Below, in pieces: positions 1 through 64,000 of a DNA stretch of 64,000 nucleotides. The notes under the pieces were generated by a model that had not been told where the DNA came from, made no database searches, and was given only the letters and a program-made list of their open reading frames with translations. Origin of the DNA: Eubacteriales bacterium (GTDB lineage Bacteria; Bacillota; Clostridia; Oscillospirales; CAG-272). The position numbers and the translations under genes were made by a program. The stretch covers positions 11,359 to 75,358 of the forward strand of contig JAZQDD010000039.1 of assembly GCA_045546615.1 (NCBI GenBank), given 5' to 3'. How positions within the stretch are numbered: position 1 is the first letter of the stretch; the number at the start of each line of letters is the position of its first letter.

Positions 1-1
1 A

Positions 2-565
2 AAATCCAACAACGTTCCCAATGACAATATTGAAAGAACCATCAAAAAGGCTATTGGTGCGGACAACGTTGCATACGAGGAGATCGTTTACGAGGGCTAC
101 GGTCCTTCGGGCGTAGCCGTTATCGTTGAAACTACAACCGACAACAGAAACCGTACTGCGGGCAACGTGCGCTCCTACTTCTCAAAGTATCACGGCAATC
201 TCGGACAGTCGGGTTGCGTAGGCTTTATGTTTGACCCAAAGGGCGTTATCGTTATCTCTAATGAGGACGGCGATATCGATGAGGATGCGCTCATGGAGAC
301 GGCGCTTGAAGCGGGAGCTTCCGATTTCGCCGCCGAGGATGAGGTTTTTGAGATATATACGGAGCCGGATGACCTTTATGACGTTCAGGCGGCTATTGAG
401 GCGGCAGGCTATACCGTGGCTTCTGCAGAAAAGGAAAAAGTTCCGCAGAACACCGTTACGCTTGACAGTGAGGACGACATCAAGTTTATGGGACTTCTTA
501 TCGAGAAGCTCGAGGATGATGATGACGTTATGAACGTTTGGCACAACTGGGAGAACGTACAGTAA
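2..565 (+). CDS. YebC/PmpR-family transcriptional regulator, C-terminal part (5' end lies outside the window)
   Basis: The frame is open from base 2 (KSNNVPNDNIERTIKKAIG...YEGYGPSGVAVIVETTTDNRNRT...), which is typical YebC/TACO1 sequence. The GTG at 167 in the ORF track is internal. Confidence 0.8.
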   Translation, partial: KSNNVPNDNIERTIKKAIGADNVAYEEIVYEGYGPSGVAVIVETTTDNRNRTAGNVRSYFSKYHGNLGQSGCVGFMFDPKGVIVISNEDGDIDEDALMETALEAGASDFAAEDEVFEIYTEPDDLYDVQAAIEAAGYTVASAEKEKVPQNTVTLDSEDDIKFMGLLIEKLEDDDDVMNVWHNWENVQ

Positions 566-604
566 AAAACAACTGCCGTTTTCGGCAAGAACGGATATAT
601 TCAA

Positions 605-2011
605 ATGAACAAATACAAAAGGCTATTGTCCAACACGGCTATATTTGCGATAGGCACGTTTTCTTCGAAGATAATGGTCTATCTCTTGATGCCGCTGTAC
701 ACCAATATCCTGTCTCCCGCGCAGTATTCCACATCGGATCTTATAACGCAGACGGCTAATCTTTTAGCACCGCTTTTTGCTATCGGAATTTGTGATGGCA
801 TTTTCAGATTTGCTCTTGACGCAGAGGAGAAGATCAAAGAGGTGTTTTCCTCGGGCATCTTCGTCCTTTTGTGCGGAGCGGGTGCGTTTCTCTTACTTTC
901 TCCGCTGCTGTTCATATTCGATTTCGTTGACGGATACTCATGGCTCATTGTTGTTTACGTTTTGAGTGCTAATATTCAGCACGCTTGCGCGAATTATCTT
1001 AGAGGCAAGGGAGATACAAAGGGCTTTGCCATACAAGGTATAATAAATACTGCTCTTACCATTCTCTTTAATATTATTTTCCTTGTTTTTTTCCAAATGG
1101 GTGTTACAGGATACGTTTTGTCCGTTGTTGTGGCAAACGTTTGCGTTACACTTCTTATGATATTCTGGAAACGTTTGCATAACGATTTTGGATTTAGCCT
1201 GGTCAGGGCTGATACCGTAAAAAGTATGCTAAAATACAGCATACCGATGATACCTACGGCAATATTCTGGTGGATAACGAGCGTATCCAACAGATTCGTT
1301 GTCAAGGAGGTGTGCGGTGATGCTGTAAACGGTCTTTTTGCCGCCGCGTACAAGATACCTACCGTTATAACGTTGCTGACCACTATCTTTATAGAGGCGT
1401 GGCATTTTTCGGCTGTTAACGATGCCGATGATAATGATAGAGGAACGTTTTTCTCTACGGTCTTTAATAGCTATATGGGCATCATTTTTATGGCGGCGTC
1501 GGGACTTATTGCCTTTAGCAAGATATGCACGATAATTCTTTATGCGGATTCGTATTATGATGCGTGGCAGTATATGCCGACACTTATCCTTGCAACGACG
1601 TTTTCTGCGCTTACGACCTTTATGGGAAGTGTGTATCTGGTCAAAAAGAAGAGCGTTATGTCTTTTCTGACTGCTATGACTGGGGCTGTTGTTAATCTTG
1701 TGCTTTCGTTTCTTCTCATTCCCCGTATCGGTGCGCACGGCGCGGCACTTGCCGCCGCCGCAAGCTATTTCATCTCCTTCGTTTTGAGAACCATCACAGC
1801 ACAGAAATTCGTCAGATTCAATTTCCACCCCATAAAGCTCGCAGTAAACTCGGCGTTTGTGGGAGTTCAGGCTTGGATAATGGTAGCGGAACTGCCGCAT
1901 TGGATATTGTATCAGGCGCTCCTGCTCATAGCCGTGCTTATATTCAACGGAAAACCCATTTTGGAGGGCATTTTTCTTGCTCTTAAAAAACACAGGACGC
2001 AAAAAAACTGA
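605..2011 (+). CDS. MOP-superfamily polysaccharide/oligosaccharide flippase (Wzx/SpoVB-like), multi-pass membrane protein
   Basis: 468 aa and hydrophobic throughout, with about 12-14 predicted helices. The N-terminus (LLSNTAIFAIGTFSSKIMVYLLMPLYT) is typical of polysaccharide biosynthesis proteins. Confidence 0.7.
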   Translation: MNKYKRLLSNTAIFAIGTFSSKIMVYLLMPLYTNILSPAQYSTSDLITQTANLLAPLFAIGICDGIFRFALDAEEKIKEVFSSGIFVLLCGAGAFLLLSPLLFIFDFVDGYSWLIVVYVLSANIQHACANYLRGKGDTKGFAIQGIINTALTILFNIIFLVFFQMGVTGYVLSVVVANVCVTLLMIFWKRLHNDFGFSLVRADTVKSMLKYSIPMIPTAIFWWITSVSNRFVVKEVCGDAVNGLFAAAYKIPTVITLLTTIFIEAWHFSAVNDADDNDRGTFFSTVFNSYMGIIFMAASGLIAFSKICTIILYADSYYDAWQYMPTLILATTFSALTTFMGSVYLVKKKSVMSFLTAMTGAVVNLVLSFLLIPRIGAHGAALAAAASYFISFVLRTITAQKFVRFNFHPIKLAVNSAFVGVQAWIMVAELPHWILYQALLLIAVLIFNGKPILEGIFLALKKHRTQKN

Positions 2012-2028
2012 TATCCGCAATGGCGAAA

Positions 2029-2069
2029 TACACCCCGATCTTTTTAAGGCGGGGTGTGTTTTTCTTTTT
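2029..2069 (+). terminator. rho-independent terminator after the flippase gene
   Basis: Stem acaccccg/cggggtgt followed by a T-rich tail (gtttttctttttg). Confidence 0.6.
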
Positions 2070-2123
2070 GTTGAAAGGAAAGAGGAGCTTCGCCAAATTA
2101 ATTCAAAAAATATCTTTTTTCTA

Positions 2124-2152
2124 TTGACAAAAAATAGTTAATATGATATTAT
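2124..2152 (+). promoter_or_regulatory. sigma-A-type promoter of the pur operon
   Basis: TTGACA, 17-nt spacer, TATTAT. Confidence 0.5.
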
Positions 2153-2168
2153 ATTTATGTTAATTATA

Positions 2169-2252
2169 GGGTTTCTGTGACTGACGGGGGATGTGATGTA
2201 ACACAATGGAACAGAAATCTGTGGAGCATACGCTTTGCCGACCGTCTGGGCA
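2169..2252 (+). promoter_or_regulatory. ZTP (pfl-motif) riboswitch aptamer
   Basis: A GTGACTGACG box and a distal CCGTCTGGGCA box match the pfl consensus GUGACUGGCG ... CCGCCUGGGCA. The pseudoknot pair covaries (GACG:CGTC in place of GGCG:CGCC). The element sits upstream of purine/folate genes. Confidence 0.75.
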
Positions 2253-2286
2253 CATTTATTCTGTGGAATAAGTGCGCCTTTTTAGT
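2248..2286 (+). terminator. riboswitch expression-platform terminator
   Basis: Imperfect hairpin ggcacatttatt/aataagtgcgcc overlapping the GGGCA box, followed by TTTTT. Confidence 0.55.
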
Positions 2287-2303
2287 TTTATGGAGGAATT
2301 GAA

Positions 2304-2798
2304 ATGAAAAAAATCGGAATCGTTATGGGAAGTGACAGTGACCTTCCCGTTGTTCGTAAAGCAATAGATACTCTTGCTTCTTTTGGCGTACCCTATGAAG
2401 TACATATTTTTTCAGCGCACAGAACGCCCGAGGAGGCGTCTGTTTTTGCGTCTGAAGCAAGGAAAAACGGTTTTGGTGCGATCATTGCCGCCGCGGGAAT
2501 GGCTGCTCACCTTGCAGGTGCGCTTGCCGCTCGTACCACTCTGCCCGTAATAGGCATTCCCTGCAGTTCAAATAAGCTTGACGGCATTGATGCTCTTCTG
2601 TCGACTGTGCAAATGCCTTCGGGAATACCCGTGGCTACCGTCGCTGTTGATGGAGCTGTCAATGCCGCTTTGATCGCTATACAAATACTTGGCGTGACCG
2701 ATGCGGATCTTGCCGCAAAGCTTGATGCAAAACGCGTGGCAGATGCCGAAAAGGTACTCCAGAAGAACGCCTCCGTGGAGGCAGAGTTCAACAAATAA
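2304..2798 (+). CDS. purE: 5-(carboxyamino)imidazole ribonucleotide mutase
   Basis: 164 aa. Contains MGSDSDLPV ... SAHRTP ... AGMAAHLAG motifs. RBS GGAGGA. Confidence 0.9.
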
Positions 2799-2833
2799 TA
2801 TCGCACCAAAATCGCAGATCGGGAGGTAACCAA

Positions 2834-4258
2834 ATGGGTGGTTTTTTTGGAGCAGTTGCTAATCACGACGTCATTACAGAGGTCTTTTTTGGAACAGACT
2901 ATCATTCTCATCTCGGAACGAGTCGCGGCGGAATGGCGGCTTATGATGAAAAGATAGGTCTGCAACGTGAAATTCACAATATTCAAAATTCTCCTTTCAG
3001 GACTAAATTCGAGCACGTTTTTGATGAAATGTGCGGAAACTCCGCCATAGGTTGTATAAGCGACACAGATCCTCAACCGCTTCTGGTACGCTCAAATCTT
3101 GGCACGTATGCAATATCGACCGTGGGCAAGATAAATAATGCAAACGAGCTTATTGAACACTATCTTTCGTTTAGCGGCGGACATTTTGATGCCATGACGG
3201 GCGGAAGGGTAAATGCAAACGAGCTTGTTGCTGCCATGATAAACCAAAAAAGCACTTTTGTTGAGGGAATTCAGTTTGCTCAACGAATGATATCCGGAAC
3301 TGCGTCTATCCTTATTCTCACCGATGAGGGAAAGCTCATTGCCGCGCGTGATAAGCTCGGAAGAGTTCCCGTTATCATTGGAAAAAATGAGGACGGATAT
3401 TGCGTTTCTTTTGAATCTTATGCTTGCTTTAAGCTCGGATATCAGTACGAGAAAGAGCTTGGTCCCGGCGAGGTGGTGGAGCTTACCGCAAACAGCCTTA
3501 CCCAGCTTGCCGCACCTGGCAAAAAAATGCGAATGTGCGCATTCCTTTGGTCTTATTTTGGCTATCCGACCTCGGAATACGAGGGTGTCAGCGTTGAGGC
3601 TATGCGTTACCGCAACGGAGCGATAATAGCAAAACATGACGAAAAAACGGGAGTTGTCGACGACCTTGATTACGTTGGAGGAGTTCCTGATTCCGGCACA
3701 CCGCATGCAATAGGTTACGCCAACGAAAGCAAAGCTCCGTTTGCGAGACCATATATAAAATATACACCTACATGGGCAAGAAGCTTTATGCCTCAAAAAC
3801 AATCCGAACGTAATAAGATAGCAAACATGAAGCAGATACCCGTTCACCAACTTATTGAGGGGAAAAATCTTCTTTTCGTTGATGATTCGATAGTGCGCGG
3901 CACACAGCTTAAGGAGACCGTCGATTTCCTTTACACCAACGGCGCAAAATCGGTACATATGCGCTCCGCGTGCCCGCCTATAATGTATGGCTGTAAATAC
4001 CTTAATTTCTCGCGCTCGACAAATGACATGGAGCTTATAACCCGTCGCACGATAGTTGAGCTTGAGGGTGAGGATGGACTTAAATATATTGACGAATACA
4101 GCGATCCCAATACCGAGCGCGGCAAAAAGCTCCGCCGTGCCATTGCGGATAAATTCAATTTCGCAACTCTTGAATTTCAAACATTGCAGGGACTTATCGA
4201 TTCGATAGGACTTGAGCCCTGCAAGTTATGCACTTACTGCTGGACAGGTAAAGAATAA
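2834..4258 (+). CDS. purF: amidophosphoribosyltransferase-like protein (PRTase domain intact; N-terminus MGGFFG lacks the usual Cys nucleophile)
   Basis: 474 aa. PRPP-binding loop [14 protein letters not shown]. Occupies the purF position in the pur operon. Confidence 0.7.
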
Positions 4259-4279
4259 TTAATATAGAGAGGTTAAAAA

Positions 4280-5326
4280 ATGAGCCACAAGAATTCCAGA
4301 TCAGATAGCTACGCAGCCGCAGGTGTTGATATTACTGCGGGTTACCGCGCCGTTGAACTTATGAAACAGCATATCGCAAAAACCATGACAAGCGGTGTTT
4401 GCTCCGACCTTGGCGGTTTTGGCGGCCTTTTCGAGCTTGATATCACGGGCATGACCAAGCCTATTCTCGTTAGCGGTACTGACGGAGTAGGTACGAAGCT
4501 TAAGCTCGCATTTCTTATGGATAAGCACGATACCGTGGGAATCGACTGCGTTGCAATGTGTGTAAACGACGTTATATGCGTTGGCGCAAAGCCCTTGTTT
4601 TTCCTTGATTACATAGCTTGCGGCAAGAATATTCCCGAGCGTATTGCTGATATCGTAAAGGGCGTTTGCGACGGTTGCGTCATGTCTGGCGCGGCTCTTA
4701 TCGGCGGCGAGACTGCCGAGATGCCGGGTTTCTATCCCGTAGATGAATACGATCTTGCAGGTTACTGCACGGGCATAGTTGATAAATCCAAGGTTATAGA
4801 CAACAAGAAGATGAAGGCGGGCGACGTTATTATCGCGCTCCCTTCGAGCGGTGTCCACTCAAACGGATTCTCCCTTGTAAGAAAGGTATTTGACGTTGAA
4901 AACGCCGATATCAAGATTCCCGTTGCGGAGCTTGGCGGAAAGTCTGTTGGCGAGACTCTGCTCACCCCCACGAGAATATATGTAAAGCCCGTTCTCGCTC
5001 TTATGGAAAAGGTCAATGTTCGCGGCATTTCTCACATCACGGGCGGCGGTTTCTATGAAAATATTCCGAGAAGCATTCCCGAAGGACTTGGCGCAGTTAT
5101 TGACCGAGCTTCTATCAGAGTTCTTCCTATTTTCGACCTCATTGCCAAAACAGGTAATATCAGCGAGCGAGATATGTTCAACACCTTTAACATGGGAGTT
5201 GGCATGAGCATCGTAGTTCCTGCTGACGAGGCTGATATGGCTCTTGAAATATTGAAGGAAAACGGCGAGGATGCTTACGTGATCGGTAAGATCGTTGAGT
5301 CAGATGACAGCATCGTTATTTGCTGA
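4280..5326 (+). CDS. purM: phosphoribosylformylglycinamidine cyclo-ligase (AIR synthetase)
   Basis: 348 aa. Contains GGFGGLF ... SGTDGVGTK ... DYIA motifs. Confidence 0.9.
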
Positions 5327-5934
5327 TGAAACGTCTGTTTAACGGAATCTCTGCAGGAATCCTCATTTCCATAGGCGGAAGTGTATTTCTCTCCGCCGAC
5401 AACAAATATGTAGGAGCAATGTTTTTCTGCGTTGCGTTGATATGTATTTGTGCAAAATCGTATCTTCTTTTTACGGGCAAAGTTGGTTATCTTGTTGAGG
5501 ACCATACGAAATCCAATGTCGGAGATGTTCTGCTTGCTCTTCTTGGCAACACGATAGGAACTGTCGTTTGCGGATACGCTATCCGATATGCTTTGCCGGT
5601 TGTTGGCAACGTGGCTGAAATTACTTGTGCCGCAAAGCTTGAGCAAACATTTCTTATGACGCTCGTGCGCGGTATATTATGCGGAATACTTATGTATCTC
5701 GCTGTCAGCATTTACAAGGAGAAGGGAACTTACATTTCGATCCTTTTCTGCGTCCCTGCATTTATCATTGCAGGTTTTGAGCATTCCATTGCGGATATAT
5801 TTTATTTTGCCGCATCGGGCATTGTTTCGCTCCGCGCATTTGGCTTTGTTTGGACTGTAATACTTGGTAATGCGCTCGGCGGTATGCTTCTGCCCTTGAT
5901 CTCGATGATAGGAAAGAACGAGGACAAAAAATGA
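5326..5934 (+). CDS. short formate/nitrite transporter (FNT) family channel
   Basis: About 202 aa hydrophobic protein with a GFEHSIADIF motif (FNT signature FEHSIAN-like). Its ATG overlaps the purM TGA (TGATG). Confidence 0.65.
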   Translation: MKRLFNGISAGILISIGGSVFLSADNKYVGAMFFCVALICICAKSYLLFTGKVGYLVEDHTKSNVGDVLLALLGNTIGTVVCGYAIRYALPVVGNVAEITCAAKLEQTFLMTLVRGILCGILMYLAVSIYKEKGTYISILFCVPAFIIAGFEHSIADIFYFAASGIVSLRAFGFVWTVILGNALGGMLLPLISMIGKNEDKK

Positions 5935-6542
5935 AAGAAAAAATGAATATAGCCGTTCTCGTTTCGGGCGGCGGCACCAATCTTCAAGCGCTTATCGATG
6001 CTGAAAAAAACGGTATTATAAAGTCGGGAAGCATCAAGCTCGTTATTTCAAATAACAAAAACGCATACGCTCTTACCCGTGCCGCAGATGCTAATATTGC
6101 TACTGCCGTTGTTGTCAAGAGCGAGTGCGGCTCTGCCGAGGCGTTTGAGGATGCAATCAGCGCTCTTCTGGAGAAAAACGATATCGACTTTATAGTCCTC
6201 GCGGGCTTTATGTCGATCCTTAGCGAGAAATTCACGTCGAAATATCCAAAGCAGATAATCAACGTTCACCCATCTCTCATTCCGTCGTTCTGCGGCAAGG
6301 GCTTCTACGGACTTCGTGTACACGAGGCAGCTCTTGAATACGGCGTAAAAGTAACGGGCGCGACCGTACATTTCGTAAACGAGATCCCCGACGGCGGTGA
6401 GATAATTATGCAAAAGGCTGTTGCTATCAAAGACGGCGACACGCCCGAGAAACTGCAAAAGCGCGTAATGCGTCAGGCGGAATGGAAGATACTTCCGCTT
6501 GCAGTTGAAAAAGTATGTTCAAATAAACTCGATTGGAGATAA
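5931..6542 (+). CDS. purN: phosphoribosylglycinamide formyltransferase
   Basis: 203 aa. Contains VLVSGGGTNLQALID ... NVHPSLIP ... GATVHFV motifs. ATGA overlap with the upstream stop. Confidence 0.9.
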   Translation: MKEKMNIAVLVSGGGTNLQALIDAEKNGIIKSGSIKLVISNNKNAYALTRAADANIATAVVVKSECGSAEAFEDAISALLEKNDIDFIVLAGFMSILSEKFTSKYPKQIINVHPSLIPSFCGKGFYGLRVHEAALEYGVKVTGATVHFVNEIPDGGEIIMQKAVAIKDGDTPEKLQKRVMRQAEWKILPLAVEKVCSNKLDWR

Positions 6543-6545
6543 AAC

Positions 6546-7268
6546 ATGGCACTTTACGATATCAAAAACCTGCTTTCTACCAACACCTACCCCGGTCGCG
6601 GAATCATAATCGGTAAATCCGCCGACGGCAAGAACGCAATGATAGCGTACTTTATTATGGGCAGAAGCGAAAATAGCCGCAATCGTATTTTTGAGCGTTT
6701 TGACGGAGGTATGCGTACAAAGGCTTTTGACGAATCCAAGCTGTCCGATCCGAGCCTTATAATCTACAACCCCTATCTTTCTGCCAAGGGCGGCAACATT
6801 GACATCATAACAAACGGTGACCAGACCAACACCGTTTATGACTATATCTGCGACGGCAAGAGCTTCGAGGATGCTCTCATGACTCGTGAGTTTGAGCCTG
6901 ATGCGCCCAATTTTACTCCCAGAATTTCGGGTGCACTTTACTACTGCTTCCCCGGAAACGTATTTACCTACAAGCTCTCCATTCTCAAGAGCGCAAACGG
7001 ACGCCCCGAGGCGTGCAACCGCTATTTTTATAACTACGCTCCCGAAAACGGAATCGGACATTTCATCCACACCTATAAGTGCGACGGCAATCCCATTCCG
7101 TCCTTCTACGGCGAGCCCGAGGAGGTAGAGCTTCCCAACACCGCAGAGGAGCTTGCCGAGATCGTTTGGAGCAATCTTAACGCTGATAACAAGGTATCTC
7201 TCTTTGTTCGTGCTATTCCTCTTGACGGCAGCGAAGCTACGGAGATAATCATAAACAAAAACATATAA
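6546..7268 (+). CDS. IMP cyclohydrolase, PurO-like (archaeal type)
   Basis: 240 aa. YPGRGIIIG ... YFIMGRSENSRNR resembles the IMP_cyclohyd family. Lies directly upstream of an AICARFT-only purH. Confidence 0.65.
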   Translation: MALYDIKNLLSTNTYPGRGIIIGKSADGKNAMIAYFIMGRSENSRNRIFERFDGGMRTKAFDESKLSDPSLIIYNPYLSAKGGNIDIITNGDQTNTVYDYICDGKSFEDALMTREFEPDAPNFTPRISGALYYCFPGNVFTYKLSILKSANGRPEACNRYFYNYAPENGIGHFIHTYKCDGNPIPSFYGEPEEVELPNTAEELAEIVWSNLNADNKVSLFVRAIPLDGSEATEIIINKNI

Positions 7269-7284
7269 TGCAGAGGATCATACA

Positions 7285-8469
7285 ATGAAAGAATTTGAAC
7301 TGAAATACGGCTGTAACCCAAACCAGAAGCCCGCTAAGATCTACATGGCAGACGGAAGTGAGCTTCCCATCGAGATACTTTCGGGCCGTCCCGGATACAT
7401 CAATTTTCTTGATGCTTTTAATAGCTGGCAGCTTGTTAAAGAGCTTAAAGAGGCTCTCGGTCTGCCTGCGGTAACGTCCTTCAAGCACGTCAGTCCCACC
7501 TCTGCGGCAGTTGGAATCAAGCTTTCCGATACGCTCAAGAAGGCTTGTTTTGTTGACGATATCGAAGGTCTTGACGATTCGCCCCTCGCTTGCGCGTATG
7601 CACGAGCAAGAGGCACGGACCGTATGTGTTCTTTTGGTGACTGGGTAGCGCTTTCCGATGTTTGCGACGTTACCACCGCGCTGATGATCAAGCGCGAGGT
7701 GTCCGACGGCGTTATCGCCCCCGGCTACGAGCCCGAGGCACTTGAGATACTCAAGTCCAAGAGAAAAGGCAACTACAATATCGTTAAGATTGACCCCAAT
7801 TACGTTCCCGCTCCCATCGAGACCAAGCAGGTCTACGGAATTACGTTTGAGCAGGGAAGAAACAATTTTGAGATCAACCGTGAGCTTCTTACCAATGTTG
7901 TTACTGCTAACAAGGAAATGCCCGAGAGCGCTATCCGCGATCTCATCGTTGCGCTGATCACCCTTAAATACACGCAGTCAAATTCCGTTTGCTATGCGGT
8001 TGACGGACAGGCTATCGGAGTTGGCGCAGGTCAGCAGTCGAGAATCCATTGCACTCGCCTTGCGGGTGAAAAGGCAGACACTTGGTTCTTGCGTCAGCAT
8101 GAAAAGGTTCTCAATCTTCCTTTTAGAGAGGACATCGGCAGACCCGACAGAGACAATGTTATCGACGGTTATATTAATAAGAATGAAGAGGATGTTTGCG
8201 CCGACGGAAATTGGCAAAAGTACTTTACCGTTCGTCCCGAGCCTCTCACCGATGAGGAGGCAAAGGCGTTCCTTGCCACCCGTGACGGTGTAGCCCTCGG
8301 ATCTGATGCATTCTTCCCGTTTGGAGATAATATTGAGCGCGCACATAAGAGCGGCGTTAAGTATATCGCTGAACCCGGCGGCTCGATCAGAGATGATAAC
8401 GTAATTGCAACCTGCGACAGATACGGTATGGCAATGGCGTTTACGGGAATGAGACTTTTCCACCACTAA
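7285..8469 (+). CDS. purH: AICAR formyltransferase (PurH AICARFT domain only; no MGS-like IMP cyclohydrolase domain)
   Basis: 394 aa ending ...PGGSIRDDNVIATCDRYGMAMAFTGMRLFHH, the hallmark PurH C-terminus. Confidence 0.85.
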   Translation: MKEFELKYGCNPNQKPAKIYMADGSELPIEILSGRPGYINFLDAFNSWQLVKELKEALGLPAVTSFKHVSPTSAAVGIKLSDTLKKACFVDDIEGLDDSPLACAYARARGTDRMCSFGDWVALSDVCDVTTALMIKREVSDGVIAPGYEPEALEILKSKRKGNYNIVKIDPNYVPAPIETKQVYGITFEQGRNNFEINRELLTNVVTANKEMPESAIRDLIVALITLKYTQSNSVCYAVDGQAIGVGAGQQSRIHCTRLAGEKADTWFLRQHEKVLNLPFREDIGRPDRDNVIDGYINKNEEDVCADGNWQKYFTVRPEPLTDEEAKAFLATRDGVALGSDAFFPFGDNIERAHKSGVKYIAEPGGSIRDDNVIATCDRYGMAMAFTGMRLFHH

Positions 8470-8486
8470 TTAAACGGAGATTTCAA

Positions 8487-9758
8487 ATGAAGATACTTGT
8501 AATTGGCGGCGGCGGACGCGAGCACGCCGTTATAAAGGCTATAAAGAAAAATCCCGACGTTGAGTGCATTTATGCGCTTCCGGGTAACGGCGGAATAGCC
8601 GCTGACGCTATCTGCGTTAACATCGGAGCTAAGGATATCGACGCTATCGTTGATTTTGCGCTCGAAAAAGCTATTGATTACGCAATAGTTACTCCCGATG
8701 ATCCGCTCGTTCTCGGTGCGGTAGATGCTCTAAACGCCAAGGGCATCCCTTGCTTTGGCCCTGATAAAAAAGCGGCAATAATCGAGGGTAGCAAGGCGTT
8801 TTCTAAAAATCTTATGAAAAAATATTCTATTCCCACTGCGGAATATGAGATATTTGATAACAAGGATGCGGCACTTGATTACCTCAAGGGTGTAGATTAC
8901 CCCATTGTAGTAAAGGCTGACGGACTTGCACTCGGCAAGGGTGTTATTATTGCGCAGGACCGCAAGGAAGCCGAGGACGCAGTTGTTTCCATGATGGAGG
9001 ATAAGGTGTTCGGAAATAGCGGCGATAACATCGTTATCGAGGAATTTCTCACAGGCCCCGAGGTCTCCGTTCTTGCGTTTACTGATGGCAAGACAGTCGT
9101 TCCCATGGTCTCTTCAATGGATCATAAGCGTGCGGGAGATAATGACACGGGACTTAACACGGGCGGAATGGGTACTATCGCGCCCAACCCATACTACACA
9201 GCGGACGTTGCCAAGGTTTGTATGGATGAGATATTCCTTCCTACCGTTAACGCTATGAACGCCGAGGGACGCACCTTTAAGGGATGCTTGTACTTCGGAC
9301 TCATGCTCACTCCCAAGGGCCCCAAGGTGATCGAATATAATTGTCGCTTTGGAGACCCCGAAACGCAGGTCGTTCTCCCGCTTCTTAAAAGCGATCTGTT
9401 GACAATAATGAAGGCAGTAACCGAGGAAAGACTTGCGGACGTAGACGTTGAGTTTTCCGACGGTGCGGCTTGCTGTGTTATTATGGCTTCCAAGGGATAT
9501 CCGCAGAAGTATGATAAAGGCTTTGAGATATCTATTCCCAATGAGCTTTCTTCGTCCGTTTACGTTGCAGGAGCGGAGCTTCGCGATGGCAAGCTTCTTA
9601 CATCGGGTGGAAGAGTTCTCGGCGTAACTGCCACGGCTGACAATCTCCCCGAGGCTATTAAAATGGCGTACGGCAAGGTGGAGAACATCAGCTTTGATAA
9701 TGCATACTACCGCAACGACATCGGCGCACGCGCACTTAAAGCGCTTACGGAGGATTGA
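8487..9758 (+). CDS. purD: phosphoribosylamine--glycine ligase
   Basis: 423 aa. Starts MKILVIGGGGREHA and has ATP-grasp motifs. Confidence 0.9.
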   Translation: MKILVIGGGGREHAVIKAIKKNPDVECIYALPGNGGIAADAICVNIGAKDIDAIVDFALEKAIDYAIVTPDDPLVLGAVDALNAKGIPCFGPDKKAAIIEGSKAFSKNLMKKYSIPTAEYEIFDNKDAALDYLKGVDYPIVVKADGLALGKGVIIAQDRKEAEDAVVSMMEDKVFGNSGDNIVIEEFLTGPEVSVLAFTDGKTVVPMVSSMDHKRAGDNDTGLNTGGMGTIAPNPYYTADVAKVCMDEIFLPTVNAMNAEGRTFKGCLYFGLMLTPKGPKVIEYNCRFGDPETQVVLPLLKSDLLTIMKAVTEERLADVDVEFSDGAACCVIMASKGYPQKYDKGFEISIPNELSSSVYVAGAELRDGKLLTSGGRVLGVTATADNLPEAIKMAYGKVENISFDNAYYRNDIGARALKALTED

Positions 9759-9760
9759 TT

Positions 9761-12700
9761 ATGGTTTATAGAATTTTCGTAGAGAAAAAGGCAGGACTTG
9801 ATAACGAGGCTCGCGCACTTTGCTCTGAACTTAAAAATCTCGTTGGCATTTCAAACCTTGAATACGTAAGAATACTTAACAGATATGATGCTGAAAACAT
9901 CTCCGAGGAGCTGTTTGACGAGGCTGTTCGCAGTGTGTTTTCCGAGCCTCAGCTCGATATCACGTCCTCTGATGTCGTATCCAACGGAGGATATGTTTTT
10001 GCTGTCGAATTTCTCCCCGGTCAGTTTGACCAAAGGGCGGATTCTGCCGCACAGTGCATACAGATAATTTCCTGCGGAGATCGCCCGACGATCAGAACGG
10101 CAAAAGTGTACGTTCTCGGCGGAAAGCTTACCGAGTCGGATATCGAGAAGATAAAGAAATACGTTATAAACCCCGTAGAAGCGCGCGAGGCGGCACTTGA
10201 AAAGCCCGAAACCCTTGCGGCGCAGTACGAGCTTCCGACCACTGTCGCAACACTTGACGGCTTCTGCGCGCTTGACCGCGCAGGTCTTGCTGATTTTGTG
10301 GCAAAATACGGTCTTGCAATGGATATTGACGACATCAGTTTTTGTCAGCAATATTTTATTTCAGAAAAGCGCGATCCCACTATCACCGAGATTAGGATGA
10401 TCGATACCTATTGGTCGGATCACTGCCGTCACACCACGTTCCTTACAACTATTGACAACGTGAGCTTCGAGGACGAGCTTCTCCGCGCCGCGTACGAGGA
10501 TTATCTCGCCGTTCGCAGAGAGATAGGCAGAACCAAGCCCATAAATCTCATGGACATTGCAACGGTTGCCACAAGATACCTCAAGAAAAAAGGTATGCTT
10601 GACAAGCTCGATGAATCCGAGGAGATCAATGCTTGCACTGTCAAGATTGAGATCGAGGCAGACGGTAAAAAAGAGCCTTGGCTTCTTCTTTTCAAAAACG
10701 AAACACACAATCACCCCACGGAGATTGAGCCTTTTGGCGGCGCGGCTACTTGTATTGGCGGCGCTATACGCGATCCGCTCTCGGGCAGATCCTACGTTTA
10801 TGCCGCAATGCGCGTAACAGGCGCGGCAGATCCGCTGACTCCCGTTTCCGAGACCATCAAGGGCAAACTCCCCCAGCGAAAGATAGTTACAACAGCCGCG
10901 GCGGGCTACTCCTCCTACGGTAACCAGATCGGTCTTGCTACCGGTATGGTAGACGAGCTTTATCACAAAGGCTACGCCGCCAAGCGTATGGAGATCGGTG
11001 CTGTTATTGCTGCCGCCCCCGCTGAAAACGTGCGCCGTGAGCGCCCCGAGGATGGAGACATTGTAATTCTGCTTGGCGGAAGAACAGGTCGCGACGGTTG
11101 CGGTGGAGCAACGGGTTCATCGAAAAAGCATACGATGGAATCCCTGGAAACTTGCGGAGCAGAGGTTCAAAAGGGTAATGCTCCCGAGGAAAGAAAGCTC
11201 CAGCGCCTCTTTAGAAATCCCACTGCTTGCCGTATGATCAAGCGTTGTAATGATTTTGGCGCGGGCGGTGTTTCGGTTGCGGTTGGCGAGCTTGCTGACG
11301 GACTTGACATCGATCTTAACGCAGTTCCCAAAAAATATGACGGACTTGACGGAACTGAACTTGCTATCAGCGAGTCTCAGGAGAGAATGGCCGTTGTAGT
11401 CGAGGCAAAGGATGTTGAAGGTTTTATGGCTCTTGCCGAAAGTGAAAACCTCGAGGCTACCGTAGTTGCACGCGTTACCGAAGAGCCTCGTCTGCGTATG
11501 CATTGGAATGGAAATACTATCGTTGATATTTCCCGTGAGTTCCTCAACTCAAACGGCGCTGAAAAGCATATAGATATTGCTCCCGCAACACCTGCGGATT
11601 ACGCTAAAAATATTCCCGCAGATTTTACTGATGGTTATATGGCTCTTGCATCCGACCTCAACGTATGCTCAAAGCGCGGTCTTTCGGAACGTTTTGACTC
11701 TACGATAGGTGCGGGAACCGTCCTTATGCCATTTGGCGGAAAGCATCAGAAAACACCTATTCAGGCAATGGTGCACAAGATCTCGGTAGAGAAAAAGCAT
11801 ACCGAGGATTGCTCCTTCATGTCTTGGGGATACAACCCCTTTATTACCGAAAAGAGCCCCTATCACGGCGCTTATCTTGCAGTAGTGGAGAGCGTAGCAA
11901 AGCTTATTGCCGCAGGTGCAAGCTTCGAGGACGTTTATCTCACTTTCCAGGAATATTTTGAAAAGCCCGCACGCGATCCCAAACGTTGGGGTAAGCCCTT
12001 GGCGGCGCTCCTTGGCGCATTTAAGGCACAGCTTGACCTTGGAATCGCTTCTATTGGTGGTAAGGACTCCATGAGCGGCTCTTTTGAGGACATTGATGTT
12101 CCCCCTACGCTCGTTTCCTTCGCTGTCACTACGGGAAAGACCGCAGACGTTGTTTCGGGTGAGTTCAAAAAATCCGGTTCCAATCTCATTCTTATTGCTC
12201 CCGAATACGATGAAAACGGTCTGCCTACCGCAGACTCGCTCAAAAAATGCTTTGCCACCGTTAGTGCGCTTGTGCGCGAAGGAAAGGTCTACTCGGCGTG
12301 GACGCCCACATACGGCGGTATTGCAGAGGGCGTTCTGAAAATGTGCATTGGTAATGGCTTTGGCTTCAAGTATGCTGATGGCGTTACACTTAAGAAGATA
12401 TTCTCCTATGCATACGGTGCGTTCCTCATTGAGACTGATGAAAAGATAGGTGAGCTTATAGGTACGGTTACCGATAGCGGTGCTATTGAGCTTGGTAGCG
12501 AATGTGTGAGCCTTGCACAGCTTTCACACGCGTATGAGGCAAAACTTGAGAGTGTATATCCTTGTATGGAAAAGGAAGAAGTCAAGAAGTATGAAAACTT
12601 CTCCTTTACAGCAGATAGCCGTAAAGCTCCCGCTATTATAACCTCAACACCCAAGGTTCTTATTCCCGTGTTCCCCGGAACGAACTGTGAGTACGATTCC

Positions 12701-13447
12701 GCCAAGGTTATGCGTGACGCGGGCGCAGATGCCGAAATATTCGTTATTAACAACCTTACTGCCGATTCTATAGCTCGCAGTGTGGATCAGTTTGCCGAAA
12801 AGCTCAAAACCGCACAAATGGTATTCATCCCGGGCGGTTTTTCAGGCGGCGACGAGCCTGACGGTTCTGGTAAGTTCATCATGGCGTTCTTCCGCAATGA
12901 AGCGATAAAGAACGGCGTTCACGATCTGCTTGATAACCGCGGCGGTCTTATGTGCGGTATCTGTAACGGTTTCCAGGCTCTTGTTAAACTTGGACTCGTT
13001 CCGTATGGTAAGATCATCGACACTGATGAGAATTGTCCTACGCTTACCTTTAATAACATAGCACGTCACCAATCCAAGCTCGTGCGTATCAGAGTAGCGT
13101 CCAACAAGTCTCCGTGGCTTTCCGCTACGAATGTAGGAGATGTTTACACTGTTCCGATCTCTCACGGCGAAGGCAAGTTCTTGGCTTCTGATGAGATGGT
13201 TGCCACCCTTGCTGCAAACGGTCAGATAGCTACGCAGTACGTGGATCTTGACGGTAATGCCACCGATGATATCAGATACAACCCCAACGGCTCCGTTTGC
13301 GCTATTGAAGGTATAACCTCGCCCGACGGCAGAGTATTTGGTAAGATGGGACACAGCGAGAGAATTGGCTCGGGACTTTACAAAAACGTCCCCGGTCAGT
13401 TCGATATGCAGATGTTTGCTTCTGCTGTAAAGTATTTCAAAGGCTGA
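9761..13447 (+). CDS. purL: phosphoribosylformylglycinamidine synthase, single-chain large form (PurS/L/Q fused)
   Basis: About 1228 aa. Contains ETHNHPT and a C-terminal glutaminase region (GICNGFQ...PISHGEG). ATG at 9761; the track's TTG at 9755 is an alternative start. Confidence 0.9.
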   Translation: MVYRIFVEKKAGLDNEARALCSELKNLVGISNLEYVRILNRYDAENISEELFDEAVRSVFSEPQLDITSSDVVSNGGYVFAVEFLPGQFDQRADSAAQCIQIISCGDRPTIRTAKVYVLGGKLTESDIEKIKKYVINPVEAREAALEKPETLAAQYELPTTVATLDGFCALDRAGLADFVAKYGLAMDIDDISFCQQYFISEKRDPTITEIRMIDTYWSDHCRHTTFLTTIDNVSFEDELLRAAYEDYLAVRREIGRTKPINLMDIATVATRYLKKKGMLDKLDESEEINACTVKIEIEADGKKEPWLLLFKNETHNHPTEIEPFGGAATCIGGAIRDPLSGRSYVYAAMRVTGAADPLTPVSETIKGKLPQRKIVTTAAAGYSSYGNQIGLATGMVDELYHKGYAAKRMEIGAVIAAAPAENVRRERPEDGDIVILLGGRTGRDGCGGATGSSKKHTMESLETCGAEVQKGNAPEERKLQRLFRNPTACRMIKRCNDFGAGGVSVAVGELADGLDIDLNAVPKKYDGLDGTELAISESQERMAVVVEAKDVEGFMALAESENLEATVVARVTEEPRLRMHWNGNTIVDISREFLNSNGAEKHIDIAPATPADYAKNIPADFTDGYMALASDLNVCSKRGLSERFDSTIGAGTVLMPFGGKHQKTPIQAMVHKISVEKKHTEDCSFMSWGYNPFITEKSPYHGAYLAVVESVAKLIAAGASFEDVYLTFQEYFEKPARDPKRWGKPLAALLGAFKAQLDLGIASIGGKDSMSGSFEDIDVPPTLVSFAVTTGKTADVVSGEFKKSGSNLILIAPEYDENGLPTADSLKKCFATVSALVREGKVYSAWTPTYGGIAEGVLKMCIGNGFGFKYADGVTLKKIFSYAYGAFLIETDEKIGELIGTVTDSGAIELGSECVSLAQLSHAYEAKLESVYPCMEKEEVKKYENFSFTADSRKAPAIITSTPKVLIPVFPGTNCEYDSAKVMRDAGADAEIFVINNLTADSIARSVDQFAEKLKTAQMVFIPGGFSGGDEPDGSGKFIMAFFRNEAIKNGVHDLLDNRGGLMCGICNGFQALVKLGLVPYGKIIDTDENCPTLTFNNIARHQSKLVRIRVASNKSPWLSATNVGDVYTVPISHGEGKFLASDEMVATLAANGQIATQYVDLDGNATDDIRYNPNGSVCAIEGITSPDGRVFGKMGHSERIGSGLYKNVPGQFDMQMFASAVKYFKG

Positions 13448-13485
13448 ACGCTTCTCTGAATTATTAAACCTTGGAGGAAAATAAA

Positions 13486-15159
13486 GTGGCATACCTTTCT
13501 GATATTGAAATCGCTCAGGCGGCGAAAATGTCATATATAGGCGATATAGCCAAAACCGCAGGTATCGACGATAAGTATCTTGAACCGTATGGTAAATATA
13601 AGGCTAAGGTCGATTATTCTCTCCTTAATGAATCCTCGCGCCCTAACGGCAAGCTCGTTCTTGTAACAGCTATTACACCTACTCCTGCAGGAGAAGGAAA
13701 GACCACCACCACCATCGGACTTTCTGACGGACTTCGTAGGATCGGTAAAAACGTTGTAGTTGCGCTCCGTGAGCCGTCTCTTGGACCCGTTTTCGGTGTC
13801 AAGGGCGGCGCTGCGGGCGGCGGTTATGCGCAGGTTCTTCCCATGGAGGACATCAATCTGCATTTTACGGGAGATTTTCACGCTATCGGCGCGGCAAATA
13901 ATCTCCTTGCCGCTATGCTTGATAACCACATCTATCAGGGAAACGCGCTCGGAATCGATCCTCGCCGCATCACTTGGCGCAGATGTGTTGATATGAACGA
14001 CCGTCAGCTCCGTTTCGTAACGGACGGCCTTGGCGGACGTTTCAACGGTGTTCCGCGTGAGGACGGATATGATATTACTGTAGCATCCGAGATCATGGCA
14101 GTTTTCTGTCTTTCGTCGTCTATAACTGACCTGAAAGAAAGACTTTCCCGCATAGTTGTTGCTTATACCTATGAGGACAAGCCCGTAACGGCGGGCGATC
14201 TTAAAGCTGTTGGCGCAATGACGGCATTACTCAAAGATGCTCTCAAACCCAATCTCGTGCAAACAATGGAGGGAACTCCCGCATTTGTTCACGGCGGTCC
14301 TTTTGCTAACATCGCTCACGGCTGTAACTCCATTATCGCGACAAGAATGGCAATGAAGCTTGGTGATTATGCGGTGACTGAGGCAGGATTTGGCGCCGAT
14401 CTCGGAGCAGAGAAGTTCCTCGATATCAAGTGCCGTGCGGCGGGGATTCGCCCCAATGCCGTAGTCGTTGTGGCGACTGTTCGTGCGCTTAAAATGCATG
14501 GCGGAACACCTAAAACCGAGCTTGGCACAGAGAATCTTGAATCTCTCGAAAAAGGCATTCCTAACCTTCTTCGCCACGTTTCTAACATCAAGAACGTGTA
14601 TAAGCTCCCATGCGTAGTGGCTGTTAACCGTTTCCCCACCGACACTGATGCGGAGATAGCTCTTGTTATAGAAAAGTGCAAAACGCTTGGCGTAAACGTA
14701 GCTCTCTCTACCGTGTGGGCAGATGGCGGCAAGGGCGGTGTAGCGCTTGCCGAGGAGGTTGTGCGCCTTTGTGAGGAGAAGAATGATTTCTCGTTCAGCT
14801 ATGAGCTTGACCTTTCCATAAAAGAAAAGATCGAGACCATCGTTCGCCGCATCTACGGCGGCGTGGGAGTATCCTTTGATGCATCTGCTGAAAAATCTAT
14901 TGCAAAACTCGCCGCGCTTGGCTTTGATAAGCTTCCGATCTGCGTAGCCAAAACGCAATACAGCTTTTCGGACGATGCTACAAAGCTTGGTGCGCCCGAG
15001 GGCTTTACCGTTAATGTGCGTGACGTTAAGGTGTCTGCGGGAGCAGGCTTTATCGTTGTGCTGACGGGTGCTATCATGACGATGCCCGGACTTCCGCCAA
15101 AGCCCGCCGCCGAGAAGATCGACGTGGACGAAAACGGAAGAATATCAGGACTCTTCTGA
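13486..15159 (+). CDS. fhs: formate--tetrahydrofolate ligase
   Basis: [15 protein letters not shown] motif. A GTG at 13486 follows a GGAGGA RBS; the track's TTG at 13471 overlaps that RBS. Confidence 0.9.
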
Positions 15160-15174
15160 TTTTTATATACAAAA

Positions 15175-15208
15175 AACAGCACCTCTTTCGAAGTGGCGCT
15201 GTTTTTTG
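15175..15208 (+). terminator. terminator at the end of the pur-fhs operon
   Basis: Stem cagcacc/ggcgctg (one mismatch) followed by TTTTTT. Confidence 0.5.
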
Positions 15209-15237
15209 TGTTTTTGATAAAAAATACAAACTTTGTA

Positions 15238-15266
15238 TTGACAAAGTAACGTATTTATGGTATTAT
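15238..15266 (+). promoter_or_regulatory. sigma-A promoter with extended -10
   Basis: TTGACA, 17-nt spacer, TGgTATTAT. Confidence 0.55.
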
Positions 15267-15285
15267 GAATTAACTGAAATAAAGA

Positions 15286-15460
15286 ATAGAGGCGCGACTG
15301 TTCAAAAGTAAGGTTTGTGTAACGCTCGCAACGATTGCAAACACGAAAGGGGAGGTCGCCGAAGGAGCGCGAGGCGAAAGCGTATCCTGGTAACTCGGAC
15401 AATATCCGTTTTACTGTCGTGGACGGCGGTTTGCGCCGTTTTAACGGAGTGCTATCATTA
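15286..15460 (+). promoter_or_regulatory. lysine riboswitch (L-box)
   Basis: AGAGGCGC start, GGGGAGGTCGCCGAAGG core, CTGTCGTGG and GGAGTGCTATC 3' elements. Lies upstream of dapA-dapB-lysA. The expression platform is not clear to me. Confidence 0.8.
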
Positions 15461-15568
15461 TTATTTGAATATACGTCCTCACCAGAGGACCTTCGGTAAT
15501 TGTGGTAGTCGATGTTATATCGGCTATTTTTATTTTTCAGAATAATTATTATTTCAGGAGAAACAGAG

Positions 15569-16456
15569 ATGAAAACAGTATTTACAGGTGCGGCTTCTGC
15601 AATTATTACCCCATTTGATAATCAAGGGAATATCGATTTTGATGCTTTTGGGCGTCTGCTTGATTGGCAGGTCAGCGAGGGCATCGATGCTATTGTTGTT
15701 GGCGGCACAACCGGTGAGGGCTCGACTCTTACCGATGCGGAGCATAAGGCTATTATAAAGTTTGCTGTTGACCAGATAGCAGGCAGAGTGCCCGTTATCG
15801 CAGGAACAGGCTCTAACCATACCGACTATGCACTTGAGCTTACACGCTATTCATGCGAGGTCGGTGCTGATGCGGCGCTTGTTGTTACACCTTATTATAA
15901 CAAGGCTACACAGAAGGGACTCATTAAAATGTATGAGACCATTGCAGATGCAAGCTCCATTCCGCTTATTCTGTATAATGTACCTTCTCGTACCGGCGTC
16001 AATATTGATCCCGCAACCTATGCGGCCCTTGCTGACCACCCTATGATTCAGGGAATCAAAGAAGCAAGCGGAGACCTCTCTCGCGCCGCTGAAACACTCC
16101 ATCTTGTTGGCGATAAGCTTGATATGTATTCGGGAAATGACGATCAGATAATCCCTATTATGTCACTTGGCGGAAAGGGTGTAATTTCCGTGCTTTCCAA
16201 TCCGCTTCCTAAGCTCACAAGCCGTATGTGCCACCTCTTCCTCGAAGGAAAGACGACGGAAGCCGCAAAACTTCAGCTTGATATGATTCCTCTTGTCAAG
16301 GCATTGTTCTCCGAGGTCAACCCCATTCCCGCAAAGGCGGCAATGGCTGCCATGGGATACGGCGCGGATTATCTGCGTTCGCCGCTTACCCCTATGGAGG
16401 ATGCTCACAAGGAAGTTCTCTTCACCCGCATGCGCGAGGCAGGCATAAATATCTAA
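15569..16456 (+). CDS. dapA: 4-hydroxy-tetrahydrodipicolinate synthase
   Basis: MKTVFTGAASAIITPF ... GTTGE ... YNVPSRTG. An ATG at 15569 follows AGGAGA. The longer track ORF runs into the leader. Confidence 0.9.
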   Translation: MKTVFTGAASAIITPFDNQGNIDFDAFGRLLDWQVSEGIDAIVVGGTTGEGSTLTDAEHKAIIKFAVDQIAGRVPVIAGTGSNHTDYALELTRYSCEVGADAALVVTPYYNKATQKGLIKMYETIADASSIPLILYNVPSRTGVNIDPATYAALADHPMIQGIKEASGDLSRAAETLHLVGDKLDMYSGNDDQIIPIMSLGGKGVISVLSNPLPKLTSRMCHLFLEGKTTEAAKLQLDMIPLVKALFSEVNPIPAKAAMAAMGYGADYLRSPLTPMEDAHKEVLFTRMREAGINI

Positions 16457-16478
16457 TATAAATTTAGGAAGTAAAAAA

Positions 16479-17228
16479 ATGAAGATTATACTGAATGGCT
16501 CTCTCGGCAGAGTAGGCGGCGAGCTTCAACGTCTTTGCGACGGCGGATATCACGGAACCAAAATCGCTGCCTATGTTGATATAAATAACCAATCCGTTCC
16601 GAGCAGAAAAATTTATAACGATATATTTGATTTTACGGGAGCGGCTGACTGCATCATTGATTTTTCGCATCACAGCGCAACAAAAAAGCTGACGGATTAT
16701 GCCGTTGAGCGCCGCATCCCCCTCGTGATAGCTACAACGGGACACACACCCGAAGAGCTTGCTATGATCGAGGAAGCCTCAAAAAAGATAGCTATCTTCC
16801 ATTCTGCAAATATGTCCGTTGGTGTAGCGGTGCTTGTGAAGCTTGCAAAGTCCGCCGTTGCGGCGTTCCCGGATGCAGATATAGAAATTATTGAAAAGCA
16901 TCACAACCGCAAACTTGACGTTCCCAGCGGAACAGCTCTTATGCTCGCTAATGCGATAAAGCTCGTCCGCCGCGACTCCGAGTTTGTTATTGGTCGTAGC
17001 GAGAACGGTATGCGCCAGCCCCAGCACATCGGTATTCACGCCGTCAGAATGGGCAATATCATCGGTGAGCATGAGGTCATAATCGGCACGGATTCGCAGA
17101 CTATAACTCTCAAGCATGAGGCACATAGCAGAGCTTTGTTTGCGGAGGGGGCTATAGCGGCGGCTGAATTTATGAGCGGAAAGAAAAACGGTCTTTATAC
17201 AATGGAGGATATGCTCCGCGACCGTTAA
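16479..17228 (+). CDS. dapB: 4-hydroxy-tetrahydrodipicolinate reductase
   Basis: 249 aa. Contains EKHHNRKLDVPSGTA (DapB signature E-x-HH-x-x-K-x-D-A-PSGTA). Confidence 0.9.
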   Translation: MKIILNGSLGRVGGELQRLCDGGYHGTKIAAYVDINNQSVPSRKIYNDIFDFTGAADCIIDFSHHSATKKLTDYAVERRIPLVIATTGHTPEELAMIEEASKKIAIFHSANMSVGVAVLVKLAKSAVAAFPDADIEIIEKHHNRKLDVPSGTALMLANAIKLVRRDSEFVIGRSENGMRQPQHIGIHAVRMGNIIGEHEVIIGTDSQTITLKHEAHSRALFAEGAIAAAEFMSGKKNGLYTMEDMLRDR

Positions 17229-17273
17229 AATTGCAGTTTTTGCAGTTATATTTTAATTATTAAGGATTTTAAA

Positions 17274-18569
17274 ATGATTAGTGATAACATTTCTATCAAT
17301 TCCGCGGGGCATCTTTGCTTTGCGGGACACGATACCGTTGACCTTGCAAAGAAATACGGAACTCCGCTGTATCTTATAGATGAGCAAAGAGTAAGAGAAC
17401 GTTGCCGCATATATGCCGAGGCAATGAAGAATGCTTTTGGCGGCGATTCTCACCCTCTTTTTGCAAGCAAGGCGCTTTCCTTTAAGCGCATTTATGAGAT
17501 AATAAACGAGGAGGGAATAGGAACTGATATCGTCTCTCCCGGTGAGCTTTACACCGCTGTTTTGGCAGGATTCCCCATGGAAAAGGCGTATTTCCACGGA
17601 AATAACAAGACTGATGATGATATTGCCTTTGCAATGGATAGCGGTATAGGCTATTTTGTTTGCGATAATATTGAGGAGCTTAACGCTATTGATGCCGAAG
17701 CATCAAAGAGAGGGATAGTTCAAAAAATACTTCTCAGAATCACTCCCGGAATCGATCCTCATACGCTGGAGAAGATAAGCACGGGCAAAGTCGACTCCAA
17801 GTTCGGTGCGGCTATTGAAACGGGGCAGGCGGATGAGATAACCGCCGCGGCGCTTTCTCTGCCGAATATAAAGCTACAAGGCTTCCATTGCCATATCGGT
17901 TCTCAAATATTTGAGTTTGAGCCGTTTTGCGATGCCGCAAGAACCATGCTTGAGTTCATTGCGCAAATCAAGAGCAAATACGCATACGAAGCACAAGAGC
18001 TTAATCTCGGCGGCGGAATGGCTGTAAGATACAAGGAAGAGCATCCAAGCATAAGCTATGCCGATAATATAGCAGAAATAGGCATACTTATTGATTCTCT
18101 TTGTAGAGAGCTTCAAATCAAGAAGCCCACTATCCTCATGGAACCCGGAAGAAGCATTGTCGGAGATGCGGGAATGACTCTGTATACCGCAGGAACGCTG
18201 AAGGAGATCAAGGGATTTAAGACCTACGTTTCGATAGATGGCGGAATGTGCGACAATCCGCGCTACGCCCTTTACGGTTCGCCGTATACCGTCATGCTTG
18301 CAAACCGCGCAAATGACGAGGCGGATTGCATCTGCACCGTGGCTGGAAGATGTTGCGAAAGCGGCGATCTCATTCAGGAAAACGTGGCTCTTCCCAGACC
18401 GAAGCGCGGAGATATCGTTGCTGTGTTGACAACGGGGGCTTATAATTATTCGATGTCATCGAATTATAACCGTTTGCCCCGTCCCGCACTCGTTATGCTT
18501 GATGGCGGTAGGGACTATGTCGCGGTAAGACGTGAGACCTTTGCTGACGTGGCAAGAAACGATATATAA
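17274..18569 (+). CDS. lysA: diaminopimelate decarboxylase
   Basis: 431 aa of the PLP fold-III decarboxylase family (FASKA ... HCHIGSQ ... CESGD). Confidence 0.9.
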   Translation: MISDNISINSAGHLCFAGHDTVDLAKKYGTPLYLIDEQRVRERCRIYAEAMKNAFGGDSHPLFASKALSFKRIYEIINEEGIGTDIVSPGELYTAVLAGFPMEKAYFHGNNKTDDDIAFAMDSGIGYFVCDNIEELNAIDAEASKRGIVQKILLRITPGIDPHTLEKISTGKVDSKFGAAIETGQADEITAAALSLPNIKLQGFHCHIGSQIFEFEPFCDAARTMLEFIAQIKSKYAYEAQELNLGGGMAVRYKEEHPSISYADNIAEIGILIDSLCRELQIKKPTILMEPGRSIVGDAGMTLYTAGTLKEIKGFKTYVSIDGGMCDNPRYALYGSPYTVMLANRANDEADCICTVAGRCCESGDLIQENVALPRPKRGDIVAVLTTGAYNYSMSSNYNRLPRPALVMLDGGRDYVAVRRETFADVARNDI

Positions 18570-18575
18570 TTAGAA

Positions 18576-18611
18576 AAACGAAGCTTCACCCACGTGGAGC
18601 TTCGTTTTTTT
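18576..18611 (+). terminator. terminator after lysA
   Basis: Stem acgaagct/agcttcgt followed by TTTTTTT. Confidence 0.7.
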
Positions 18612-18694
18612 GAATAATAATACAAACACAAATTGTTATTTTATATTTATTTTTAATAAAATAAAAAATACTTTGCACAAAGTGAAAATAACTA

Positions 18695-18723
18695 TTGACA
18701 AGCACAAAACAATGTTGTATAAT
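18695..18723 (+). promoter_or_regulatory. sigma-A promoter of the arg operon
   Basis: TTGACA, 17-nt spacer, TATAAT (perfect consensus). Confidence 0.6.
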
Positions 18724-18797
18724 TAATCTATATTGTTTGGCGAAAATGCATAAACATACAAGCGTTTGATGAATATACATAAAAGGATAAATTTACC

Positions 18798-19718
18798 ATG
18801 CCAAAGATTTTTATTGACGGAAGTGCAGGTACCACGGGACTTCGTATATATGAAAGACTTGAGGGACGTTCCGATCTTGAGCTGATCGTTTTATCTGAGG
18901 AGCTTCGCAAGGATACAGAGGCTCGCAGAGAGGCTATAAATAGCGCAGACATTGCTTTTTTATGCCTTCCCGATGCCGCGGCTATTGAGGCTGTTTCGCT
19001 TGTTGAGAACACCGCTACAGCTATCATTGACACATCAACCGCTCATAGAACGAGCGAAGGGTGGACTTATGGCTTTCCGGAGCTTTGCGGACAGCGTGAA
19101 AAGATCGCGGTTTCAAAGAGGATCGCCAATCCGGGATGTCACGCTACTGGATTTATCTCGCTTGTCGCCCCCCTTGTAGAAATTGGTATAATTCCGCAAG
19201 ATGCGCTTCTCACCGCGTTTTCGCTTACGGGGTATTCGGGCGGCGGAAAAAAGATGATCGCTGAATACGAGTCCGAGAGCAGAGATACGCTCTTGGGTGC
19301 TCCGCGTCAATACGGACTTACACAGATGCACAAGCATCTGCCGGAAATGTCAAAGATATGCGGCATTGCAAACGCTCCCGTTTTTTGCCCGATAGTCGGT
19401 GATTTTTACAGCGGAATGGAGGTTACTGTCCCCCTGTTTGCGTCTGCGATAAACGGAACGCTCGAGGATATCAAAAAAGCCTATTCCGCCTACTACACAA
19501 ACGGACTTGTAAGCTTTACCGAGAATGATGAGGGCGGATTTATGTCAGCTTGTGCTTTCTCGGGCAGAGACGATCTTGTGGTCAGCGCACACGGCAACAA
19601 TGACAGGATTATACTCACGGCACGCTTTGATAATCTCGGTAAGGGAGCATCTGGTGCGGCTATACAGAATATGAACATTCTTTTGGGTGTTGATGAAAAA
19701 ACAGGACTTGTAATTTAA
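18798..19718 (+). CDS. argC: N-acetyl-gamma-glutamyl-phosphate reductase (short type)
   Basis: 306 aa. Contains GSAGTTG ... ANPGCHATG with the active-site Cys. Confidence 0.85.
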   Translation: MPKIFIDGSAGTTGLRIYERLEGRSDLELIVLSEELRKDTEARREAINSADIAFLCLPDAAAIEAVSLVENTATAIIDTSTAHRTSEGWTYGFPELCGQREKIAVSKRIANPGCHATGFISLVAPLVEIGIIPQDALLTAFSLTGYSGGGKKMIAEYESESRDTLLGAPRQYGLTQMHKHLPEMSKICGIANAPVFCPIVGDFYSGMEVTVPLFASAINGTLEDIKKAYSAYYTNGLVSFTENDEGGFMSACAFSGRDDLVVSAHGNNDRIILTARFDNLGKGASGAAIQNMNILLGVDEKTGLVI

Positions 19719-19730
19719 GGAGATATAAAG

Positions 19731-20945
19731 ATGAAGCTCATAAACGGCGGCGTTTGCGCCGCAAAGGGATATAAAGCAAACGGAATACATTGCGGTATAC
19801 GCAAAAACCGCACCAAAAACGATCTCGCACTCATCGTCAGCGAGAAGCGCGCGACCGCTGCAGCGGTATACACTACGAATCTCGTCAAGGGAGCACCGCT
19901 CGCAGTTACCAAAAAGCATATTTCGGACGGCTACGCAAGTGCTGTTATCTGCAACAGCGGAAACGCCAACACTTGTAACGCAAACGGTGCAGAGATTGCA
20001 GAGAAGATGAGCGAATTGCTTGCAAACGGCCTCAATATTGCCTCTGATGACGTTGTTGTTGCTTCAACGGGCGTTATCGGACAACCTCTTGATATAACCC
20101 CCATAGCTAACGGCATCCCTGCGCTTGTTGCGGGACTCTCCAGCGAAGGCGGAGCGGCGGCAGCTGAAGGCATAATGACAACGGATACAACGAGAAAAGA
20201 GCTCGCCGTTGAGTTTGAGATAGGCGGCAAGATCTGTCATCTTGGCGGCATAGCCAAGGGAAGCGGAATGATCCACCCCAATATGGCGACTATGCTTGTT
20301 TTCATCACCTCGGACGTTGCTATTTCGTCAGAGATGCTTCAGAAGGCTCTTTCGAGCGATATCACCTCTACGTTTAATATGCTTAGCGTAGACGGCGATA
20401 CCTCAACCAATGATATGGTTGTGGTTCTTGCTAACGGTATGGCTGAAAACCCCGAGATCGTCTCCGAGGGCGAAGATTTTTCAATATTCATGAAGGCGCT
20501 GAATACTATAACCGTTCAGCTTTGCCGCGAGATCGCCGCCGACGGCGAGGGAGCGACCAAACTTCTTGAATGTACCGTCAGCGGTGCAAAGGATATTTCC
20601 ACCGCAAGAACCGTTGCCAAGAGCGTTGTTTGTTCAAGCCTGCTCAAAGCCGCTATGTTTGGTGCGGATGCCAACTGGGGACGTGTACTTTGCGCTATTG
20701 GATACAGCGGAGCAGATGTTGATGTTTCGCGTGTTGATGTTTTCTTTAAGTCAAACGCGGGCGAGATTCTTGTTTGCAAGAACGGCGCGGGCGTTGCTTT
20801 CTCCGAGGAAAAAGCAAAAGAGATCCTTCTTGAAAAGGAAATTGATATTATTATCTCCGTAGGAGATGGAGACGTTGCGGCTACCGCTTGGGGCTGTGAC
20901 CTTACCTACGATTACGTTAAAATAAACGGTGACTACCGCACATAA
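19731..20945 (+). CDS. argJ: bifunctional ornithine acetyltransferase / N-acetylglutamate synthase
   Basis: 404 aa. Self-cleavage motif PNMATMLVF and C-terminus YVKINGDYRT. Confidence 0.9.
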   Translation: MKLINGGVCAAKGYKANGIHCGIRKNRTKNDLALIVSEKRATAAAVYTTNLVKGAPLAVTKKHISDGYASAVICNSGNANTCNANGAEIAEKMSELLANGLNIASDDVVVASTGVIGQPLDITPIANGIPALVAGLSSEGGAAAAEGIMTTDTTRKELAVEFEIGGKICHLGGIAKGSGMIHPNMATMLVFITSDVAISSEMLQKALSSDITSTFNMLSVDGDTSTNDMVVVLANGMAENPEIVSEGEDFSIFMKALNTITVQLCREIAADGEGATKLLECTVSGAKDISTARTVAKSVVCSSLLKAAMFGADANWGRVLCAIGYSGADVDVSRVDVFFKSNAGEILVCKNGAGVAFSEEKAKEILLEKEIDIIISVGDGDVAATAWGCDLTYDYVKINGDYRT

Positions 20946-20957
20946 TTGAGGTTTATT

Positions 20958-21821
20958 ATGCACAACGAATTTACAAATATCGAGCGCGCAGAGGTGCTTA
21001 CGCAAGCACTTCCTTATATCAAACGCTATACGGGCAAGACCGTAGTTGTTAAATACGGCGGAAACGCAATGATAAACGAGGATCTTAAACAGCAGGTCAT
21101 GGAGGACATCGTTCTTCTTTGGCTTATCGGTATCAAGGTCGTTCTCGTTCACGGCGGAGGCCCTGAGATCAATGAAATGATGTCGAAACTTGGTAAGGAA
21201 GCTGTTTTTGTTGACGGTTTGCGCGTTACCGATAAGGAGACCGTTGACATCGTTCAGATGGTTCTTGCCGGTAAGGTAAACAAGACTCTCGTAAACCTTC
21301 TTGAAAAGAAGGGAGGCAAGGCTGTCGGCATTTCGGGTATGGACGGTCAGCTTATTGAGGCTCGTGTCAAGGATGAAAGACTCGGTTACGTTGGCGACAT
21401 CACGAAGATAAACATCGCTCCCGTTACTGATCTGCTTGAAATGGGATACATTCCCGTCGTTTCAACGCTTGGCTGTGATGCTGACGGAAACACCTACAAT
21501 ATAAATGGCGATACCGCCGCGGCGCATATCGCGGGCGCGCTTGGTGCGGAAAGACTTATTATGATGACCGATATTGCGGGCATCCTTCGCGACAAAAACG
21601 ATCCTAAAACGCTCATTCCCGAGGTCAAGGTAAGTGACGCGAAGAAGCTCTACGCCGACGGCGTGATTTCAGGCGGTATGATCCCCAAGGTAGATTGCTG
21701 TATCGAGGCTATACGCGAGGGAGTAAAGAACGTTATTATAATGGACGGCAGAGTTCCTCACTCCATTCTTATGGAGCTTCTGACCGACGAGGGTGCTGGT
21801 ACTATGGTTACCGGAGGTTGA
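20958..21821 (+). CDS. argB: acetylglutamate kinase
   Basis: VVKYGGNAM ... VHGGGP ... INGDTAA motifs. ATG at 20958. Confidence 0.9.
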   Translation: MHNEFTNIERAEVLTQALPYIKRYTGKTVVVKYGGNAMINEDLKQQVMEDIVLLWLIGIKVVLVHGGGPEINEMMSKLGKEAVFVDGLRVTDKETVDIVQMVLAGKVNKTLVNLLEKKGGKAVGISGMDGQLIEARVKDERLGYVGDITKINIAPVTDLLEMGYIPVVSTLGCDADGNTYNINGDTAAAHIAGALGAERLIMMTDIAGILRDKNDPKTLIPEVKVSDAKKLYADGVISGGMIPKVDCCIEAIREGVKNVIIMDGRVPHSILMELLTDEGAGTMVTGG

Positions 21822-21822
21822 C

Positions 21823-22983
21823 ATGGATATTAAAGCAATTGATTCGCAATACGTTGCGGGAACATACGGTCGTTTGCCTGTTGAAATAATATCGGGAAAA
21901 GGCTCGATCGTTAAGGATGTAAACGGAAAAGAGTATATAGACATGGGCTCGGGAATTGGCGTTACCGCATTCGGTCTTTGTGATGATGAATGGGTAAAGG
22001 CTGTAAATGAGCAACTGTGCAAGCTCCAGCATATGTCCAACCTCTATTATACCGAGCCTTGCGCAAAGCTCGCGGAGCTTCTCTGCAAGAAAACGGGTAT
22101 GTCGAAGGTATTCTTTGGAAACTCGGGCGCTGAGGCAAACGAGTGCGCTATCAAGGTGGCAAGAAAATACGCCGCCGAAAAAAAGGGCGATGAATATTAT
22201 AAGATAATCACCCTGCAAAACAGCTTCCACGGCAGAACACTGACAACTCTTGCCGCAACGGGACAGGATCATTTCCACCGTCTGTTCACACCTCTTACCG
22301 ACGGCTTTATCCACGTTCCTGCCAATGATATAGATGCGCTCAAAGCGTGCGTTGCCGAAAACAAGGTTGCCGCTATTATGCTTGAGTGCGTTCAGGGCGA
22401 GGGGGGCGTTCTCCCCGTATCAAAGGAGTTCATTTCCGCCGCCGCCGAGATTGCCGAGAAGGAAGATATACTTCTTATCATCGACGAAGTGCAGACGGGA
22501 AATGGAAGAACGGGCAAGTTCTATGCGTATATGCATTACGGCATAACACCCGACGTAGTCACCACAGCCAAGGGACTTGGCGGAGGACTTCCCATCGGTG
22601 CTTGCCTTATGAGCAAAAAGGTTGAAAACGTGCTTGGTAAGGGAGACCACGGCTCGACCTATGGTGGAAATCCCGTTTGTTCCGCAGGTGCAGTAAACGT
22701 AGTTAGCAGAATTGACGACGCTCTCCTTGCGGACGTTAACGCGAAGAGTAAATATATTTTTGACTCATTTGAGGGCGCGGAAGGGATTGAGTCGGTCAGC
22801 GGTCTTGGACTTATGATTGGAATCAAAACAGTAAAGCCCGCCGCCGAAGTTTTGGCAAAATGTATAGAGAACGGCGTTCTTTGCCTTACCGCAAAGGACA
22901 AGGTCCGCTTGCTTCCCGCGCTCAATATTCCGATGGACGTGCTTGCTCGCGCTATCGACGTTATCAAAAAGGCTTGTATTTAA
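21823..22983 (+). CDS. argD: acetylornithine aminotransferase
   Basis: Class III aminotransferase (FGNSGAEANE ... DEVQTGNGRTG ... TTAKGLGGG). An ATG at 21823 follows GGAGG. Confidence 0.9.
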   Translation: MDIKAIDSQYVAGTYGRLPVEIISGKGSIVKDVNGKEYIDMGSGIGVTAFGLCDDEWVKAVNEQLCKLQHMSNLYYTEPCAKLAELLCKKTGMSKVFFGNSGAEANECAIKVARKYAAEKKGDEYYKIITLQNSFHGRTLTTLAATGQDHFHRLFTPLTDGFIHVPANDIDALKACVAENKVAAIMLECVQGEGGVLPVSKEFISAAAEIAEKEDILLIIDEVQTGNGRTGKFYAYMHYGITPDVVTTAKGLGGGLPIGACLMSKKVENVLGKGDHGSTYGGNPVCSAGAVNVVSRIDDALLADVNAKSKYIFDSFEGAEGIESVSGLGLMIGIKTVKPAAEVLAKCIENGVLCLTAKDKVRLLPALNIPMDVLARAIDVIKKACI

Positions 22984-22998
22984 GCTAAAGGAGATATT

Positions 22999-23982
22999 AT
23001 GAATCTTAAAGGTAAACATTTTTTGAAGCTGCTCGATTTCACCCCCGAGGAGATCGGCGGACTTATAGATCTTGCCGCAGATCTTAAGGCAAAGAAAAAG
23101 GCGGGCATTCCGCACAGACTTTGCGAGGGCAAGAATATCGCACTTATATTTGAAAAGACCAGCACCCGTACGCGTTGCTCCTTCGAGGTAGCCGCGGCTG
23201 ACCTCGGTATGCACCCCGTATACCTTGATCCTTCGGGCTCGCAGATAGGTAAAAAGGAGACCATTGCTGACACCGCACGCGTTCTCGGCAGAATGTTTGA
23301 CGGTATCGAGTACCGCGGCTTCGGTCAGGAGCTTGTAGAGGAGCTTGCAAAGCACGCGGGCGTTCCCGTATGGAACGGACTTACCAACGAGTTCCACCCC
23401 ACGCAGATACTTGCGGATTTCCTTACCATCAAGGAGCATTTTGGCAAGCTTAACGGAATAAAGCTCGTTTATATGGGCGACTCCAGATACAATATGGGTA
23501 ACTCCCTTATGGTCGGTTGCGCAAAGATGGGTATGCACTTCGTATCCTGTGCTCCGAAGGAGTATTTTCCGTCCGAGGAGCTGATCGCTACCTGTAAGGA
23601 GATCGCGGCAGAGACGGGCGCAACTCTTGAGTTCATCACCGATCCCATGGTCGCAACGAAGAACGCAGACGTTATTTATACCGACGTTTGGGTATCTATG
23701 GGCGAGCCTGCGTCGGTTTGGAAGGAAAGAATAGACGCGCTCTATCCCTATCAGGTCAACAAGGCTCTTATGGATAACGCAGGCGCACAGTGCCGCTTTA
23801 TGCATTGTCTGCCCGCATTCCACGACCTTAAGACCACCACGGGCAAGGAGATATACGAAAAGTTCGGTATAGACTGCATGGAGGTCACCGACGAGGTATT
23901 TGAAAGTGATGCATCCATCGTTTTCGACGAAGCCGAAAACCGTATGCACACCATAAAAGCCGTCATGGCGGCTACTCTGTAA
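22999..23982 (+). CDS. argF: ornithine carbamoyltransferase
   Basis: [17 protein letters not shown] and HCLPA motifs. Confidence 0.9.
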
Positions 23983-23988
23983 AATAAA

Positions 23989-24021
23989 ATAGGCAGAGAG
24001 TGTGTTCCTCTGCCTATTTTT
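23989..24021 (+). terminator. terminator after argF
   Basis: Stem ataggcagag/ctctgcctat followed by TTTTT. Confidence 0.7.
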
Positions 24022-24039
24022 GCTGTAAGGAGAAAGAAA

Positions 24040-24606
24040 ATGGATTGCAGACAATATATTGAATTTTTGAATGTTATTGAAAAATTGAAATGTCATACTC
24101 GCCATTCTTGGACGTCAAGCGGTAAACAGGAGTCTGTTGCCGAGCATTCATGGAGACTTGCGGTAATGGCTATGCTATGCGCTGATGAATATCCTAATGT
24201 GGATATAAATAAAGTCATTAAAATGTGTTTGATCCATGACTTTGGAGAAGTCATAACAGGAGATATTCCCGCATTTTTGAAAAGCCAAAATGATGAAATT
24301 GAGGAAGAATTAGCAATTGAGAAATTGATCTCCATATTACCTTCTAATACAAGAGATGAAATAAAGCTTCTCTTTTTGGAAATGAAAGAAATGCGAACCG
24401 ATGAAGCAAAACTGTATAAAGCTCTTGATAATATTGAGGCAGTGATTTCTCATAATGAGGCGGATATTTCCACCTGGCTTCCGATGGAGTATGAAGAAAA
24501 TCTTACATACGGTCAAAAAAATTCAGAGTGGTCCGCATGGACAAGAGAATTACGAGAGCTTATAAAACAAGATAGCCTTGAAAAGATCCGTAGAGAAGGA
24601 AAATAA
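24040..24606 (+). CDS. HD-domain phosphohydrolase (YfbR-like)
   Basis: 188 aa. Contains H..R ... IHDFGE (HD motif). Confidence 0.7.
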   Translation: MDCRQYIEFLNVIEKLKCHTRHSWTSSGKQESVAEHSWRLAVMAMLCADEYPNVDINKVIKMCLIHDFGEVITGDIPAFLKSQNDEIEEELAIEKLISILPSNTRDEIKLLFLEMKEMRTDEAKLYKALDNIEAVISHNEADISTWLPMEYEENLTYGQKNSEWSAWTRELRELIKQDSLEKIRREGK

Positions 24607-24610
24607 AATA

Positions 24611-24645
24611 AACCTCGACAAGATTCTAAAAAATCTGTCGAGGTT
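24611..24645. terminator. bidirectional terminator between convergent genes
   Basis: Perfect 10-bp stem aacctcgaca/tgtcgaggtt flanked by A- and T-rich runs. Confidence 0.6.
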
Positions 24646-24683
24646 ATTATCTTATGAGAAGACTGCTTTCGATTCCTTTTGTT

Positions 24684-25403
24684 TTAAGCAGGAAATCCGC
24701 CGTCGACGGGTATAAATGCGCCCGTGATGAAATCAGCCTTTTCCGATGCCAAAAACGTAACGGCGTTTGCGACCTCGGACGGTTTTCCAAGACGGCAAAG
24801 CGGAGTGCGGTCGATTAGGTAATCGAAGGTTTCCTTGTCAAGCTCGCCGTTCATATCCGTGTCGATAACGCCCGGCTCAACAAGATTTACGGTGATACCC
24901 GAAGGGCCAAATTCCTTTGCAAGCGATGATGTAAGTCCGCGAAGTCCCGACTTTGTGGCGGAATAGTGCGCCTCGCAAGCCGCGCCGCGCGCGCCCCAGA
25001 TCGAGCCTACGTTTATTATTTTTCCCGAATGTTGTTTTACCATTTCGCGCAAAGCCTCTTGTGATGTTGCAAATACTGCGGAAAGATTTACCGATATCAT
25101 TCTTTGCCAATCCTCGTCGGTAAGCTCGGTGAACAGCTCTATTTGCGAAATTCCCGCGCAGTTTACAAGCACGTCAACGCCGCCAAGGGCGTGGATTCCC
25201 GCTTTTATAGCCTCGCGTGCCTTGCTGATGTCGGCAAGATCGGCTTGATAGGGAATAGCCCCCGTTTCATTTGCCACAGCTTGCGCGGCGGCGGTATTGG
25301 AGTTATAAACGAAGAAAACTCTGTCTCCTATCTCGCAAAAAGCACGTACACACGCCGCACCGATACCGCGAGAGCCGCCGGTTATTATAACTTTTTTATT
25401 CAT
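24684..25403 (-). CDS. SDR-family oxidoreductase (FabG-like)
   Basis: TGGSRGIGAA cofactor motif and YSATK catalytic motif. Confidence 0.8.
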   Translation of the reverse strand: MNKKVIITGGSRGIGAACVRAFCEIGDRVFFVYNSNTAAAQAVANETGAIPYQADLADISKAREAIKAGIHALGGVDVLVNCAGISQIELFTELTDEDWQRMISVNLSAVFATSQEALREMVKQHSGKIINVGSIWGARGAACEAHYSATKSGLRGLTSSLAKEFGPSGITVNLVEPGVIDTDMNGELDKETFDYLIDRTPLCRLGKPSEVANAVTFLASEKADFITGAFIPVDGGFPA

Positions 25404-25406
25404 ATT

Positions 25407-27026
25407 TTATCTCTTTATTTTATTAAGAATTGAATCGTAAGACAGACCGTATTTATCGGCTATATCACGCGCATAGCTCTTTCCGTCGGGTTTTGCGCGG
25501 TATATCTTAAAGGAACGCTTGCCCGATTCCATACCCGCAACGAGGGTATCTATCGGAGCACCGCCGCTTGCGGCTGTCTTTTTATTTATATCATCTATCA
25601 TAGCCGCCAGCTCGTGCAGATGCGTGGAGAAAAGCACGCGGCAACCAACGCTCGAGAAGCCCGCAAGCACCTCTGCGCCTATATACGATGCCTCATACGA
25701 GCCTGTGGATGAGAGGGATTCGTCAAGAAGAACGAGAGAATTTGAGCTGACAGACTCAAAAATCTCACTGAGCCTTGCGCATTCCTCGCCCAGCCTTCCT
25801 TTATCGATGGTATCGTCAGCGCCGGTCGGAAAGTGCGTGTATATAGCGTCAACAGTTGAGATGGTCACCTCATCGGCGGGGAGAAAAAGTCCAAGCTGGA
25901 ACATGACTTGCGCTATACCGAGCGCGCAGGTGATCACTGATTTTCCGCCTCTGTTAGGTCCTGAAAGGACATAAATTTTAGCTTTGTCATCAAAAACGAG
26001 ATCGTTTGTTATTATCTCGCCATCAACTTTGAGCGCAACTACGGGGTTATACAGCCCCTTGGCAGAAAACGCATTGTCAGAATGAGGAGCAACAGTAGGC
26101 GCACAAAGGGAGCATCCGCGCTCACGCAGACGCGAGAGCAAGCGGGTTCCTTTTACAAGAAACTCGATTTCAGGCATGAGGTTCAAAAGAAAATCGGTGT
26201 TCTCGAGAACGTATTGCTGAACTATCTTTTTCCACGAACGAAGCGAGGATTTATAAACGTCGTTTATCGCAGAGTTGAAAGCAAGTGCAAGTGCGGTTTT
26301 TTGTGTCTCAGTCTGCTTTTTGTCAAACGGAACGAGATTTGCGATGCACGTATACTGATCATCCTTGAAATTAAGCCGTAAGATCTTCTCCAGCACGTCT
26401 CCCGAACGGAATGCCTCGGGGTTTATCGAAAGAACACCCGCACTCTGCGGACGAAGCTGGGCGTCAAGGTTTACGCCGACGGTCACGCTTTTTATGTCGC
26501 GCACACGGCTCGTAAGCTCACACAGACGCTCATTAAGCTCACTGTAATATTCGCTGTCAGCAAGCTCGTTTATGCGCTCACAGAGGGTTTTGAAAGCCTT
26601 GCCCTTGATGTTATCTTTAACAGCGGAGAGTCCGTCGTCGAGAGTGTCTATGCATGAAATATAAAGCTCGATCTCGGTAATACTTGAAAGATAATCGTTC
26701 GTATCTCCGCTGTCGGCTTCAAGACGGCGAAGCTCCATAATATCGGAAAGAATAGGGAGCAGGGAATTGAAAGTCTTTACAAGCGAAGGATTTTCGAGAA
26801 GGTCACAAAAAACCTCATTTCGATAAGCAAGAACTTCCGTGTCGTTTGTAAAATAATCCGAAAGTACGCTGTTTTTTAGATCAAGAACCTCAAGAAATCC
26901 CATTTCCTCAAGTGCAAACATAGATATGTCGGGGCGATATGAGTTGTCTGTCCCGCCTTGATATTTAATTGCATCCGGATATATCAAAGAAAAATTAGTA
27001 AGATCCAATTTTTTAAGTCCTTTCAA
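25407..27026 (-). CDS. MutS-related ATPase (MutS domain V only; no mismatch-binding or Smr domain seen)
   Basis: GPNRGGKS Walker A, LVLLDESLSSTG, FSTHLHEL. The start is uncertain (TTG at 27026 or TTG at 27008 after AAAGGA). Confidence 0.7.
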   Translation of the reverse strand: MKGLKKLDLTNFSLIYPDAIKYQGGTDNSYRPDISMFALEEMGFLEVLDLKNSVLSDYFTNDTEVLAYRNEVFCDLLENPSLVKTFNSLLPILSDIMELRRLEADSGDTNDYLSSITEIELYISCIDTLDDGLSAVKDNIKGKAFKTLCERINELADSEYYSELNERLCELTSRVRDIKSVTVGVNLDAQLRPQSAGVLSINPEAFRSGDVLEKILRLNFKDDQYTCIANLVPFDKKQTETQKTALALAFNSAINDVYKSSLRSWKKIVQQYVLENTDFLLNLMPEIEFLVKGTRLLSRLRERGCSLCAPTVAPHSDNAFSAKGLYNPVVALKVDGEIITNDLVFDDKAKIYVLSGPNRGGKSVITCALGIAQVMFQLGLFLPADEVTISTVDAIYTHFPTGADDTIDKGRLGEECARLSEIFESVSSNSLVLLDESLSSTGSYEASYIGAEVLAGFSSVGCRVLFSTHLHELAAMIDDINKKTAASGGAPIDTLVAGMESGKRSFKIYRAKPDGKSYARDIADKYGLSYDSILNKIKR

Positions 27027-27064
27027 TCGTTATAAATGTATTATAGCATATATTTTCAGTAAGT

Positions 27065-28162
27065 TCAATCCTCGTCGTCTATATCTTCAACATCATCTCT
27101 GCCGACACTTACGTCATCTCCGGTCAAGGAAGCGAACGGCAGAGCCTTTATCATATCGTCGGGTGAAACGTTGGCAAGGGGAGAAAGAGACATCGCTCTC
27201 TCTACGTCGGAGTTTGCAACGTGTGTATATATCTGCGTGGTATTAAGCTGCTCATGTCCGAGTATTTCCTTTAACACGCGCACGTCAACTCCGCCCGATT
27301 GATACATAAGTGTGGCGGCAGTGTGCCTTAATTTGTGTACGGAAAAATGGCGATATTCAAGTCCTGCGGCTTTAAGATATTTTTCAACTGTCCACTGAAC
27401 GGCTCTGTTGCTTATTCTTGTGCCTCTTGTTGATAAAAACAACGCCTTTGTAGTTATATGTTTTTTATCGGGGGCGGTTCTTATGGGTAAATATTCCGCA
27501 AGAACCGCACGGCAAGCATCGTTCAGGTAAATAATACGCTCTTTGTCTCCTTTACCGATGACGCGTACCGAGCGCAATTGCTTATCAATGTCACCAATGT
27601 TGATGCCTACAAGCTCCGAAAGACGCATTCCGCAGTTAAGAAAAAGCGTTATCATCGTGTAGTTACGCAGTCTCATTTCGGGTTTGCATTCGGCATCTCT
27701 TCCAACGGTGTTGAGCAAAAGCAGGGATTCCTCAAGGGTCAGATGCTTGGGCAGGGATTTGCGTTTTTTGGGCGTTTCAATGTTGATGGACGGGTTGTTT
27801 TCAATAAGCCCCCGCTTTGTAACGAGATATTTATAGATTCCCTTAATAGCCGACAACTTTCGCGCTCTTGCGGCGGATGCGTTGCCAAACTCCTTTTCGC
27901 AAAACAGGAGAAAATCGTAAATATCCGAGGTCGTAACAGACGCCACAAGCGCAATGTCAACGCTTTTTACGGAAATGTCCTCGTATGCGGGAGTGCCGTA
28001 TGGAATTTTGTTTCTTTTGGAAATTATGTATTTAAAGAACGATTTAAGATCAAGCATATACTCGCTTACCGTGCGAGGAGAGCATGATTGTATAACGAGC
28101 TTATACCCTGCAAATTCGCGCAATATGGACGAATAATCTTCAGGATTATATTGACTTCCCAT
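27065..28162 (-). CDS. tyrosine recombinase (XerC/XerD-like) with an acidic ~50-aa C-terminal tail
   Basis: HKLRHTAAT ... GHEQLNTTQIYTHV catalytic region, and the tail ...GRDDVEDIDDED. Confidence 0.8.
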   Translation of the reverse strand: MGSQYNPEDYSSILREFAGYKLVIQSCSPRTVSEYMLDLKSFFKYIISKRNKIPYGTPAYEDISVKSVDIALVASVTTSDIYDFLLFCEKEFGNASAARARKLSAIKGIYKYLVTKRGLIENNPSINIETPKKRKSLPKHLTLEESLLLLNTVGRDAECKPEMRLRNYTMITLFLNCGMRLSELVGINIGDIDKQLRSVRVIGKGDKERIIYLNDACRAVLAEYLPIRTAPDKKHITTKALFLSTRGTRISNRAVQWTVEKYLKAAGLEYRHFSVHKLRHTAATLMYQSGGVDVRVLKEILGHEQLNTTQIYTHVANSDVERAMSLSPLANVSPDDMIKALPFASLTGDDVSVGRDDVEDIDDED

Positions 28163-28308
28163 ATCGATCCTCCCATTATTTATACGAACATATTATACAA
28201 CATTTTTGACATTTTTAGTGGATAAAGTGTAAACTTTTTGTTTTTCCCTTGAATTTTAGCAAAGCAAAAGTTATAATAAAATTGTTATTTACGCCCAAGG
28301 GGGAACCA

Positions 28309-28911
28309 ATGAAAGCTTTTTGGAAAAGATATTCCTATTCAACGATCAAACTCTTTGTCAATCAATTTGCGATATCCATTTTTGGATTAGTGCTTGCTCT
28401 TGCCTGCGGCAAAGCGGAGAACAACACTCTTATGTATATAGCAAGCATCGGTGCGATTGTTTTTTACTTGTTTTTGCTATATGCGGCACTGTGGGAGATC
28501 GGTGCTAAGGATAAGATAGCCGTTGACGGCGGAAGACTCCCTAAAAAGTATCTTAATGGGCTGTATATGGGGCTTATTGCCAATATTCCCAACTTTATTC
28601 TTGCCATTCTCGTCAGCATCGGATTGCTTTTTGCAGACGGAGGGCTGATATCAAAAATCGGCGGCATATCAAGTTCGATTTCCATTTTTATTCAAGGAAT
28701 GTATTCCGGCATTCTTGCCATGGACCTTGGCGGAGCGCCGCTAAATTCGTACTTTTTCGTGTATTTTCTTATTCCGCTTCCTGCTATTTTGATATGCACG
28801 ATATCGTATTTCTTCGGCATGAAAAACTATCATTTGACAAAGCTTCTCATTTCCGAAACGCCCGAGGAACTTGAAATAAAAAAAGAAAAAAAGCGCCGCG
28901 ATGCGGAATGA
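28309..28911 (+). CDS. hypothetical multi-pass membrane protein
   Basis: An ATG at 28309 follows AAGGGGGA. There are 5-6 hydrophobic segments. No family recognised. Confidence 0.55.
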   Translation: MKAFWKRYSYSTIKLFVNQFAISIFGLVLALACGKAENNTLMYIASIGAIVFYLFLLYAALWEIGAKDKIAVDGGRLPKKYLNGLYMGLIANIPNFILAILVSIGLLFADGGLISKIGGISSSISIFIQGMYSGILAMDLGGAPLNSYFFVYFLIPLPAILICTISYFFGMKNYHLTKLLISETPEELEIKKEKKRRDAE

Positions 28912-28931
28912 ATTAAAATCACATAATTGTC

Positions 28932-28963
28932 AAAAAGGTGTTTCCATCGGAAACACCTTTTTT
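28932..28963. terminator. bidirectional terminator shared by the membrane-protein gene and rnpB
   Basis: Stem aaaggtgtttcc/ggaaacaccttt flanked by A5 and T6 runs. Confidence 0.7.
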
Positions 28964-29317
28964 GCAAGTTGGCCTGTAAGCCGGGTTCTGTCGAGAACGA
29001 CCATCTGTCTTTGCGTTGCGTCACCGTAACGCTCCGAGGCTTTCGCCCCGTGCCACCCGGAGATATGTGTCGGGCAAACGATCTCCATGCGGTGTTGCTT
29101 CGGATAGGGTTTACAGCGGACCTATGTTACCATAGGAACTGGTGAGCTCTTACCTCGCCTTTCCATCCTTACCCCCAAAGGGGCGGTTTATTTCTGTTGC
29201 ACTTTCCCGGCAGTTGCCTGCGGCTGACGTTATCAGCTATCCTGCCCTGTGAAGCCCGGACTTTCCTCACGGTAATACCTTTCGGCGCAATACCGCGCGG
29301 CCGTTCAGCTAACTTGC
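28964..29317 (-). ncRNA. rnpB: RNase P RNA
   Basis: The reverse complement contains GAGGAAAGTCCGGGC, the universally conserved ACAGAACCCGGCTTA, and a P1 helix gcaagttagc/gccaacttgc. Confidence 0.9.
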
Positions 29318-29348
29318 TTGATCATTATAGCACAAATTAAGACAAAAG

Positions 29349-30200
29349 TCAATGATTCTTAAAATAGTCAAGAACGAAATCGGTAAGTCCGTCAGACAGC
29401 CAACCGTGCCAAGCAACGGCGCAATTGGACTCGGGAATAATGATTAGCTTCTGTCCTCTCATTCCGCCGTGACCGTATGCAGTGTTGTTTTCGCTGATTG
29501 GGCGCAGATACGGACGCTCGCGTACTGTCTTTACCCACTCCTCGGAGAGTATTCTCTTGCCTTTATACATACCGTTGTTGAGGTAGACCGCGCCGAGTTT
29601 GACCATATCGATGGAACGGATATAAAGTCCAGTTGCACCCATAACGTAGCCCTGCGGACAAGTACTCCATGCTACCTCGCGGCATTCAAGCGGGAAGAAC
29701 AACTTTTCCCAAAGATACGCCATGATGGGCTTTTTACATCTTGCGGATACGACTCTGCCGAGAATATAGAAGGCGGCATCGGTATAAACGAACTCGTCAG
29801 GCTCTTTGATGGGATAGGAAAGCGCATATCCGAGATAGTCATATCCAAACGTGTTGGCATCGTGCGTGTCTATATCAAGGAATCCGCCGGGAAGTCCGAG
29901 ATGATGGCGGAGTGCCATATCAACGGTTATCTTTTTCCAAAGCGGCGACATATTCTCGGGGCAGTATTCTGCAAGAATATCGCATATCTTTTCATCGGTG
30001 CTGAGCAACCCCTCATCGCAAAGCAGACCTATGGCGGTGACTGTGAACGCCTTTGCGGCAGAATAAGAATTCTGGCAGGGGTTTCCGCCGTTGACCTTGA
30101 TCTCTTCAGGCTCTCCATCGCCCTTTACTGCCGCGCAACGGTAAACGTTGATGTTGTTTTCCTTGGCGAAGTTGTAAAATTCCTCTAAAAAGTTTTTCAT
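29349..30200 (-). CDS. serine hydrolase / beta-lactamase-family protein
   Basis: About 283 aa with S-x-x-K (SAAK) near the N-terminus. An ATG at 30200 follows AAGGAGGA. Confidence 0.6.
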   Translation of the reverse strand: MKNFLEEFYNFAKENNINVYRCAAVKGDGEPEEIKVNGGNPCQNSYSAAKAFTVTAIGLLCDEGLLSTDEKICDILAEYCPENMSPLWKKITVDMALRHHLGLPGGFLDIDTHDANTFGYDYLGYALSYPIKEPDEFVYTDAAFYILGRVVSARCKKPIMAYLWEKLFFPLECREVAWSTCPQGYVMGATGLYIRSIDMVKLGAVYLNNGMYKGKRILSEEWVKTVRERPYLRPISENNTAYGHGGMRGQKLIIIPESNCAVAWHGWLSDGLTDFVLDYFKNH

Positions 30201-30210
30201 TATGTCCTCC

Positions 30211-31005
30211 TTATATTTGCAATTCCGCACCTGCGGAAATATAATTTATTCTTTCTTGCATAATTTCGCGCAAGAACTCGTATTGGCACACTCCGGTGCA
30301 ATGGCAAGTATAGTAAGTGCAGGGAAGTGCCAAAAGCCTATGTGCATAGTTTTCGAGCGTTTTTGCCCCATTCGGTGTATCAGCGTCAATTTTTGTGAAA
30401 TGAAAGCCGCCAACAAAAATGTCGGGTGTAAACCAATCAAGAATATTGAAAAGTCCTCTGTGCGAGCAACCGCTGAAAAGGATCTTTCTGCCGTTTTCCT
30501 CGACCAAAAGATATTGCTCGTGCAAAAAATCTTCGTCTTGCAACGCGCCGTTTCTTTTTATTTTAAGTCCAAACGGATCAATGTTTTCTAAAGGCGCGCG
30601 AGTACTGCCTTGAAGCAAGAACATTCCGCTTCCGAGTGAAATATCCGAGTCGGTAAAAATGATCCTTTTCTCATCCGAAAGAGAAGTGTCAAGACCGATA
30701 TATTTATCACTTGCGTTATAATGCTCGCCCAAAGCCAAAGAACTCATATAAACGGGCGCCGTTTTATTGGCGAGTAAAAACTGCGAAATTCCACCGCCGT
30801 GGTCGTAATGTCCGTGAGAAAGCACGGCTGTGTCGACGGACGCAAGGTCGACTAAAAGCGCCTCGGCGTTGGAGGCAAACAAGTCACTTTGCCCCATATC
30901 GAAAAGGATTTTCCGCCCCGCGTCGGTTTCTATATACAAGCTAAGCCCATGCTCACAAAGAAATCCATCCTTTGCGGTATTTTCCGCAAGAACCTTTATC
31001 CTCAT
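30211..31005 (-). CDS. MBL-fold metallo-hydrolase
   Basis: HGHYDHGGG (HxHxDH) motif. The start MRIKVLAEN at 31005 is preferred over the longer track ORF. Confidence 0.75.
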   Translation of the reverse strand: MRIKVLAENTAKDGFLCEHGLSLYIETDAGRKILFDMGQSDLFASNAEALLVDLASVDTAVLSHGHYDHGGGISQFLLANKTAPVYMSSLALGEHYNASDKYIGLDTSLSDEKRIIFTDSDISLGSGMFLLQGSTRAPLENIDPFGLKIKRNGALQDEDFLHEQYLLVEENGRKILFSGCSHRGLFNILDWFTPDIFVGGFHFTKIDADTPNGAKTLENYAHRLLALPCTYYTCHCTGVCQYEFLREIMQERINYISAGAELQI

Positions 31006-31079
31006 CCGATCACCGTCCCTTATGTAAGCTTTACTAAAATATGATATCACAAATAAATACAAAAGTCAAATCTTAATGC

Positions 31080-31108
31080 TTGATATATTAAAAAAATTAT
31101 GATATAAT
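31080..31108 (+). promoter_or_regulatory. sigma-A promoter
   Basis: TTGATA, 17-nt spacer, TATAAT. Confidence 0.45.
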
Positions 31109-31226
31109 TTTAAAAAGCGAGGATGAGAAATCCTTGTTCAGCGATGATATCGCGCAATGATGGTTTTATTATGCCCGTCAGCTTTTTGCTTGAAGTTCTG
31201 AATGATCAAATATAAGGAGAGAGAAT

Positions 31227-32339
31227 ATGTCAGAAAAGATTTTTCCAGAGGTAAAAAAGAATTTTGGATTTGGTTGCATGAGGCTTCCGATGAAAAACGG
31301 CGATGTGGATCACGAGCAAACGTCGAAAATGGTCGATGCCTTTATTGAAGCAGGATTTAATTATTTTGATACCGCGCATGGATATATCGACGGAAAAAGC
31401 GAGATTGCCGTCCGTGAATGTCTGACATCGCGTTATCCGAGAGAGGCTTACGTCCTTGCAAACAAGCTCTCTCCGAATTTCTTTAATTCCGAGGAGGAGA
31501 TAATTCCGCTTTTTGAGGAGCAGCTCAAAATATGCGGTGTTGAGTATTTCGATTTTTATCTTATGCACACGCAAAACAGGGATCTGTTTGCAAAATACAA
31601 AAGATGCCGCGCGTACGAAACTGCTATTCAACTTCGTAAAGAGGGGAGAATAAAGCATCTCGCCATCTCATTCCACGACACAGCTGACATTCTTGATGAT
31701 ATACTCAGCACATACCCCGAGGTAGAAGCGGTACAAATACAGTTCAATTATTACGATTACGAGCACGATAAGGTTCAGGCAAGGCTTTGCTATGAAGTTT
31801 GCCGCAAGCATGGTAAGCCCATCATCGTTATGGAGCCTGTTCGCGGAGGTGCGCTTGCTGATCTTCCCGAGGAAGCCGCGAACGTTCTCGCCAAGCTTAA
31901 CGGCGGCTCTGCCGCAAGCTATGCCATCCGCTACGCCGCCGGATTTGACGGTATTTTCATGGTGCTTTCAGGCATGGGAAACATGGAAATGATGAATGAT
32001 AACATAAGCTATATGAAAGACTTTCAGCCGCTTTCAGGCGAAGAGCTTGAAGCTGTGTCAAAGGTTACCCATATTCTTAAAAACCAAGAATTGATACCTT
32101 GTACGGCTTGCAGATATTGCACCGAAGTATGCCCGCAAAACATTGCGACACCTGAAATTTTCGGTTTTATTAATGACAAGAGAAAGCTGAAAAGCAGAAG
32201 CTACTCAAGAATGATCGAAAAATCGGGAGCAAGACCTGCCTCGGAATGTATAGATTGTGCCGCTTGCGAAGCAAACTGCCCCCAGCACATTGAGATAAGA
32301 AAATTACTTAACTACGCCGCAAAGAAGTTTGAAAAATAA
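31227..32339 (+). CDS. aldo/keto reductase fused to a C-terminal 2x[4Fe-4S] ferredoxin-like domain
   Basis: AKR N-terminus (FGCMRLP ... FDTAHGY) plus CTACRYCTEVCP and CIDCAACEANCP. Confidence 0.75.
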   Translation: MSEKIFPEVKKNFGFGCMRLPMKNGDVDHEQTSKMVDAFIEAGFNYFDTAHGYIDGKSEIAVRECLTSRYPREAYVLANKLSPNFFNSEEEIIPLFEEQLKICGVEYFDFYLMHTQNRDLFAKYKRCRAYETAIQLRKEGRIKHLAISFHDTADILDDILSTYPEVEAVQIQFNYYDYEHDKVQARLCYEVCRKHGKPIIVMEPVRGGALADLPEEAANVLAKLNGGSAASYAIRYAAGFDGIFMVLSGMGNMEMMNDNISYMKDFQPLSGEELEAVSKVTHILKNQELIPCTACRYCTEVCPQNIATPEIFGFINDKRKLKSRSYSRMIEKSGARPASECIDCAACEANCPQHIEIRKLLNYAAKKFEK

Positions 32340-32343
32340 CGCT

Positions 32344-32814
32344 ATGTTCCGAGAATTAACGAGAAAAAAGCAGGCGTTGAGCCACGAAAAATGCATAGAA
32401 ATTTTACAAAGCGAGCCGCGCGGAGTTTTGTCAGTGCTGGGCGACGACGGGTATCCCTACGGAATGCCCATGAACTTTTTGTACGATAACGGAAAGCTCT
32501 ATTTTCACAGCGGCAAAAAGGGGCATAAGGTCGATTCGATAAGCCGCGACGAGAGGGTGAGCTTTTGCGTTTATGACGGTGGCTATCGCAAGGACGGCGA
32601 ATGGGCGCTAAATATAAGCAGCGTTATCGTTTTTGGCAAAATGAGTATTGTTGAAGATTTTGACAAAACGGTCGAGATTTGCCGAAAATTGAGCCTAAAA
32701 TATACGGACGATCTTGATTATATCGAAAAAGAGATCGCCGGCTTTGCTAAGGCAACGCTCTGCTATGAGCTGACACCCGAGCATATAACGGGCAAGCTTG
32801 TAAACGAATCATAG
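32344..32814 (+). CDS. pyridoxamine 5'-phosphate oxidase-family (FMN-binding split-barrel) protein
   Basis: About 156 aa with GYPYGMPMNF...GKLYFHSG, as in Nim/PNPOx-like proteins. The start is ATG 32344 or TTG 32329. Confidence 0.55.
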   Translation: MFRELTRKKQALSHEKCIEILQSEPRGVLSVLGDDGYPYGMPMNFLYDNGKLYFHSGKKGHKVDSISRDERVSFCVYDGGYRKDGEWALNISSVIVFGKMSIVEDFDKTVEICRKLSLKYTDDLDYIEKEIAGFAKATLCYELTPEHITGKLVNES

Positions 32815-32884
32815 AATGACCCCGCACGGAGAAAAGGGGAAGAGTTGTCCCCTCGTCGACGATGGAACGGATACAAAAATAAAG

Positions 32885-32929
32885 ACACACCGCTATGCGA
32901 TTTGAAGGAATCGCGTAGCGGTGTTTTTT
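32885..32929 (+). terminator. rho-independent terminator
   Basis: Long stem acaccgctatgcgatt/aatcgcgtagcggtgt followed by TTTTT. Confidence 0.7.
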
Positions 32930-33007
32930 GCGATTCCGTCCGTTTTCGAGCCGTACATACTGGAATGTTGATTTTTGCATTTTTGTCTCAAATTGTGTTA
33001 AATAATG

Positions 33008-33036
33008 TTGCAAATGCACTGCTTTTGTGATACAAT
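33008..33036 (+). promoter_or_regulatory. promoter with extended -10 ahead of the pilus locus
   Basis: TTGCAA, 17-nt spacer, TGaTACAAT. Confidence 0.45.
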
Positions 33037-33149
33037 GTATCAGTATAATTGGGCGCATTGGGCAAGGTTAAAGGTTATCGTTTTATAATCGACCTTTAAC
33101 GTTATTTATTGATAAAAAAGAAAGGCATTGTTGAGGCGGTAGGCGAACT

Positions 33150-33575
33150 ATGATCAACAAAGAACTAAAAAAATTAAACAGACGCGAGCTTGTCGACGTT
33201 ATCTATCAGTTAAAAAAGAACGAGGAGCAACTGCAGGAGAAAATTGCCGCTTTAGAATCAGAGCTGCAAGATCGCCGCATTCATCTTTCCACTGCGGGCT
33301 CTGTTGCCGAAGCGGCAGCTGATATCACAGGCATCTTTTCTGTTGCTCAGTCTACCGCAGATATGTACTTGCGCGAAATTGCTTCTATGAAAGAGGATGC
33401 AAAAAGAGAATGCGAGAACATGATTGAAGAAGCCAATAAAAAGGTTGAGGCGATTATGGCAGACGGCAAAAGGCAATATGACGCTTTGTCGGCGCGTTAT
33501 CGAACCGTTTATAAAAAGCGGCAACAGCTCCATGCTGAAATTGAAAAATTGGAAAAACAGAAAAACGGCAAATAA
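33150..33575 (+). CDS. coiled-coil protein of unknown function
   Basis: 141 aa, rich in Glu/Lys/Gln heptad-like sequence. First gene of the pilus-locus transcription unit. Confidence 0.55.
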   Translation: MINKELKKLNRRELVDVIYQLKKNEEQLQEKIAALESELQDRRIHLSTAGSVAEAAADITGIFSVAQSTADMYLREIASMKEDAKRECENMIEEANKKVEAIMADGKRQYDALSARYRTVYKKRQQLHAEIEKLEKQKNGK

Positions 33576-33586
33576 GCGAGGGGAAA

Positions 33587-34180
33587 ATGATGTTCAAGAA
33601 CTCTCAAAAAAATGTATCGGTTCCCTCGCTGAATGAAATTCAGGGCGAGCGTAAACGGATACGAAGGAAAGATTATTACAAACAAGCCCTTCGCGGTACG
33701 ATTTCCGTTTTGGTAGTAGTTGCGGCTGTTGCCGTTTTGATTGCAACGCTGTTTCTGCCAATTCTTCAAATATCCGGTGATAGTATGTCGCCGACGTTGG
33801 AACATGACGAAATCGTAGTTCTCTTAAAAACTAAAAAGTTCGAGCGCGGAGATTTGATCGGTTTCTATTATCAAGGCAAGATTTTGCTAAAGCGCGTTAT
33901 CGCTTTACCGGAGGAAGAGGTTGCCATAGATGCGGACGGCAACGTATATGTGAACGGAGAATTGCTTGACGAACCATACGTCACGGAGAAAGGTCTCGGA
34001 GATTGCGATTTGGAATTTCCTTATAAAGTACCAGGGACAAGTTATTTTGTAATGGGAGACCGCCGTTCTAATTCTGTTGACAGCCGCAATTCTGCGGTGG
34101 GCTCCATACCACAAGAGGATATTATCGGAAAAGTGTTTGTAAGAGTTTGGCCGTTTTCGCGGTTGGGATTCGTTTATTAA
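33587..34180 (+). CDS. signal peptidase I (S26), pilus-locus associated
   Basis: SGDSMSPTL (Ser), LLKRVIALPEE (Lys) and GDRRSNSVDSR boxes are all present. Confidence 0.85.
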   Translation: MMFKNSQKNVSVPSLNEIQGERKRIRRKDYYKQALRGTISVLVVVAAVAVLIATLFLPILQISGDSMSPTLEHDEIVVLLKTKKFERGDLIGFYYQGKILLKRVIALPEEEVAIDADGNVYVNGELLDEPYVTEKGLGDCDLEFPYKVPGTSYFVMGDRRSNSVDSRNSAVGSIPQEDIIGKVFVRVWPFSRLGFVY

Positions 34181-34218
34181 AGACTTGACTAACACTTAAA
34201 CGAAAGGAGGGGAGAGCT

Positions 34219-37200
34219 GTGCAGGATGTCTTGGGCGAAAGCCTAATAAAATCAAAAAAAATCAGAGTTCGGAAAACACGGATGATCGCTATTCTGTTAG
34301 TGCTCTCCCTTGTTGTTTCGTTAGATGTATTTTGGTGGCTGCGACAGCCCGGACTTACGCTCGCTGGGGATGCTGATTGTGAAATCGTAGAACACACCCA
34401 CGACGAAGAATGTCTGAACGGAGATACACCATGCAATCTCGTCGAACACGTTCATGATATTTCTTGTTACTCTGATGATAAAGCTGATGTAGAAACACAA
34501 CTTGATTGGCAAAGGTTGTTTGCAAATTATCCCTATACGGGAAATCTGCGAAGCGATTTGGTAGGAATAGCAAAAACACAGGTTGGCTACACGGAAAGTA
34601 AAGAAAACTTCCAAGTGGGAAGCGACGGTATCCGCCGCGGTTATAACCGCTACGGTGCTTGGTATGGCACACCGTATACAGATTGGTCTGCGCTGTTCGT
34701 TTCCTTCTGCTTGCATTATGCCGGAGCGGATTCGAGCGCAACACCCGGTAATACGGGGGCAAATTCCATGGCGGAAGCATGGAAAAAGCTCGGAAAGTAT
34801 GCCGCTGTAGGAGAGTATGCGCCCATATCGGGGGATTTGGTTTTCTTCAAGAATAACACCGTGGGTATCGTCACAGATATAAACGCTTTTACGTTCTGTG
34901 TAATTCGAGGCGACGTTGACGGAGTCGTAAAGAGTGGGGCCATTCTTTTAACCGACGCATCCATCGCAGGTTGGGGAGTTACGGTGGGCACCTCTAATGT
35001 CAACGAATCCCCAAACTATGAAAAAATATACGACATCACAAACGGCCCCGCGGTATTCATATTCGAGGGCATTGCGGCGCCAAAACCAACACCAACACAA
35101 ACGCGGCTGTATTCCATCAGAGCTTCAAGGAATATCACGAATATCGTAAAATATTTGACAGGCAATGGCGGTAATTACTTCTTTACACTTTATGACACGA
35201 ATAACCAAGAACTTCCAAAAGATGCAAACGGTCACTATATCGCCGTGGCAAACACGGGCTACAAGCTGACCGTAGGTTTTACAAGCCCGAACGGATTTGC
35301 ACCCGGAAGATATCAATATCAAATACCTAACGGACTGATGATCGACGGCGGCGAAGGTGAGTTCGTTCTGTCAGACGGCACAAACGTTGGTAGTTGGGTA
35401 GTAACGGATACAGGTCTTATCACCATCGATTTCAACGAGAATATTAACAGCCGAACGGACATCACGATAAGCGCTACTATGGGAATTCATTTTTCGGAAC
35501 AGGAAGAGCCTATTGATTTTGATGGTTTGATCACCGTTAAGGTCAATCCTCCAGTCGCTCAACAATATCCAACAGTTTTGACCAAATGGGGATCTCAGAA
35601 TAAAGAAACGGGCAAAATAAATTGGACCGTTAAAATTGAGGGATATGCTGACTCTCAAATCCCCGGAAATATACTCACCGACAAAGCCGGTTTAGGTCAA
35701 TGGAGCAAACCGCACAGTTACACTTCATCGGATATGGAAGGCGGTCTCACCTTTGGCGTTTCCGACCCTAAAGGTGATTGGCACACATGGCATGTTACCA
35801 CCGATGACCCGCACCTCATCTGGGACGAGAATGGGTGGTCGTATAAAATCCCCCAAACGGTTACTTGTAACTACTGCGGTGAGTTGGAATTGGGCAACGA
35901 CGGTTGGACTTATATGGTTAACTATACTTCCACCCCCCAAAAATTAGACACTCCGGGTACATTTGGCTACGAGAACGAGGCTACGATCGACGGTAAGACA
36001 ACATGGGGCTGGGTTGACTTCACTCACGTCGAAACGGATGCGGACATCGTCAAACACGGTTCGTTCCACGAAGATGCGGACGGCGGTTACTTCCTTTGGG
36101 AGATACAAGCATCCATACCCGGAATGAAGGATGGCGAAAAACCCGTATATCTATGGCAGATACAGGACTATATGCGCATCAAAAACCAAACAAACAATAT
36201 AGTCGGATATATTGATAACACTGCGCATCTTGCCGAGGTATGGGCAACGCGCGGCACGCAGACCGTGCTCGTTCCGCATGTTGACAACGCGACAGCGAAT
36301 GATGACTTTGCATGGTTCATCCAATGGAGTACAGATAATAACGGAATATACTACCACAGAGCGCTTACGCCGCTTTGCCGCTGTCGCTGTACAGAGGACA
36401 ACTGTGTGTACTGGAATTCGCAAGCACAACGCTGTGATAGCCAACATTGGATAGGGAGTCACCCCAGCGGATTTTGCATTTGCTGGACTGAAAAATCCGA
36501 CACACTTATGACGTTCGTATACAAAACCGACGATATGGCTGTGCTCAACTCGTTTGGCAACCTCGGATATAGCATTGAGAACGAGGTCTTGCTGCAAAAC
36601 CACATAACTTTCCCTGATAAAGATCCACAATCATCAACTCTTGCGGATTCGCAGGCAAAGGTGCCAATCCCCGGACTGTTCAAAAAGGAACTGACTCACG
36701 ATTTCAACGGCTACACTGCCAAGTACAAGATTACTGTCAATGAAGGCAAGCTGGCGCTGACCGACGGTTCGCCGCTGACCATACACGACGTAATGACTGA
36801 AACGCTTGTTTACATAGGAGGTTCTTTGGTGATCACATCCGAGGATGCGAACGGAAACGTAACCACCTTAAAACAGGACGAAGACTACACTATTACGTAC
36901 GACGGAACCGGCAGCAAAACGGATGCAAACGGCAAACCGGTGCACGTGTTGGATATTGTTATCCTACGACCGCAACCGGTTACATACATTCTCGACTATG
37001 ATGCAACGTTGGTGATCCCAAGCGGAGTAACCGAAGCAATAAAATACACCAACTCCGCCACTATTTCTCTGTGGGGACAGCAAATTTCCGATACTACTGT
37101 AGAAAAGGTTTATGCCGACATTAACATTGTGGCAAAAAGCTATAAAGTGGAAATATTCAAAAACTGCGCAGTTTCGGGTGCACCTCTTATGGGCGCAACC

Positions 37201-37632
37201 TTTGGACTTTATAATGAGCAAGGCGGTCTTATTGCCTCGGCTGTTACCGATGCCGACGGTAAGATCGTATTCCAAACTAACGTTACAGAAGGTATTATCC
37301 TCCGAGAACACGTGCCGTACTATATACAAGAGATAAGCGCTCCGGCGGGATATCGGTTGGATGATACAAAGTTTTGGTTCTGCTTCTGTAACCAAACCGA
37401 AGACACTTGCCAAGACTGCACGAGAATTTTAGCAGGGAAGGACGCTCGACGTATTCCCTTTGAACAGGTCGGAAAGGTTCACGCGGTGAACCACCCACTT
37501 AACTACGACCTGCCCGCAACCGGTGGCTCCGGTGTATACCCCTTGATACTTGTGAGTGTGATGTTCATTATTACACCGCTTGTATATAGATTCACTCTAA
37601 GGCGTAAGCGGGAAAGGAGGCTTGGCGGATAG
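34219..37632 (+). CDS. large LPXTG-anchored pilus tip adhesin candidate (CHAP-like domain + collagen-binding-like A domain + Cna-B/SpaA-fold domains)
   Basis: 1137 aa. The C-terminus has LPATGG, a hydrophobic helix and RRKRERR. GKINWTVKIEGY resembles Cna-A. YKVEIFK...GATFGLYNEQG...YYIQEISAPAGY is a SpaA-fold/E-box region. Confidence 0.8.
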   Translation: MQDVLGESLIKSKKIRVRKTRMIAILLVLSLVVSLDVFWWLRQPGLTLAGDADCEIVEHTHDEECLNGDTPCNLVEHVHDISCYSDDKADVETQLDWQRLFANYPYTGNLRSDLVGIAKTQVGYTESKENFQVGSDGIRRGYNRYGAWYGTPYTDWSALFVSFCLHYAGADSSATPGNTGANSMAEAWKKLGKYAAVGEYAPISGDLVFFKNNTVGIVTDINAFTFCVIRGDVDGVVKSGAILLTDASIAGWGVTVGTSNVNESPNYEKIYDITNGPAVFIFEGIAAPKPTPTQTRLYSIRASRNITNIVKYLTGNGGNYFFTLYDTNNQELPKDANGHYIAVANTGYKLTVGFTSPNGFAPGRYQYQIPNGLMIDGGEGEFVLSDGTNVGSWVVTDTGLITIDFNENINSRTDITISATMGIHFSEQEEPIDFDGLITVKVNPPVAQQYPTVLTKWGSQNKETGKINWTVKIEGYADSQIPGNILTDKAGLGQWSKPHSYTSSDMEGGLTFGVSDPKGDWHTWHVTTDDPHLIWDENGWSYKIPQTVTCNYCGELELGNDGWTYMVNYTSTPQKLDTPGTFGYENEATIDGKTTWGWVDFTHVETDADIVKHGSFHEDADGGYFLWEIQASIPGMKDGEKPVYLWQIQDYMRIKNQTNNIVGYIDNTAHLAEVWATRGTQTVLVPHVDNATANDDFAWFIQWSTDNNGIYYHRALTPLCRCRCTEDNCVYWNSQAQRCDSQHWIGSHPSGFCICWTEKSDTLMTFVYKTDDMAVLNSFGNLGYSIENEVLLQNHITFPDKDPQSSTLADSQAKVPIPGLFKKELTHDFNGYTAKYKITVNEGKLALTDGSPLTIHDVMTETLVYIGGSLVITSEDANGNVTTLKQDEDYTITYDGTGSKTDANGKPVHVLDIVILRPQPVTYILDYDATLVIPSGVTEAIKYTNSATISLWGQQISDTTVEKVYADINIVAKSYKVEIFKNCAVSGAPLMGATFGLYNEQGGLIASAVTDADGKIVFQTNVTEGIILREHVPYYIQEISAPAGYRLDDTKFWFCFCNQTEDTCQDCTRILAGKDARRIPFEQVGKVHAVNHPLNYDLPATGGSGVYPLILVSVMFIITPLVYRFTLRRKRERRLGG

Positions 37633-37711
37633 TTTCCCTTTTTACGGCGATAATGCGCCGAAGATGAGTCTAAACAAAAAACAAATTTATTTCGAAAAGG
37701 ACACAGAAATC

Positions 37712-39289
37712 ATGAAAAAGTTTTTAACCGTCATCATGGCAGTTGCAATGATCTTTGCCATGACCATCCCCGCATTCGCAACTACCATTACCATCAATGG
37801 CGAAACAAACAGAGTTTACAACGGCTATAAGCTGTTGAATCTGACTACCAGCTTGAAGGACAGTGCTTGCCATACCGGTGATGAAGTGCACAATGATAAC
37901 TGCTACAACTACGCTTACACCGTAAACGACAAATACCGTACTGTTTTGCAGAACGAAGTTTTTGACAACATCACCGAGAATAAACCCGCAAATGCTATCG
38001 ACATAACCGACGATGCAATCTTGGGATATCTCGGCGCTAAAAGCAGCGACTCAAACGGCACTTATGGCACTCTGCGTGACGTAGCCGATCGACTCTACCG
38101 TAATATTAAGGCTGCAAATATCGAGGCAGATGCTAAGGAAATCAATGGCGACGCTAATACTATTGATCAGGGCTATTGGATGTTTGCTGACGTAACCGAG
38201 CTTGAGGGCAACGAAGCAAATTCCTTGGTTATGGTAGACACTGCAGGTCAGGAGTCTATTACCATTAATCCCAAAGTAGCGCTTCCTACCGTTGAGAAGA
38301 AGGTCAAGGACATCGCTAATAGTACGGATGACAGCATTGCGGATAACGCTTGGCAGGACTCTGCTGACCATGATATCAATGACGTGGTTCCCTTTAAACT
38401 TACCGCAACTCTCCCCGCCAACGTTGCTAACTATCAGACTTACAAAATAGCCTTCCACGATATTATGTCTGCAGGACTTACATTTAACCCCGATTCTGTT
38501 ACGGTTTATATGTATGCCAACAAGGCGGATGCTGATGCTGCGCTGACGGCTACCGGTACGGATGTCACTGCCAACTTTACTCTCGCTACAGAGAACCTCG
38601 CTAATGGCGAAACCTTCATCGCAACTTGTGACAATGTTTTGGCTATCACCGGTGTTACCAAGGATAGCGCATTTGTTGTATACTATGAAGCAACCTTGAA
38701 CGCGGATGCCCAAATTGGCGCTGACGGTAACCCCAACGAAGTATATCTTGAATTCTCCAACAATCCCTACAGCGATGGAACAGGTAAAACCGAAAATGAT
38801 AAAGTAATCGTGTTTACTTACCAGTTAACAATCAATAAGGTAGACCCCGCCGGAGATGCACTCAAAGGTGCCGGATTTACTCTGTATAAGAAAAATGCCG
38901 CCGGTGAATACATTGCGGTTGGAGATGAAGTCAAGGGCACAGATATGACCACCTTTATTTGGAAAGGTCTTGACGACGGTGACTACAAGCTGGTAGAGTC
39001 CACCGTTCCTGAAGGTTATAACAAGATGGTTGATAAGGAGTTCTCTATTACTGCAGAACACGAGGTAGTGGCAGATGATCCTGCCCTGACAAGCTTGAGC
39101 GGCAATCTGGGAACGGGCGATGTTAACACCGGTGTTATCGAGGAGAATATCATCAACAACACGGGTACAATCCTTCCCGAGACCGGTGCTATGGGCACGT
39201 TCCTCTTCATCTGCGGCGGCGCAACGCTCGTTTTGGTTGCGGCTGTATTCATGATCACCCGCAAGAAGATGTCTGTATTCGAGGACTAA
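37712..39289 (+). CDS. backbone (major) pilin, SpaA-like isopeptide-forming, LPETG-anchored
   Basis: Signal peptide MKKFLTVIMAVAMIFAMTIPAFA, INPK pilin-motif-like lysine, E-box YKLVESTVPEGY, then LPETG, a TM helix and RKK. Confidence 0.8.
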   Translation: MKKFLTVIMAVAMIFAMTIPAFATTITINGETNRVYNGYKLLNLTTSLKDSACHTGDEVHNDNCYNYAYTVNDKYRTVLQNEVFDNITENKPANAIDITDDAILGYLGAKSSDSNGTYGTLRDVADRLYRNIKAANIEADAKEINGDANTIDQGYWMFADVTELEGNEANSLVMVDTAGQESITINPKVALPTVEKKVKDIANSTDDSIADNAWQDSADHDINDVVPFKLTATLPANVANYQTYKIAFHDIMSAGLTFNPDSVTVYMYANKADADAALTATGTDVTANFTLATENLANGETFIATCDNVLAITGVTKDSAFVVYYEATLNADAQIGADGNPNEVYLEFSNNPYSDGTGKTENDKVIVFTYQLTINKVDPAGDALKGAGFTLYKKNAAGEYIAVGDEVKGTDMTTFIWKGLDDGDYKLVESTVPEGYNKMVDKEFSITAEHEVVADDPALTSLSGNLGTGDVNTGVIEENIINNTGTILPETGAMGTFLFICGGATLVLVAAVFMITRKKMSVFED

Positions 39290-39328
39290 TATCCCGATAC
39301 ATAGCTTTAAGACTTATTAGCTTAGAAA

Positions 39329-39370
39329 GCGGCGGCGGACACTTTGAACCGCCGTCCGCCGCCGCCTTTC
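39329..39370 (+). terminator. GC-rich intra-operon hairpin (partial terminator/attenuator) between the major pilin and sortase genes
   Basis: Perfect 12-bp stem gcggcggcggac/gtccgccgccgc, followed by a weak T tail (ctttc). Confidence 0.5.
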
Positions 39371-39386
39371 GCAAAGCAGTGGAGAG

Positions 39387-40256
39387 ATGCTTATGAAGAA
39401 CAATAAAATAGGAATCATATTGGTTCTGATGCTTTTCGTAGGCGTCTGTGGACTGCTTTATCCGTCCGTGAGCCAATATTGGAACAGTAAAACACAAACT
39501 CGAGCAGTAGAAAATTATCGTGAAATTCTCGATTCGCTAAAGCCCGAGGATTACGACGCCTACTTTCAGGAAGCCGAAAGGTATAATACGGAGCTGAGTG
39601 ATCTTACTGCTCCTTTGGCTGATTACCGTAAGGTAAAAGGCTACAACAGTATTTTGAATATTAGCGGAAACGGCATTATGGGTTACGTTTCTATCCCCAA
39701 ATTGGGTGTTGAATTGCCTATATATCACGGAATATCCGCAGAGGTATTAAACATTGCCTGCGGTCATTTGGAAGGTACGTCATTCCCAATCGGCGGCGAA
39801 AGCACTCATTGTGTTATATCCGCGCACCGCGGACTTCCTCACGCCAAACTCTTTACCGAGCTTGACAAGATGGAGAAGGGAGACACGTTTACTATCACCG
39901 TGCTGAACAGAACCGTTACGTATCAAGTAGATCAGATCAAAGTAGTTCGGCCAAACGAGACTGATGACGTTCAGATCGTAGCCGGTGAGGATCTATGCAC
40001 CCTCTTGACCTGCACCCCCTACGGTGTTAATTCCCATAGATTGCTTGTCAGAGGAATGCGAATTGAGAACGCGGCTCCCGTGTTGCACGTCACCTCCAAT
40101 GCGTATCGCATTGATTCTTTGGTGGCAACGCCCGTGGTTGCGGCTCCGATCTTGCTGATTTTGTTGATCGTGCTGATGATAAAATATAGGGATAAGGGCA
40201 GTAAACCGCTTATCTCAAAGGAGGAAGAAGAATGGCTAAAAGAAGAATGGGGATAA
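39387..40256 (+). CDS. class C (pilin-polymerising) sortase
   Basis: TLLTCTPYGVNSHRLLVRG catalytic Cys motif, HRG His region, and N- and C-terminal TM helices. Confidence 0.85.
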   Translation: MLMKNNKIGIILVLMLFVGVCGLLYPSVSQYWNSKTQTRAVENYREILDSLKPEDYDAYFQEAERYNTELSDLTAPLADYRKVKGYNSILNISGNGIMGYVSIPKLGVELPIYHGISAEVLNIACGHLEGTSFPIGGESTHCVISAHRGLPHAKLFTELDKMEKGDTFTITVLNRTVTYQVDQIKVVRPNETDDVQIVAGEDLCTLLTCTPYGVNSHRLLVRGMRIENAAPVLHVTSNAYRIDSLVATPVVAAPILLILLIVLMIKYRDKGSKPLISKEEEEWLKEEWG

Positions 40257-41188
40257 TCGCTTTTATACTTTGCGTTTGCCTATACATAATTCCTTTCCAA
40301 GCACAAGCCGCTTCGACAGCGGATGCAAAAGAACCTATATCTACAGATAGAAACTGTTCTTTGACTATCTCTTGCTGTAGCAATGGTATTGCTTTTTCTG
40401 AATTGCCCGTAAATCTATATAAAATTGCTGATGTATCTGCGGACTATCAGTACACTCTCACTCAATCTTATGAAAAATCTAATCTCATTCTTAACGGAAT
40501 ACAGACCCTTGGCGAATGGAATGTCATCCGTTCGACCTTGGAAGCGTATATACTTGCAAATGAAGTCACGGCGGATTTTAACGCCGTAACTGACTTTGAA
40601 GGAAAAGCCTGTTTTGATGAATTAAAGCCGGGGCTTTATTTGTCAATCACGGAACGGATAATTCAAGATGAAACGACATACGTATTTGATTCTGCTTTAA
40701 TTGCCTTGCCCGGCTTGGGAGCAGACGGTCTATGGCAGTACCATGTTGATGTTGCCTCTAAATCCTCGATTATTCCGCCAAGCGAAAAAGATGAAGAAAT
40801 AGAACTTAAAGTATTAAAGCTTTGGAAGGGCGACAATGGAGCTTCGGCTCGTCCTACAACAATAGAGGTAGAGATATTTTGCAACGGAACAAGCTATCAA
40901 ACGGTAATTCTTTCAGAAGATAACCACTGGACATATACTTGGTCTGCAAAAGACGATGGTTCGGATTGGAAAGTGGTGGAGCGTAACGTTCCAAAAGGAT
41001 ACACAATGACCATCGAGGAACGGGAAACTTCATTCGTACTCACAAATACGCTAACATCGGATAATCCCCCGCCACCCCCTCCGCAAACCGGTGATACCTT
41101 GAATATTATGCTATGGGTTATTCTGATGATCGTTTTCGGCAGTATGCTTATTATCTTGGGAATTACAGGGAAGAGAAATCGTGTATGA
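40232..41188 (+). CDS. minor/basal pilin candidate with a Cna-B domain and a PPQTG sorting signal
   Basis: Signal peptide, a Cna-B-like repeat (LKVLKLWKGDN...RPTTIEVEIFCNG), then a poly-Pro linker, PQTGD, a TM helix and KRNR. Confidence 0.75.
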   Translation: MAKRRMGIIAFILCVCLYIIPFQAQAASTADAKEPISTDRNCSLTISCCSNGIAFSELPVNLYKIADVSADYQYTLTQSYEKSNLILNGIQTLGEWNVIRSTLEAYILANEVTADFNAVTDFEGKACFDELKPGLYLSITERIIQDETTYVFDSALIALPGLGADGLWQYHVDVASKSSIIPPSEKDEEIELKVLKLWKGDNGASARPTTIEVEIFCNGTSYQTVILSEDNHWTYTWSAKDDGSDWKVVERNVPKGYTMTIEERETSFVLTNTLTSDNPPPPPPQTGDTLNIMLWVILMIVFGSMLIILGITGKRNRV

Positions 41189-41774
41189 TGAGCCGAAAAA
41201 ATGATGTTATTAGAAAAGTTTTAATGATCATCGGGGGATGTTTGCTTGCGGCAGCTTTTGTTATCTTGGCGGCGTGGCAATGGAACATTCATGCTTCCGA
41301 GCAGAAAGCAAAGGAATATGTAAGCGCGATCCGCGAACTGATCCCCGAACCGCAAGGTGCTGTTCCCGAAGAACGCAGGGATAATACGATGGCTACTCTC
41401 TCCGTTGACGGAACTGACTTTGTGGGAATATTGGAGTTCCCGCAATTTAACTCGGTTCTTCCGGTGTGCGCTGAATGGGGAAGCCCTGAAAAACACCCTT
41501 GCCGTTTTAGCGGAAGCGTATATGACCGCACTATGCAGATCGGTGGCACGTCGCAAAAAGGTCAGTATAACTTTTACCGTGACGTTTCTGCGGGAGATAG
41601 AGTTTTTTCACGGATATGGAAGGGAATCGTTTCTCATACACGGTAACCGATATTCGCTATGAGAAAAACGCAGACCAATCCACCTTACAACGCAAGGACG
41701 CGGATTTGACGCTGTTCATTAAGAATGTGTATGCTTTTGAGTACATACTCATTTACTGTGATGTTTTAGGTTAA
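41185..41774 (+). pseudogene. sortase-fold-like gene interrupted by a frameshift in a T6 run (41603-41608)
   Basis: The N-terminal TM helix plus VGILEFPQFNSVLPV resembles the sortase GxLxIPxIxxxLPV box. The reading frame continues in another frame after the T6 run (..FTDMEGNRFSYTVTDIRYEK...LTLFIKN...) to a stop at 41774. Confidence 0.45.
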
Positions 41775-41816
41775 GTTTGCGATATGTTTGCGTTTTAACT
41801 TGAAGCGTTGTGAGCG

Positions 41817-41910
41817 GAAGACTACATAGGCGAAGGCGAAGACCGCCCAGGGGAGGGAATACACTTCTAAAGCCAACACAAGTCAAGGGGTGAACTAAAC
41901 GTTCACCCCT
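41817..41910 (+). repeat. direct repeat copy 1 (a remnant of the last 17 codons of a gene like 55497..55904, plus a hairpin)
   Basis: Aligns base for base with 55851..55940, with about 6-7 mismatches. An in-frame TGA sits immediately upstream, so only the 3' fragment is present. Confidence 0.8.
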
Positions 41911-41935
41911 TGGTGGTATATTTGAAAAAATAAAT

Positions 41936-42400
41936 TTAATGGCCCTTCATACTTTTCCCAACCACATAAATACCGACCACCATTTCGGCAATCGATATTC
42001 CCAATAAAAGTCCCGAGAAAAAGTCTTTCACATTCGATCCGCCAAATGTGTTGGAAAGAGCTAATAAGGCAATTCCCATCATAATAAGCGAAACGCCATG
42101 CATCAAATTTTTTTGCTTTTCTAACTCTTGCGTTCTTTTTAGCAAATCCATTATTTGCTCTTCGTCATATGCGCGAACGCTTTTATCTTCCGATTTTTCA
42201 CCATCCATTAGCTCTGCGATTGTAATCTCCAATTCATCGCATAAAGGCTTAACTATAGAATAATCGGGCATACATTTACCGGTTTCCCATTTCGAGATTG
42301 TTTTGTTTGATACTCCAAGCTTTTCCGCCAGTTTTTCTTGTGTTAAATTTTTTTCTTTTCTCTTTTGTGATATAAACTTTCCTATTGCTGTTTGATTCAT
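41936..42400 (-). CDS. Xre-family HTH regulator with a C-terminal transmembrane segment
   Basis: LTQEKLAEKLGVSNKTISKWETGK HTH motif and a hydrophobic C-terminus. An ATG at 42400 follows GGAGG. Confidence 0.75.
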   Translation of the reverse strand: MNQTAIGKFISQKRKEKNLTQEKLAEKLGVSNKTISKWETGKCMPDYSIVKPLCDELEITIAELMDGEKSEDKSVRAYDEEQIMDLLKRTQELEKQKNLMHGVSLIMMGIALLALSNTFGGSNVKDFFSGLLLGISIAEMVVGIYVVGKSMKGH

Positions 42401-42522
42401 TTCCTGTGCCTCCATTTTTGTTTATGATGGAATATTATCATTATTTCACCCTAAATAACATCCCTCAATTGGAGAATTCAGGTGGAATTCTTAATCAAAT
42501 TCATAAATTCTCATTTATCAAA

Positions 42523-42570
42523 CGAATTATACCATAAACCGCCACGAAACACAACTGTTTTCACACAAAA
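42523..42570 (+). repeat. intergenic module, partial copy D (promoter arm only)
   Basis: Similar to the left arms of copies B and C. On the minus strand it reads TTGTGT, 17-nt spacer, TGgTATAAT. Confidence 0.5.
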
Positions 42571-42580
42571 AAATTGAAAT

Positions 42581-43171
42581 TTATTTGTCTGTTCTAAAAA
42601 AACGGAAATCACATTTATGTCCACCCGCTCCTAATGTTTCTGTTCTCTTAAATGCAATCCCTGACAGATTTCCATATGTTGCGAAGTCGCTTTCACAAAA
42701 AACAGGTGCAAGTTCTGGAACATTAAATAAGTTTGCATACTTTAGATATGGACACATTGTCATATCAATTTGCAAACAGTTTGCATCTGCTTGAAAATTA
42801 GTATAATCAAATCCGCATTCTCTACCAAACATCTTTGTTCCCATTTTGGATAATAGCTTCATAAAAACTGCTTTCATACCAGGAAGCTTTAGAACAATAT
42901 TTAATGCCTTTCCACCTTTTTCACAAAAACCTATTAGTATGGCGGTTGTATTCTTTAGAGCGTTTTCATTATCAATCTCTAGCAGAGACTTATAGAAAGA
43001 AACAGTTGGAAGAATGGTGTTTTCCAAATGCATTCGTTCACCTTTAGATGCATCTCGACACAATAACAAGTGATTGTGGTAATGTTTTTTTCCTAATGTG
43101 ATGATTACATTTGTTTTTTCTTTTCCATATATTTTTATTAATTCCTTTTTTATATAGCCTAAATTTTTCAT
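42581..43171 (-). CDS. L-2-amino-thiazoline-4-carboxylic acid hydrolase-like protein
   Basis: 196 aa. The C-terminal region CPYLKY...FCESDFATYG...GGHKCDFRF resembles the ATC-hydrolase family. Confidence 0.5.
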   Translation of the reverse strand: MKNLGYIKKELIKIYGKEKTNVIITLGKKHYHNHLLLCRDASKGERMHLENTILPTVSFYKSLLEIDNENALKNTTAILIGFCEKGGKALNIVLKLPGMKAVFMKLLSKMGTKMFGRECGFDYTNFQADANCLQIDMTMCPYLKYANLFNVPELAPVFCESDFATYGNLSGIAFKRTETLGAGGHKCDFRFFRTDK

Positions 43172-43178
43172 AATACCA

Positions 43179-43847
43179 CTACACTTTATTCACTTTCTGC
43201 TTACTATACTTCTTTATCAAAAAGGTAAGACCAAAAAACATTAAGCTACTGCCAACGTTCATGGCTCCTATCCCTGCGAGCAGAACACCTGCAACAAGAG
43301 TCAGGGGGATTGTATTTACAACACAACACCACTTAGGCAAACAAGTTTTACCTTTGATTATGGCAATGAAAAGTGAAATACAAACCATAAATACGCCAAT
43401 ATTGCACAAGGCAGTCGTTACCATTGTTTCGGTGAAAAACGAAATCATAATGTCATGCGCTTCTTTGGTGGCACCGGATTTTACAAAATACCACAACATG
43501 GTTGTGCAAGAGAAATGCATTATTGCGCCTGCGACACAGGTAAATAATGTGCCGACCAATACTACCTTTGATAAGATCTTCGCGGTGGGTTTTAACAGCA
43601 GATAAATCTGATAGTATCCCACCAAAACGAGCATCATAGCAATTGTCCCCGCAATGCCTGAAATTGTAAACTGCAAAGGATTTGCGCCTGTAAGCATGCT
43701 TGATGTTTTGCCGTAGTCAAAAAGCTGGATTGTATCAAGAGGGCCGTTGGGCACAAAGTAGAGCAATAAATCTCCGCCGCCCCAACAAAGCAAATGCCCG
43801 AATGCTCCGAAAAGTAAAAGCTTGGAATTTATCAAACGTCTTTCCAT
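43179..43847 (-). CDS. hypothetical multi-pass membrane protein
   Basis: About 222 aa with 6-7 hydrophobic helices. An ATG at 43847 follows AAAGGAA. Confidence 0.5.
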   Translation of the reverse strand: MERRLINSKLLLFGAFGHLLCWGGGDLLLYFVPNGPLDTIQLFDYGKTSSMLTGANPLQFTISGIAGTIAMMLVLVGYYQIYLLLKPTAKILSKVVLVGTLFTCVAGAIMHFSCTTMLWYFVKSGATKEAHDIMISFFTETMVTTALCNIGVFMVCISLFIAIIKGKTCLPKWCCVVNTIPLTLVAGVLLAGIGAMNVGSSLMFFGLTFLIKKYSKQKVNKV

Positions 43848-43848
43848 T

Positions 43849-44313
43849 TTAATTTTCCTTTTTTTCTCTCTGCTTGAATTTTTCAAGGTCTGTGTTAAGC
43901 AACCTTGCGTCGATAACGCGCTTTATCTTGTGAATAAGAAATACTCCGAGATAAGCAATTATCATATATGCGGCAAATATCAGGCTCACAACGAAATTTT
44001 TTTCAAACCAGCAAAATATATACGACGAGAGTGAATATATTGCCGCTGCTCCTGCAATAACCGCGCAGTCCTTGATGCTTAACTTATCTACGTCATCGAA
44101 ATCCGAGCCGATCAGCATCTGTACCCAACACAGCGCGTACGCAAGCAAGACCATTTCAAGCATATAAAATATGCTTGCATCTTGAAAGCCACATATAAGG
44201 CGGTAGGATGCGTAAAAACACAGAACCATAAAAAACATAAGGCAACATTTTATTTCTACGCCGATTTTTCTCGTTAGATATTTCTCAATAAATGTGCGGA
44301 ATTTGTTACTCAT
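43849..44313 (-). CDS. small membrane protein, DUF3021-like partner of the LytTR regulator
   Basis: About 154 aa with 4 TM segments. Its ATG overlaps the LytTR stop (ATGAGTAA). Confidence 0.55.
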   Translation of the reverse strand: MSNKFRTFIEKYLTRKIGVEIKCCLMFFMVLCFYASYRLICGFQDASIFYMLEMVLLAYALCWVQMLIGSDFDDVDKLSIKDCAVIAGAAAIYSLSSYIFCWFEKNFVVSLIFAAYMIIAYLGVFLIHKIKRVIDARLLNTDLEKFKQREKKEN

Positions 44314-44755
44314 CTTCACTGACTCCTTTAAGCCGCTTTCGGAAGCTTGAAGCATACGTTCTGGAAATTATAATATGCTCACCGTTGTTCATTGTCGCAT
44401 CTATGCGGTTTGACGCGAGACTTTTCAGCCTTCGCACCTTATCTATATTGATAATCATTGATTTACTGCATCTAAAAAAGTTGATAGAGCCAAGTATTTG
44501 CTCAAGCTGTGCCAACGTGAAATCTAGCCTGAACACGTCCGCCTCTGTATACGCAAAGCACTTTCCGTCGACACTCTCGATATACAATATATCCGCGCGC
44601 TCGAGTATCTCTTTTTGCCCACCATTTTCGCCCACGAGCTTCTTCTCATAGCCGTTCATGAAATCAAGGGCGCGCTCTACCTCGTCGTTGATTTCCAGAT
44701 ATTTCAGAATAAGCTCGTTCTCGCCCTCAGATATCTGATGTACGGTAAGCTTCAT
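44306..44755 (-). CDS. stand-alone LytTR-family DNA-binding regulator
   Basis: About 149 aa. Contains ILYIESVDGKCFAYT ... FFRCSKSMIINIDKV (LytTR domain). No receiver domain. Confidence 0.75.
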   Translation of the reverse strand: MKLTVHQISEGENELILKYLEINDEVERALDFMNGYEKKLVGENGGQKEILERADILYIESVDGKCFAYTEADVFRLDFTLAQLEQILGSINFFRCSKSMIINIDKVRRLKSLASNRIDATMNNGEHIIISRTYASSFRKRLKGVSEDE

Positions 44756-44867
44756 TTTCTTCCCCCTTCGTTGACCTTGTAACGTTATTTTATCACCTAA
44801 AATCAATAATGCAATACCCAAAACGGTAAGTGGCACTTTTTGATGCCTCAAAAGCACTGCACAAAAA

Positions 44868-44990
44868 GATTATATCACGAAAAACAAACAAGGACAACTA
44901 TTTTCACACAAGAAAAGGGGGAGAACAAATTGTTCCCCCCATATCACAGTTCAACGATGGTTGGAAAAAACGCCCAGTCATAATTTGGTC
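44868..44990 (+). repeat. intergenic module, copy A
   Basis: Shares cacaagaaaaggggagaacaaattgttcccc..atatcacagttcaacgatggttggaaaaaacgccc with copies B and C. Confidence 0.8.
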
Positions 44991-45131
44991 AGCCAATGCG
45001 AGATGGCGCGGAGAAGGGAATACAGTTTTAAAGTCCAACTAAAAAACATTCAAAACTGTAAAAAAATTTTCACAGCCTACACGCTTCAACTCGCATATCA
45101 GAAATACGCCGTTTATTCAAGAATAATGAAC

Positions 45132-45175
45132 CACCGCCGAGAGTAACTAAATGGTTACCCTCGGCGGTGTGTTTC
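45132..45175 (+). terminator. strong hairpin, possible terminator
   Basis: 16-bp stem caccgccgagagtaac/gttaccctcggcggtg (one mismatch) followed by tgtttc. Confidence 0.45.
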
Positions 45176-45562
45176 AATATGGATAATCAAAGTAAAAAAC
45201 AAATCCGAACAGTTCCGTCGTAACGAAACAGTTCGGATTTGCTTGTTCTGGTGGAGGCGAACCGCGGTCAAAAATGGTTGATAATTACGCCGAACTCGAC
45301 GGGATCGAGCAGAGCGTTTGCGATGATCTTTGGAGCGATCTGCCTTGCACCGAGGTGCTCGTCCCGAACCCGACGTTCAGGATCTCCGTGATCGGCAGGC
45401 GTATCCTCAACTACTGCGGAGCCTTCGGAGCAGAGAAGTAAGCATCGCTCAAAAATGAACTATGGTATGGTTCAATATGGACTATTCATAAATATAAAAT
45501 ATAATATAATATTAACTGAAGAATAACATTATATATAACTACTATATGCACTCAAAGCCTCA

Positions 45563-45606
45563 CCCGCCCCCTCCGAAAGCCACGGCATTCGGGGGGGATT
45601 TTTCTT
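45563..45606 (+). terminator. GC-rich hairpin followed by a T run
   Basis: Stem ccccctccgaa/ttcggggggg followed by atttttctt. Confidence 0.45.
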
Positions 45607-45672
45607 CAGTTCTTTGAGCTTGTAACTCCACCGCTCAATTTAGTCATTTTCTCAAAAATGACTAAATTGACA

Positions 45673-45701
45673 TTGACAAAAGACATAATTGGGGATATAA
45701 T
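45673..45701 (+). promoter_or_regulatory. consensus sigma-A promoter of the Fic-hsd operon
   Basis: TTGACA, 17-nt spacer, TATAAT. Confidence 0.6.
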
Positions 45702-45737
45702 ATAATTTAGATAAGAATAATGTAATGCGAGGTTTAT

Positions 45738-46796
45738 ATGCGTAATTACAATTACCAAAACAAATGGCAAAAGTTGCTCACGCCCGAAGTAGTGTCTTTG
45801 TTGACACAGATCCACGAGTGCAAGGGTGAGCAAACGTTATTTATAGAGCAAAAAGCTACTACACTGACTCAGCTTGTTGAGGTTGCTAAAATCCAAAGCA
45901 CAGAGGCATCAAATAAAATCGAGGGCATTTATACCTCAGACGAGCGACTCAAAAGCCTTGTTTCCAACAAGACAACTCCTCGAACAAAAAACGAGCAGGA
46001 AATAGCGGGATATCGCGACGTTCTTTACACTATATGCGAAAGCCACGATTTCATCCCGATGAAGCCATCAATTATATTGCAACTTCACCGCGACCTATAT
46101 AAATTCAGCGGTAAGTCCATCGGAGGATCTTATAAGGAAGCCGATAACGTAATCGCAGAGGAAGACGAGGAAGGGAACAAGCGCGTTCGTTTTGTTCCCG
46201 TATCGGCTTGGGAAACCCCAACAGCTATAGATGGCATATGCAAAGCTTTTGATGAAATGATATCCGATAGCGACGCCGATCCGCTTCTTATAATTCCAAT
46301 GTTTATATTGGATTTTCTGTGCATTCACCCGTTTAACGATGGTAACGGAAGAATGAGCCGATTGCTTACCTTGCTGCTCTTATACCGAGCAGGCTATATT
46401 GTGGGTAAATATATCAGTATCGAAAAGCTGATAGAGCAAACAAAAGAAACCTATTACGAGGCATTACAAAACAGTTCCGCCGGTTGGCACGAGGATAAAA
46501 ACGATTATATTCCCTTTGTGCAGTATACGCTTGGTATCGTTGCCGCGGCATATCGCGAGTTTTCGTCGAGAGTAAAGCTCATTGCCACAAGCAATATGTC
46601 CAAGCCCGAACGCATCAGGGCAATTATACAAGAAACACTTGGTAAAATAACAAAATCAGAAATTATGGAAAAATGCCCCGATATCAGCCAAGTCACGGTA
46701 CAACGAGCACTTAATGAGCTGGTAATAAGCGGAGAAATTTTAAAAATTGGCGGCGGTCGTTATACCGCATACACGTGGAATCACGAAAAGGAGTAA
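45738..46796 (+). CDS. Fic-family protein (AMPylase-type) with a C-terminal winged-helix-like region
   Basis: HPFNDGNGRMSR matches the Fic motif HxFx(D/E)GNGRxxR. 352 aa. Confidence 0.85.
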   Translation: MRNYNYQNKWQKLLTPEVVSLLTQIHECKGEQTLFIEQKATTLTQLVEVAKIQSTEASNKIEGIYTSDERLKSLVSNKTTPRTKNEQEIAGYRDVLYTICESHDFIPMKPSIILQLHRDLYKFSGKSIGGSYKEADNVIAEEDEEGNKRVRFVPVSAWETPTAIDGICKAFDEMISDSDADPLLIIPMFILDFLCIHPFNDGNGRMSRLLTLLLLYRAGYIVGKYISIEKLIEQTKETYYEALQNSSAGWHEDKNDYIPFVQYTLGIVAAAYREFSSRVKLIATSNMSKPERIRAIIQETLGKITKSEIMEKCPDISQVTVQRALNELVISGEILKIGGGRYTAYTWNHEKE

Positions 46797-46799
46797 AAT

Positions 46800-48296
46800 A
46801 TGATTACAGGCGAACTTAAAAATAGAATTGACGGACTTTGGGATGTATTTGCCGCAGGCGGACTTGTAAACCCTCTCGACGTAATTGAGCAGATTACATA
46901 TTTGATGTTCATCCGCGACCTTGACGATACCGATAATCTTCGCGCCAAGGAAGCCGTAATGCTCGGTCTTCCCCATAAAAGCATTTTTGCCGACAAGGTA
47001 AAGGTGGGAGAGCGAGAGATCGACGGAAATCAGCTCAAGTGGTCAGTATTCCACGATTTTCCTGCGGGAAAGATGTATTCTACCGTTCAGGAGTGGGTGT
47101 TCCCGTTTATCAAGAACCTGCACGATAACAAGGATAGTGCATACTCCAAGTATATGGATGATGCCATCTTCAAAATCCCCACCCCCTTGCTTCTCGATAA
47201 AATCGTTACCATTCTTGACGATATCTACTCGCAAATGGCACAGATCAAGGACAGCGACATTCGCGGCGACGTATACGAATACTTACTTTCCAAGATCTCG
47301 CAGTCGGGGCTTAACGGTCAGTTCCGCACCCCTCGTCACATCATTCGTATGATGGTAGAGCTAATGGATCCCCAAGCAGACGAAACAATCTGCGATCCCG
47401 CGTGCGGTACGTCGGGATTTCTCGTCGCGGCGGGGGATTATCTCAAGGAAAAGCGCAAGGAAGAGATTTTCTTCAATAAACAGAAAAAAGCGCACTATAT
47501 GAACGGAATGTTCCACGGCTACGATATGGACAGAACGATGCTCCGCATCGGCGCGATGAACATGATGACGCACGGCGTGGACAATCCGTATATAGAGTAT
47601 CGCGATAGCTTGTCCGATCAGAATCCCGATAAGGAGAAATACTCGCTGATCCTTGCAAATCCCCCCTTCAAGGGCAGCCTTGACTACGATACCGTTTCCG
47701 CAGATCTTCTCAAGGTCTGCAAGACAAAAAAGACCGAGCTTTTGTTCCTCGCGTTGATGCTCCGAATGCTTCGTGTGGGCGGCAGATGTGCAGTTATCGT
47801 TCCCGATGGCGTGCTGTTCGGGTCTTCTACGGCGCATAAGGCTATCCGCAAAGCGATAGTCGATGACAACCGCCTTGAAGCCGTAATTTCCATGCCCTCT
47901 GGCGTATTTAAGCCCTACGCGGGTGTTTCTACGGGAATACTTATCTTCACAAAGACGGGATACGGCGGCACGGACAAGGTGTGGTTTTACGATATGCAAG
48001 CAGACGGCTTCAGCCTTGACGATAAGCGCACCGAGGTCAAGGAAAACGACATTCGTGATATCATCGAACGTTTCCACAATCTTGACGGTGAAGCCGACCG
48101 CGCACGCACAGAAAAATCCTTCTTTGTACCCAAGGACGAGATCGTGCAGAACGACTACGACCTCTCAATAAATAAGTACAAAAAGACCGAATACAAGCCC
48201 GTAGAGTATGCCCCTACCTCACAGATATTGGCAGAGCTGAACGAGCTTGAGAGGGAGATCACCAAAGGACTTGCAGAGTTGGAGGAGATGTTGTGA
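46800..48296 (+). CDS. hsdM: type I restriction-modification system, methyltransferase subunit
   Basis: N-terminal HsdM domain, DPACGTSGFL (motif I) and NPPF (motif IV). Confidence 0.9.
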   Translation: MITGELKNRIDGLWDVFAAGGLVNPLDVIEQITYLMFIRDLDDTDNLRAKEAVMLGLPHKSIFADKVKVGEREIDGNQLKWSVFHDFPAGKMYSTVQEWVFPFIKNLHDNKDSAYSKYMDDAIFKIPTPLLLDKIVTILDDIYSQMAQIKDSDIRGDVYEYLLSKISQSGLNGQFRTPRHIIRMMVELMDPQADETICDPACGTSGFLVAAGDYLKEKRKEEIFFNKQKKAHYMNGMFHGYDMDRTMLRIGAMNMMTHGVDNPYIEYRDSLSDQNPDKEKYSLILANPPFKGSLDYDTVSADLLKVCKTKKTELLFLALMLRMLRVGGRCAVIVPDGVLFGSSTAHKAIRKAIVDDNRLEAVISMPSGVFKPYAGVSTGILIFTKTGYGGTDKVWFYDMQADGFSLDDKRTEVKENDIRDIIERFHNLDGEADRARTEKSFFVPKDEIVQNDYDLSINKYKKTEYKPVEYAPTSQILAELNELEREITKGLAELEEML

Positions 48297-49438
48297 TGGC
48301 GAGATTGGGAGATATATTTACTATTTCCTCAGGCGGAACCCCAAATAAAAACGAGTTGTCTTATTATAAGGGGGGCAGTATACCTTGGGTAAAAACTGGA
48401 GACTTAAAGGATAAGTACATATCAAAAGAAATTGAGTGTATTACCGAGGAAGGATTGAGCAATAGTTCGGCGAAACTTTTCCCGCAAGATACCGTTTTGG
48501 TTGCTATGTATGGGGCGACAATTGGTGCTTGTTCTATTCTTCCTTATGAGGCTGCTACTAATCAGGCATGTGCTGCGTTTTTGCCTTGCAAGGATGTTAT
48601 TCCAGAATATTTATTTTATTTTCTGAGTGGCAGAAAGGATCAATTTATAAAGGATGGTGTCGGTGGAGCACAGCCAAACATTTCCGCAGGGTATCTAAAA
48701 AATGTAAAATTCGATCTTGTTTCACTTGGTGAGCAGCAAAAAGTAATAGATAGATTAAGTAAAGTTGATGATCTCATATCTTTTCGCAAACAGCAACTTT
48801 CAAAATTGGACGAGCTTGTCAAATCCCGATTTATCGAACTGTTTGGAGATCCAGAACAGAACCCGAATGGCTATCCGATTAAGGACTTCGATGAAATCAG
48901 CGTACTAATAACTGACGGTGAGCATGCAACGCCTCGTCGAACAGAAAAAGGCATATATCTCTTGTCAGCGCGCAATGTTCTTAATCACGCACTTCAGTTG
49001 GACGATGTAGACTACATTGACGAAGATGAGTATGCCCGTATCGCTCGACGCGTTGTTCCGCAGGCAGGTGATATCCTTGTTTCTTGCTCTGGGAGCATTG
49101 GAAGATGTTGCGTCGTACCCGATGGACTGCAATTTCAAATGGTTAGAAGCGCGGCATTGATTCGATTTGATGATACCATCAATCCCGTTTTTGCAGAATG
49201 GCTTATAACCTCCGATGAACTGCAACGGCAAATTGCCCAGTCAGCAACCCAATCTTCGCAGGCGAACTTGTTCCAAGGTAAGATACGAAAATTACATGGG
49301 TATGTACCTCCAATGGAGCTTCAACAGCAATTTGCGGCCTTCGTCGAACAGACCCACAAATCAAAATTGGTAATTCAAAAGAGCCTTGAAAAGCTCGAAA
49401 CACTAAAAAAAGCATTGATGCAAAATTATTTTGGGTGA
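48296..49438 (+). CDS. hsdS: type I restriction-modification system, specificity subunit
   Basis: Two target-recognition halves, each followed by a conserved helical spacer (SLGEQQKVIDRL..., PPMELQQQFAAFVEQ...). Its start overlaps the hsdM stop (GTGATG). Confidence 0.85.
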   Translation: MARLGDIFTISSGGTPNKNELSYYKGGSIPWVKTGDLKDKYISKEIECITEEGLSNSSAKLFPQDTVLVAMYGATIGACSILPYEAATNQACAAFLPCKDVIPEYLFYFLSGRKDQFIKDGVGGAQPNISAGYLKNVKFDLVSLGEQQKVIDRLSKVDDLISFRKQQLSKLDELVKSRFIELFGDPEQNPNGYPIKDFDEISVLITDGEHATPRRTEKGIYLLSARNVLNHALQLDDVDYIDEDEYARIARRVVPQAGDILVSCSGSIGRCCVVPDGLQFQMVRSAALIRFDDTINPVFAEWLITSDELQRQIAQSATQSSQANLFQGKIRKLHGYVPPMELQQQFAAFVEQTHKSKLVIQKSLEKLETLKKALMQNYFG

Positions 49439-49449
49439 GGTGAAGGAAA

Positions 49450-50082
49450 ATGAAACTTTATAAGATTACCGCAATTATTTCTTTTATTGTATTTGGAGTA
49501 TGCTTGCTATGCTCCGTGATTTTGGGATTCATACCATCTGAAAACAATACGTGGATTATACTGTTGCAAAACTATGCAGTAGGTATTGCATGTAGTATAT
49601 TAGTGGTTATTATCACTACTTTACTACAATTTAATTTTGAACAGCAAAAAGAAAAAAATAAACTAATATCAGATATTCGCACTTTGTTTTTGCACTATTA
49701 TTTATCTGTATTAAGCGCCGATCCAAATGAAAAGACCTCTCAACAAATGTGGAATCATTATTATGATCGCATTGAATCCTGCATTGATGATATTTCAACG
49801 TGCTTGTCAAATCTGGATTGGTTTAGAAAGAAGCATCTAAACAATGCTAATGATATACATTATGCTGTTTTACAGTTGAGAATCAGTCTGTACAAAAATA
49901 ATAGACAATCAAAAGAAGATGCAGTAAGAAGTATTCTCAATCATTCTGCTTTTGACGATATAGAAGAAAAGTCGCTTTTATACGCTAAAAACGATTATGA
50001 TAAAAAAAGTATTGAAGAATATAGCGATAAAGCTAAAGAAGAAATAGAAAAATTGTCTAATAATCATAGCAATAATAAATAA
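49450..50082 (+). CDS. hypothetical 2-TM protein (AT-rich insert, gene 1)
   Basis: 210 aa. Two N-terminal hydrophobic helices (about residues 6-28 and 35-61), then a charged helical tail. No family recognised. Confidence 0.6.
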   Translation: MKLYKITAIISFIVFGVCLLCSVILGFIPSENNTWIILLQNYAVGIACSILVVIITTLLQFNFEQQKEKNKLISDIRTLFLHYYLSVLSADPNEKTSQQMWNHYYDRIESCIDDISTCLSNLDWFRKKHLNNANDIHYAVLQLRISLYKNNRQSKEDAVRSILNHSAFDDIEEKSLLYAKNDYDKKSIEEYSDKAKEEIEKLSNNHSNNK

Positions 50083-50097
50083 TAATGTGGAGTAAAA

Positions 50098-51333
50098 ATG
50101 AAAATACAAGTAATAAGTTATGAAAAAAGTATTAAATATGGTATCGAACATAATTATACATATTCATCGCTAAATGAGCCGCGTGCGTTTGATGAATTTG
50201 ATATAAACATTATTTCTTTGCAAACCGAGTGGTTATGGCGGTATAATGTCAATAGACAATCCTCAATTAATGCAATTAAAGATTTTGATAGCCTACAAGT
50301 GTTAATTGGCGATGTAAAAAAATCAATTGTCATAATATGCTTTCCTCAAAACTATAGATATAAGTATTCTTATTCTGGTGGCAGTTATAATAGGTCAGAG
50401 CAATTAAAAGATATGATTCCTTACTTGAAAGATTATCTACAACACCTTTTAGGGAATCGAAGCAGTTATGATTTGGTTTATGAGAATTCAACCACATCAT
50501 GCAACAAATCCGAAATCAAAGCGGCATTTTATTTTAAAAACATTCCAATCGCCGAAAAATCATTGACTGAAAGCAATGGTGGAAATCATATTACAACCGT
50601 AAAGCTCGATGCCAATATAATTCTCACAACTTTAGATATCTCTGATAGTAATGCACCCATTAGTGATCTGTTAAGTGCAATGGGATTAATCTACAGCAAT
50701 AAAGATATTCCTGAATGGATGAATGATTATAGGTGCTTCGATGATGCCGAACAAGAAATGCGTATAGAAGCAGCAAATGAGGAGATAGACAAGCAACAAA
50801 AGATTATTGATGAAGCCAAGGAAAAATTGGATAAAAACTTATACTACAAAAGCGTTCTATATACAAACGGTTCAGCTCTTGTGGAATCAGTTTTTGATAT
50901 GTTAGAAAAAATGTTAGGTTGCGATTTGTCAGGCTTTGTTGACAAAAAAGAAGAAGACTTTAAAATTATTTTACCAAAAGTTACTTTCATCGGTGAAATA
51001 AAAGGTATCGGTTCTAATGTTAAAAATGAAAATGTATCTCAGTTAGATCTTCATTGCCAAACATATCAAGATTATTTGGATACCGAGGGCTTAACAGAAA
51101 AAGTCAAGGGGATTTTAATCATCAATCCGTTAAGAAGTAAACCTCCTAGAGACAGAGATGATGTACACGAAAAGCAGATAGAGCTTGCTAAACGCTACGG
51201 TAGCTTAATTATTACGACAGAAATTCTTTTGCTTTTATTTGAAGCATATCTCGCTGGAAAAGTTTCAAGTGAGAGAATTCTTGAATTATTTATTAGTGAA
51301 ACAGGTTTGTTAACTGTTCCTGATTTTATTTAA
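50098..51333 (+). CDS. hypothetical protein with a central coiled coil and a PD-(D/E)XK-like C-terminal region (AT-rich insert, gene 2)
   Basis: 411 aa. Contains EEDFKIILPKVTFIGEIKG (D-x13-E-x-K) followed by SQLDLHCQTYQDY. No family recognised. Confidence 0.6.
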   Translation: MKIQVISYEKSIKYGIEHNYTYSSLNEPRAFDEFDINIISLQTEWLWRYNVNRQSSINAIKDFDSLQVLIGDVKKSIVIICFPQNYRYKYSYSGGSYNRSEQLKDMIPYLKDYLQHLLGNRSSYDLVYENSTTSCNKSEIKAAFYFKNIPIAEKSLTESNGGNHITTVKLDANIILTTLDISDSNAPISDLLSAMGLIYSNKDIPEWMNDYRCFDDAEQEMRIEAANEEIDKQQKIIDEAKEKLDKNLYYKSVLYTNGSALVESVFDMLEKMLGCDLSGFVDKKEEDFKIILPKVTFIGEIKGIGSNVKNENVSQLDLHCQTYQDYLDTEGLTEKVKGILIINPLRSKPPRDRDDVHEKQIELAKRYGSLIITTEILLLLFEAYLAGKVSSERILELFISETGLLTVPDFI

Positions 51334-51352
51334 GAACGATGGAGGTCCTATT

Positions 51353-54300
51353 ATGACCAACTTTGATTTCCTAAAAAACACCCCCGATTTTGATGCGTTT
51401 GCGGACGTGGCGATCTCGGCGGAGAAAATATTACATATTGACGTGGACGCTTGCGTGCTGAATTGCCGCAGGGCAATGGAGTTTGCAGTCAAATGGATGT
51501 ATTCCGTGGACCGCGATCTCGTCATGCCATATCAGGACAACCTCGTCAGCCTTATGAACGACGAAAAGTTCCGCGACATTATTGGCGCGGACGTCTGGAG
51601 GCGTATGGAATTTATCCGCAAGCTCGGCAACAATGCGGCTCACGGCGGCAAAAAGGTGAGCCTCGAGCAAGCGGAGCTTTGCCTTGAAAACTTATTTGTT
51701 TTCCTTGACTGTGTGGCATATTTCTACGCTCCCGAATACACCGAGCAGCAGTTTGATAAGTCCTTGCTTGCGCTTACGGTGGACGAGGCTCTTTCCTTCG
51801 TTCCCGAAAACGATATCGATATTGCCAAGCTGATCGAGGAAAACAAAGCGCTCAAGGATGAGCTTACTGCGCGACGCGCCGAACAGCAGCAGACCTACGT
51901 TCCCAAGCCGCTTGAGCTTTCGGAATACAAGACGAGAAAGATATACATCGACTTTATGCTTGCCGATGCGGGCTGGGTCGAGGGCAAGGATTGGGTTAAC
52001 GAGGTAGAGCTTCACGGCATGCCCAACGCAAGCGGTGTAGGCTACGCCGACTACGTTCTCTATGGCGACGACGGTAAGCCCCTCGCGGTTCTTGAAGCGA
52101 AGCGCACCTGTATGGACGTTTCAAAGGGCAGACAGCAGGCGAAGCTGTATGCCGACCTGTTAGAGCAGAAATACGGTCGCAGACCTATCATTTTCCTCTC
52201 CAACGGCTTTGATACGCACGTTTGGAATGATAAATACTACCCCGAGCGCAAGGTTGCGTCTGTTTACTCAAAGCGCGACCTTGAAAAGCTTTTCAATCTG
52301 CACACGATGCGTGCAAGCCTCAAAAACGTGGTGGTTGACAAGCACATTGCGGGACGCTACTATCAAGAGGCTGCTATTAAGGCTGTTTGTGAGGCGTTTG
52401 ACAAAAAGAATCGCCGCAAGGCGCTTCTCGTTATGGCAACGGGCTCGGGCAAGACGAGAACGGTCATTGCTCTTTGCAAGGCGTTGCTTGATCACGGTTG
52501 GGTAAAGAATATTCTGTTCCTTGCCGACCGCAATTCGCTCGTCACGCAGGCAAAGCGCGCCTTTGCCAATATGCTTCCCGACCTTTCTGTAACCAATCTT
52601 TGCGAGGATAAGGCGAACTTTGATTCCCGATGCGTATTCTCAACTTATCAGACCATGATGGGTTGTATTGATACCGTCAAGGACGAGAATGACAAAAAGC
52701 TCTTTACCGTTGGACATTTTGATCTCGTCATTGTGGACGAGGCGCACCGTTCTATCTATAACAAGTACAAGGATATTTTTAACTATTTCGATGCGCCGCT
52801 TGTGGGACTTACCGCAACGCCGAAGGACGAAATAGATAAAAATACTTATGAGATATTTGAGCTCGAAAACGGTGTTCCGACCTATGGCTATGAGCTTGGA
52901 CAAGCAGTTACCGACGGCTTTCTTGTTGACTTTATGTCTGTTGAAAGCAAGCTGAAATTCATCGAGGAAGGCATCGTATACGACGACCTTTCCGATGAGG
53001 ACAAGGAAGAATACGAAAACACTTTCGATGATGAAAACGGTAATCATCCAGAAAGGATCTCGTCTTCCGCCATTAATGAGTGGGTGTTTAATGAGGACAC
53101 CATTCGTCAGGTGATTCATATCCTGATGCAGGACGGTTTGCGCATCGATTACGGCGAAAAGCTGGGAAAGACGATCATCTTTGCCAAAAACCACGAGCAT
53201 GCCGAAAAGATTCACGAGATATTTGGAAAAGAATATCCCAATCTTCCCGGTTACACGAAGGTCATTGACAACTATATGACTTATGCGCAGAGCGCAATAG
53301 ACGAGTTTTCCGATCCCAAAAAGTTACCGCAGATAGCAATCTCCGTCGATATGCTTGACACAGGAATCGACGTCCCCGAAGTGCTCAACCTCGTCTTCTT
53401 CAAAAAAGTGATGAGCAAGGCAAAGTTCTGGCAGATGATAGGACGCGGTACCCGTCGTTGTGACGGACTTATGGACGGCAAAGACAAGGATAAATTCTAT
53501 ATTTTCGATTTTTGCGGAAATTTTGAATTTTTCCGTATGAACAATGGCAAGCCAACTGCCAATCAGGTTGCTCTGCAGGGCGCTATCTTTAAGCTTAAGG
53601 CACAGATCGCATTCAAGCTGCAGGACATTGCTTATCAAACGACGGATTTGATCGCTTTCCGCAAGTCTTTGGTTGATGACATGGTGCGCAAGGTGCGTGA
53701 GTTGAATAAAGAGAATTTTGCTGTTCGGCAGCATCTTCGCTACGTTGAGCAATATGCCGATCCCGACAACTATAATTCGCTGACTTACGAGGATACTCTC
53801 TTGATGTCAGAAGAGATTGCTCCGTTGATCACCCCCGATGAAGACGAAGCCTCTGCGGTTCGTTTTGACGCTTTAATGTATGGCATCGAGCTTGCGTATC
53901 TTGCGGGCAAGAAATATTCGCGTGCGCGTGCCGATCTTTACAAAAAGGTCAGCGGAATTGCAAGCGTGGCAAACATTCCCGAAATCATGGCTCAATCGGA
54001 ACTCATCAATAAAATTTTGCATACCAATTATTTGGATACTGCGGGAATCAACGAGTTTGAGCATATCCGCGAGAATCTTCGCAATTTGATGAAATATATT
54101 CCCAGAACCGTTGCGAAGTATATTACGGATTTCGATGATGAAATTCTTTCTGTGGAATGGAACGAATCCGATCTTGAAAACGATGACCTGAAGAACTACA
54201 AAGCCAAAGCCGAATTCTATATTCGTCAGCATCAAGACGAGGAGGCAATTGCTAAGTTGAAGAGCAACGTTCCCTTGAATGCAGATGATATCAAGGCCTT

Positions 54301-54649
54301 GGAACGCATTATGTGGAGCGAGGTCGGAAGCAGAAAGGACTACGAAGCGGAATACGGAGAAAAACCTCTCGGTGAGTTCGTGCGAGAAATTGTAGGACTC
54401 GATATGATGGCGGCAAAAGAAGCGTTTGCGGAGTATTTGAATGACGTTAATCTTGATGCAGATCAGATTTATTTTGTCAACCAAATCGTTGAGTATATTG
54501 TACACAATGGTGTGATGAAAGATATGTCCGTGCTTCAAGAGCCTCCGTTTACCGATAGAGGAAGTATCGTTGAAGTCTTTACCGATATTTCAGTTTGGTT
54601 GGGTATAAGGAGCGTCATTGAGAAAATCAATGCAAACGCCGCGGCATAA
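51353..54649 (+). CDS. hsdR: type I restriction-modification system, restriction/helicase subunit with an N-terminal DUF4145-like extension
   Basis: 1098 aa. Contains GYADYVLYGDDGKPLAVLEAKR (nuclease motif), MATGSGKT and VDEAH (SF2 helicase). Confidence 0.9.
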   Translation: MTNFDFLKNTPDFDAFADVAISAEKILHIDVDACVLNCRRAMEFAVKWMYSVDRDLVMPYQDNLVSLMNDEKFRDIIGADVWRRMEFIRKLGNNAAHGGKKVSLEQAELCLENLFVFLDCVAYFYAPEYTEQQFDKSLLALTVDEALSFVPENDIDIAKLIEENKALKDELTARRAEQQQTYVPKPLELSEYKTRKIYIDFMLADAGWVEGKDWVNEVELHGMPNASGVGYADYVLYGDDGKPLAVLEAKRTCMDVSKGRQQAKLYADLLEQKYGRRPIIFLSNGFDTHVWNDKYYPERKVASVYSKRDLEKLFNLHTMRASLKNVVVDKHIAGRYYQEAAIKAVCEAFDKKNRRKALLVMATGSGKTRTVIALCKALLDHGWVKNILFLADRNSLVTQAKRAFANMLPDLSVTNLCEDKANFDSRCVFSTYQTMMGCIDTVKDENDKKLFTVGHFDLVIVDEAHRSIYNKYKDIFNYFDAPLVGLTATPKDEIDKNTYEIFELENGVPTYGYELGQAVTDGFLVDFMSVESKLKFIEEGIVYDDLSDEDKEEYENTFDDENGNHPERISSSAINEWVFNEDTIRQVIHILMQDGLRIDYGEKLGKTIIFAKNHEHAEKIHEIFGKEYPNLPGYTKVIDNYMTYAQSAIDEFSDPKKLPQIAISVDMLDTGIDVPEVLNLVFFKKVMSKAKFWQMIGRGTRRCDGLMDGKDKDKFYIFDFCGNFEFFRMNNGKPTANQVALQGAIFKLKAQIAFKLQDIAYQTTDLIAFRKSLVDDMVRKVRELNKENFAVRQHLRYVEQYADPDNYNSLTYEDTLLMSEEIAPLITPDEDEASAVRFDALMYGIELAYLAGKKYSRARADLYKKVSGIASVANIPEIMAQSELINKILHTNYLDTAGINEFEHIRENLRNLMKYIPRTVAKYITDFDDEILSVEWNESDLENDDLKNYKAKAEFYIRQHQDEEAIAKLKSNVPLNADDIKALERIMWSEVGSRKDYEAEYGEKPLGEFVREIVGLDMMAAKEAFAEYLNDVNLDADQIYFVNQIVEYIVHNGVMKDMSVLQEPPFTDRGSIVEVFTDISVWLGIRSVIEKINANAAA

Positions 54650-54666
54650 AATGCTTGGAGGATATA

Positions 54667-55038
54667 ATGACCAAACAATCTTTCCTTGAATACTGCCTTA
54701 ATACATACGGCACATCGCCGGACTATCCGTTTGACGAGGATTTTGAGACGGCGGTATTGAGGCACGGTGACAATCGCAAGTGGTATGCCATTGTAATGAA
54801 GGTCGCACGGCGAAAGTTTGGGTTTGACAGCGACGAGGTTATCGACGTTGTAAATCTAAAGCTCCCAACAGAGATGTTCGGCTCATTCGGCGCAATCGAC
54901 GGAGTCTATCCCGCGTACCACATGAACAAACGCCATTGGATATCTGTCCTTCTTCCCGACGCTCCCGACGAGGTGGTGCAGTTCCTTGTAAGCGTTAGCT
55001 TCGAGGCTACAAAATCTTCTAAGAAAAAATCAAAATAA
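54667..55038 (+). CDS. MmcQ/YjbR-family protein
   Basis: YPFDEDFETAVLRH ... NRKWYAIVM ... HMNKRHWISV. An ATG at 54667 follows GGAGGA. Confidence 0.75.
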   Translation: MTKQSFLEYCLNTYGTSPDYPFDEDFETAVLRHGDNRKWYAIVMKVARRKFGFDSDEVIDVVNLKLPTEMFGSFGAIDGVYPAYHMNKRHWISVLLPDAPDEVVQFLVSVSFEATKSSKKKSK

Positions 55039-55097
55039 GTCTGGACTTTTGCCATCTCCTGTGGTATTGTGTTGTGCTACAGGAGGTGGCAAAAATT

Positions 55098-55370
55098 ATG
55101 AACGTTATAAACGAGCTATGGTACGGCAACATATCGCCGTGCGATGGTGGAGCGAAGAAGGGAAGCGGGTATTTGGAACTTCTCGGCTACGTCGCGCGAC
55201 ACAAGGGAGAGCTACAAAAACGGCTGAACGGCGAAGAAAAAGAAATCCTTGAAAAGCTCATCGATTGTACCAACGAGATGTACGGCATCTCCGAGAGGGA
55301 AGCCTTCGCGCAAGGTTTCACGCTCGGCGCGAGGCTCATCATCGAGGTGATGACGGCTGAGCTTGAATAA
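55098..55370 (+). CDS. small hypothetical protein
   Basis: 90 aa (MNVINELWYGNISP...). Its RBS AGGAGG lies inside a 14-bp hairpin. Confidence 0.5.
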   Translation: MNVINELWYGNISPCDGGAKKGSGYLELLGYVARHKGELQKRLNGEEKEILEKLIDCTNEMYGISEREAFAQGFTLGARLIIEVMTAELE

Positions 55371-55496
55371 CCCCCAGAGGAATCGCAAAATCATCTGCGA
55401 TTCCTCATCTTTTTCTCTATTCTCGCTGGACTTTTGCGTTTTTATGTTTATACTTGTGCCTCGCCGCGAAAGGCGTGCTCGGAAAGGAAAAAACAT

Positions 55497-55904
55497 ATGA
55501 AAAGATTGATCACCATCATCCTCGCGTTTATTATGGCATTCTTCACCTCACCGAGTCAGGGCGCAGATGAGCCGCCCGTGAGCGCCGAAAAGCCGCCACA
55601 AGCGGAGATAACGGTATCGGCGGATAATGTGCCCGAAGAAAGCCACGCGACCGCCACGTCGCCCGTTGGCGGGGGAGAGGAAACAGAAGCTGCGGTGAAA
55701 CCCGAAGACAAGGAAATTGGGTTCACTGAAAAAAACGCCGATAACGTCGGCGAAGGTGAACGAGGTGCTGTCGAATACAAGCCGCAGCTCGGAGGTCAGC
55801 CAAATCCCTTTGAGAATAACACTCCTACCGAAATTGGCGATCAGCCCGCCGAAGACTACATAGGCGAAGACGGAGACCGCCCGGGGGAGGGAATACACTT
55901 CTAA
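55497..55904 (+). CDS. secreted acidic low-complexity protein
   Basis: Signal peptide MKRLITIILAFIMAFFTSPSQGA, followed by Glu/Pro/Gly-rich sequence. Confidence 0.55.
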   Translation: MKRLITIILAFIMAFFTSPSQGADEPPVSAEKPPQAEITVSADNVPEESHATATSPVGGGEETEAAVKPEDKEIGFTEKNADNVGEGERGAVEYKPQLGGQPNPFENNTPTEIGDQPAEDYIGEDGDRPGEGIHF

Positions 55905-55940
55905 AGCCAACACAAACCAAGGGGTGAACGAAACGGTCAC
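55851..55940 (+). repeat. direct repeat copy 2 (3' end of 55497..55904 plus a truncated hairpin)
   Basis: Matches 41817..41910. Confidence 0.8.
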
Positions 55941-55952
55941 ATCATACTACTC

Positions 55953-55986
55953 AAAGAGGTTCAGAGCTTTGGCTCTGAACCTCTTT
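55953..55986. terminator. bidirectional terminator between convergent genes
   Basis: Stem aaagaggttcagagc/gctctgaacctcttt. Confidence 0.65.
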
Positions 55987-56049
55987 AGTGATTTGAGTTT
56001 ATTTTTAGTGGACACCCATGCGGTGCAATGCTTTGATAATGGTCCGTGC

Positions 56050-56898
56050 TTAATCTCGTCCGCTGAACACCTTCATGGTGGTCAAAGCGTTCTCCTTCAT
56101 AGCATTCTGAACGTTCAGGGCAAGGTTGTGGTAGAAATCCGCATCCTTGTTGGCGATTGTTTTTCTTGCTTCAGCATAGCCTGCATAGGATAGATATGAG
56201 TAATAATTGATTTTGTTTATACCTCGCGCGATAACCTCGCGATATTCCTCGTGGGAAATACCGCTTCCGCCGTGCATGACAAGGGGCAGATCGGTGTTTT
56301 TGCGAACCTGCGTGATGATCTCCATGTTTAATACGGGCTTGGTTTTGTATATCCCATGCGCTGTACCAAAGGCGATTGCCAAAGCGTCTATCCCCGTGCT
56401 TGCAAGAAATTCAGGCACGAGTGCGGGGCGCGTATAAAGATCGGCAGGATCGGTAACTGTACTCTCTCCGCCACCCTCTCTTTGAGGAAGCGCCCCAAGC
56501 TCTGCCTCTACGTCTACACCGTGAGCGTGTGCGTAGTCCACCACTTCCTTAGTTCCCATTACGTTTTGCTCATAGGGGAGAGTGGAATAGTCGATCATAA
56601 CAGAAGTAAATCCCAAATCAATAGCGCGTTTGCAATATTCGAAATCCTCGCCATGATCAAGATGTACGCACACCTTTACGCTACTGCGTTTAGCAAGCTC
56701 GACCATCACGGGTCCGATCTTGTCAAGGTGCGATACGCTCTCGTGGCATTGAGCATGAGCAATGATAACGGGAACGTTTAGCGTTTCCGCAGCATCCAAA
56801 ACCGCAAGCAAGCATTCCAAATTAGGCGTGTTAAAGCTACCAACGGCAATATTTTGCCTTCTGCCCTCAGCAATTACGTCTTTAAGTCCTACTAACAT
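56050..56898 (-). CDS. class II ketose-bisphosphate aldolase (FbaA/GatY/KbaY family)
   Basis: 282 aa. Contains VHLDHG ... MIDYS ... LVMHGGSG motifs. Confidence 0.8.
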   Translation of the reverse strand: MLVGLKDVIAEGRRQNIAVGSFNTPNLECLLAVLDAAETLNVPVIIAHAQCHESVSHLDKIGPVMVELAKRSSVKVCVHLDHGEDFEYCKRAIDLGFTSVMIDYSTLPYEQNVMGTKEVVDYAHAHGVDVEAELGALPQREGGGESTVTDPADLYTRPALVPEFLASTGIDALAIAFGTAHGIYKTKPVLNMEIITQVRKNTDLPLVMHGGSGISHEEYREVIARGINKINYYSYLSYAGYAEARKTIANKDADFYHNLALNVQNAMKENALTTMKVFSGRD

Positions 56899-56903
56899 AT
56901 CTC

Positions 56904-58307
56904 TTACCTCTCAATATCAATCAATTCATAGCCAAGATACGTTTTGAATGCCTCCTCCAAAATGTATTTCATATGACCTACGCCAACCGTCGTGTGATGC
57001 TTGAATCCACCCTTGGCAAGGCGGATCAGCTTGTTTTGCAGATCGGGAATTTCGGCAACGCCGCCACATCCAAAGAAGCTGCCTTCGATCTTATCATCGG
57101 TAAATTTCGCTTCACTGACGTACACCTTAAGCTTTCCGTCCTCGGTAAAACCGTTTGAAAATGTCATGTCAAATGCGGATATGCGCCCTTCGTTCGTGCC
57201 CCATCCGCTTCCAGGGTCTTCCTTGGCAAACATCTTGTGCTCGGTTACAACACCCTTGGCAGTCATAAGACTCTGCGCAACGGGTCCACAATGGAACAGT
57301 ATGACCTTGTTCTCGTCATCACCGTAATTGTTGTTCCAATCAAGACAAGCCGTAGGACGTCCGCTTGCAAGCTGCATAGCACGCATAGTTATCGCACTGG
57401 TAAGGTCTATCTCGCAGGAGCATACGATTCCTCTGTCATTCAGCTCGGAGATGAGAACGCAGGGACAAACTCGGAGGATGGTTTCCATCTCGTTCCAACA
57501 GCGAAGCGTCAGAGCGTCAAGGTGATACTCTTCTATGTATTCATCAATAACTACGGATATTTTCGCAAGAGTCAACATATTCTGCGCGGGCACCTTCGTG
57601 AAATCGGCATACTGCAAAAGGCGCTTGACTCTTGCAAGCACAGCGGCATCGTCGTCGGCTTTTGCCTGCACCTTGAAAATCAACTCGGAGAGGTCAAAGC
57701 TTTCTACGTTTATACCGTATCTCTGCAACGTTACCTCATCAAAGCGCACGGTCTTGAATGCCGTTGTTCTTGCTCCGATGCAACCAAGGTTAAAGCGCTT
57801 CATTCCCTTGACTACGCGGCATATAGCCGCAAAATCATCAAGATTTTGGCGGAAAGCTTCGCTCAAAGGATGAACAACGTGCGGTTTCATGACCGTAAAG
57901 GGAAGTTTATACTGATAAAACACGTCGGTTACGGAGAATTTTCCGCAATACGCATCGCGGCGATGTCTGAAATCCATTTTTCCTATCTCATCGGGGTACG
58001 CCTGCATTAAGATGGGAACGCCTGCATCCTGAAGAGCCGTTATAGCGCCGTTTTCGTCAATAAATATGGGCATACAGAGAATAACTCCGTCATATTCACC
58101 CTCGTGACTCTTGAGCCAATCGTGGTATAAACGGCCCTCATCTCGCGTTTCGATAGCTCCATAGCGAGTCAGACTCTCATCCATCGCAATATAGTCATAG
58201 CCTGCATCGGTTACGGCTTTTATCATATCGGCTCTCGCGCCGGTGATCAGCTCCCCGGGCATAAAGCCTCGGTTTCCAAAATATAACGCAAATTTCATCT
58301 TAAGCAA
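56904..58307 (-). CDS. L-fucose/L-arabinose isomerase-family sugar isomerase
   Basis: 467 aa with general similarity to the fucose-isomerase-like family. Sits between the kinase and aldolase genes. Confidence 0.6.
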   Translation of the reverse strand: MLKMKFALYFGNRGFMPGELITGARADMIKAVTDAGYDYIAMDESLTRYGAIETRDEGRLYHDWLKSHEGEYDGVILCMPIFIDENGAITALQDAGVPILMQAYPDEIGKMDFRHRRDAYCGKFSVTDVFYQYKLPFTVMKPHVVHPLSEAFRQNLDDFAAICRVVKGMKRFNLGCIGARTTAFKTVRFDEVTLQRYGINVESFDLSELIFKVQAKADDDAAVLARVKRLLQYADFTKVPAQNMLTLAKISVVIDEYIEEYHLDALTLRCWNEMETILRVCPCVLISELNDRGIVCSCEIDLTSAITMRAMQLASGRPTACLDWNNNYGDDENKVILFHCGPVAQSLMTAKGVVTEHKMFAKEDPGSGWGTNEGRISAFDMTFSNGFTEDGKLKVYVSEAKFTDDKIEGSFFGCGGVAEIPDLQNKLIRLAKGGFKHHTTVGVGHMKYILEEAFKTYLGYELIDIER

Positions 58308-59748
58308 GCTCCTTTACAAGTTTATAAATTTTTTTATATTTTTCGTATTTTCTCTCGTACGCACCCGATGGGGCGGGGGAGAAATGCTTGGTGTAGCGCG
58401 TAAATATCTTGCGCGCATCTTCAAGTGTAGCTATACCGCCAATCGCAACCGATTGAAGCATAGCACAGCCGCACAGACCGCCCTCCGATGACCGTAAGAC
58501 CTTGACGGGAACCTTTTGTACGTCTGCTTTGATCTGCATCCAACGTTCCGAGTTTGAGCAACCGCCAGTAGCCACTATCTCGCTGATGTCAATACCGTAT
58601 GCATTGACCGTTTCAATATTCATCCTCATTTCCATGCTCATGCCCTCGATAAGCGCCCGATACATATCGCAATCCCTTGTGTTTAGCGAGAGGTTGAGGA
58701 ACGCGCCCTTCGCGCTCAGGTCCTGATGCGGTGTGGCGGCACCCGCAAGATAGGGAAGAGCTAAAACGTCACTTGGTGAATCGGGGATATTCTTTTCCAT
58801 ATATGCAAAAAAGCTTGCCTCATCCCCAGCATATTCGTGCGTGATCTTTCTTCGGAACCAGTTGACCGTAGAGCCGCAGGAATAATTCAAAATGTACGTA
58901 CAGTACAAGCCATCAACGGCGTACGGTACGCAGCAGTAGCCCTGCCGCCCCATCTCGATTTGAGTAGGTCTTTTTGAAAACGCCACGGTGGTGCATTCAA
59001 CGGTTCCCATGCCATCAACAGCCTCGCCTGCTTTCAAAACACCTGCGCCAACGGCGGCACAGACCTGATCGTGAGAGCCAAGCACAAGAAGTGCGGGAAT
59101 GTTCCATTCGGGCTTTAGCTTTCCAACGATACTGCCCGCTCGCATCGGAGTAGAGAATAGGGATTTGTTTATTCCGAAGCGCCCCAAGACCTCATCCGAG
59201 AATTGCATAGCTCTGATGTCAAATGCCCCCGTTCTCGATGCTAAGGCATAGTCTATCACACGCTTGCCTGTGAGCAGATAACCGATGTAATCACCGATAA
59301 GCATTACCTTGTGCGCTTTTGAAAACACGTCCGGCGCATGGTGCTTGATCCACAAAAGCTTTGATAGCGAATACATGCTGTGCGGAACAACCCCCGTGAT
59401 GAGAAACGCCCTTTCCTCACCGATGGCGGACTTGATCTCCTCCGCTTCCTCCTCGCCGCGCGTGTCGGTGTAGAGCATGGGATGGAAAAGAATCTTGTCA
59501 TTCTCATCCAAAAGTACGAAGGACTCTCCGAGCGACGAGATGCAAATAGATGAGATGTCAAAGTCTCTCGAGATCTCCTCAATCATCTCGCGCAAATGAC
59601 CTTCGATAGCCGAAACGTCGACGTAACTATCGCCGCCTAATATCTTGAACGCGTATTCCCTGAATAAATATTTTATTATATCTCCATTTTCGGAGAACAA
59701 CTGACACTTACAGCCCGTTGTACCTACATCTATGCTCAAATAAGTCAT
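58300..59748 (-). CDS. FGGY-family carbohydrate kinase
   Basis: Starts MTYLSIDVGTTGCK and has a C-terminal GGCSNSERWMQIKADV region. Confidence 0.8.
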   Translation of the reverse strand: MTYLSIDVGTTGCKCQLFSENGDIIKYLFREYAFKILGGDSYVDVSAIEGHLREMIEEISRDFDISSICISSLGESFVLLDENDKILFHPMLYTDTRGEEEAEEIKSAIGEERAFLITGVVPHSMYSLSKLLWIKHHAPDVFSKAHKVMLIGDYIGYLLTGKRVIDYALASRTGAFDIRAMQFSDEVLGRFGINKSLFSTPMRAGSIVGKLKPEWNIPALLVLGSHDQVCAAVGAGVLKAGEAVDGMGTVECTTVAFSKRPTQIEMGRQGYCCVPYAVDGLYCTYILNYSCGSTVNWFRRKITHEYAGDEASFFAYMEKNIPDSPSDVLALPYLAGAATPHQDLSAKGAFLNLSLNTRDCDMYRALIEGMSMEMRMNIETVNAYGIDISEIVATGGCSNSERWMQIKADVQKVPVKVLRSSEGGLCGCAMLQSVAIGGIATLEDARKIFTRYTKHFSPAPSGAYERKYEKYKKIYKLVKELA

Positions 59749-59844
59749 TTTCTGCTCCTTTTTTATTATTCTACTTGATTTTTTGCTTGAATTATAGTAT
59801 TATTTATATAAAAGTATGGTAATTTTGTACGAGGAATTACGAAT

Positions 59845-60681
59845 ATGTCAACATTTGATTTTGATGCCCTAAAACAGCTTTTATATGATTTTTATACCTT
59901 GACTAATATCAAAACCTGCCTTTATGATTCCGAGGGGAACGAGCTGTGCTATTATCCTACGAAATTCAGCGGCTTTTGCGAGATTTTGCGCAAGGATAGG
60001 AAAATGGATCTGCGTTGCAAGGACTGCGATAAGCACGCCTTTGCTGAGTGCAGAAAAACGCGCAGTCAATATAGCTATACCTGCCACGCGGGCTTGCGGG
60101 AATGTCTGTCGCCAATCCTTTACAACAATCACATCATCGGCTTCATGATGATAGGTCAGATCAAAAATAACGGCGCAGATATTGCAGAACTGGAGAAGGA
60201 GCTTCCCGAATATTTGAGAAGCAAGTTGCGCGCGGCATACGACAGCTTGCCTACCATTTCGGAAGAAAAGTTGATCTCAGCATTTCGAGTTTTAGATGCC
60301 TGCACAAACTACGAACGTTTGAAAACCATGGTAGAGCTCTATAACGATCCAATCGAAGCACAAATAGACAAATATATCTACGAAAATCTTTCAAAGCCGC
60401 TGTCCGTATCCCATCTATGTTCGCACTTCCATTTGTCGCATTACGAGATATATCAGATATGTAACGAATATTTTTGCGCAACACCTGCCAAGCACATAAA
60501 GAATTGCAGACTCGCATACGCATGCAAGCTGTTAGCGACTACGGATTTTGCCGTGAACAAGATCGCGTTGCTTTGCGGCATCGAGGATTATAATTATTTT
60601 TCAAAGCTATTCAAAGCCACTTACGGTATCAACCCCACGGAATACAGGAAAAACAATATCGCTTCCTCTCGCGTGGATTGA
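59845..60681 (+). CDS. AraC-family regulator with an N-terminal PocR-like sensor domain
   Basis: The Cys-rich N-terminal half (FCEILR...CKDCD...YTCHAGL) resembles PocR. The C-terminal HTH region includes YNYFSKLFKATYGINPTEYR. Confidence 0.75.
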   Translation: MSTFDFDALKQLLYDFYTLTNIKTCLYDSEGNELCYYPTKFSGFCEILRKDRKMDLRCKDCDKHAFAECRKTRSQYSYTCHAGLRECLSPILYNNHIIGFMMIGQIKNNGADIAELEKELPEYLRSKLRAAYDSLPTISEEKLISAFRVLDACTNYERLKTMVELYNDPIEAQIDKYIYENLSKPLSVSHLCSHFHLSHYEIYQICNEYFCATPAKHIKNCRLAYACKLLATTDFAVNKIALLCGIEDYNYFSKLFKATYGINPTEYRKNNIASSRVD

Positions 60682-60697
60682 TTTTTATTATACCTAC

Positions 60698-60791
60698 ACA
60701 CAAACAAGGGGTGAACGTTTCGTTCACCCCTTGCGGCTTGACATATTACGCTTTAACGATGGCTGGAAAAAACGCCCATGCACAATTCGAC
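60698..60791 (+). repeat. composite: hairpin of the direct-repeat family (60698-60733) plus partial copy E of the intergenic module (60753-60791)
   Basis: acacaaacaaggggtgaacgtttcgttcaccccttg resembles 41876-41912. ttaacgatggctggaaaaaacgccc resembles copies A, B and C. Confidence 0.65.
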
Positions 60792-60821
60792 ATGCTTGGG
60801 AAGTTGTGATTCGGCATAGCT

Positions 60822-61394
60822 TTAATCACTATCAGCAATACGAAGTCCTTGCATTTTCGCAGCGTATTTCAACTCATATACCGTATCTGTCTCGCTTGCA
60901 TTTGAGATGCTGTGCAGCTCTTTTTTGGCATCTTCCATGGAAGCATAAAAACCAAGCAAAGTCCGCTTGTTAATTCCAAAAACGCCTTTTGAAATTCCAT
61001 AAAGCGCACACGTCGGAACTTTCACTTTTTCATTTGCTTTACTCAATCCCGTAATTAAAGTGGCTTCGCCGTTGGTGCTGATCGTTTCAATTGAAAATTC
61101 TTCAAACGTTGATATCTTTCTCTTGTTAATATCAATAATATATAGTTTTCTCGGAATGCGAATATCTTGCCGAACAGGTTGAGTGGATTGCGATATTTCC
61201 TCATCTTTAATAAGATAATCGGTAGAAACTTCAAACAGTTCGCTTATAAGCGAGAGCTTTTCAATGTCGGGAGTGCTTGTTCCGCTTTCCCATTTTGATA
61301 CTGCCTGTCGGGATACTTCTAATTTTTCTGCAAGCTGTTCTTGGGACAGCCCCTTGCTTTTTCGTAACTGTTGAATCTTTACAGAAATACTCAT
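60822..61394 (-). CDS. Xre-family HTH protein with an uncharacterised C-terminal domain
   Basis: LSQEQLAEKLEVSRQAVSKWESG motif. An ATG at 61394 follows AAGGAAG. Confidence 0.75.
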   Translation of the reverse strand: MSISVKIQQLRKSKGLSQEQLAEKLEVSRQAVSKWESGTSTPDIEKLSLISELFEVSTDYLIKDEEISQSTQPVRQDIRIPRKLYIIDINKRKISTFEEFSIETISTNGEATLITGLSKANEKVKVPTCALYGISKGVFGINKRTLLGFYASMEDAKKELHSISNASETDTVYELKYAAKMQGLRIADSD

Positions 61395-61542
61395 AATGAA
61401 GCTTCCTTTCAAAATTACAATATGGCTATTTTAACCTGTAACGAGCATAAAGTCTACCACTAAAACGTGGAATAATGTCAACTGATGGTTGCATTTCTGC
61501 CATATTGTTTGAAAATCAAGTTTTGCGGATTGTTTTTACGAA

Positions 61543-61676
61543 CTGATTATACCACAAACAGCCGCGAAGCGCAACTGCTTTGGCACAAGAAAAGGGGAGA
61601 ACAAATTGTTCCCCCTATATCACAGTTCAACGATGGGTGGAAAAAACGCCCTCCCATAATTCGGTCTGTTTGAAAA
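61543..61676 (+). repeat. intergenic module, copy B (full length)
   Basis: Nearly identical to copy C over about 130 nt. Confidence 0.85.
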
Positions 61677-61691
61677 ATGAAATTTGCGTGA

Positions 61692-62291
61692 TCAATTGTC
61701 TTTCTTGATCCAAAACTTGTTTCCCAAATATCTACAAACTTTTTCTTTATATTCGATATACTCTTGACCAAAGGCTTCTATCAGAAAAGATTCTTCCACG
61801 TTTACAATTTGCAAATGTAACAATCCTACGGCAAAGGCTGTTGCAAACATCAGATACCAATTGAAGAAAGCGCACAGGATACCGATATACATTAAGTCAA
61901 ATCCCAAAAAAGCGGGGTTGCGACTTATTGAGTAAATTCCAGTAGTGACAAGGCTTGTTTTCGCCTCCCGTTGAACGCCCGCTCTCCAATTGTCTTTCAT
62001 TTCAGCTACCGATGCAATAAAAGCTATGATGCCGAATGCTTCAACAATAACGCCCGCGATCTGCATCGGCAAAGGTATGTTTTCAAAATAAAACAGGATG
62101 CTGACGATTTGTATTATAGGGAGAATATATGTTGTAATTTTCAGGGCGATCTCAATGAATTTTAGAAAACCTTCTTTTCCTTTTCCGAGTTGGTCAGTGT
62201 GTATCCCTCGCCTTTTTTGACTGATCATTTTGGAAAAATAGCAAATATAAAATATTAACATCAATCCCAATGCTATGATTTTTAGAGCCAT
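61692..62291 (-). CDS. isoprenylcysteine carboxyl methyltransferase (ICMT/PEMT)-family membrane protein
   Basis: About 199 aa. Contains GIYSISRNPAFLGFDLMYIG. An ATG at 62291 follows GGAGGG. Confidence 0.7.
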   Translation of the reverse strand: MALKIIALGLMLIFYICYFSKMISQKRRGIHTDQLGKGKEGFLKFIEIALKITTYILPIIQIVSILFYFENIPLPMQIAGVIVEAFGIIAFIASVAEMKDNWRAGVQREAKTSLVTTGIYSISRNPAFLGFDLMYIGILCAFFNWYLMFATAFAVGLLHLQIVNVEESFLIEAFGQEYIEYKEKVCRYLGNKFWIKKDN

Positions 62292-62324
62292 TTTATTTCG
62301 CCCTCCAAATTCGTGATTTACAAA

Positions 62325-62458
62325 CTGATTATACCACAAACAGCCGCGAAGCGCAACTGCTTTTATACAAGAAAAGGGGAGAACAAATTGTTCCCCCCAT
62401 ATCACAGTTCAACGACGGTTGGAAAAAACGCCCAGTCATAATTCGGTCTGTTTGAAAA
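62325..62458 (+). repeat. intergenic module, copy C (full length)
   Basis: See copy B. Confidence 0.85.
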
Positions 62459-62469
62459 CGAAGATTGGT

Positions 62470-63216
62470 TTATTGATTTTCGAACGTGCTATGGATTTTA
62501 TTACAACAGTCCACCGTGTGCTTCATCAAAAACTCTCCGTGCCCAAACCCCTCCATGATTTCTTCTTTGTAATTTTTTAAATACTTTTTGAGTATATTGT
62601 GAGATTTAATTGCGTATGGCTCTTTACTTCCGCACCACAAGTGCACTGTGGTTTCGTTTTCTGCAATCTCGGGACGTGTGCGATATGTGTAATTCTCCAT
62701 AAAATTACGCCGAACGGTATCATCCGTTGCTCGCATATAAAGCGAATTCATCATCCCCAAATCTTCTGCTTTTAATCCCATGAGTTTCATCGTAAGCATT
62801 ATCAATGTGGGGAATTTTCCTGTGTTCTTGAATTTGCAAAACATTTTATAAGTTACCCAACCGGATATTTTGCCTTGATGCGCAACATAGCATCCATCCA
62901 TAATTACCGTACCGAGGTCGATCTGATTTCTTGTAAGCAATTCGGTAAGCATAAGCCCGCCTTGCGATGCGCCGTACGCGCCGTAAATTTTTCCGCCATG
63001 ATTGAGATTAATATACTCTTCGATTTGCCTTGCCTGATCTGCGAACGATGTGAAATCATTGCTTCCATCGTAGAATCCGTCTTGAGCAGGGATGATAAGG
63101 CGATAATATTCTTCAAGCGGTTTTAACATTTCGTATTCGGTGTGCCAATCTTGCATCATACCGTGCAACAGTAAAATAGGTGGGTTTCCCTTATCACCAA
63201 ACTCATTAAACAGCAT
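62470..63216 (-). CDS. alpha/beta hydrolase
   Basis: LLLHGM oxyanion region and a YGASQGG nucleophile elbow (GxSxG). Confidence 0.7.
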   Translation of the reverse strand: MLFNEFGDKGNPPILLLHGMMQDWHTEYEMLKPLEEYYRLIIPAQDGFYDGSNDFTSFADQARQIEEYINLNHGGKIYGAYGASQGGLMLTELLTRNQIDLGTVIMDGCYVAHQGKISGWVTYKMFCKFKNTGKFPTLIMLTMKLMGLKAEDLGMMNSLYMRATDDTVRRNFMENYTYRTRPEIAENETTVHLWCGSKEPYAIKSHNILKKYLKNYKEEIMEGFGHGEFLMKHTVDCCNKIHSTFENQ

Positions 63217-63221
63217 ATGTT

Positions 63222-64000
63222 TTACTCCTTTAAATTCTCGCTGGTCAGATATATTATTGGTGGAGTCGATGATGTTAAAGACGAACTATTTATCTCTTTG
63301 AGAGAAACTTTCTTCGAGGTGTTTTTGTAGTTGAATGTGATGATGAAATGGTCATCGTACAGATATATCGAATTTACAAAACTATCAATCAGCTTTTGCC
63401 TATCAGACTGCACCGACATATCGAGCTTTCGGTAGTTGTAGAGCGCGAACAAAAGCTGTTCTTTCGGTACGATTGGATTGCGTATCTGATATTGAATAAT
63501 ATCTGTTTCGATGGTCTTTTTCTGTGTTTCCAGATCGTCAAGAAGCTTTTTCGTTGTTGCTGAGAAGATGCCTTGTGCCATTGCTTCTGCGAGATTGTTG
63601 AGTTTCTTTTCCACTTCCTCAAGTTGCGTTTTCAGCAGTATGGACTCGGCGCTTTCAAGATCTTGAAAACGATAGACGCGTTCTGCAAGTTCTTCAATGA
63701 CAGAATCATCAGTGATCAGTTCAAGAATAGTATCTATAACAAGTTTTTCGAGCCATTCCTTACGGACGGTTTTCTTATCGCACTTCTTTTTCTTTGCCTG
63801 ATTACACTTATAATAGCGGTACTTGGTTTCGGTATGGCTTGTACCAATCTCACCGGTCATCATAGCGCCGCATTTGCCACAGAATAGGTGAGTGGTCAAC
63901 AGATAATCATCCTCACTTCTGTGCATCGCAGGAGCCTTCTTGTTGCGCTTCATACGATCTTGTACAGCGTTGAATAGTCCTTCGTCAATGATGGCAGGAA
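63222..64000 (-). CDS. large serine recombinase, C-terminal part (N-terminal catalytic domain lies beyond the window)
   Basis: The frame stays open to base 64000 (..PAIIDEGLFNAVQDRMKRNKK..). A zinc-ribbon region (FCGKCGAMMTGE...YRYYKC) is followed by a coiled coil. Confidence 0.8.
   Translation of the reverse strand, partial: PAIIDEGLFNAVQDRMKRNKKAPAMHRSEDDYLLTTHLFCGKCGAMMTGEIGTSHTETKYRYYKCNQAKKKKCDKKTVRKEWLEKLVIDTILELITDDSVIEELAERVYRFQDLESAESILLKTQLEEVEKKLNNLAEAMAQGIFSATTKKLLDDLETQKKTIETDIIQYQIRNPIVPKEQLLFALYNYRKLDMSVQSDRQKLIDSFVNSIYLYDDHFIITFNYKNTSKKVSLKEINSSSLTSSTPPIIYLTSENLKE

Follow-up and report, generated by a model that had tools for sequence, protein, structure and literature searches.

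The locus examined here raises the question of what two short genes are doing in the hsdS-hsdR interval of a type I restriction-modification (R-M) operon, and whether they form one system or are separate passengers. In the window, the whole stretch of 64,000 nucleotides that was analysed, gene 1 (210 aa) and gene 2 (411 aa) fill this interval on the same strand as the R-M genes, with spacers of 11, 15 and 19 nt at the hsdS/gene 1, gene 1/gene 2 and gene 2/hsdR junctions (Table 1), exactly as an initial annotation of this DNA had placed them. Shine-Dalgarno motifs were found 6-8 nt 5′ of the ATG of gene 1 (AGGA), gene 2 (GGAG) and hsdR (GGAGG), and the identity of the flanking genes was established by their Pfam domains. 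Operons of this hsd lineage conservedly begin with the Fic gene, which lies 5′ of hsdM in most related loci, and the YjbR-DUF6809 tail 3′ of hsdR was also found in locus L013. From the spacing it had been concluded that both genes must be co-transcribed with the R-M genes. The tight spacers stand, and co-transcription is plausible, since a promoter with a 12/12 match precedes the Fic gene, a strong terminator-like hairpin follows the operon tail and no convincing terminator was found between hsdS and hsdR. Over their whole length, genes 1 and 2 have a G+C content of 0.294 and 0.323 respectively, compared with 0.49, 0.42 and 0.47 for hsdM, hsdS and hsdR. The drop in composition described initially is therefore real, and the hand counts on which it was based (15/60, 18/60, 36/60 and 29/60) were exact.

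Table 1. Features of the hsd operon and of its two cargo genes (positions are those of the window; domain functions are predicted).
Feature	Position	Strand	Basis or remark
Candidate operon promoter, upstream of the Fic gene	45673..45701	+	TTGACA-17-TATAAT, sigma-70-type, 12/12 match
Fic/SoFic-like gene	45738..46796	+	Pfam Fic 1.7e-14; PADLOC SoFic 1.8e-38
hsdM, type I methyltransferase subunit	46800..48296	+	Pfam N6_Mtase 4.9e-67, HsdM_N; NPPF motif in translation
hsdS, specificity subunit, two target-recognition domains	48293..49438	+	Pfam Methylase_S, two stretches
Putative slot junction GGTGAAGGAAA with Shine-Dalgarno motif	49439..49449	+	
Gene 1, membrane protein, 210 aa	49450..50082	+	Two TM helices, cytoplasmic helical bundle
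Gene 1 TM1, about aa 3-26	49456..49527	+	
Gene 1 TM2, about aa 34-61	49549..49632	+	
Gene 2, 411 aa	50098..51333	+	
Gene 2 N-terminal alpha/beta domain, aa 1-195	50098..50682	+	AF2, Foldseek
Gene 2 long helix, aa 216-254	50743..50859	+	AF2; putative dimerisation or connector element
Gene 2 predicted C-terminal FokI-like PD-(D/E)XK nuclease domain, aa 258-411, and stop codon	50869..51333	+	Foldseek, residue invariance
Gene 2 candidate catalytic codon D287	50956..50958	+	
Gene 2 candidate catalytic codon E300	50995..50997	+	
Gene 2 candidate catalytic codon K302	51001..51003	+	
hsdR	51353..54649	+	Pfam DUF4145 (N-terminal), HSDR_N, ResIII, EcoEI_R_C; nuclease motif D...EAK
Operon tail: YjbR (54655-55038), DUF6809 (55074-55370)	54655..55370	+	
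Intrinsic-terminator-like hairpin, likely operon end	55377..55406	+	11 pairs (6 G-C), then T-run

We compared the window with related hsdMSR loci, as had been proposed. Loci whose HsdM and HsdR are 87-92% and 83-90% identical to those of the window held different cargo between hsdS and hsdR: gene 2 alone in L001, gene 1 alone in L082-84, AbiH together with gene 2 in L033 and six genes, AbiH and HEPN_AbiU2 among them, in L013. Further cargo included AbiH (four times), RhuM/PDC-S05, PDC-S23, PDC-M13, DUF4062, YafQ/RelB, DUF559 and an MTES_1575 restriction endonuclease, and toxin-antitoxin genes are among the occupants. Alignment of the junctions placed the left boundary at the hsdS 3′ end (...ATGCAAAATTATTTTGGG-TGA), which is conserved among the loci; its GGTGA (Shine-Dalgarno) junction is kept in related loci whatever cargo gene stands first. 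The right boundary, conserved at the DNA level, is the hsdR 5′ end ATGACCAACTTTGATTTCCT, with the start ATGACCAACTTTGA. From the differing cargo and these alignments, the hsdS-hsdR interval of the Fic-hsdM-hsdS-hsdR lineage appears to be a recombination-swappable cargo slot, and this slot seems to be a standing, recombining feature of the lineage. Because its boundaries are conserved at the nucleotide level on a backbone conserved at 83-92%, it would represent a natural cassette-exchange site that could be mined for more cargo. The low G+C content had been taken as the mark of a foreign insertion into an existing operon. As a specific event at this locus, such an insertion was not supported: low G+C is common to all cargo in the slot, and wherever gene 2 was examined, phages included, it is richer in A+T than the DNA around it, so that its composition is not evidence of a recent insertion. 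The more general expectation, that R-M operons host abortive-infection and other defence genes, was supported, as both genes occupy sites where such known genes are embedded.

The two genes had been described as a cassette in which a membrane sensor or effector is paired with a nuclease. In the window they are indeed adjacent, co-oriented and 15 nt apart, and in locus L063 the order hsdS-gene1-gene2-hsdR recurs with divergent alleles (26% and 36% identity), so a functional interaction between them may yet exist. The co-occurrence counts largely refute a two-component module and make it a very improbable explanation. Of 63 genomic gene-2 loci, a single one has gene 1 next to gene 2 and the other 62 have no gene 1; gene 1 was not found near any of 20 viral gene-2 loci, and gene 2 is present in none of the 8 other distinct gene-1 contexts, which is not the pattern of an obligate two-gene system. 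Relatives of gene 1 were absent from IMG/VR viral contigs and from a JGI metagenome scan. Furthermore, on near-identical backbones either gene can be alone in the slot, gene 2 in L001 and gene 1 in L082. Genes 1 and 2 are separate passengers belonging to unrelated, unnamed families.

Scans of both proteins against Pfam, NCBIfam, PHROGs and PADLOC gave sub-threshold noise only, and no family of PADLOC-DB v2.0.0 (5,027 models) was reached at E≤1. The HMM searches suggested for them thus assigned neither to a named defence family, and both are uncharacterised in these libraries, as initially stated. Nearly all members of the two families come from MAGs of uncultured Clostridia of gut and rumen, and RefSeq-based screens would under-sample them. 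The locus provides two concrete candidates with clear limits, both overlooked by the annotation and defence-finder resources now in use.

Gene 1 belongs to a small family of about 58 clusters. Its second transmembrane helix is polar and carries the invariant motif G-x-A-C-S-xx-VV-xx-TT-xx-Q, and a predicted cytoplasmic helical bundle follows (AF2 pLDDT 88.4, pTM 0.79). Foldseek against the PDB returned only generic helical-bundle matches for this fold (best E=0.034). Models for SLATT and other named two-transmembrane defence effectors did not match, and the Pfam values were sub-threshold noise (holin 0.045, ABC2 0.064). Gene 1 was adjacent to R-M genes in 9 of 9 distinct contexts, a small sample made up entirely of gut or rumen Clostridia-type assemblies: seven hsdS-hsdR gaps of the DUF4145 type, one site after another type I hsdR cluster and one after an MmeI-type enzyme. 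Because all of these contexts lie next to an R-M system, we infer that gene 1 is an R-M-coupled accessory, and its family may offer a handle on R-M backup or monitoring.

The AlphaFold-type model of gene 2 that had been called for was confident (AF2 pLDDT 91.8, and above 90 throughout residues 258-411). The first 200 residues or so, in which no motif had been recognised, are predicted to fold well into an alpha/beta domain similar to that of class I glutamine amidotransferases. Its best match was 2a9v, GMP synthase subunit A (Foldseek E=2e-5, probability 1.0, TM(target) 0.46-0.49, rmsd 7-9 Å), a moderate match that points to a resemblance at the level of the fold only. The Cys-His-Glu triad of these enzymes is absent, and among 54 homologs no Cys or His column in residues 1-200 was conserved at 50% or more; the conserved residues of the domain are Q4, D32, W47, P83, N85, K104 and F144. 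The long helix that follows has heptad-spaced Ile/Leu at positions 223, 230, 237 and 244, and I230 and I237 are conserved in at least 90% of homologs. Both peptides that had been quoted from gene 2 are present in the protein, the heptad-like stretch beginning at residue 218.

The C-terminal part had been described as PD-(D/E)XK-like, and the model agrees with this description. A restriction-endonuclease fold with a nuclease-like core is predicted, and Foldseek matched it to FokI (E=6e-5, probability 1.0), to Nt.BspD6I (probability 1.0, rmsd 3.0-3.5 Å over about 130 columns) and to phage or viral proteins labelled 'restriction endonuclease' or Mrr. The predicted structure contains the alpha-beta-beta-beta-alpha-beta core of the superfamily and the conserved D...(D/E)-x-K is present; no curated sequence model matched. 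The segment EEDF...GEIKG contains the aspartate and the E-x-K reported before, with a spacing of D287-x12-E300-x-K302 instead of the x13 initially counted, placed on strands 288-291 and 296-303 in the AF2 model. D287, E300 and K302 were invariant in 54 of 54 homologs (32-66% identity), as were D282, Q315, R353 and E382. Assignment to the RecB/Cas4 type was not upheld: FokI-type folds were clearly closer, a Cas4-like viral protein reached only E=0.12, the family lacks a conserved Cys cluster, no PD-(D/E)XK or Cas4 model of Pfam matched, and of the QhxxY motif Q315 is invariant and Y323 is conserved in only 45 of 54 homologs. When the full profile of gene 2 and its C-terminal domain alone were compared with PDB sequences (profile and phmmer searches), nothing was retrieved at E≤10. 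Alignment of the family profile with the FokI cleavage domain by hhalign gave a non-significant probability of 0.2%, and the only segment paired was the post-motif helix SQLD-H-Q-Y with FokI GQADEMQRY. Similarity to FokI is therefore claimed at the fold level only, and the nuclease call rests on predicted structure and motif geometry, sequence similarity being undetectable. Nuclease activity, a trigger and dimerisation are candidate traits of gene 2. A relation to Cdn1 (Foldseek 8z4i, probability 0.25, rmsd 28 Å) was also considered, and dropped because Cdn1 has been shown to be a cOA-activated ribonuclease (paper on Cdn1).

Gene 2 represents a large family: clustering at 50% identity leaves 2,288 representatives, whose length is constant (about 410 aa), and the distribution over many phyla is patchy. 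About 21 of 63 genomic loci (about one third) are embedded in type I R-M operons; the other two thirds or so were classed as non-hsd by tblastn with proteins of this lineage only, and some of them may adjoin other R-M types. Among 134 neighbours of the non-hsd copies no recurrent partner gene was found, 2-4 were methyltransferases, and housekeeping genes were also included. On 20 viral contigs gene 2 lies between a late regulator and terS. In about 50 phages with a related terS, the regulator-terS interval instead holds other genes, namely dGTPase, TIR, DUF4062, AbiL-like, RelA/SpoT plus Panacea and PDC-S31/S66 genes. Gene 2 thus occupies two unrelated hotspots, the hsd slot and the prophage regulator-terS slot, swapping in both with proven defence genes. 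About 4 of 42 'solo' gene-2 loci have neighbours in common with the viral contigs; given the diversity of terminases, this is a minimum. Embedded and solo copies were intermixed in the clustering of the family, 13 of 54 nearest neighbours switching context, and truncated remnants were detected in L066, L080 and L081. A 416-aa ORF at the end of L018, examined as a possible homolog, proved to be the N-terminus of HsdR. Literature searches on FokI-like single-gene defences or on a regulator-terS defence hotspot retrieved nothing directly relevant.

Several known systems resemble one or other of these genes in part. The Type IIS enzymes FokI and Nt.BspD6I are the best structural matches to residues 258-411 or so of gene 2 (rmsd 3.0-4.8 Å) and share with it a single-active-site PD-(D/E)XK core. 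Unlike these enzymes, it has no three-part winged-helix domain for DNA recognition and no partner methyltransferase, bearing the amidotransferase-like domain at its N-terminus instead, and sequence homology to them is not detectable. Shedu (SduA, DUF4263) is a single protein, about 400 aa long, in which a variable sensor at the N-terminus is joined to a C-terminal PD-(D/E)XK nuclease, and it has no methyltransferase. The same one-polypeptide logic of an N-terminal regulatory part and a C-terminal nuclease would apply to gene 2; however, neither PADLOC Shedu nor Pfam DUF4263 matched, the fold of the N-terminal domain differs and Shedu structures were not among the best 50 PDB matches in Foldseek. 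In the EcoprrI hsd locus the PrrC anticodon nuclease is reportedly embedded between hsdS and hsdR. Genes 1 and 2 have in common with prrC the operon position and the status of co-transcribed cargo, but they encode neither ABC-ATPase nor anticodon-nuclease domains and gave no PrrC or RloC matches (Pfam, PADLOC), so that for both proteins the likeness to such an R-M guard is confined to operon position. Gene 1 is, moreover, a membrane protein, and gene 2 lies mostly outside R-M operons. PrrC is embedded almost exclusively in type I R-M (Payne et al., 10.1101/2024.01.29.577857), a near-exclusive linkage that gene 1 resembles. Of the genes nested within type I R-M operons, 96.7% have the orientation of the operon, and over half have no assignment (Payne et al. 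2024, 10.1101/2024.01.29.577857). Genes 1 and 2 resemble the HEC/PDC families obtained there by 'guilt-by-embedding', as co-oriented unknown genes in type I R-M alongside known Abi genes, and differ from them in that neither protein matches a PDC/HEC model in PADLOC-DB v2.0.0 even at E≤1. Because unknown genes in type I R-M operons have already been described as enriched for new defence systems, the finding is not a new category. Each of the two genes is a credible new candidate for a single-gene defence, of the known kind that is embedded in R-M operons, and gene 2 combines a confident model and an invariant active site with an unreported domain combination.

Taking these data together, we lean with modest confidence towards a slot that holds two unrelated single-gene passengers, both co-transcribed with the R-M genes: gene 2 as an autonomous sensor-nuclease and gene 1 as a separate, R-M-coupled membrane protein. 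The triad-less N-terminal domain of gene 2 may be regulatory or ligand-sensing, the heptad helix may serve dimerisation, and the FokI-type cleavage domain would provide one active site per chain. The nuclease would be held inactive until the N-terminal domain is triggered, whereupon two cleavage domains would pair, as in FokI, and cut DNA, so that the invader is restricted or the infection aborted. Gene 1, a two-transmembrane protein with a cytoplasmic helical bundle, would most likely be a membrane-acting abortive effector. A bolder form of this proposal, rather doubtful as a whole, makes gene 1 an R-M-dependent membrane 'guard' family and gene 2 a new class of sensor-nuclease. The gene 1 protein would then be silenced by an intact R-M enzyme, of type I or MmeI-type, and would permeabilise the membrane once that enzyme is put out of action by an anti-restriction factor of a phage, following the logic of PrrC with a membrane effector replacing the anticodon nuclease. 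In gene 2, a catalytically dead glutamine-amidotransferase-like domain would have been re-used as a small-molecule or protein sensor licensing FokI-style dimeric DNA cleavage. If true, two new defence principles would lie side by side.

Other explanations concern mainly gene 2. It could be a Type IV restriction endonuclease, whose N-terminal domain reads modified phage DNA and whose FokI-like domain cuts it; we regard this as unlikely, while taking it seriously. Unmodified DNA is the target of the type I system, and such an enzyme would be its complement. The scarcity of methyltransferases next to non-hsd copies agrees with the Type IV reading, since an ordinary Type II-like enzyme with no cognate methyltransferase would be self-toxic. 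Type I R-M and BREX loci frequently harbour embedded type IV enzymes such as GmrSD/BrxU-like proteins (Payne et al., 10.1101/2024.01.29.577857), and in L108 a GmrSD gene lies directly 3′ of hsdR. However, in the Foldseek lists the N-terminal domain is unlike the modified-base readers SRA, EVE/ASCH/PUA and winged helix, the protein has no NTPase domain and the data fit an infection-triggered abortive nuclease equally well. The Type IV reading is in fact a more specific version of the sensor-nuclease that we prefer. Gene 2 might also be a selfish homing-type endonuclease or phage accessory nuclease that is propagated through cleavage of unoccupied sites and brings its host no advantage. Its stand-alone nature, low G+C everywhere and patchy distribution, the mixing of embedded and solo copies, the truncated remnants and the tight intergenic insertion sites directly 5′ of conserved starts (hsdR, terS) would all suit such an element. 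We nevertheless hold it to be improbable: the same slots hold many unrelated genes, mostly recognisable defence or toxin genes, and gene 2 therefore cannot be what drives the behaviour of the slots; the N-terminal domain is strongly conserved and does not look like a known DNA-binding module; hsdR and terS loci could not both be targets of a single conserved specificity; and the full-length architecture is kept throughout the 2,288 representatives.

It is quite improbable, too, that either or both genes serve the type I enzyme itself as an accessory subunit or regulator, such as a second nuclease, a membrane tether or a factor for restriction alleviation. Co-transcription with hsdMSR, the confinement of gene 1 to R-M surroundings and the embedding of about one third of genomic gene-2 loci at the same position would be accommodated by this idea. 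Against it, HsdR keeps its own nuclease motif and full domain set, near-identical hsd backbones function in the absence of either gene, most copies of gene 2, including those of phages, have no hsd genes nearby, and one subgroup of gene 1 sits beside an MmeI-type enzyme of a different R-M class. With respect to the preferred sensor-nuclease, a homolog of gene 2 is carried by a cultured bacterium, Erysipelothrix inopinata DSM 15511, which makes experiments on this gene feasible.

Both ORFs that the initial annotation had placed between hsdS and hsdR (gene 1 and gene 2) proved real and its description of them accurate, down to four hand-made G+C counts that were exact on recount; the sole correction concerned a motif in gene 2, where D...E-x-K is present with the spacing D-x12-E-x-K and not D-x13-E-x-K. 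Pfam searches identified the flanking genes, with a Fic gene and hsdM 5′ of hsdS, a DUF4145 domain at the N-terminus of HsdR and YjbR next downstream. The hsdS/gene 1/gene 2/hsdR spacers are 11, 15 and 19 nt, a Shine-Dalgarno motif is present at every junction, and no convincing terminator was found between hsdS and hsdR. A sigma-70-like site inside gene 2, near the catalytic D287 codons, matches at 11 of 12 positions (TTGACA-16-TAAAAT) and could allow hsdR to be transcribed independently to some extent; the region is AT-rich, and promoter-like sites (29 versus 22 ± 4.6 in shuffles) are not clearly more frequent. Ordinary chromosomal features at other positions of the window, an RNase P RNA and two riboswitches, point to a chromosomal setting.

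Features of the window and of the gene 2 model
Feature	Position	Strand	Remark
ZMP/ZTP riboswitch	2167-2258	+	Rfam gathering threshold
Lysine riboswitch	15279-15462	+	Rfam gathering threshold
RNase P RNA (class A)	28961-29316	-	Rfam gathering threshold
DUF6796 membrane protein	43179-43886	-	opposite strand, just upstream of operon
LytTR DNA-binding protein	44306-44857	-	opposite strand, just upstream of operon
Terminator hairpin	45132-45169		strong, bidirectional-looking; between operon and LytTR/DUF6796 genes
Sigma-70-type promoter	45673-45701		perfect match, upstream of Fic
Fic/SoFic-like gene	45738-46796		PADLOC SoFic 1.8e-38; 3 nt separate its end from hsdM
hsdS	48293-49438		left flank; Pfam
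Gene 1	49450-50082	same as gene 2	210 aa
Gene 2	50098-51333	same as gene 1	411 aa
Sigma-70-like site	50939-50966		inside gene 2
hsdR	51353-54649		right flank; Pfam
DUF4145 of HsdR	51353-51700		residues ~23-113
YjbR + DUF6809 gene	54655-55370		3′ of hsdR
Terminator	55377-55406		strong; 3′ of small DUF6809 gene
Gene 2, alpha/beta domain	residues 1-195		AlphaFold2 model
Gene 2, disordered	residues 200-203		AlphaFold2 model
Gene 2, one long helix	residues 216-254		AlphaFold2 model; heptad-spaced conserved Ile/Leu 223, 230, 237, 244
Gene 2, compact alpha/beta domain	residues 258-411		AlphaFold2 model

The operons of this hsd lineage begin with a conserved Fic/SoFic-like gene, which most related loci also have 5′ of hsdM (56-84% identity) and which may be a fixed fifth component instead of cargo. 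The DUF4145 domain, which lies in front of the standard nuclease (HSDR_N) and helicase modules, is common to every hsdR of the lineage; in one comparison locus (L007) it is a separate 102-aa ORF, split from hsdR. In locus L013 (11930-12780), too, hsdR is followed by YjbR and a DUF6809 gene, and DUF6809 is found directly 3′ of a relative of gene 1 in another, unrelated type I setting (L109, 6762-7028, and L110); DUF6809 itself may be R-M-associated.

The hsdS-hsdR interval serves as a slot for exchangeable cargo. In loci with HsdM 87-92% and HsdR 83-90% identical to those of the window, the gap contents were quite different, and gene 2, where present in them, was only 42-66% identical, a divergence about that of HsdS. 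Comparison of the junctions across loci showed that the slot boundaries are conserved at the nucleotide level: on the left, a shared GGTGA/GGAGA ribosome-binding site comes after the hsdS 3′ end ...ATGCARAAATAYTTYGGN-TGA regardless of the first cargo gene, and on the right hsdR starts with ATGACCAACTTTGATTTYCT. Gene 1 in the window occupies the exact position of gene 2 in L001, L059 and L067. Between hsdM and hsdS there is another, smaller slot; it is empty in the window, where the two genes overlap by 4 nt, and is occupied in L003, L013, L020, L021, L033, L059, L063, L082-84, L108 and L111 by small ORFs of 110-340 aa, including RhuM (L013, L111), a bestrophin-like protein (L083) and many unannotated ones. 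All cargo of both slots is co-oriented, and the 45 other cargo proteins, about half of them without annotation, include AbiH (four times), HEPN_AbiU2, RhuM/PDC-S05, PDC-S23, PDC-M13A/B, DUF4062, YafQ/RelB, DUF559 and an MTES_1575 endonuclease. This picture matches a published "guilt-by-embedding" study, in which type I R-M operons often contained nested genes; of these, 96.7% were co-oriented and over half had no assigned function (10.1101/2024.01.29.577857).

The whole-gene GC of gene 1 (0.294) and gene 2 (0.323) is well below that of the hsd genes (0.42-0.49), and the abrupt change had been read as a foreign insertion. Gene 2, however, is 10-20 points lower in GC than the DNA around it, both in every hsd locus and in stand-alone and phage copies, and all cargo of L013 is AT-rich to a similar degree; low GC is thus no evidence of a recent event here, and the insertion reading was wrong or too specific.

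The two genes had also been proposed to form a two-component module of membrane protein and nuclease. Neither gave a significant match in Pfam, PADLOC v2, NCBIfam or PHROGs, PDB sequence searches were empty, and current annotation and defence databases contain neither family. More than 300 close homologs of gene 2 were found, and a profile search retrieved 2,288 representatives (50% clustering level), nearly all of 400-430 aa with full-length matches; for gene 1 about 58 relatives were retrieved, by profile search only. Viral contigs yielded 20 with gene 2 relatives and none with gene 1 relatives. A gene 1 relative stood beside gene 2 in one (L063) of the 63 species-level genomes carrying gene 2, and gene 2 was absent from all eight other distinct gene 1 contexts sampled. 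On backbones almost identical to that of the window, gene 2 is the sole slot occupant in L001 and gene 1 in L082-84. The paired-module reading, wrong or too specific, is therefore disfavoured.

Gene 2 was found between hsdS and hsdR in about 21 of 63 genomic loci (tblastn, with proteins of this lineage as queries), two of them in a different type I lineage with an HsdR only 36% identical. Among 134 neighbour proteins of the remaining copies no recurrent partner was found, the maximum being 3-4 per family; they included Type II methyltransferases, DpnII, a Type ISP enzyme, AbiD, MADS components, PbeA and SoFic, as well as resolvases, integrases and housekeeping genes. Family clustering does not separate embedded from stand-alone copies. 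One gene 2 homolog is carried by the cultured Erysipelothrix inopinata DSM 15511 (NZ_CP060715, locus L076). Gene 2 does not need a partner and lacks a cognate methyltransferase, and its being an hsd accessory subunit is disfavoured, as it is for gene 1. At several genomic loci (L066 10016-10642, L080 1693-2058, L081 10001-10222, L079 10001-10813) only C-terminal or internal pieces of gene 2 are present, which suggests decay or truncation in some lineages.

In the 20 viral contigs, gene 2 has a transcriptional regulator on one side and the terS-terL-portal module on the other. Anchoring on terS gave 64 related phage loci, about 50 with enough upstream sequence; the regulator-terS interval was hypervariable, with gene 2 in only three of these ~50. 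Its 57 alternative occupants include a dGTPase (PADLOC 4e-91), TIR, DUF4062, AbiL-like ATPases, a RelA/SpoT protein with Panacea antitoxin, PDC-S31/S66, CapH/CapP-like regulators, and SPFH and 2-TM proteins. As the occupants of this interval and of the hsdS-hsdR slot show, gene 2 can be exchanged for recognised defence genes at two unrelated hotspots. Genomically it behaves as a single-gene defence cassette; a homing-type selfish nuclease is disfavoured. The phage hotspot (L113-L176), ~0.2-2 kb upstream of terS, between it and a ~140-aa regulator, in related siphophage-like contigs with terS 65-100% identical, also carries DUF6731 and many unknown genes, and could be mined for new prophage-encoded defences.

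A confident AlphaFold2 model of gene 2, built on a 49-sequence alignment, had a mean pLDDT of 91.8 and a pTM of 0.52, consistent with two domains of undefined relative orientation. In Foldseek searches of the PDB, the N-domain resembled class I glutamine amidotransferases (2a9v, E=2e-5, TM 0.46-0.49); no conserved Cys or His was found in it among 54 full-length homologs, which indicates that the amidotransferase triad is absent. The C-domain matched the FokI cleavage domain (E=6e-5) and the Nt.BspD6I nickase (rmsd 3.0-3.5 Å over ~130 columns, probability 1.0), and its matches in a viral structure library were annotated "restriction endonuclease" or Mrr. D282, D287, E300, K302, Q315, R353 and E382 are invariant in the same homologs, down to 32% identity. 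Similarity to FokI was not significant at the sequence level, so the nuclease assignment rests on predicted fold, motif geometry and conservation; these uphold the PD-(D/E)XK call of the initial annotation and not its "RecB/Cas4" label. Gene 2 encodes a self-contained protein that combines an intact predicted active site of FokI type with a conserved N-terminal domain.

FokI requires the pairing of two cleavage domains for a double-strand break. In the most likely mechanism, gene 2 would dimerise via the long helix and/or the cleavage domains and would be held inactive pending a trigger of its N-domain; once activated it would cut DNA, either in modification-dependent restriction or in abortive infection, and the data fit both options.

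The gene 1 model (pLDDT 88.4, pTM 0.79) has two transmembrane helices, of which TM2 continues as a long helix, and then a cytoplasmic helical bundle; a predicted N-in/C-in topology agrees with the lysines present at the N-terminus and after TM2. TM2 is invariant and unusually polar (G-x-A-C-S-xx-VV-xx-TT-xx-Q-F-K-x-EQ), which argues for a functional helix, for oligomerisation or pore lining, and not a simple anchor. A structure search gave no significant match. All nine distinct gene 1 contexts are R-M-linked: seven are DUF4145-type hsdS-hsdR gaps, often with AbiH next and, in six, with gene 1 starting 9-11 nt past the hsdS stop; one lies 3′ of another type I system's hsdR-YgjP-T5orf172 cluster, carried on a mobilisable element; and one, from a divergent subgroup, directly 3′ of an MmeI-type enzyme. 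PrrC occupies the same hsdS-hsdR position in EcoprrI. The exclusive R-M linkage of gene 1 parallels that of PrrC, which is almost exclusively R-M-embedded (Payne et al., 10.1101/2024.01.29.577857), and gene 1 is probably an R-M-coupled membrane effector or accessory.

The linkage of gene 1 in nine of nine contexts and the exchange of gene 2 with recognised defence genes in two hotspots bear out the proposed defence role as a candidate one. Both families would belong to a known kind, that of defence genes nested within R-M operons and prophage hotspots, and the finding is unsurprising in principle; gene 2 especially is a large family and a structurally well-defined, experimentally tractable candidate. 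A 470-aa protein with no Pfam match (L085 5222-6634, L087 1042-2454) is encoded 3′ of the MmeI-type enzyme and the relative of gene 1 in the divergent subgroup; its gene may be a partner or additional cargo.
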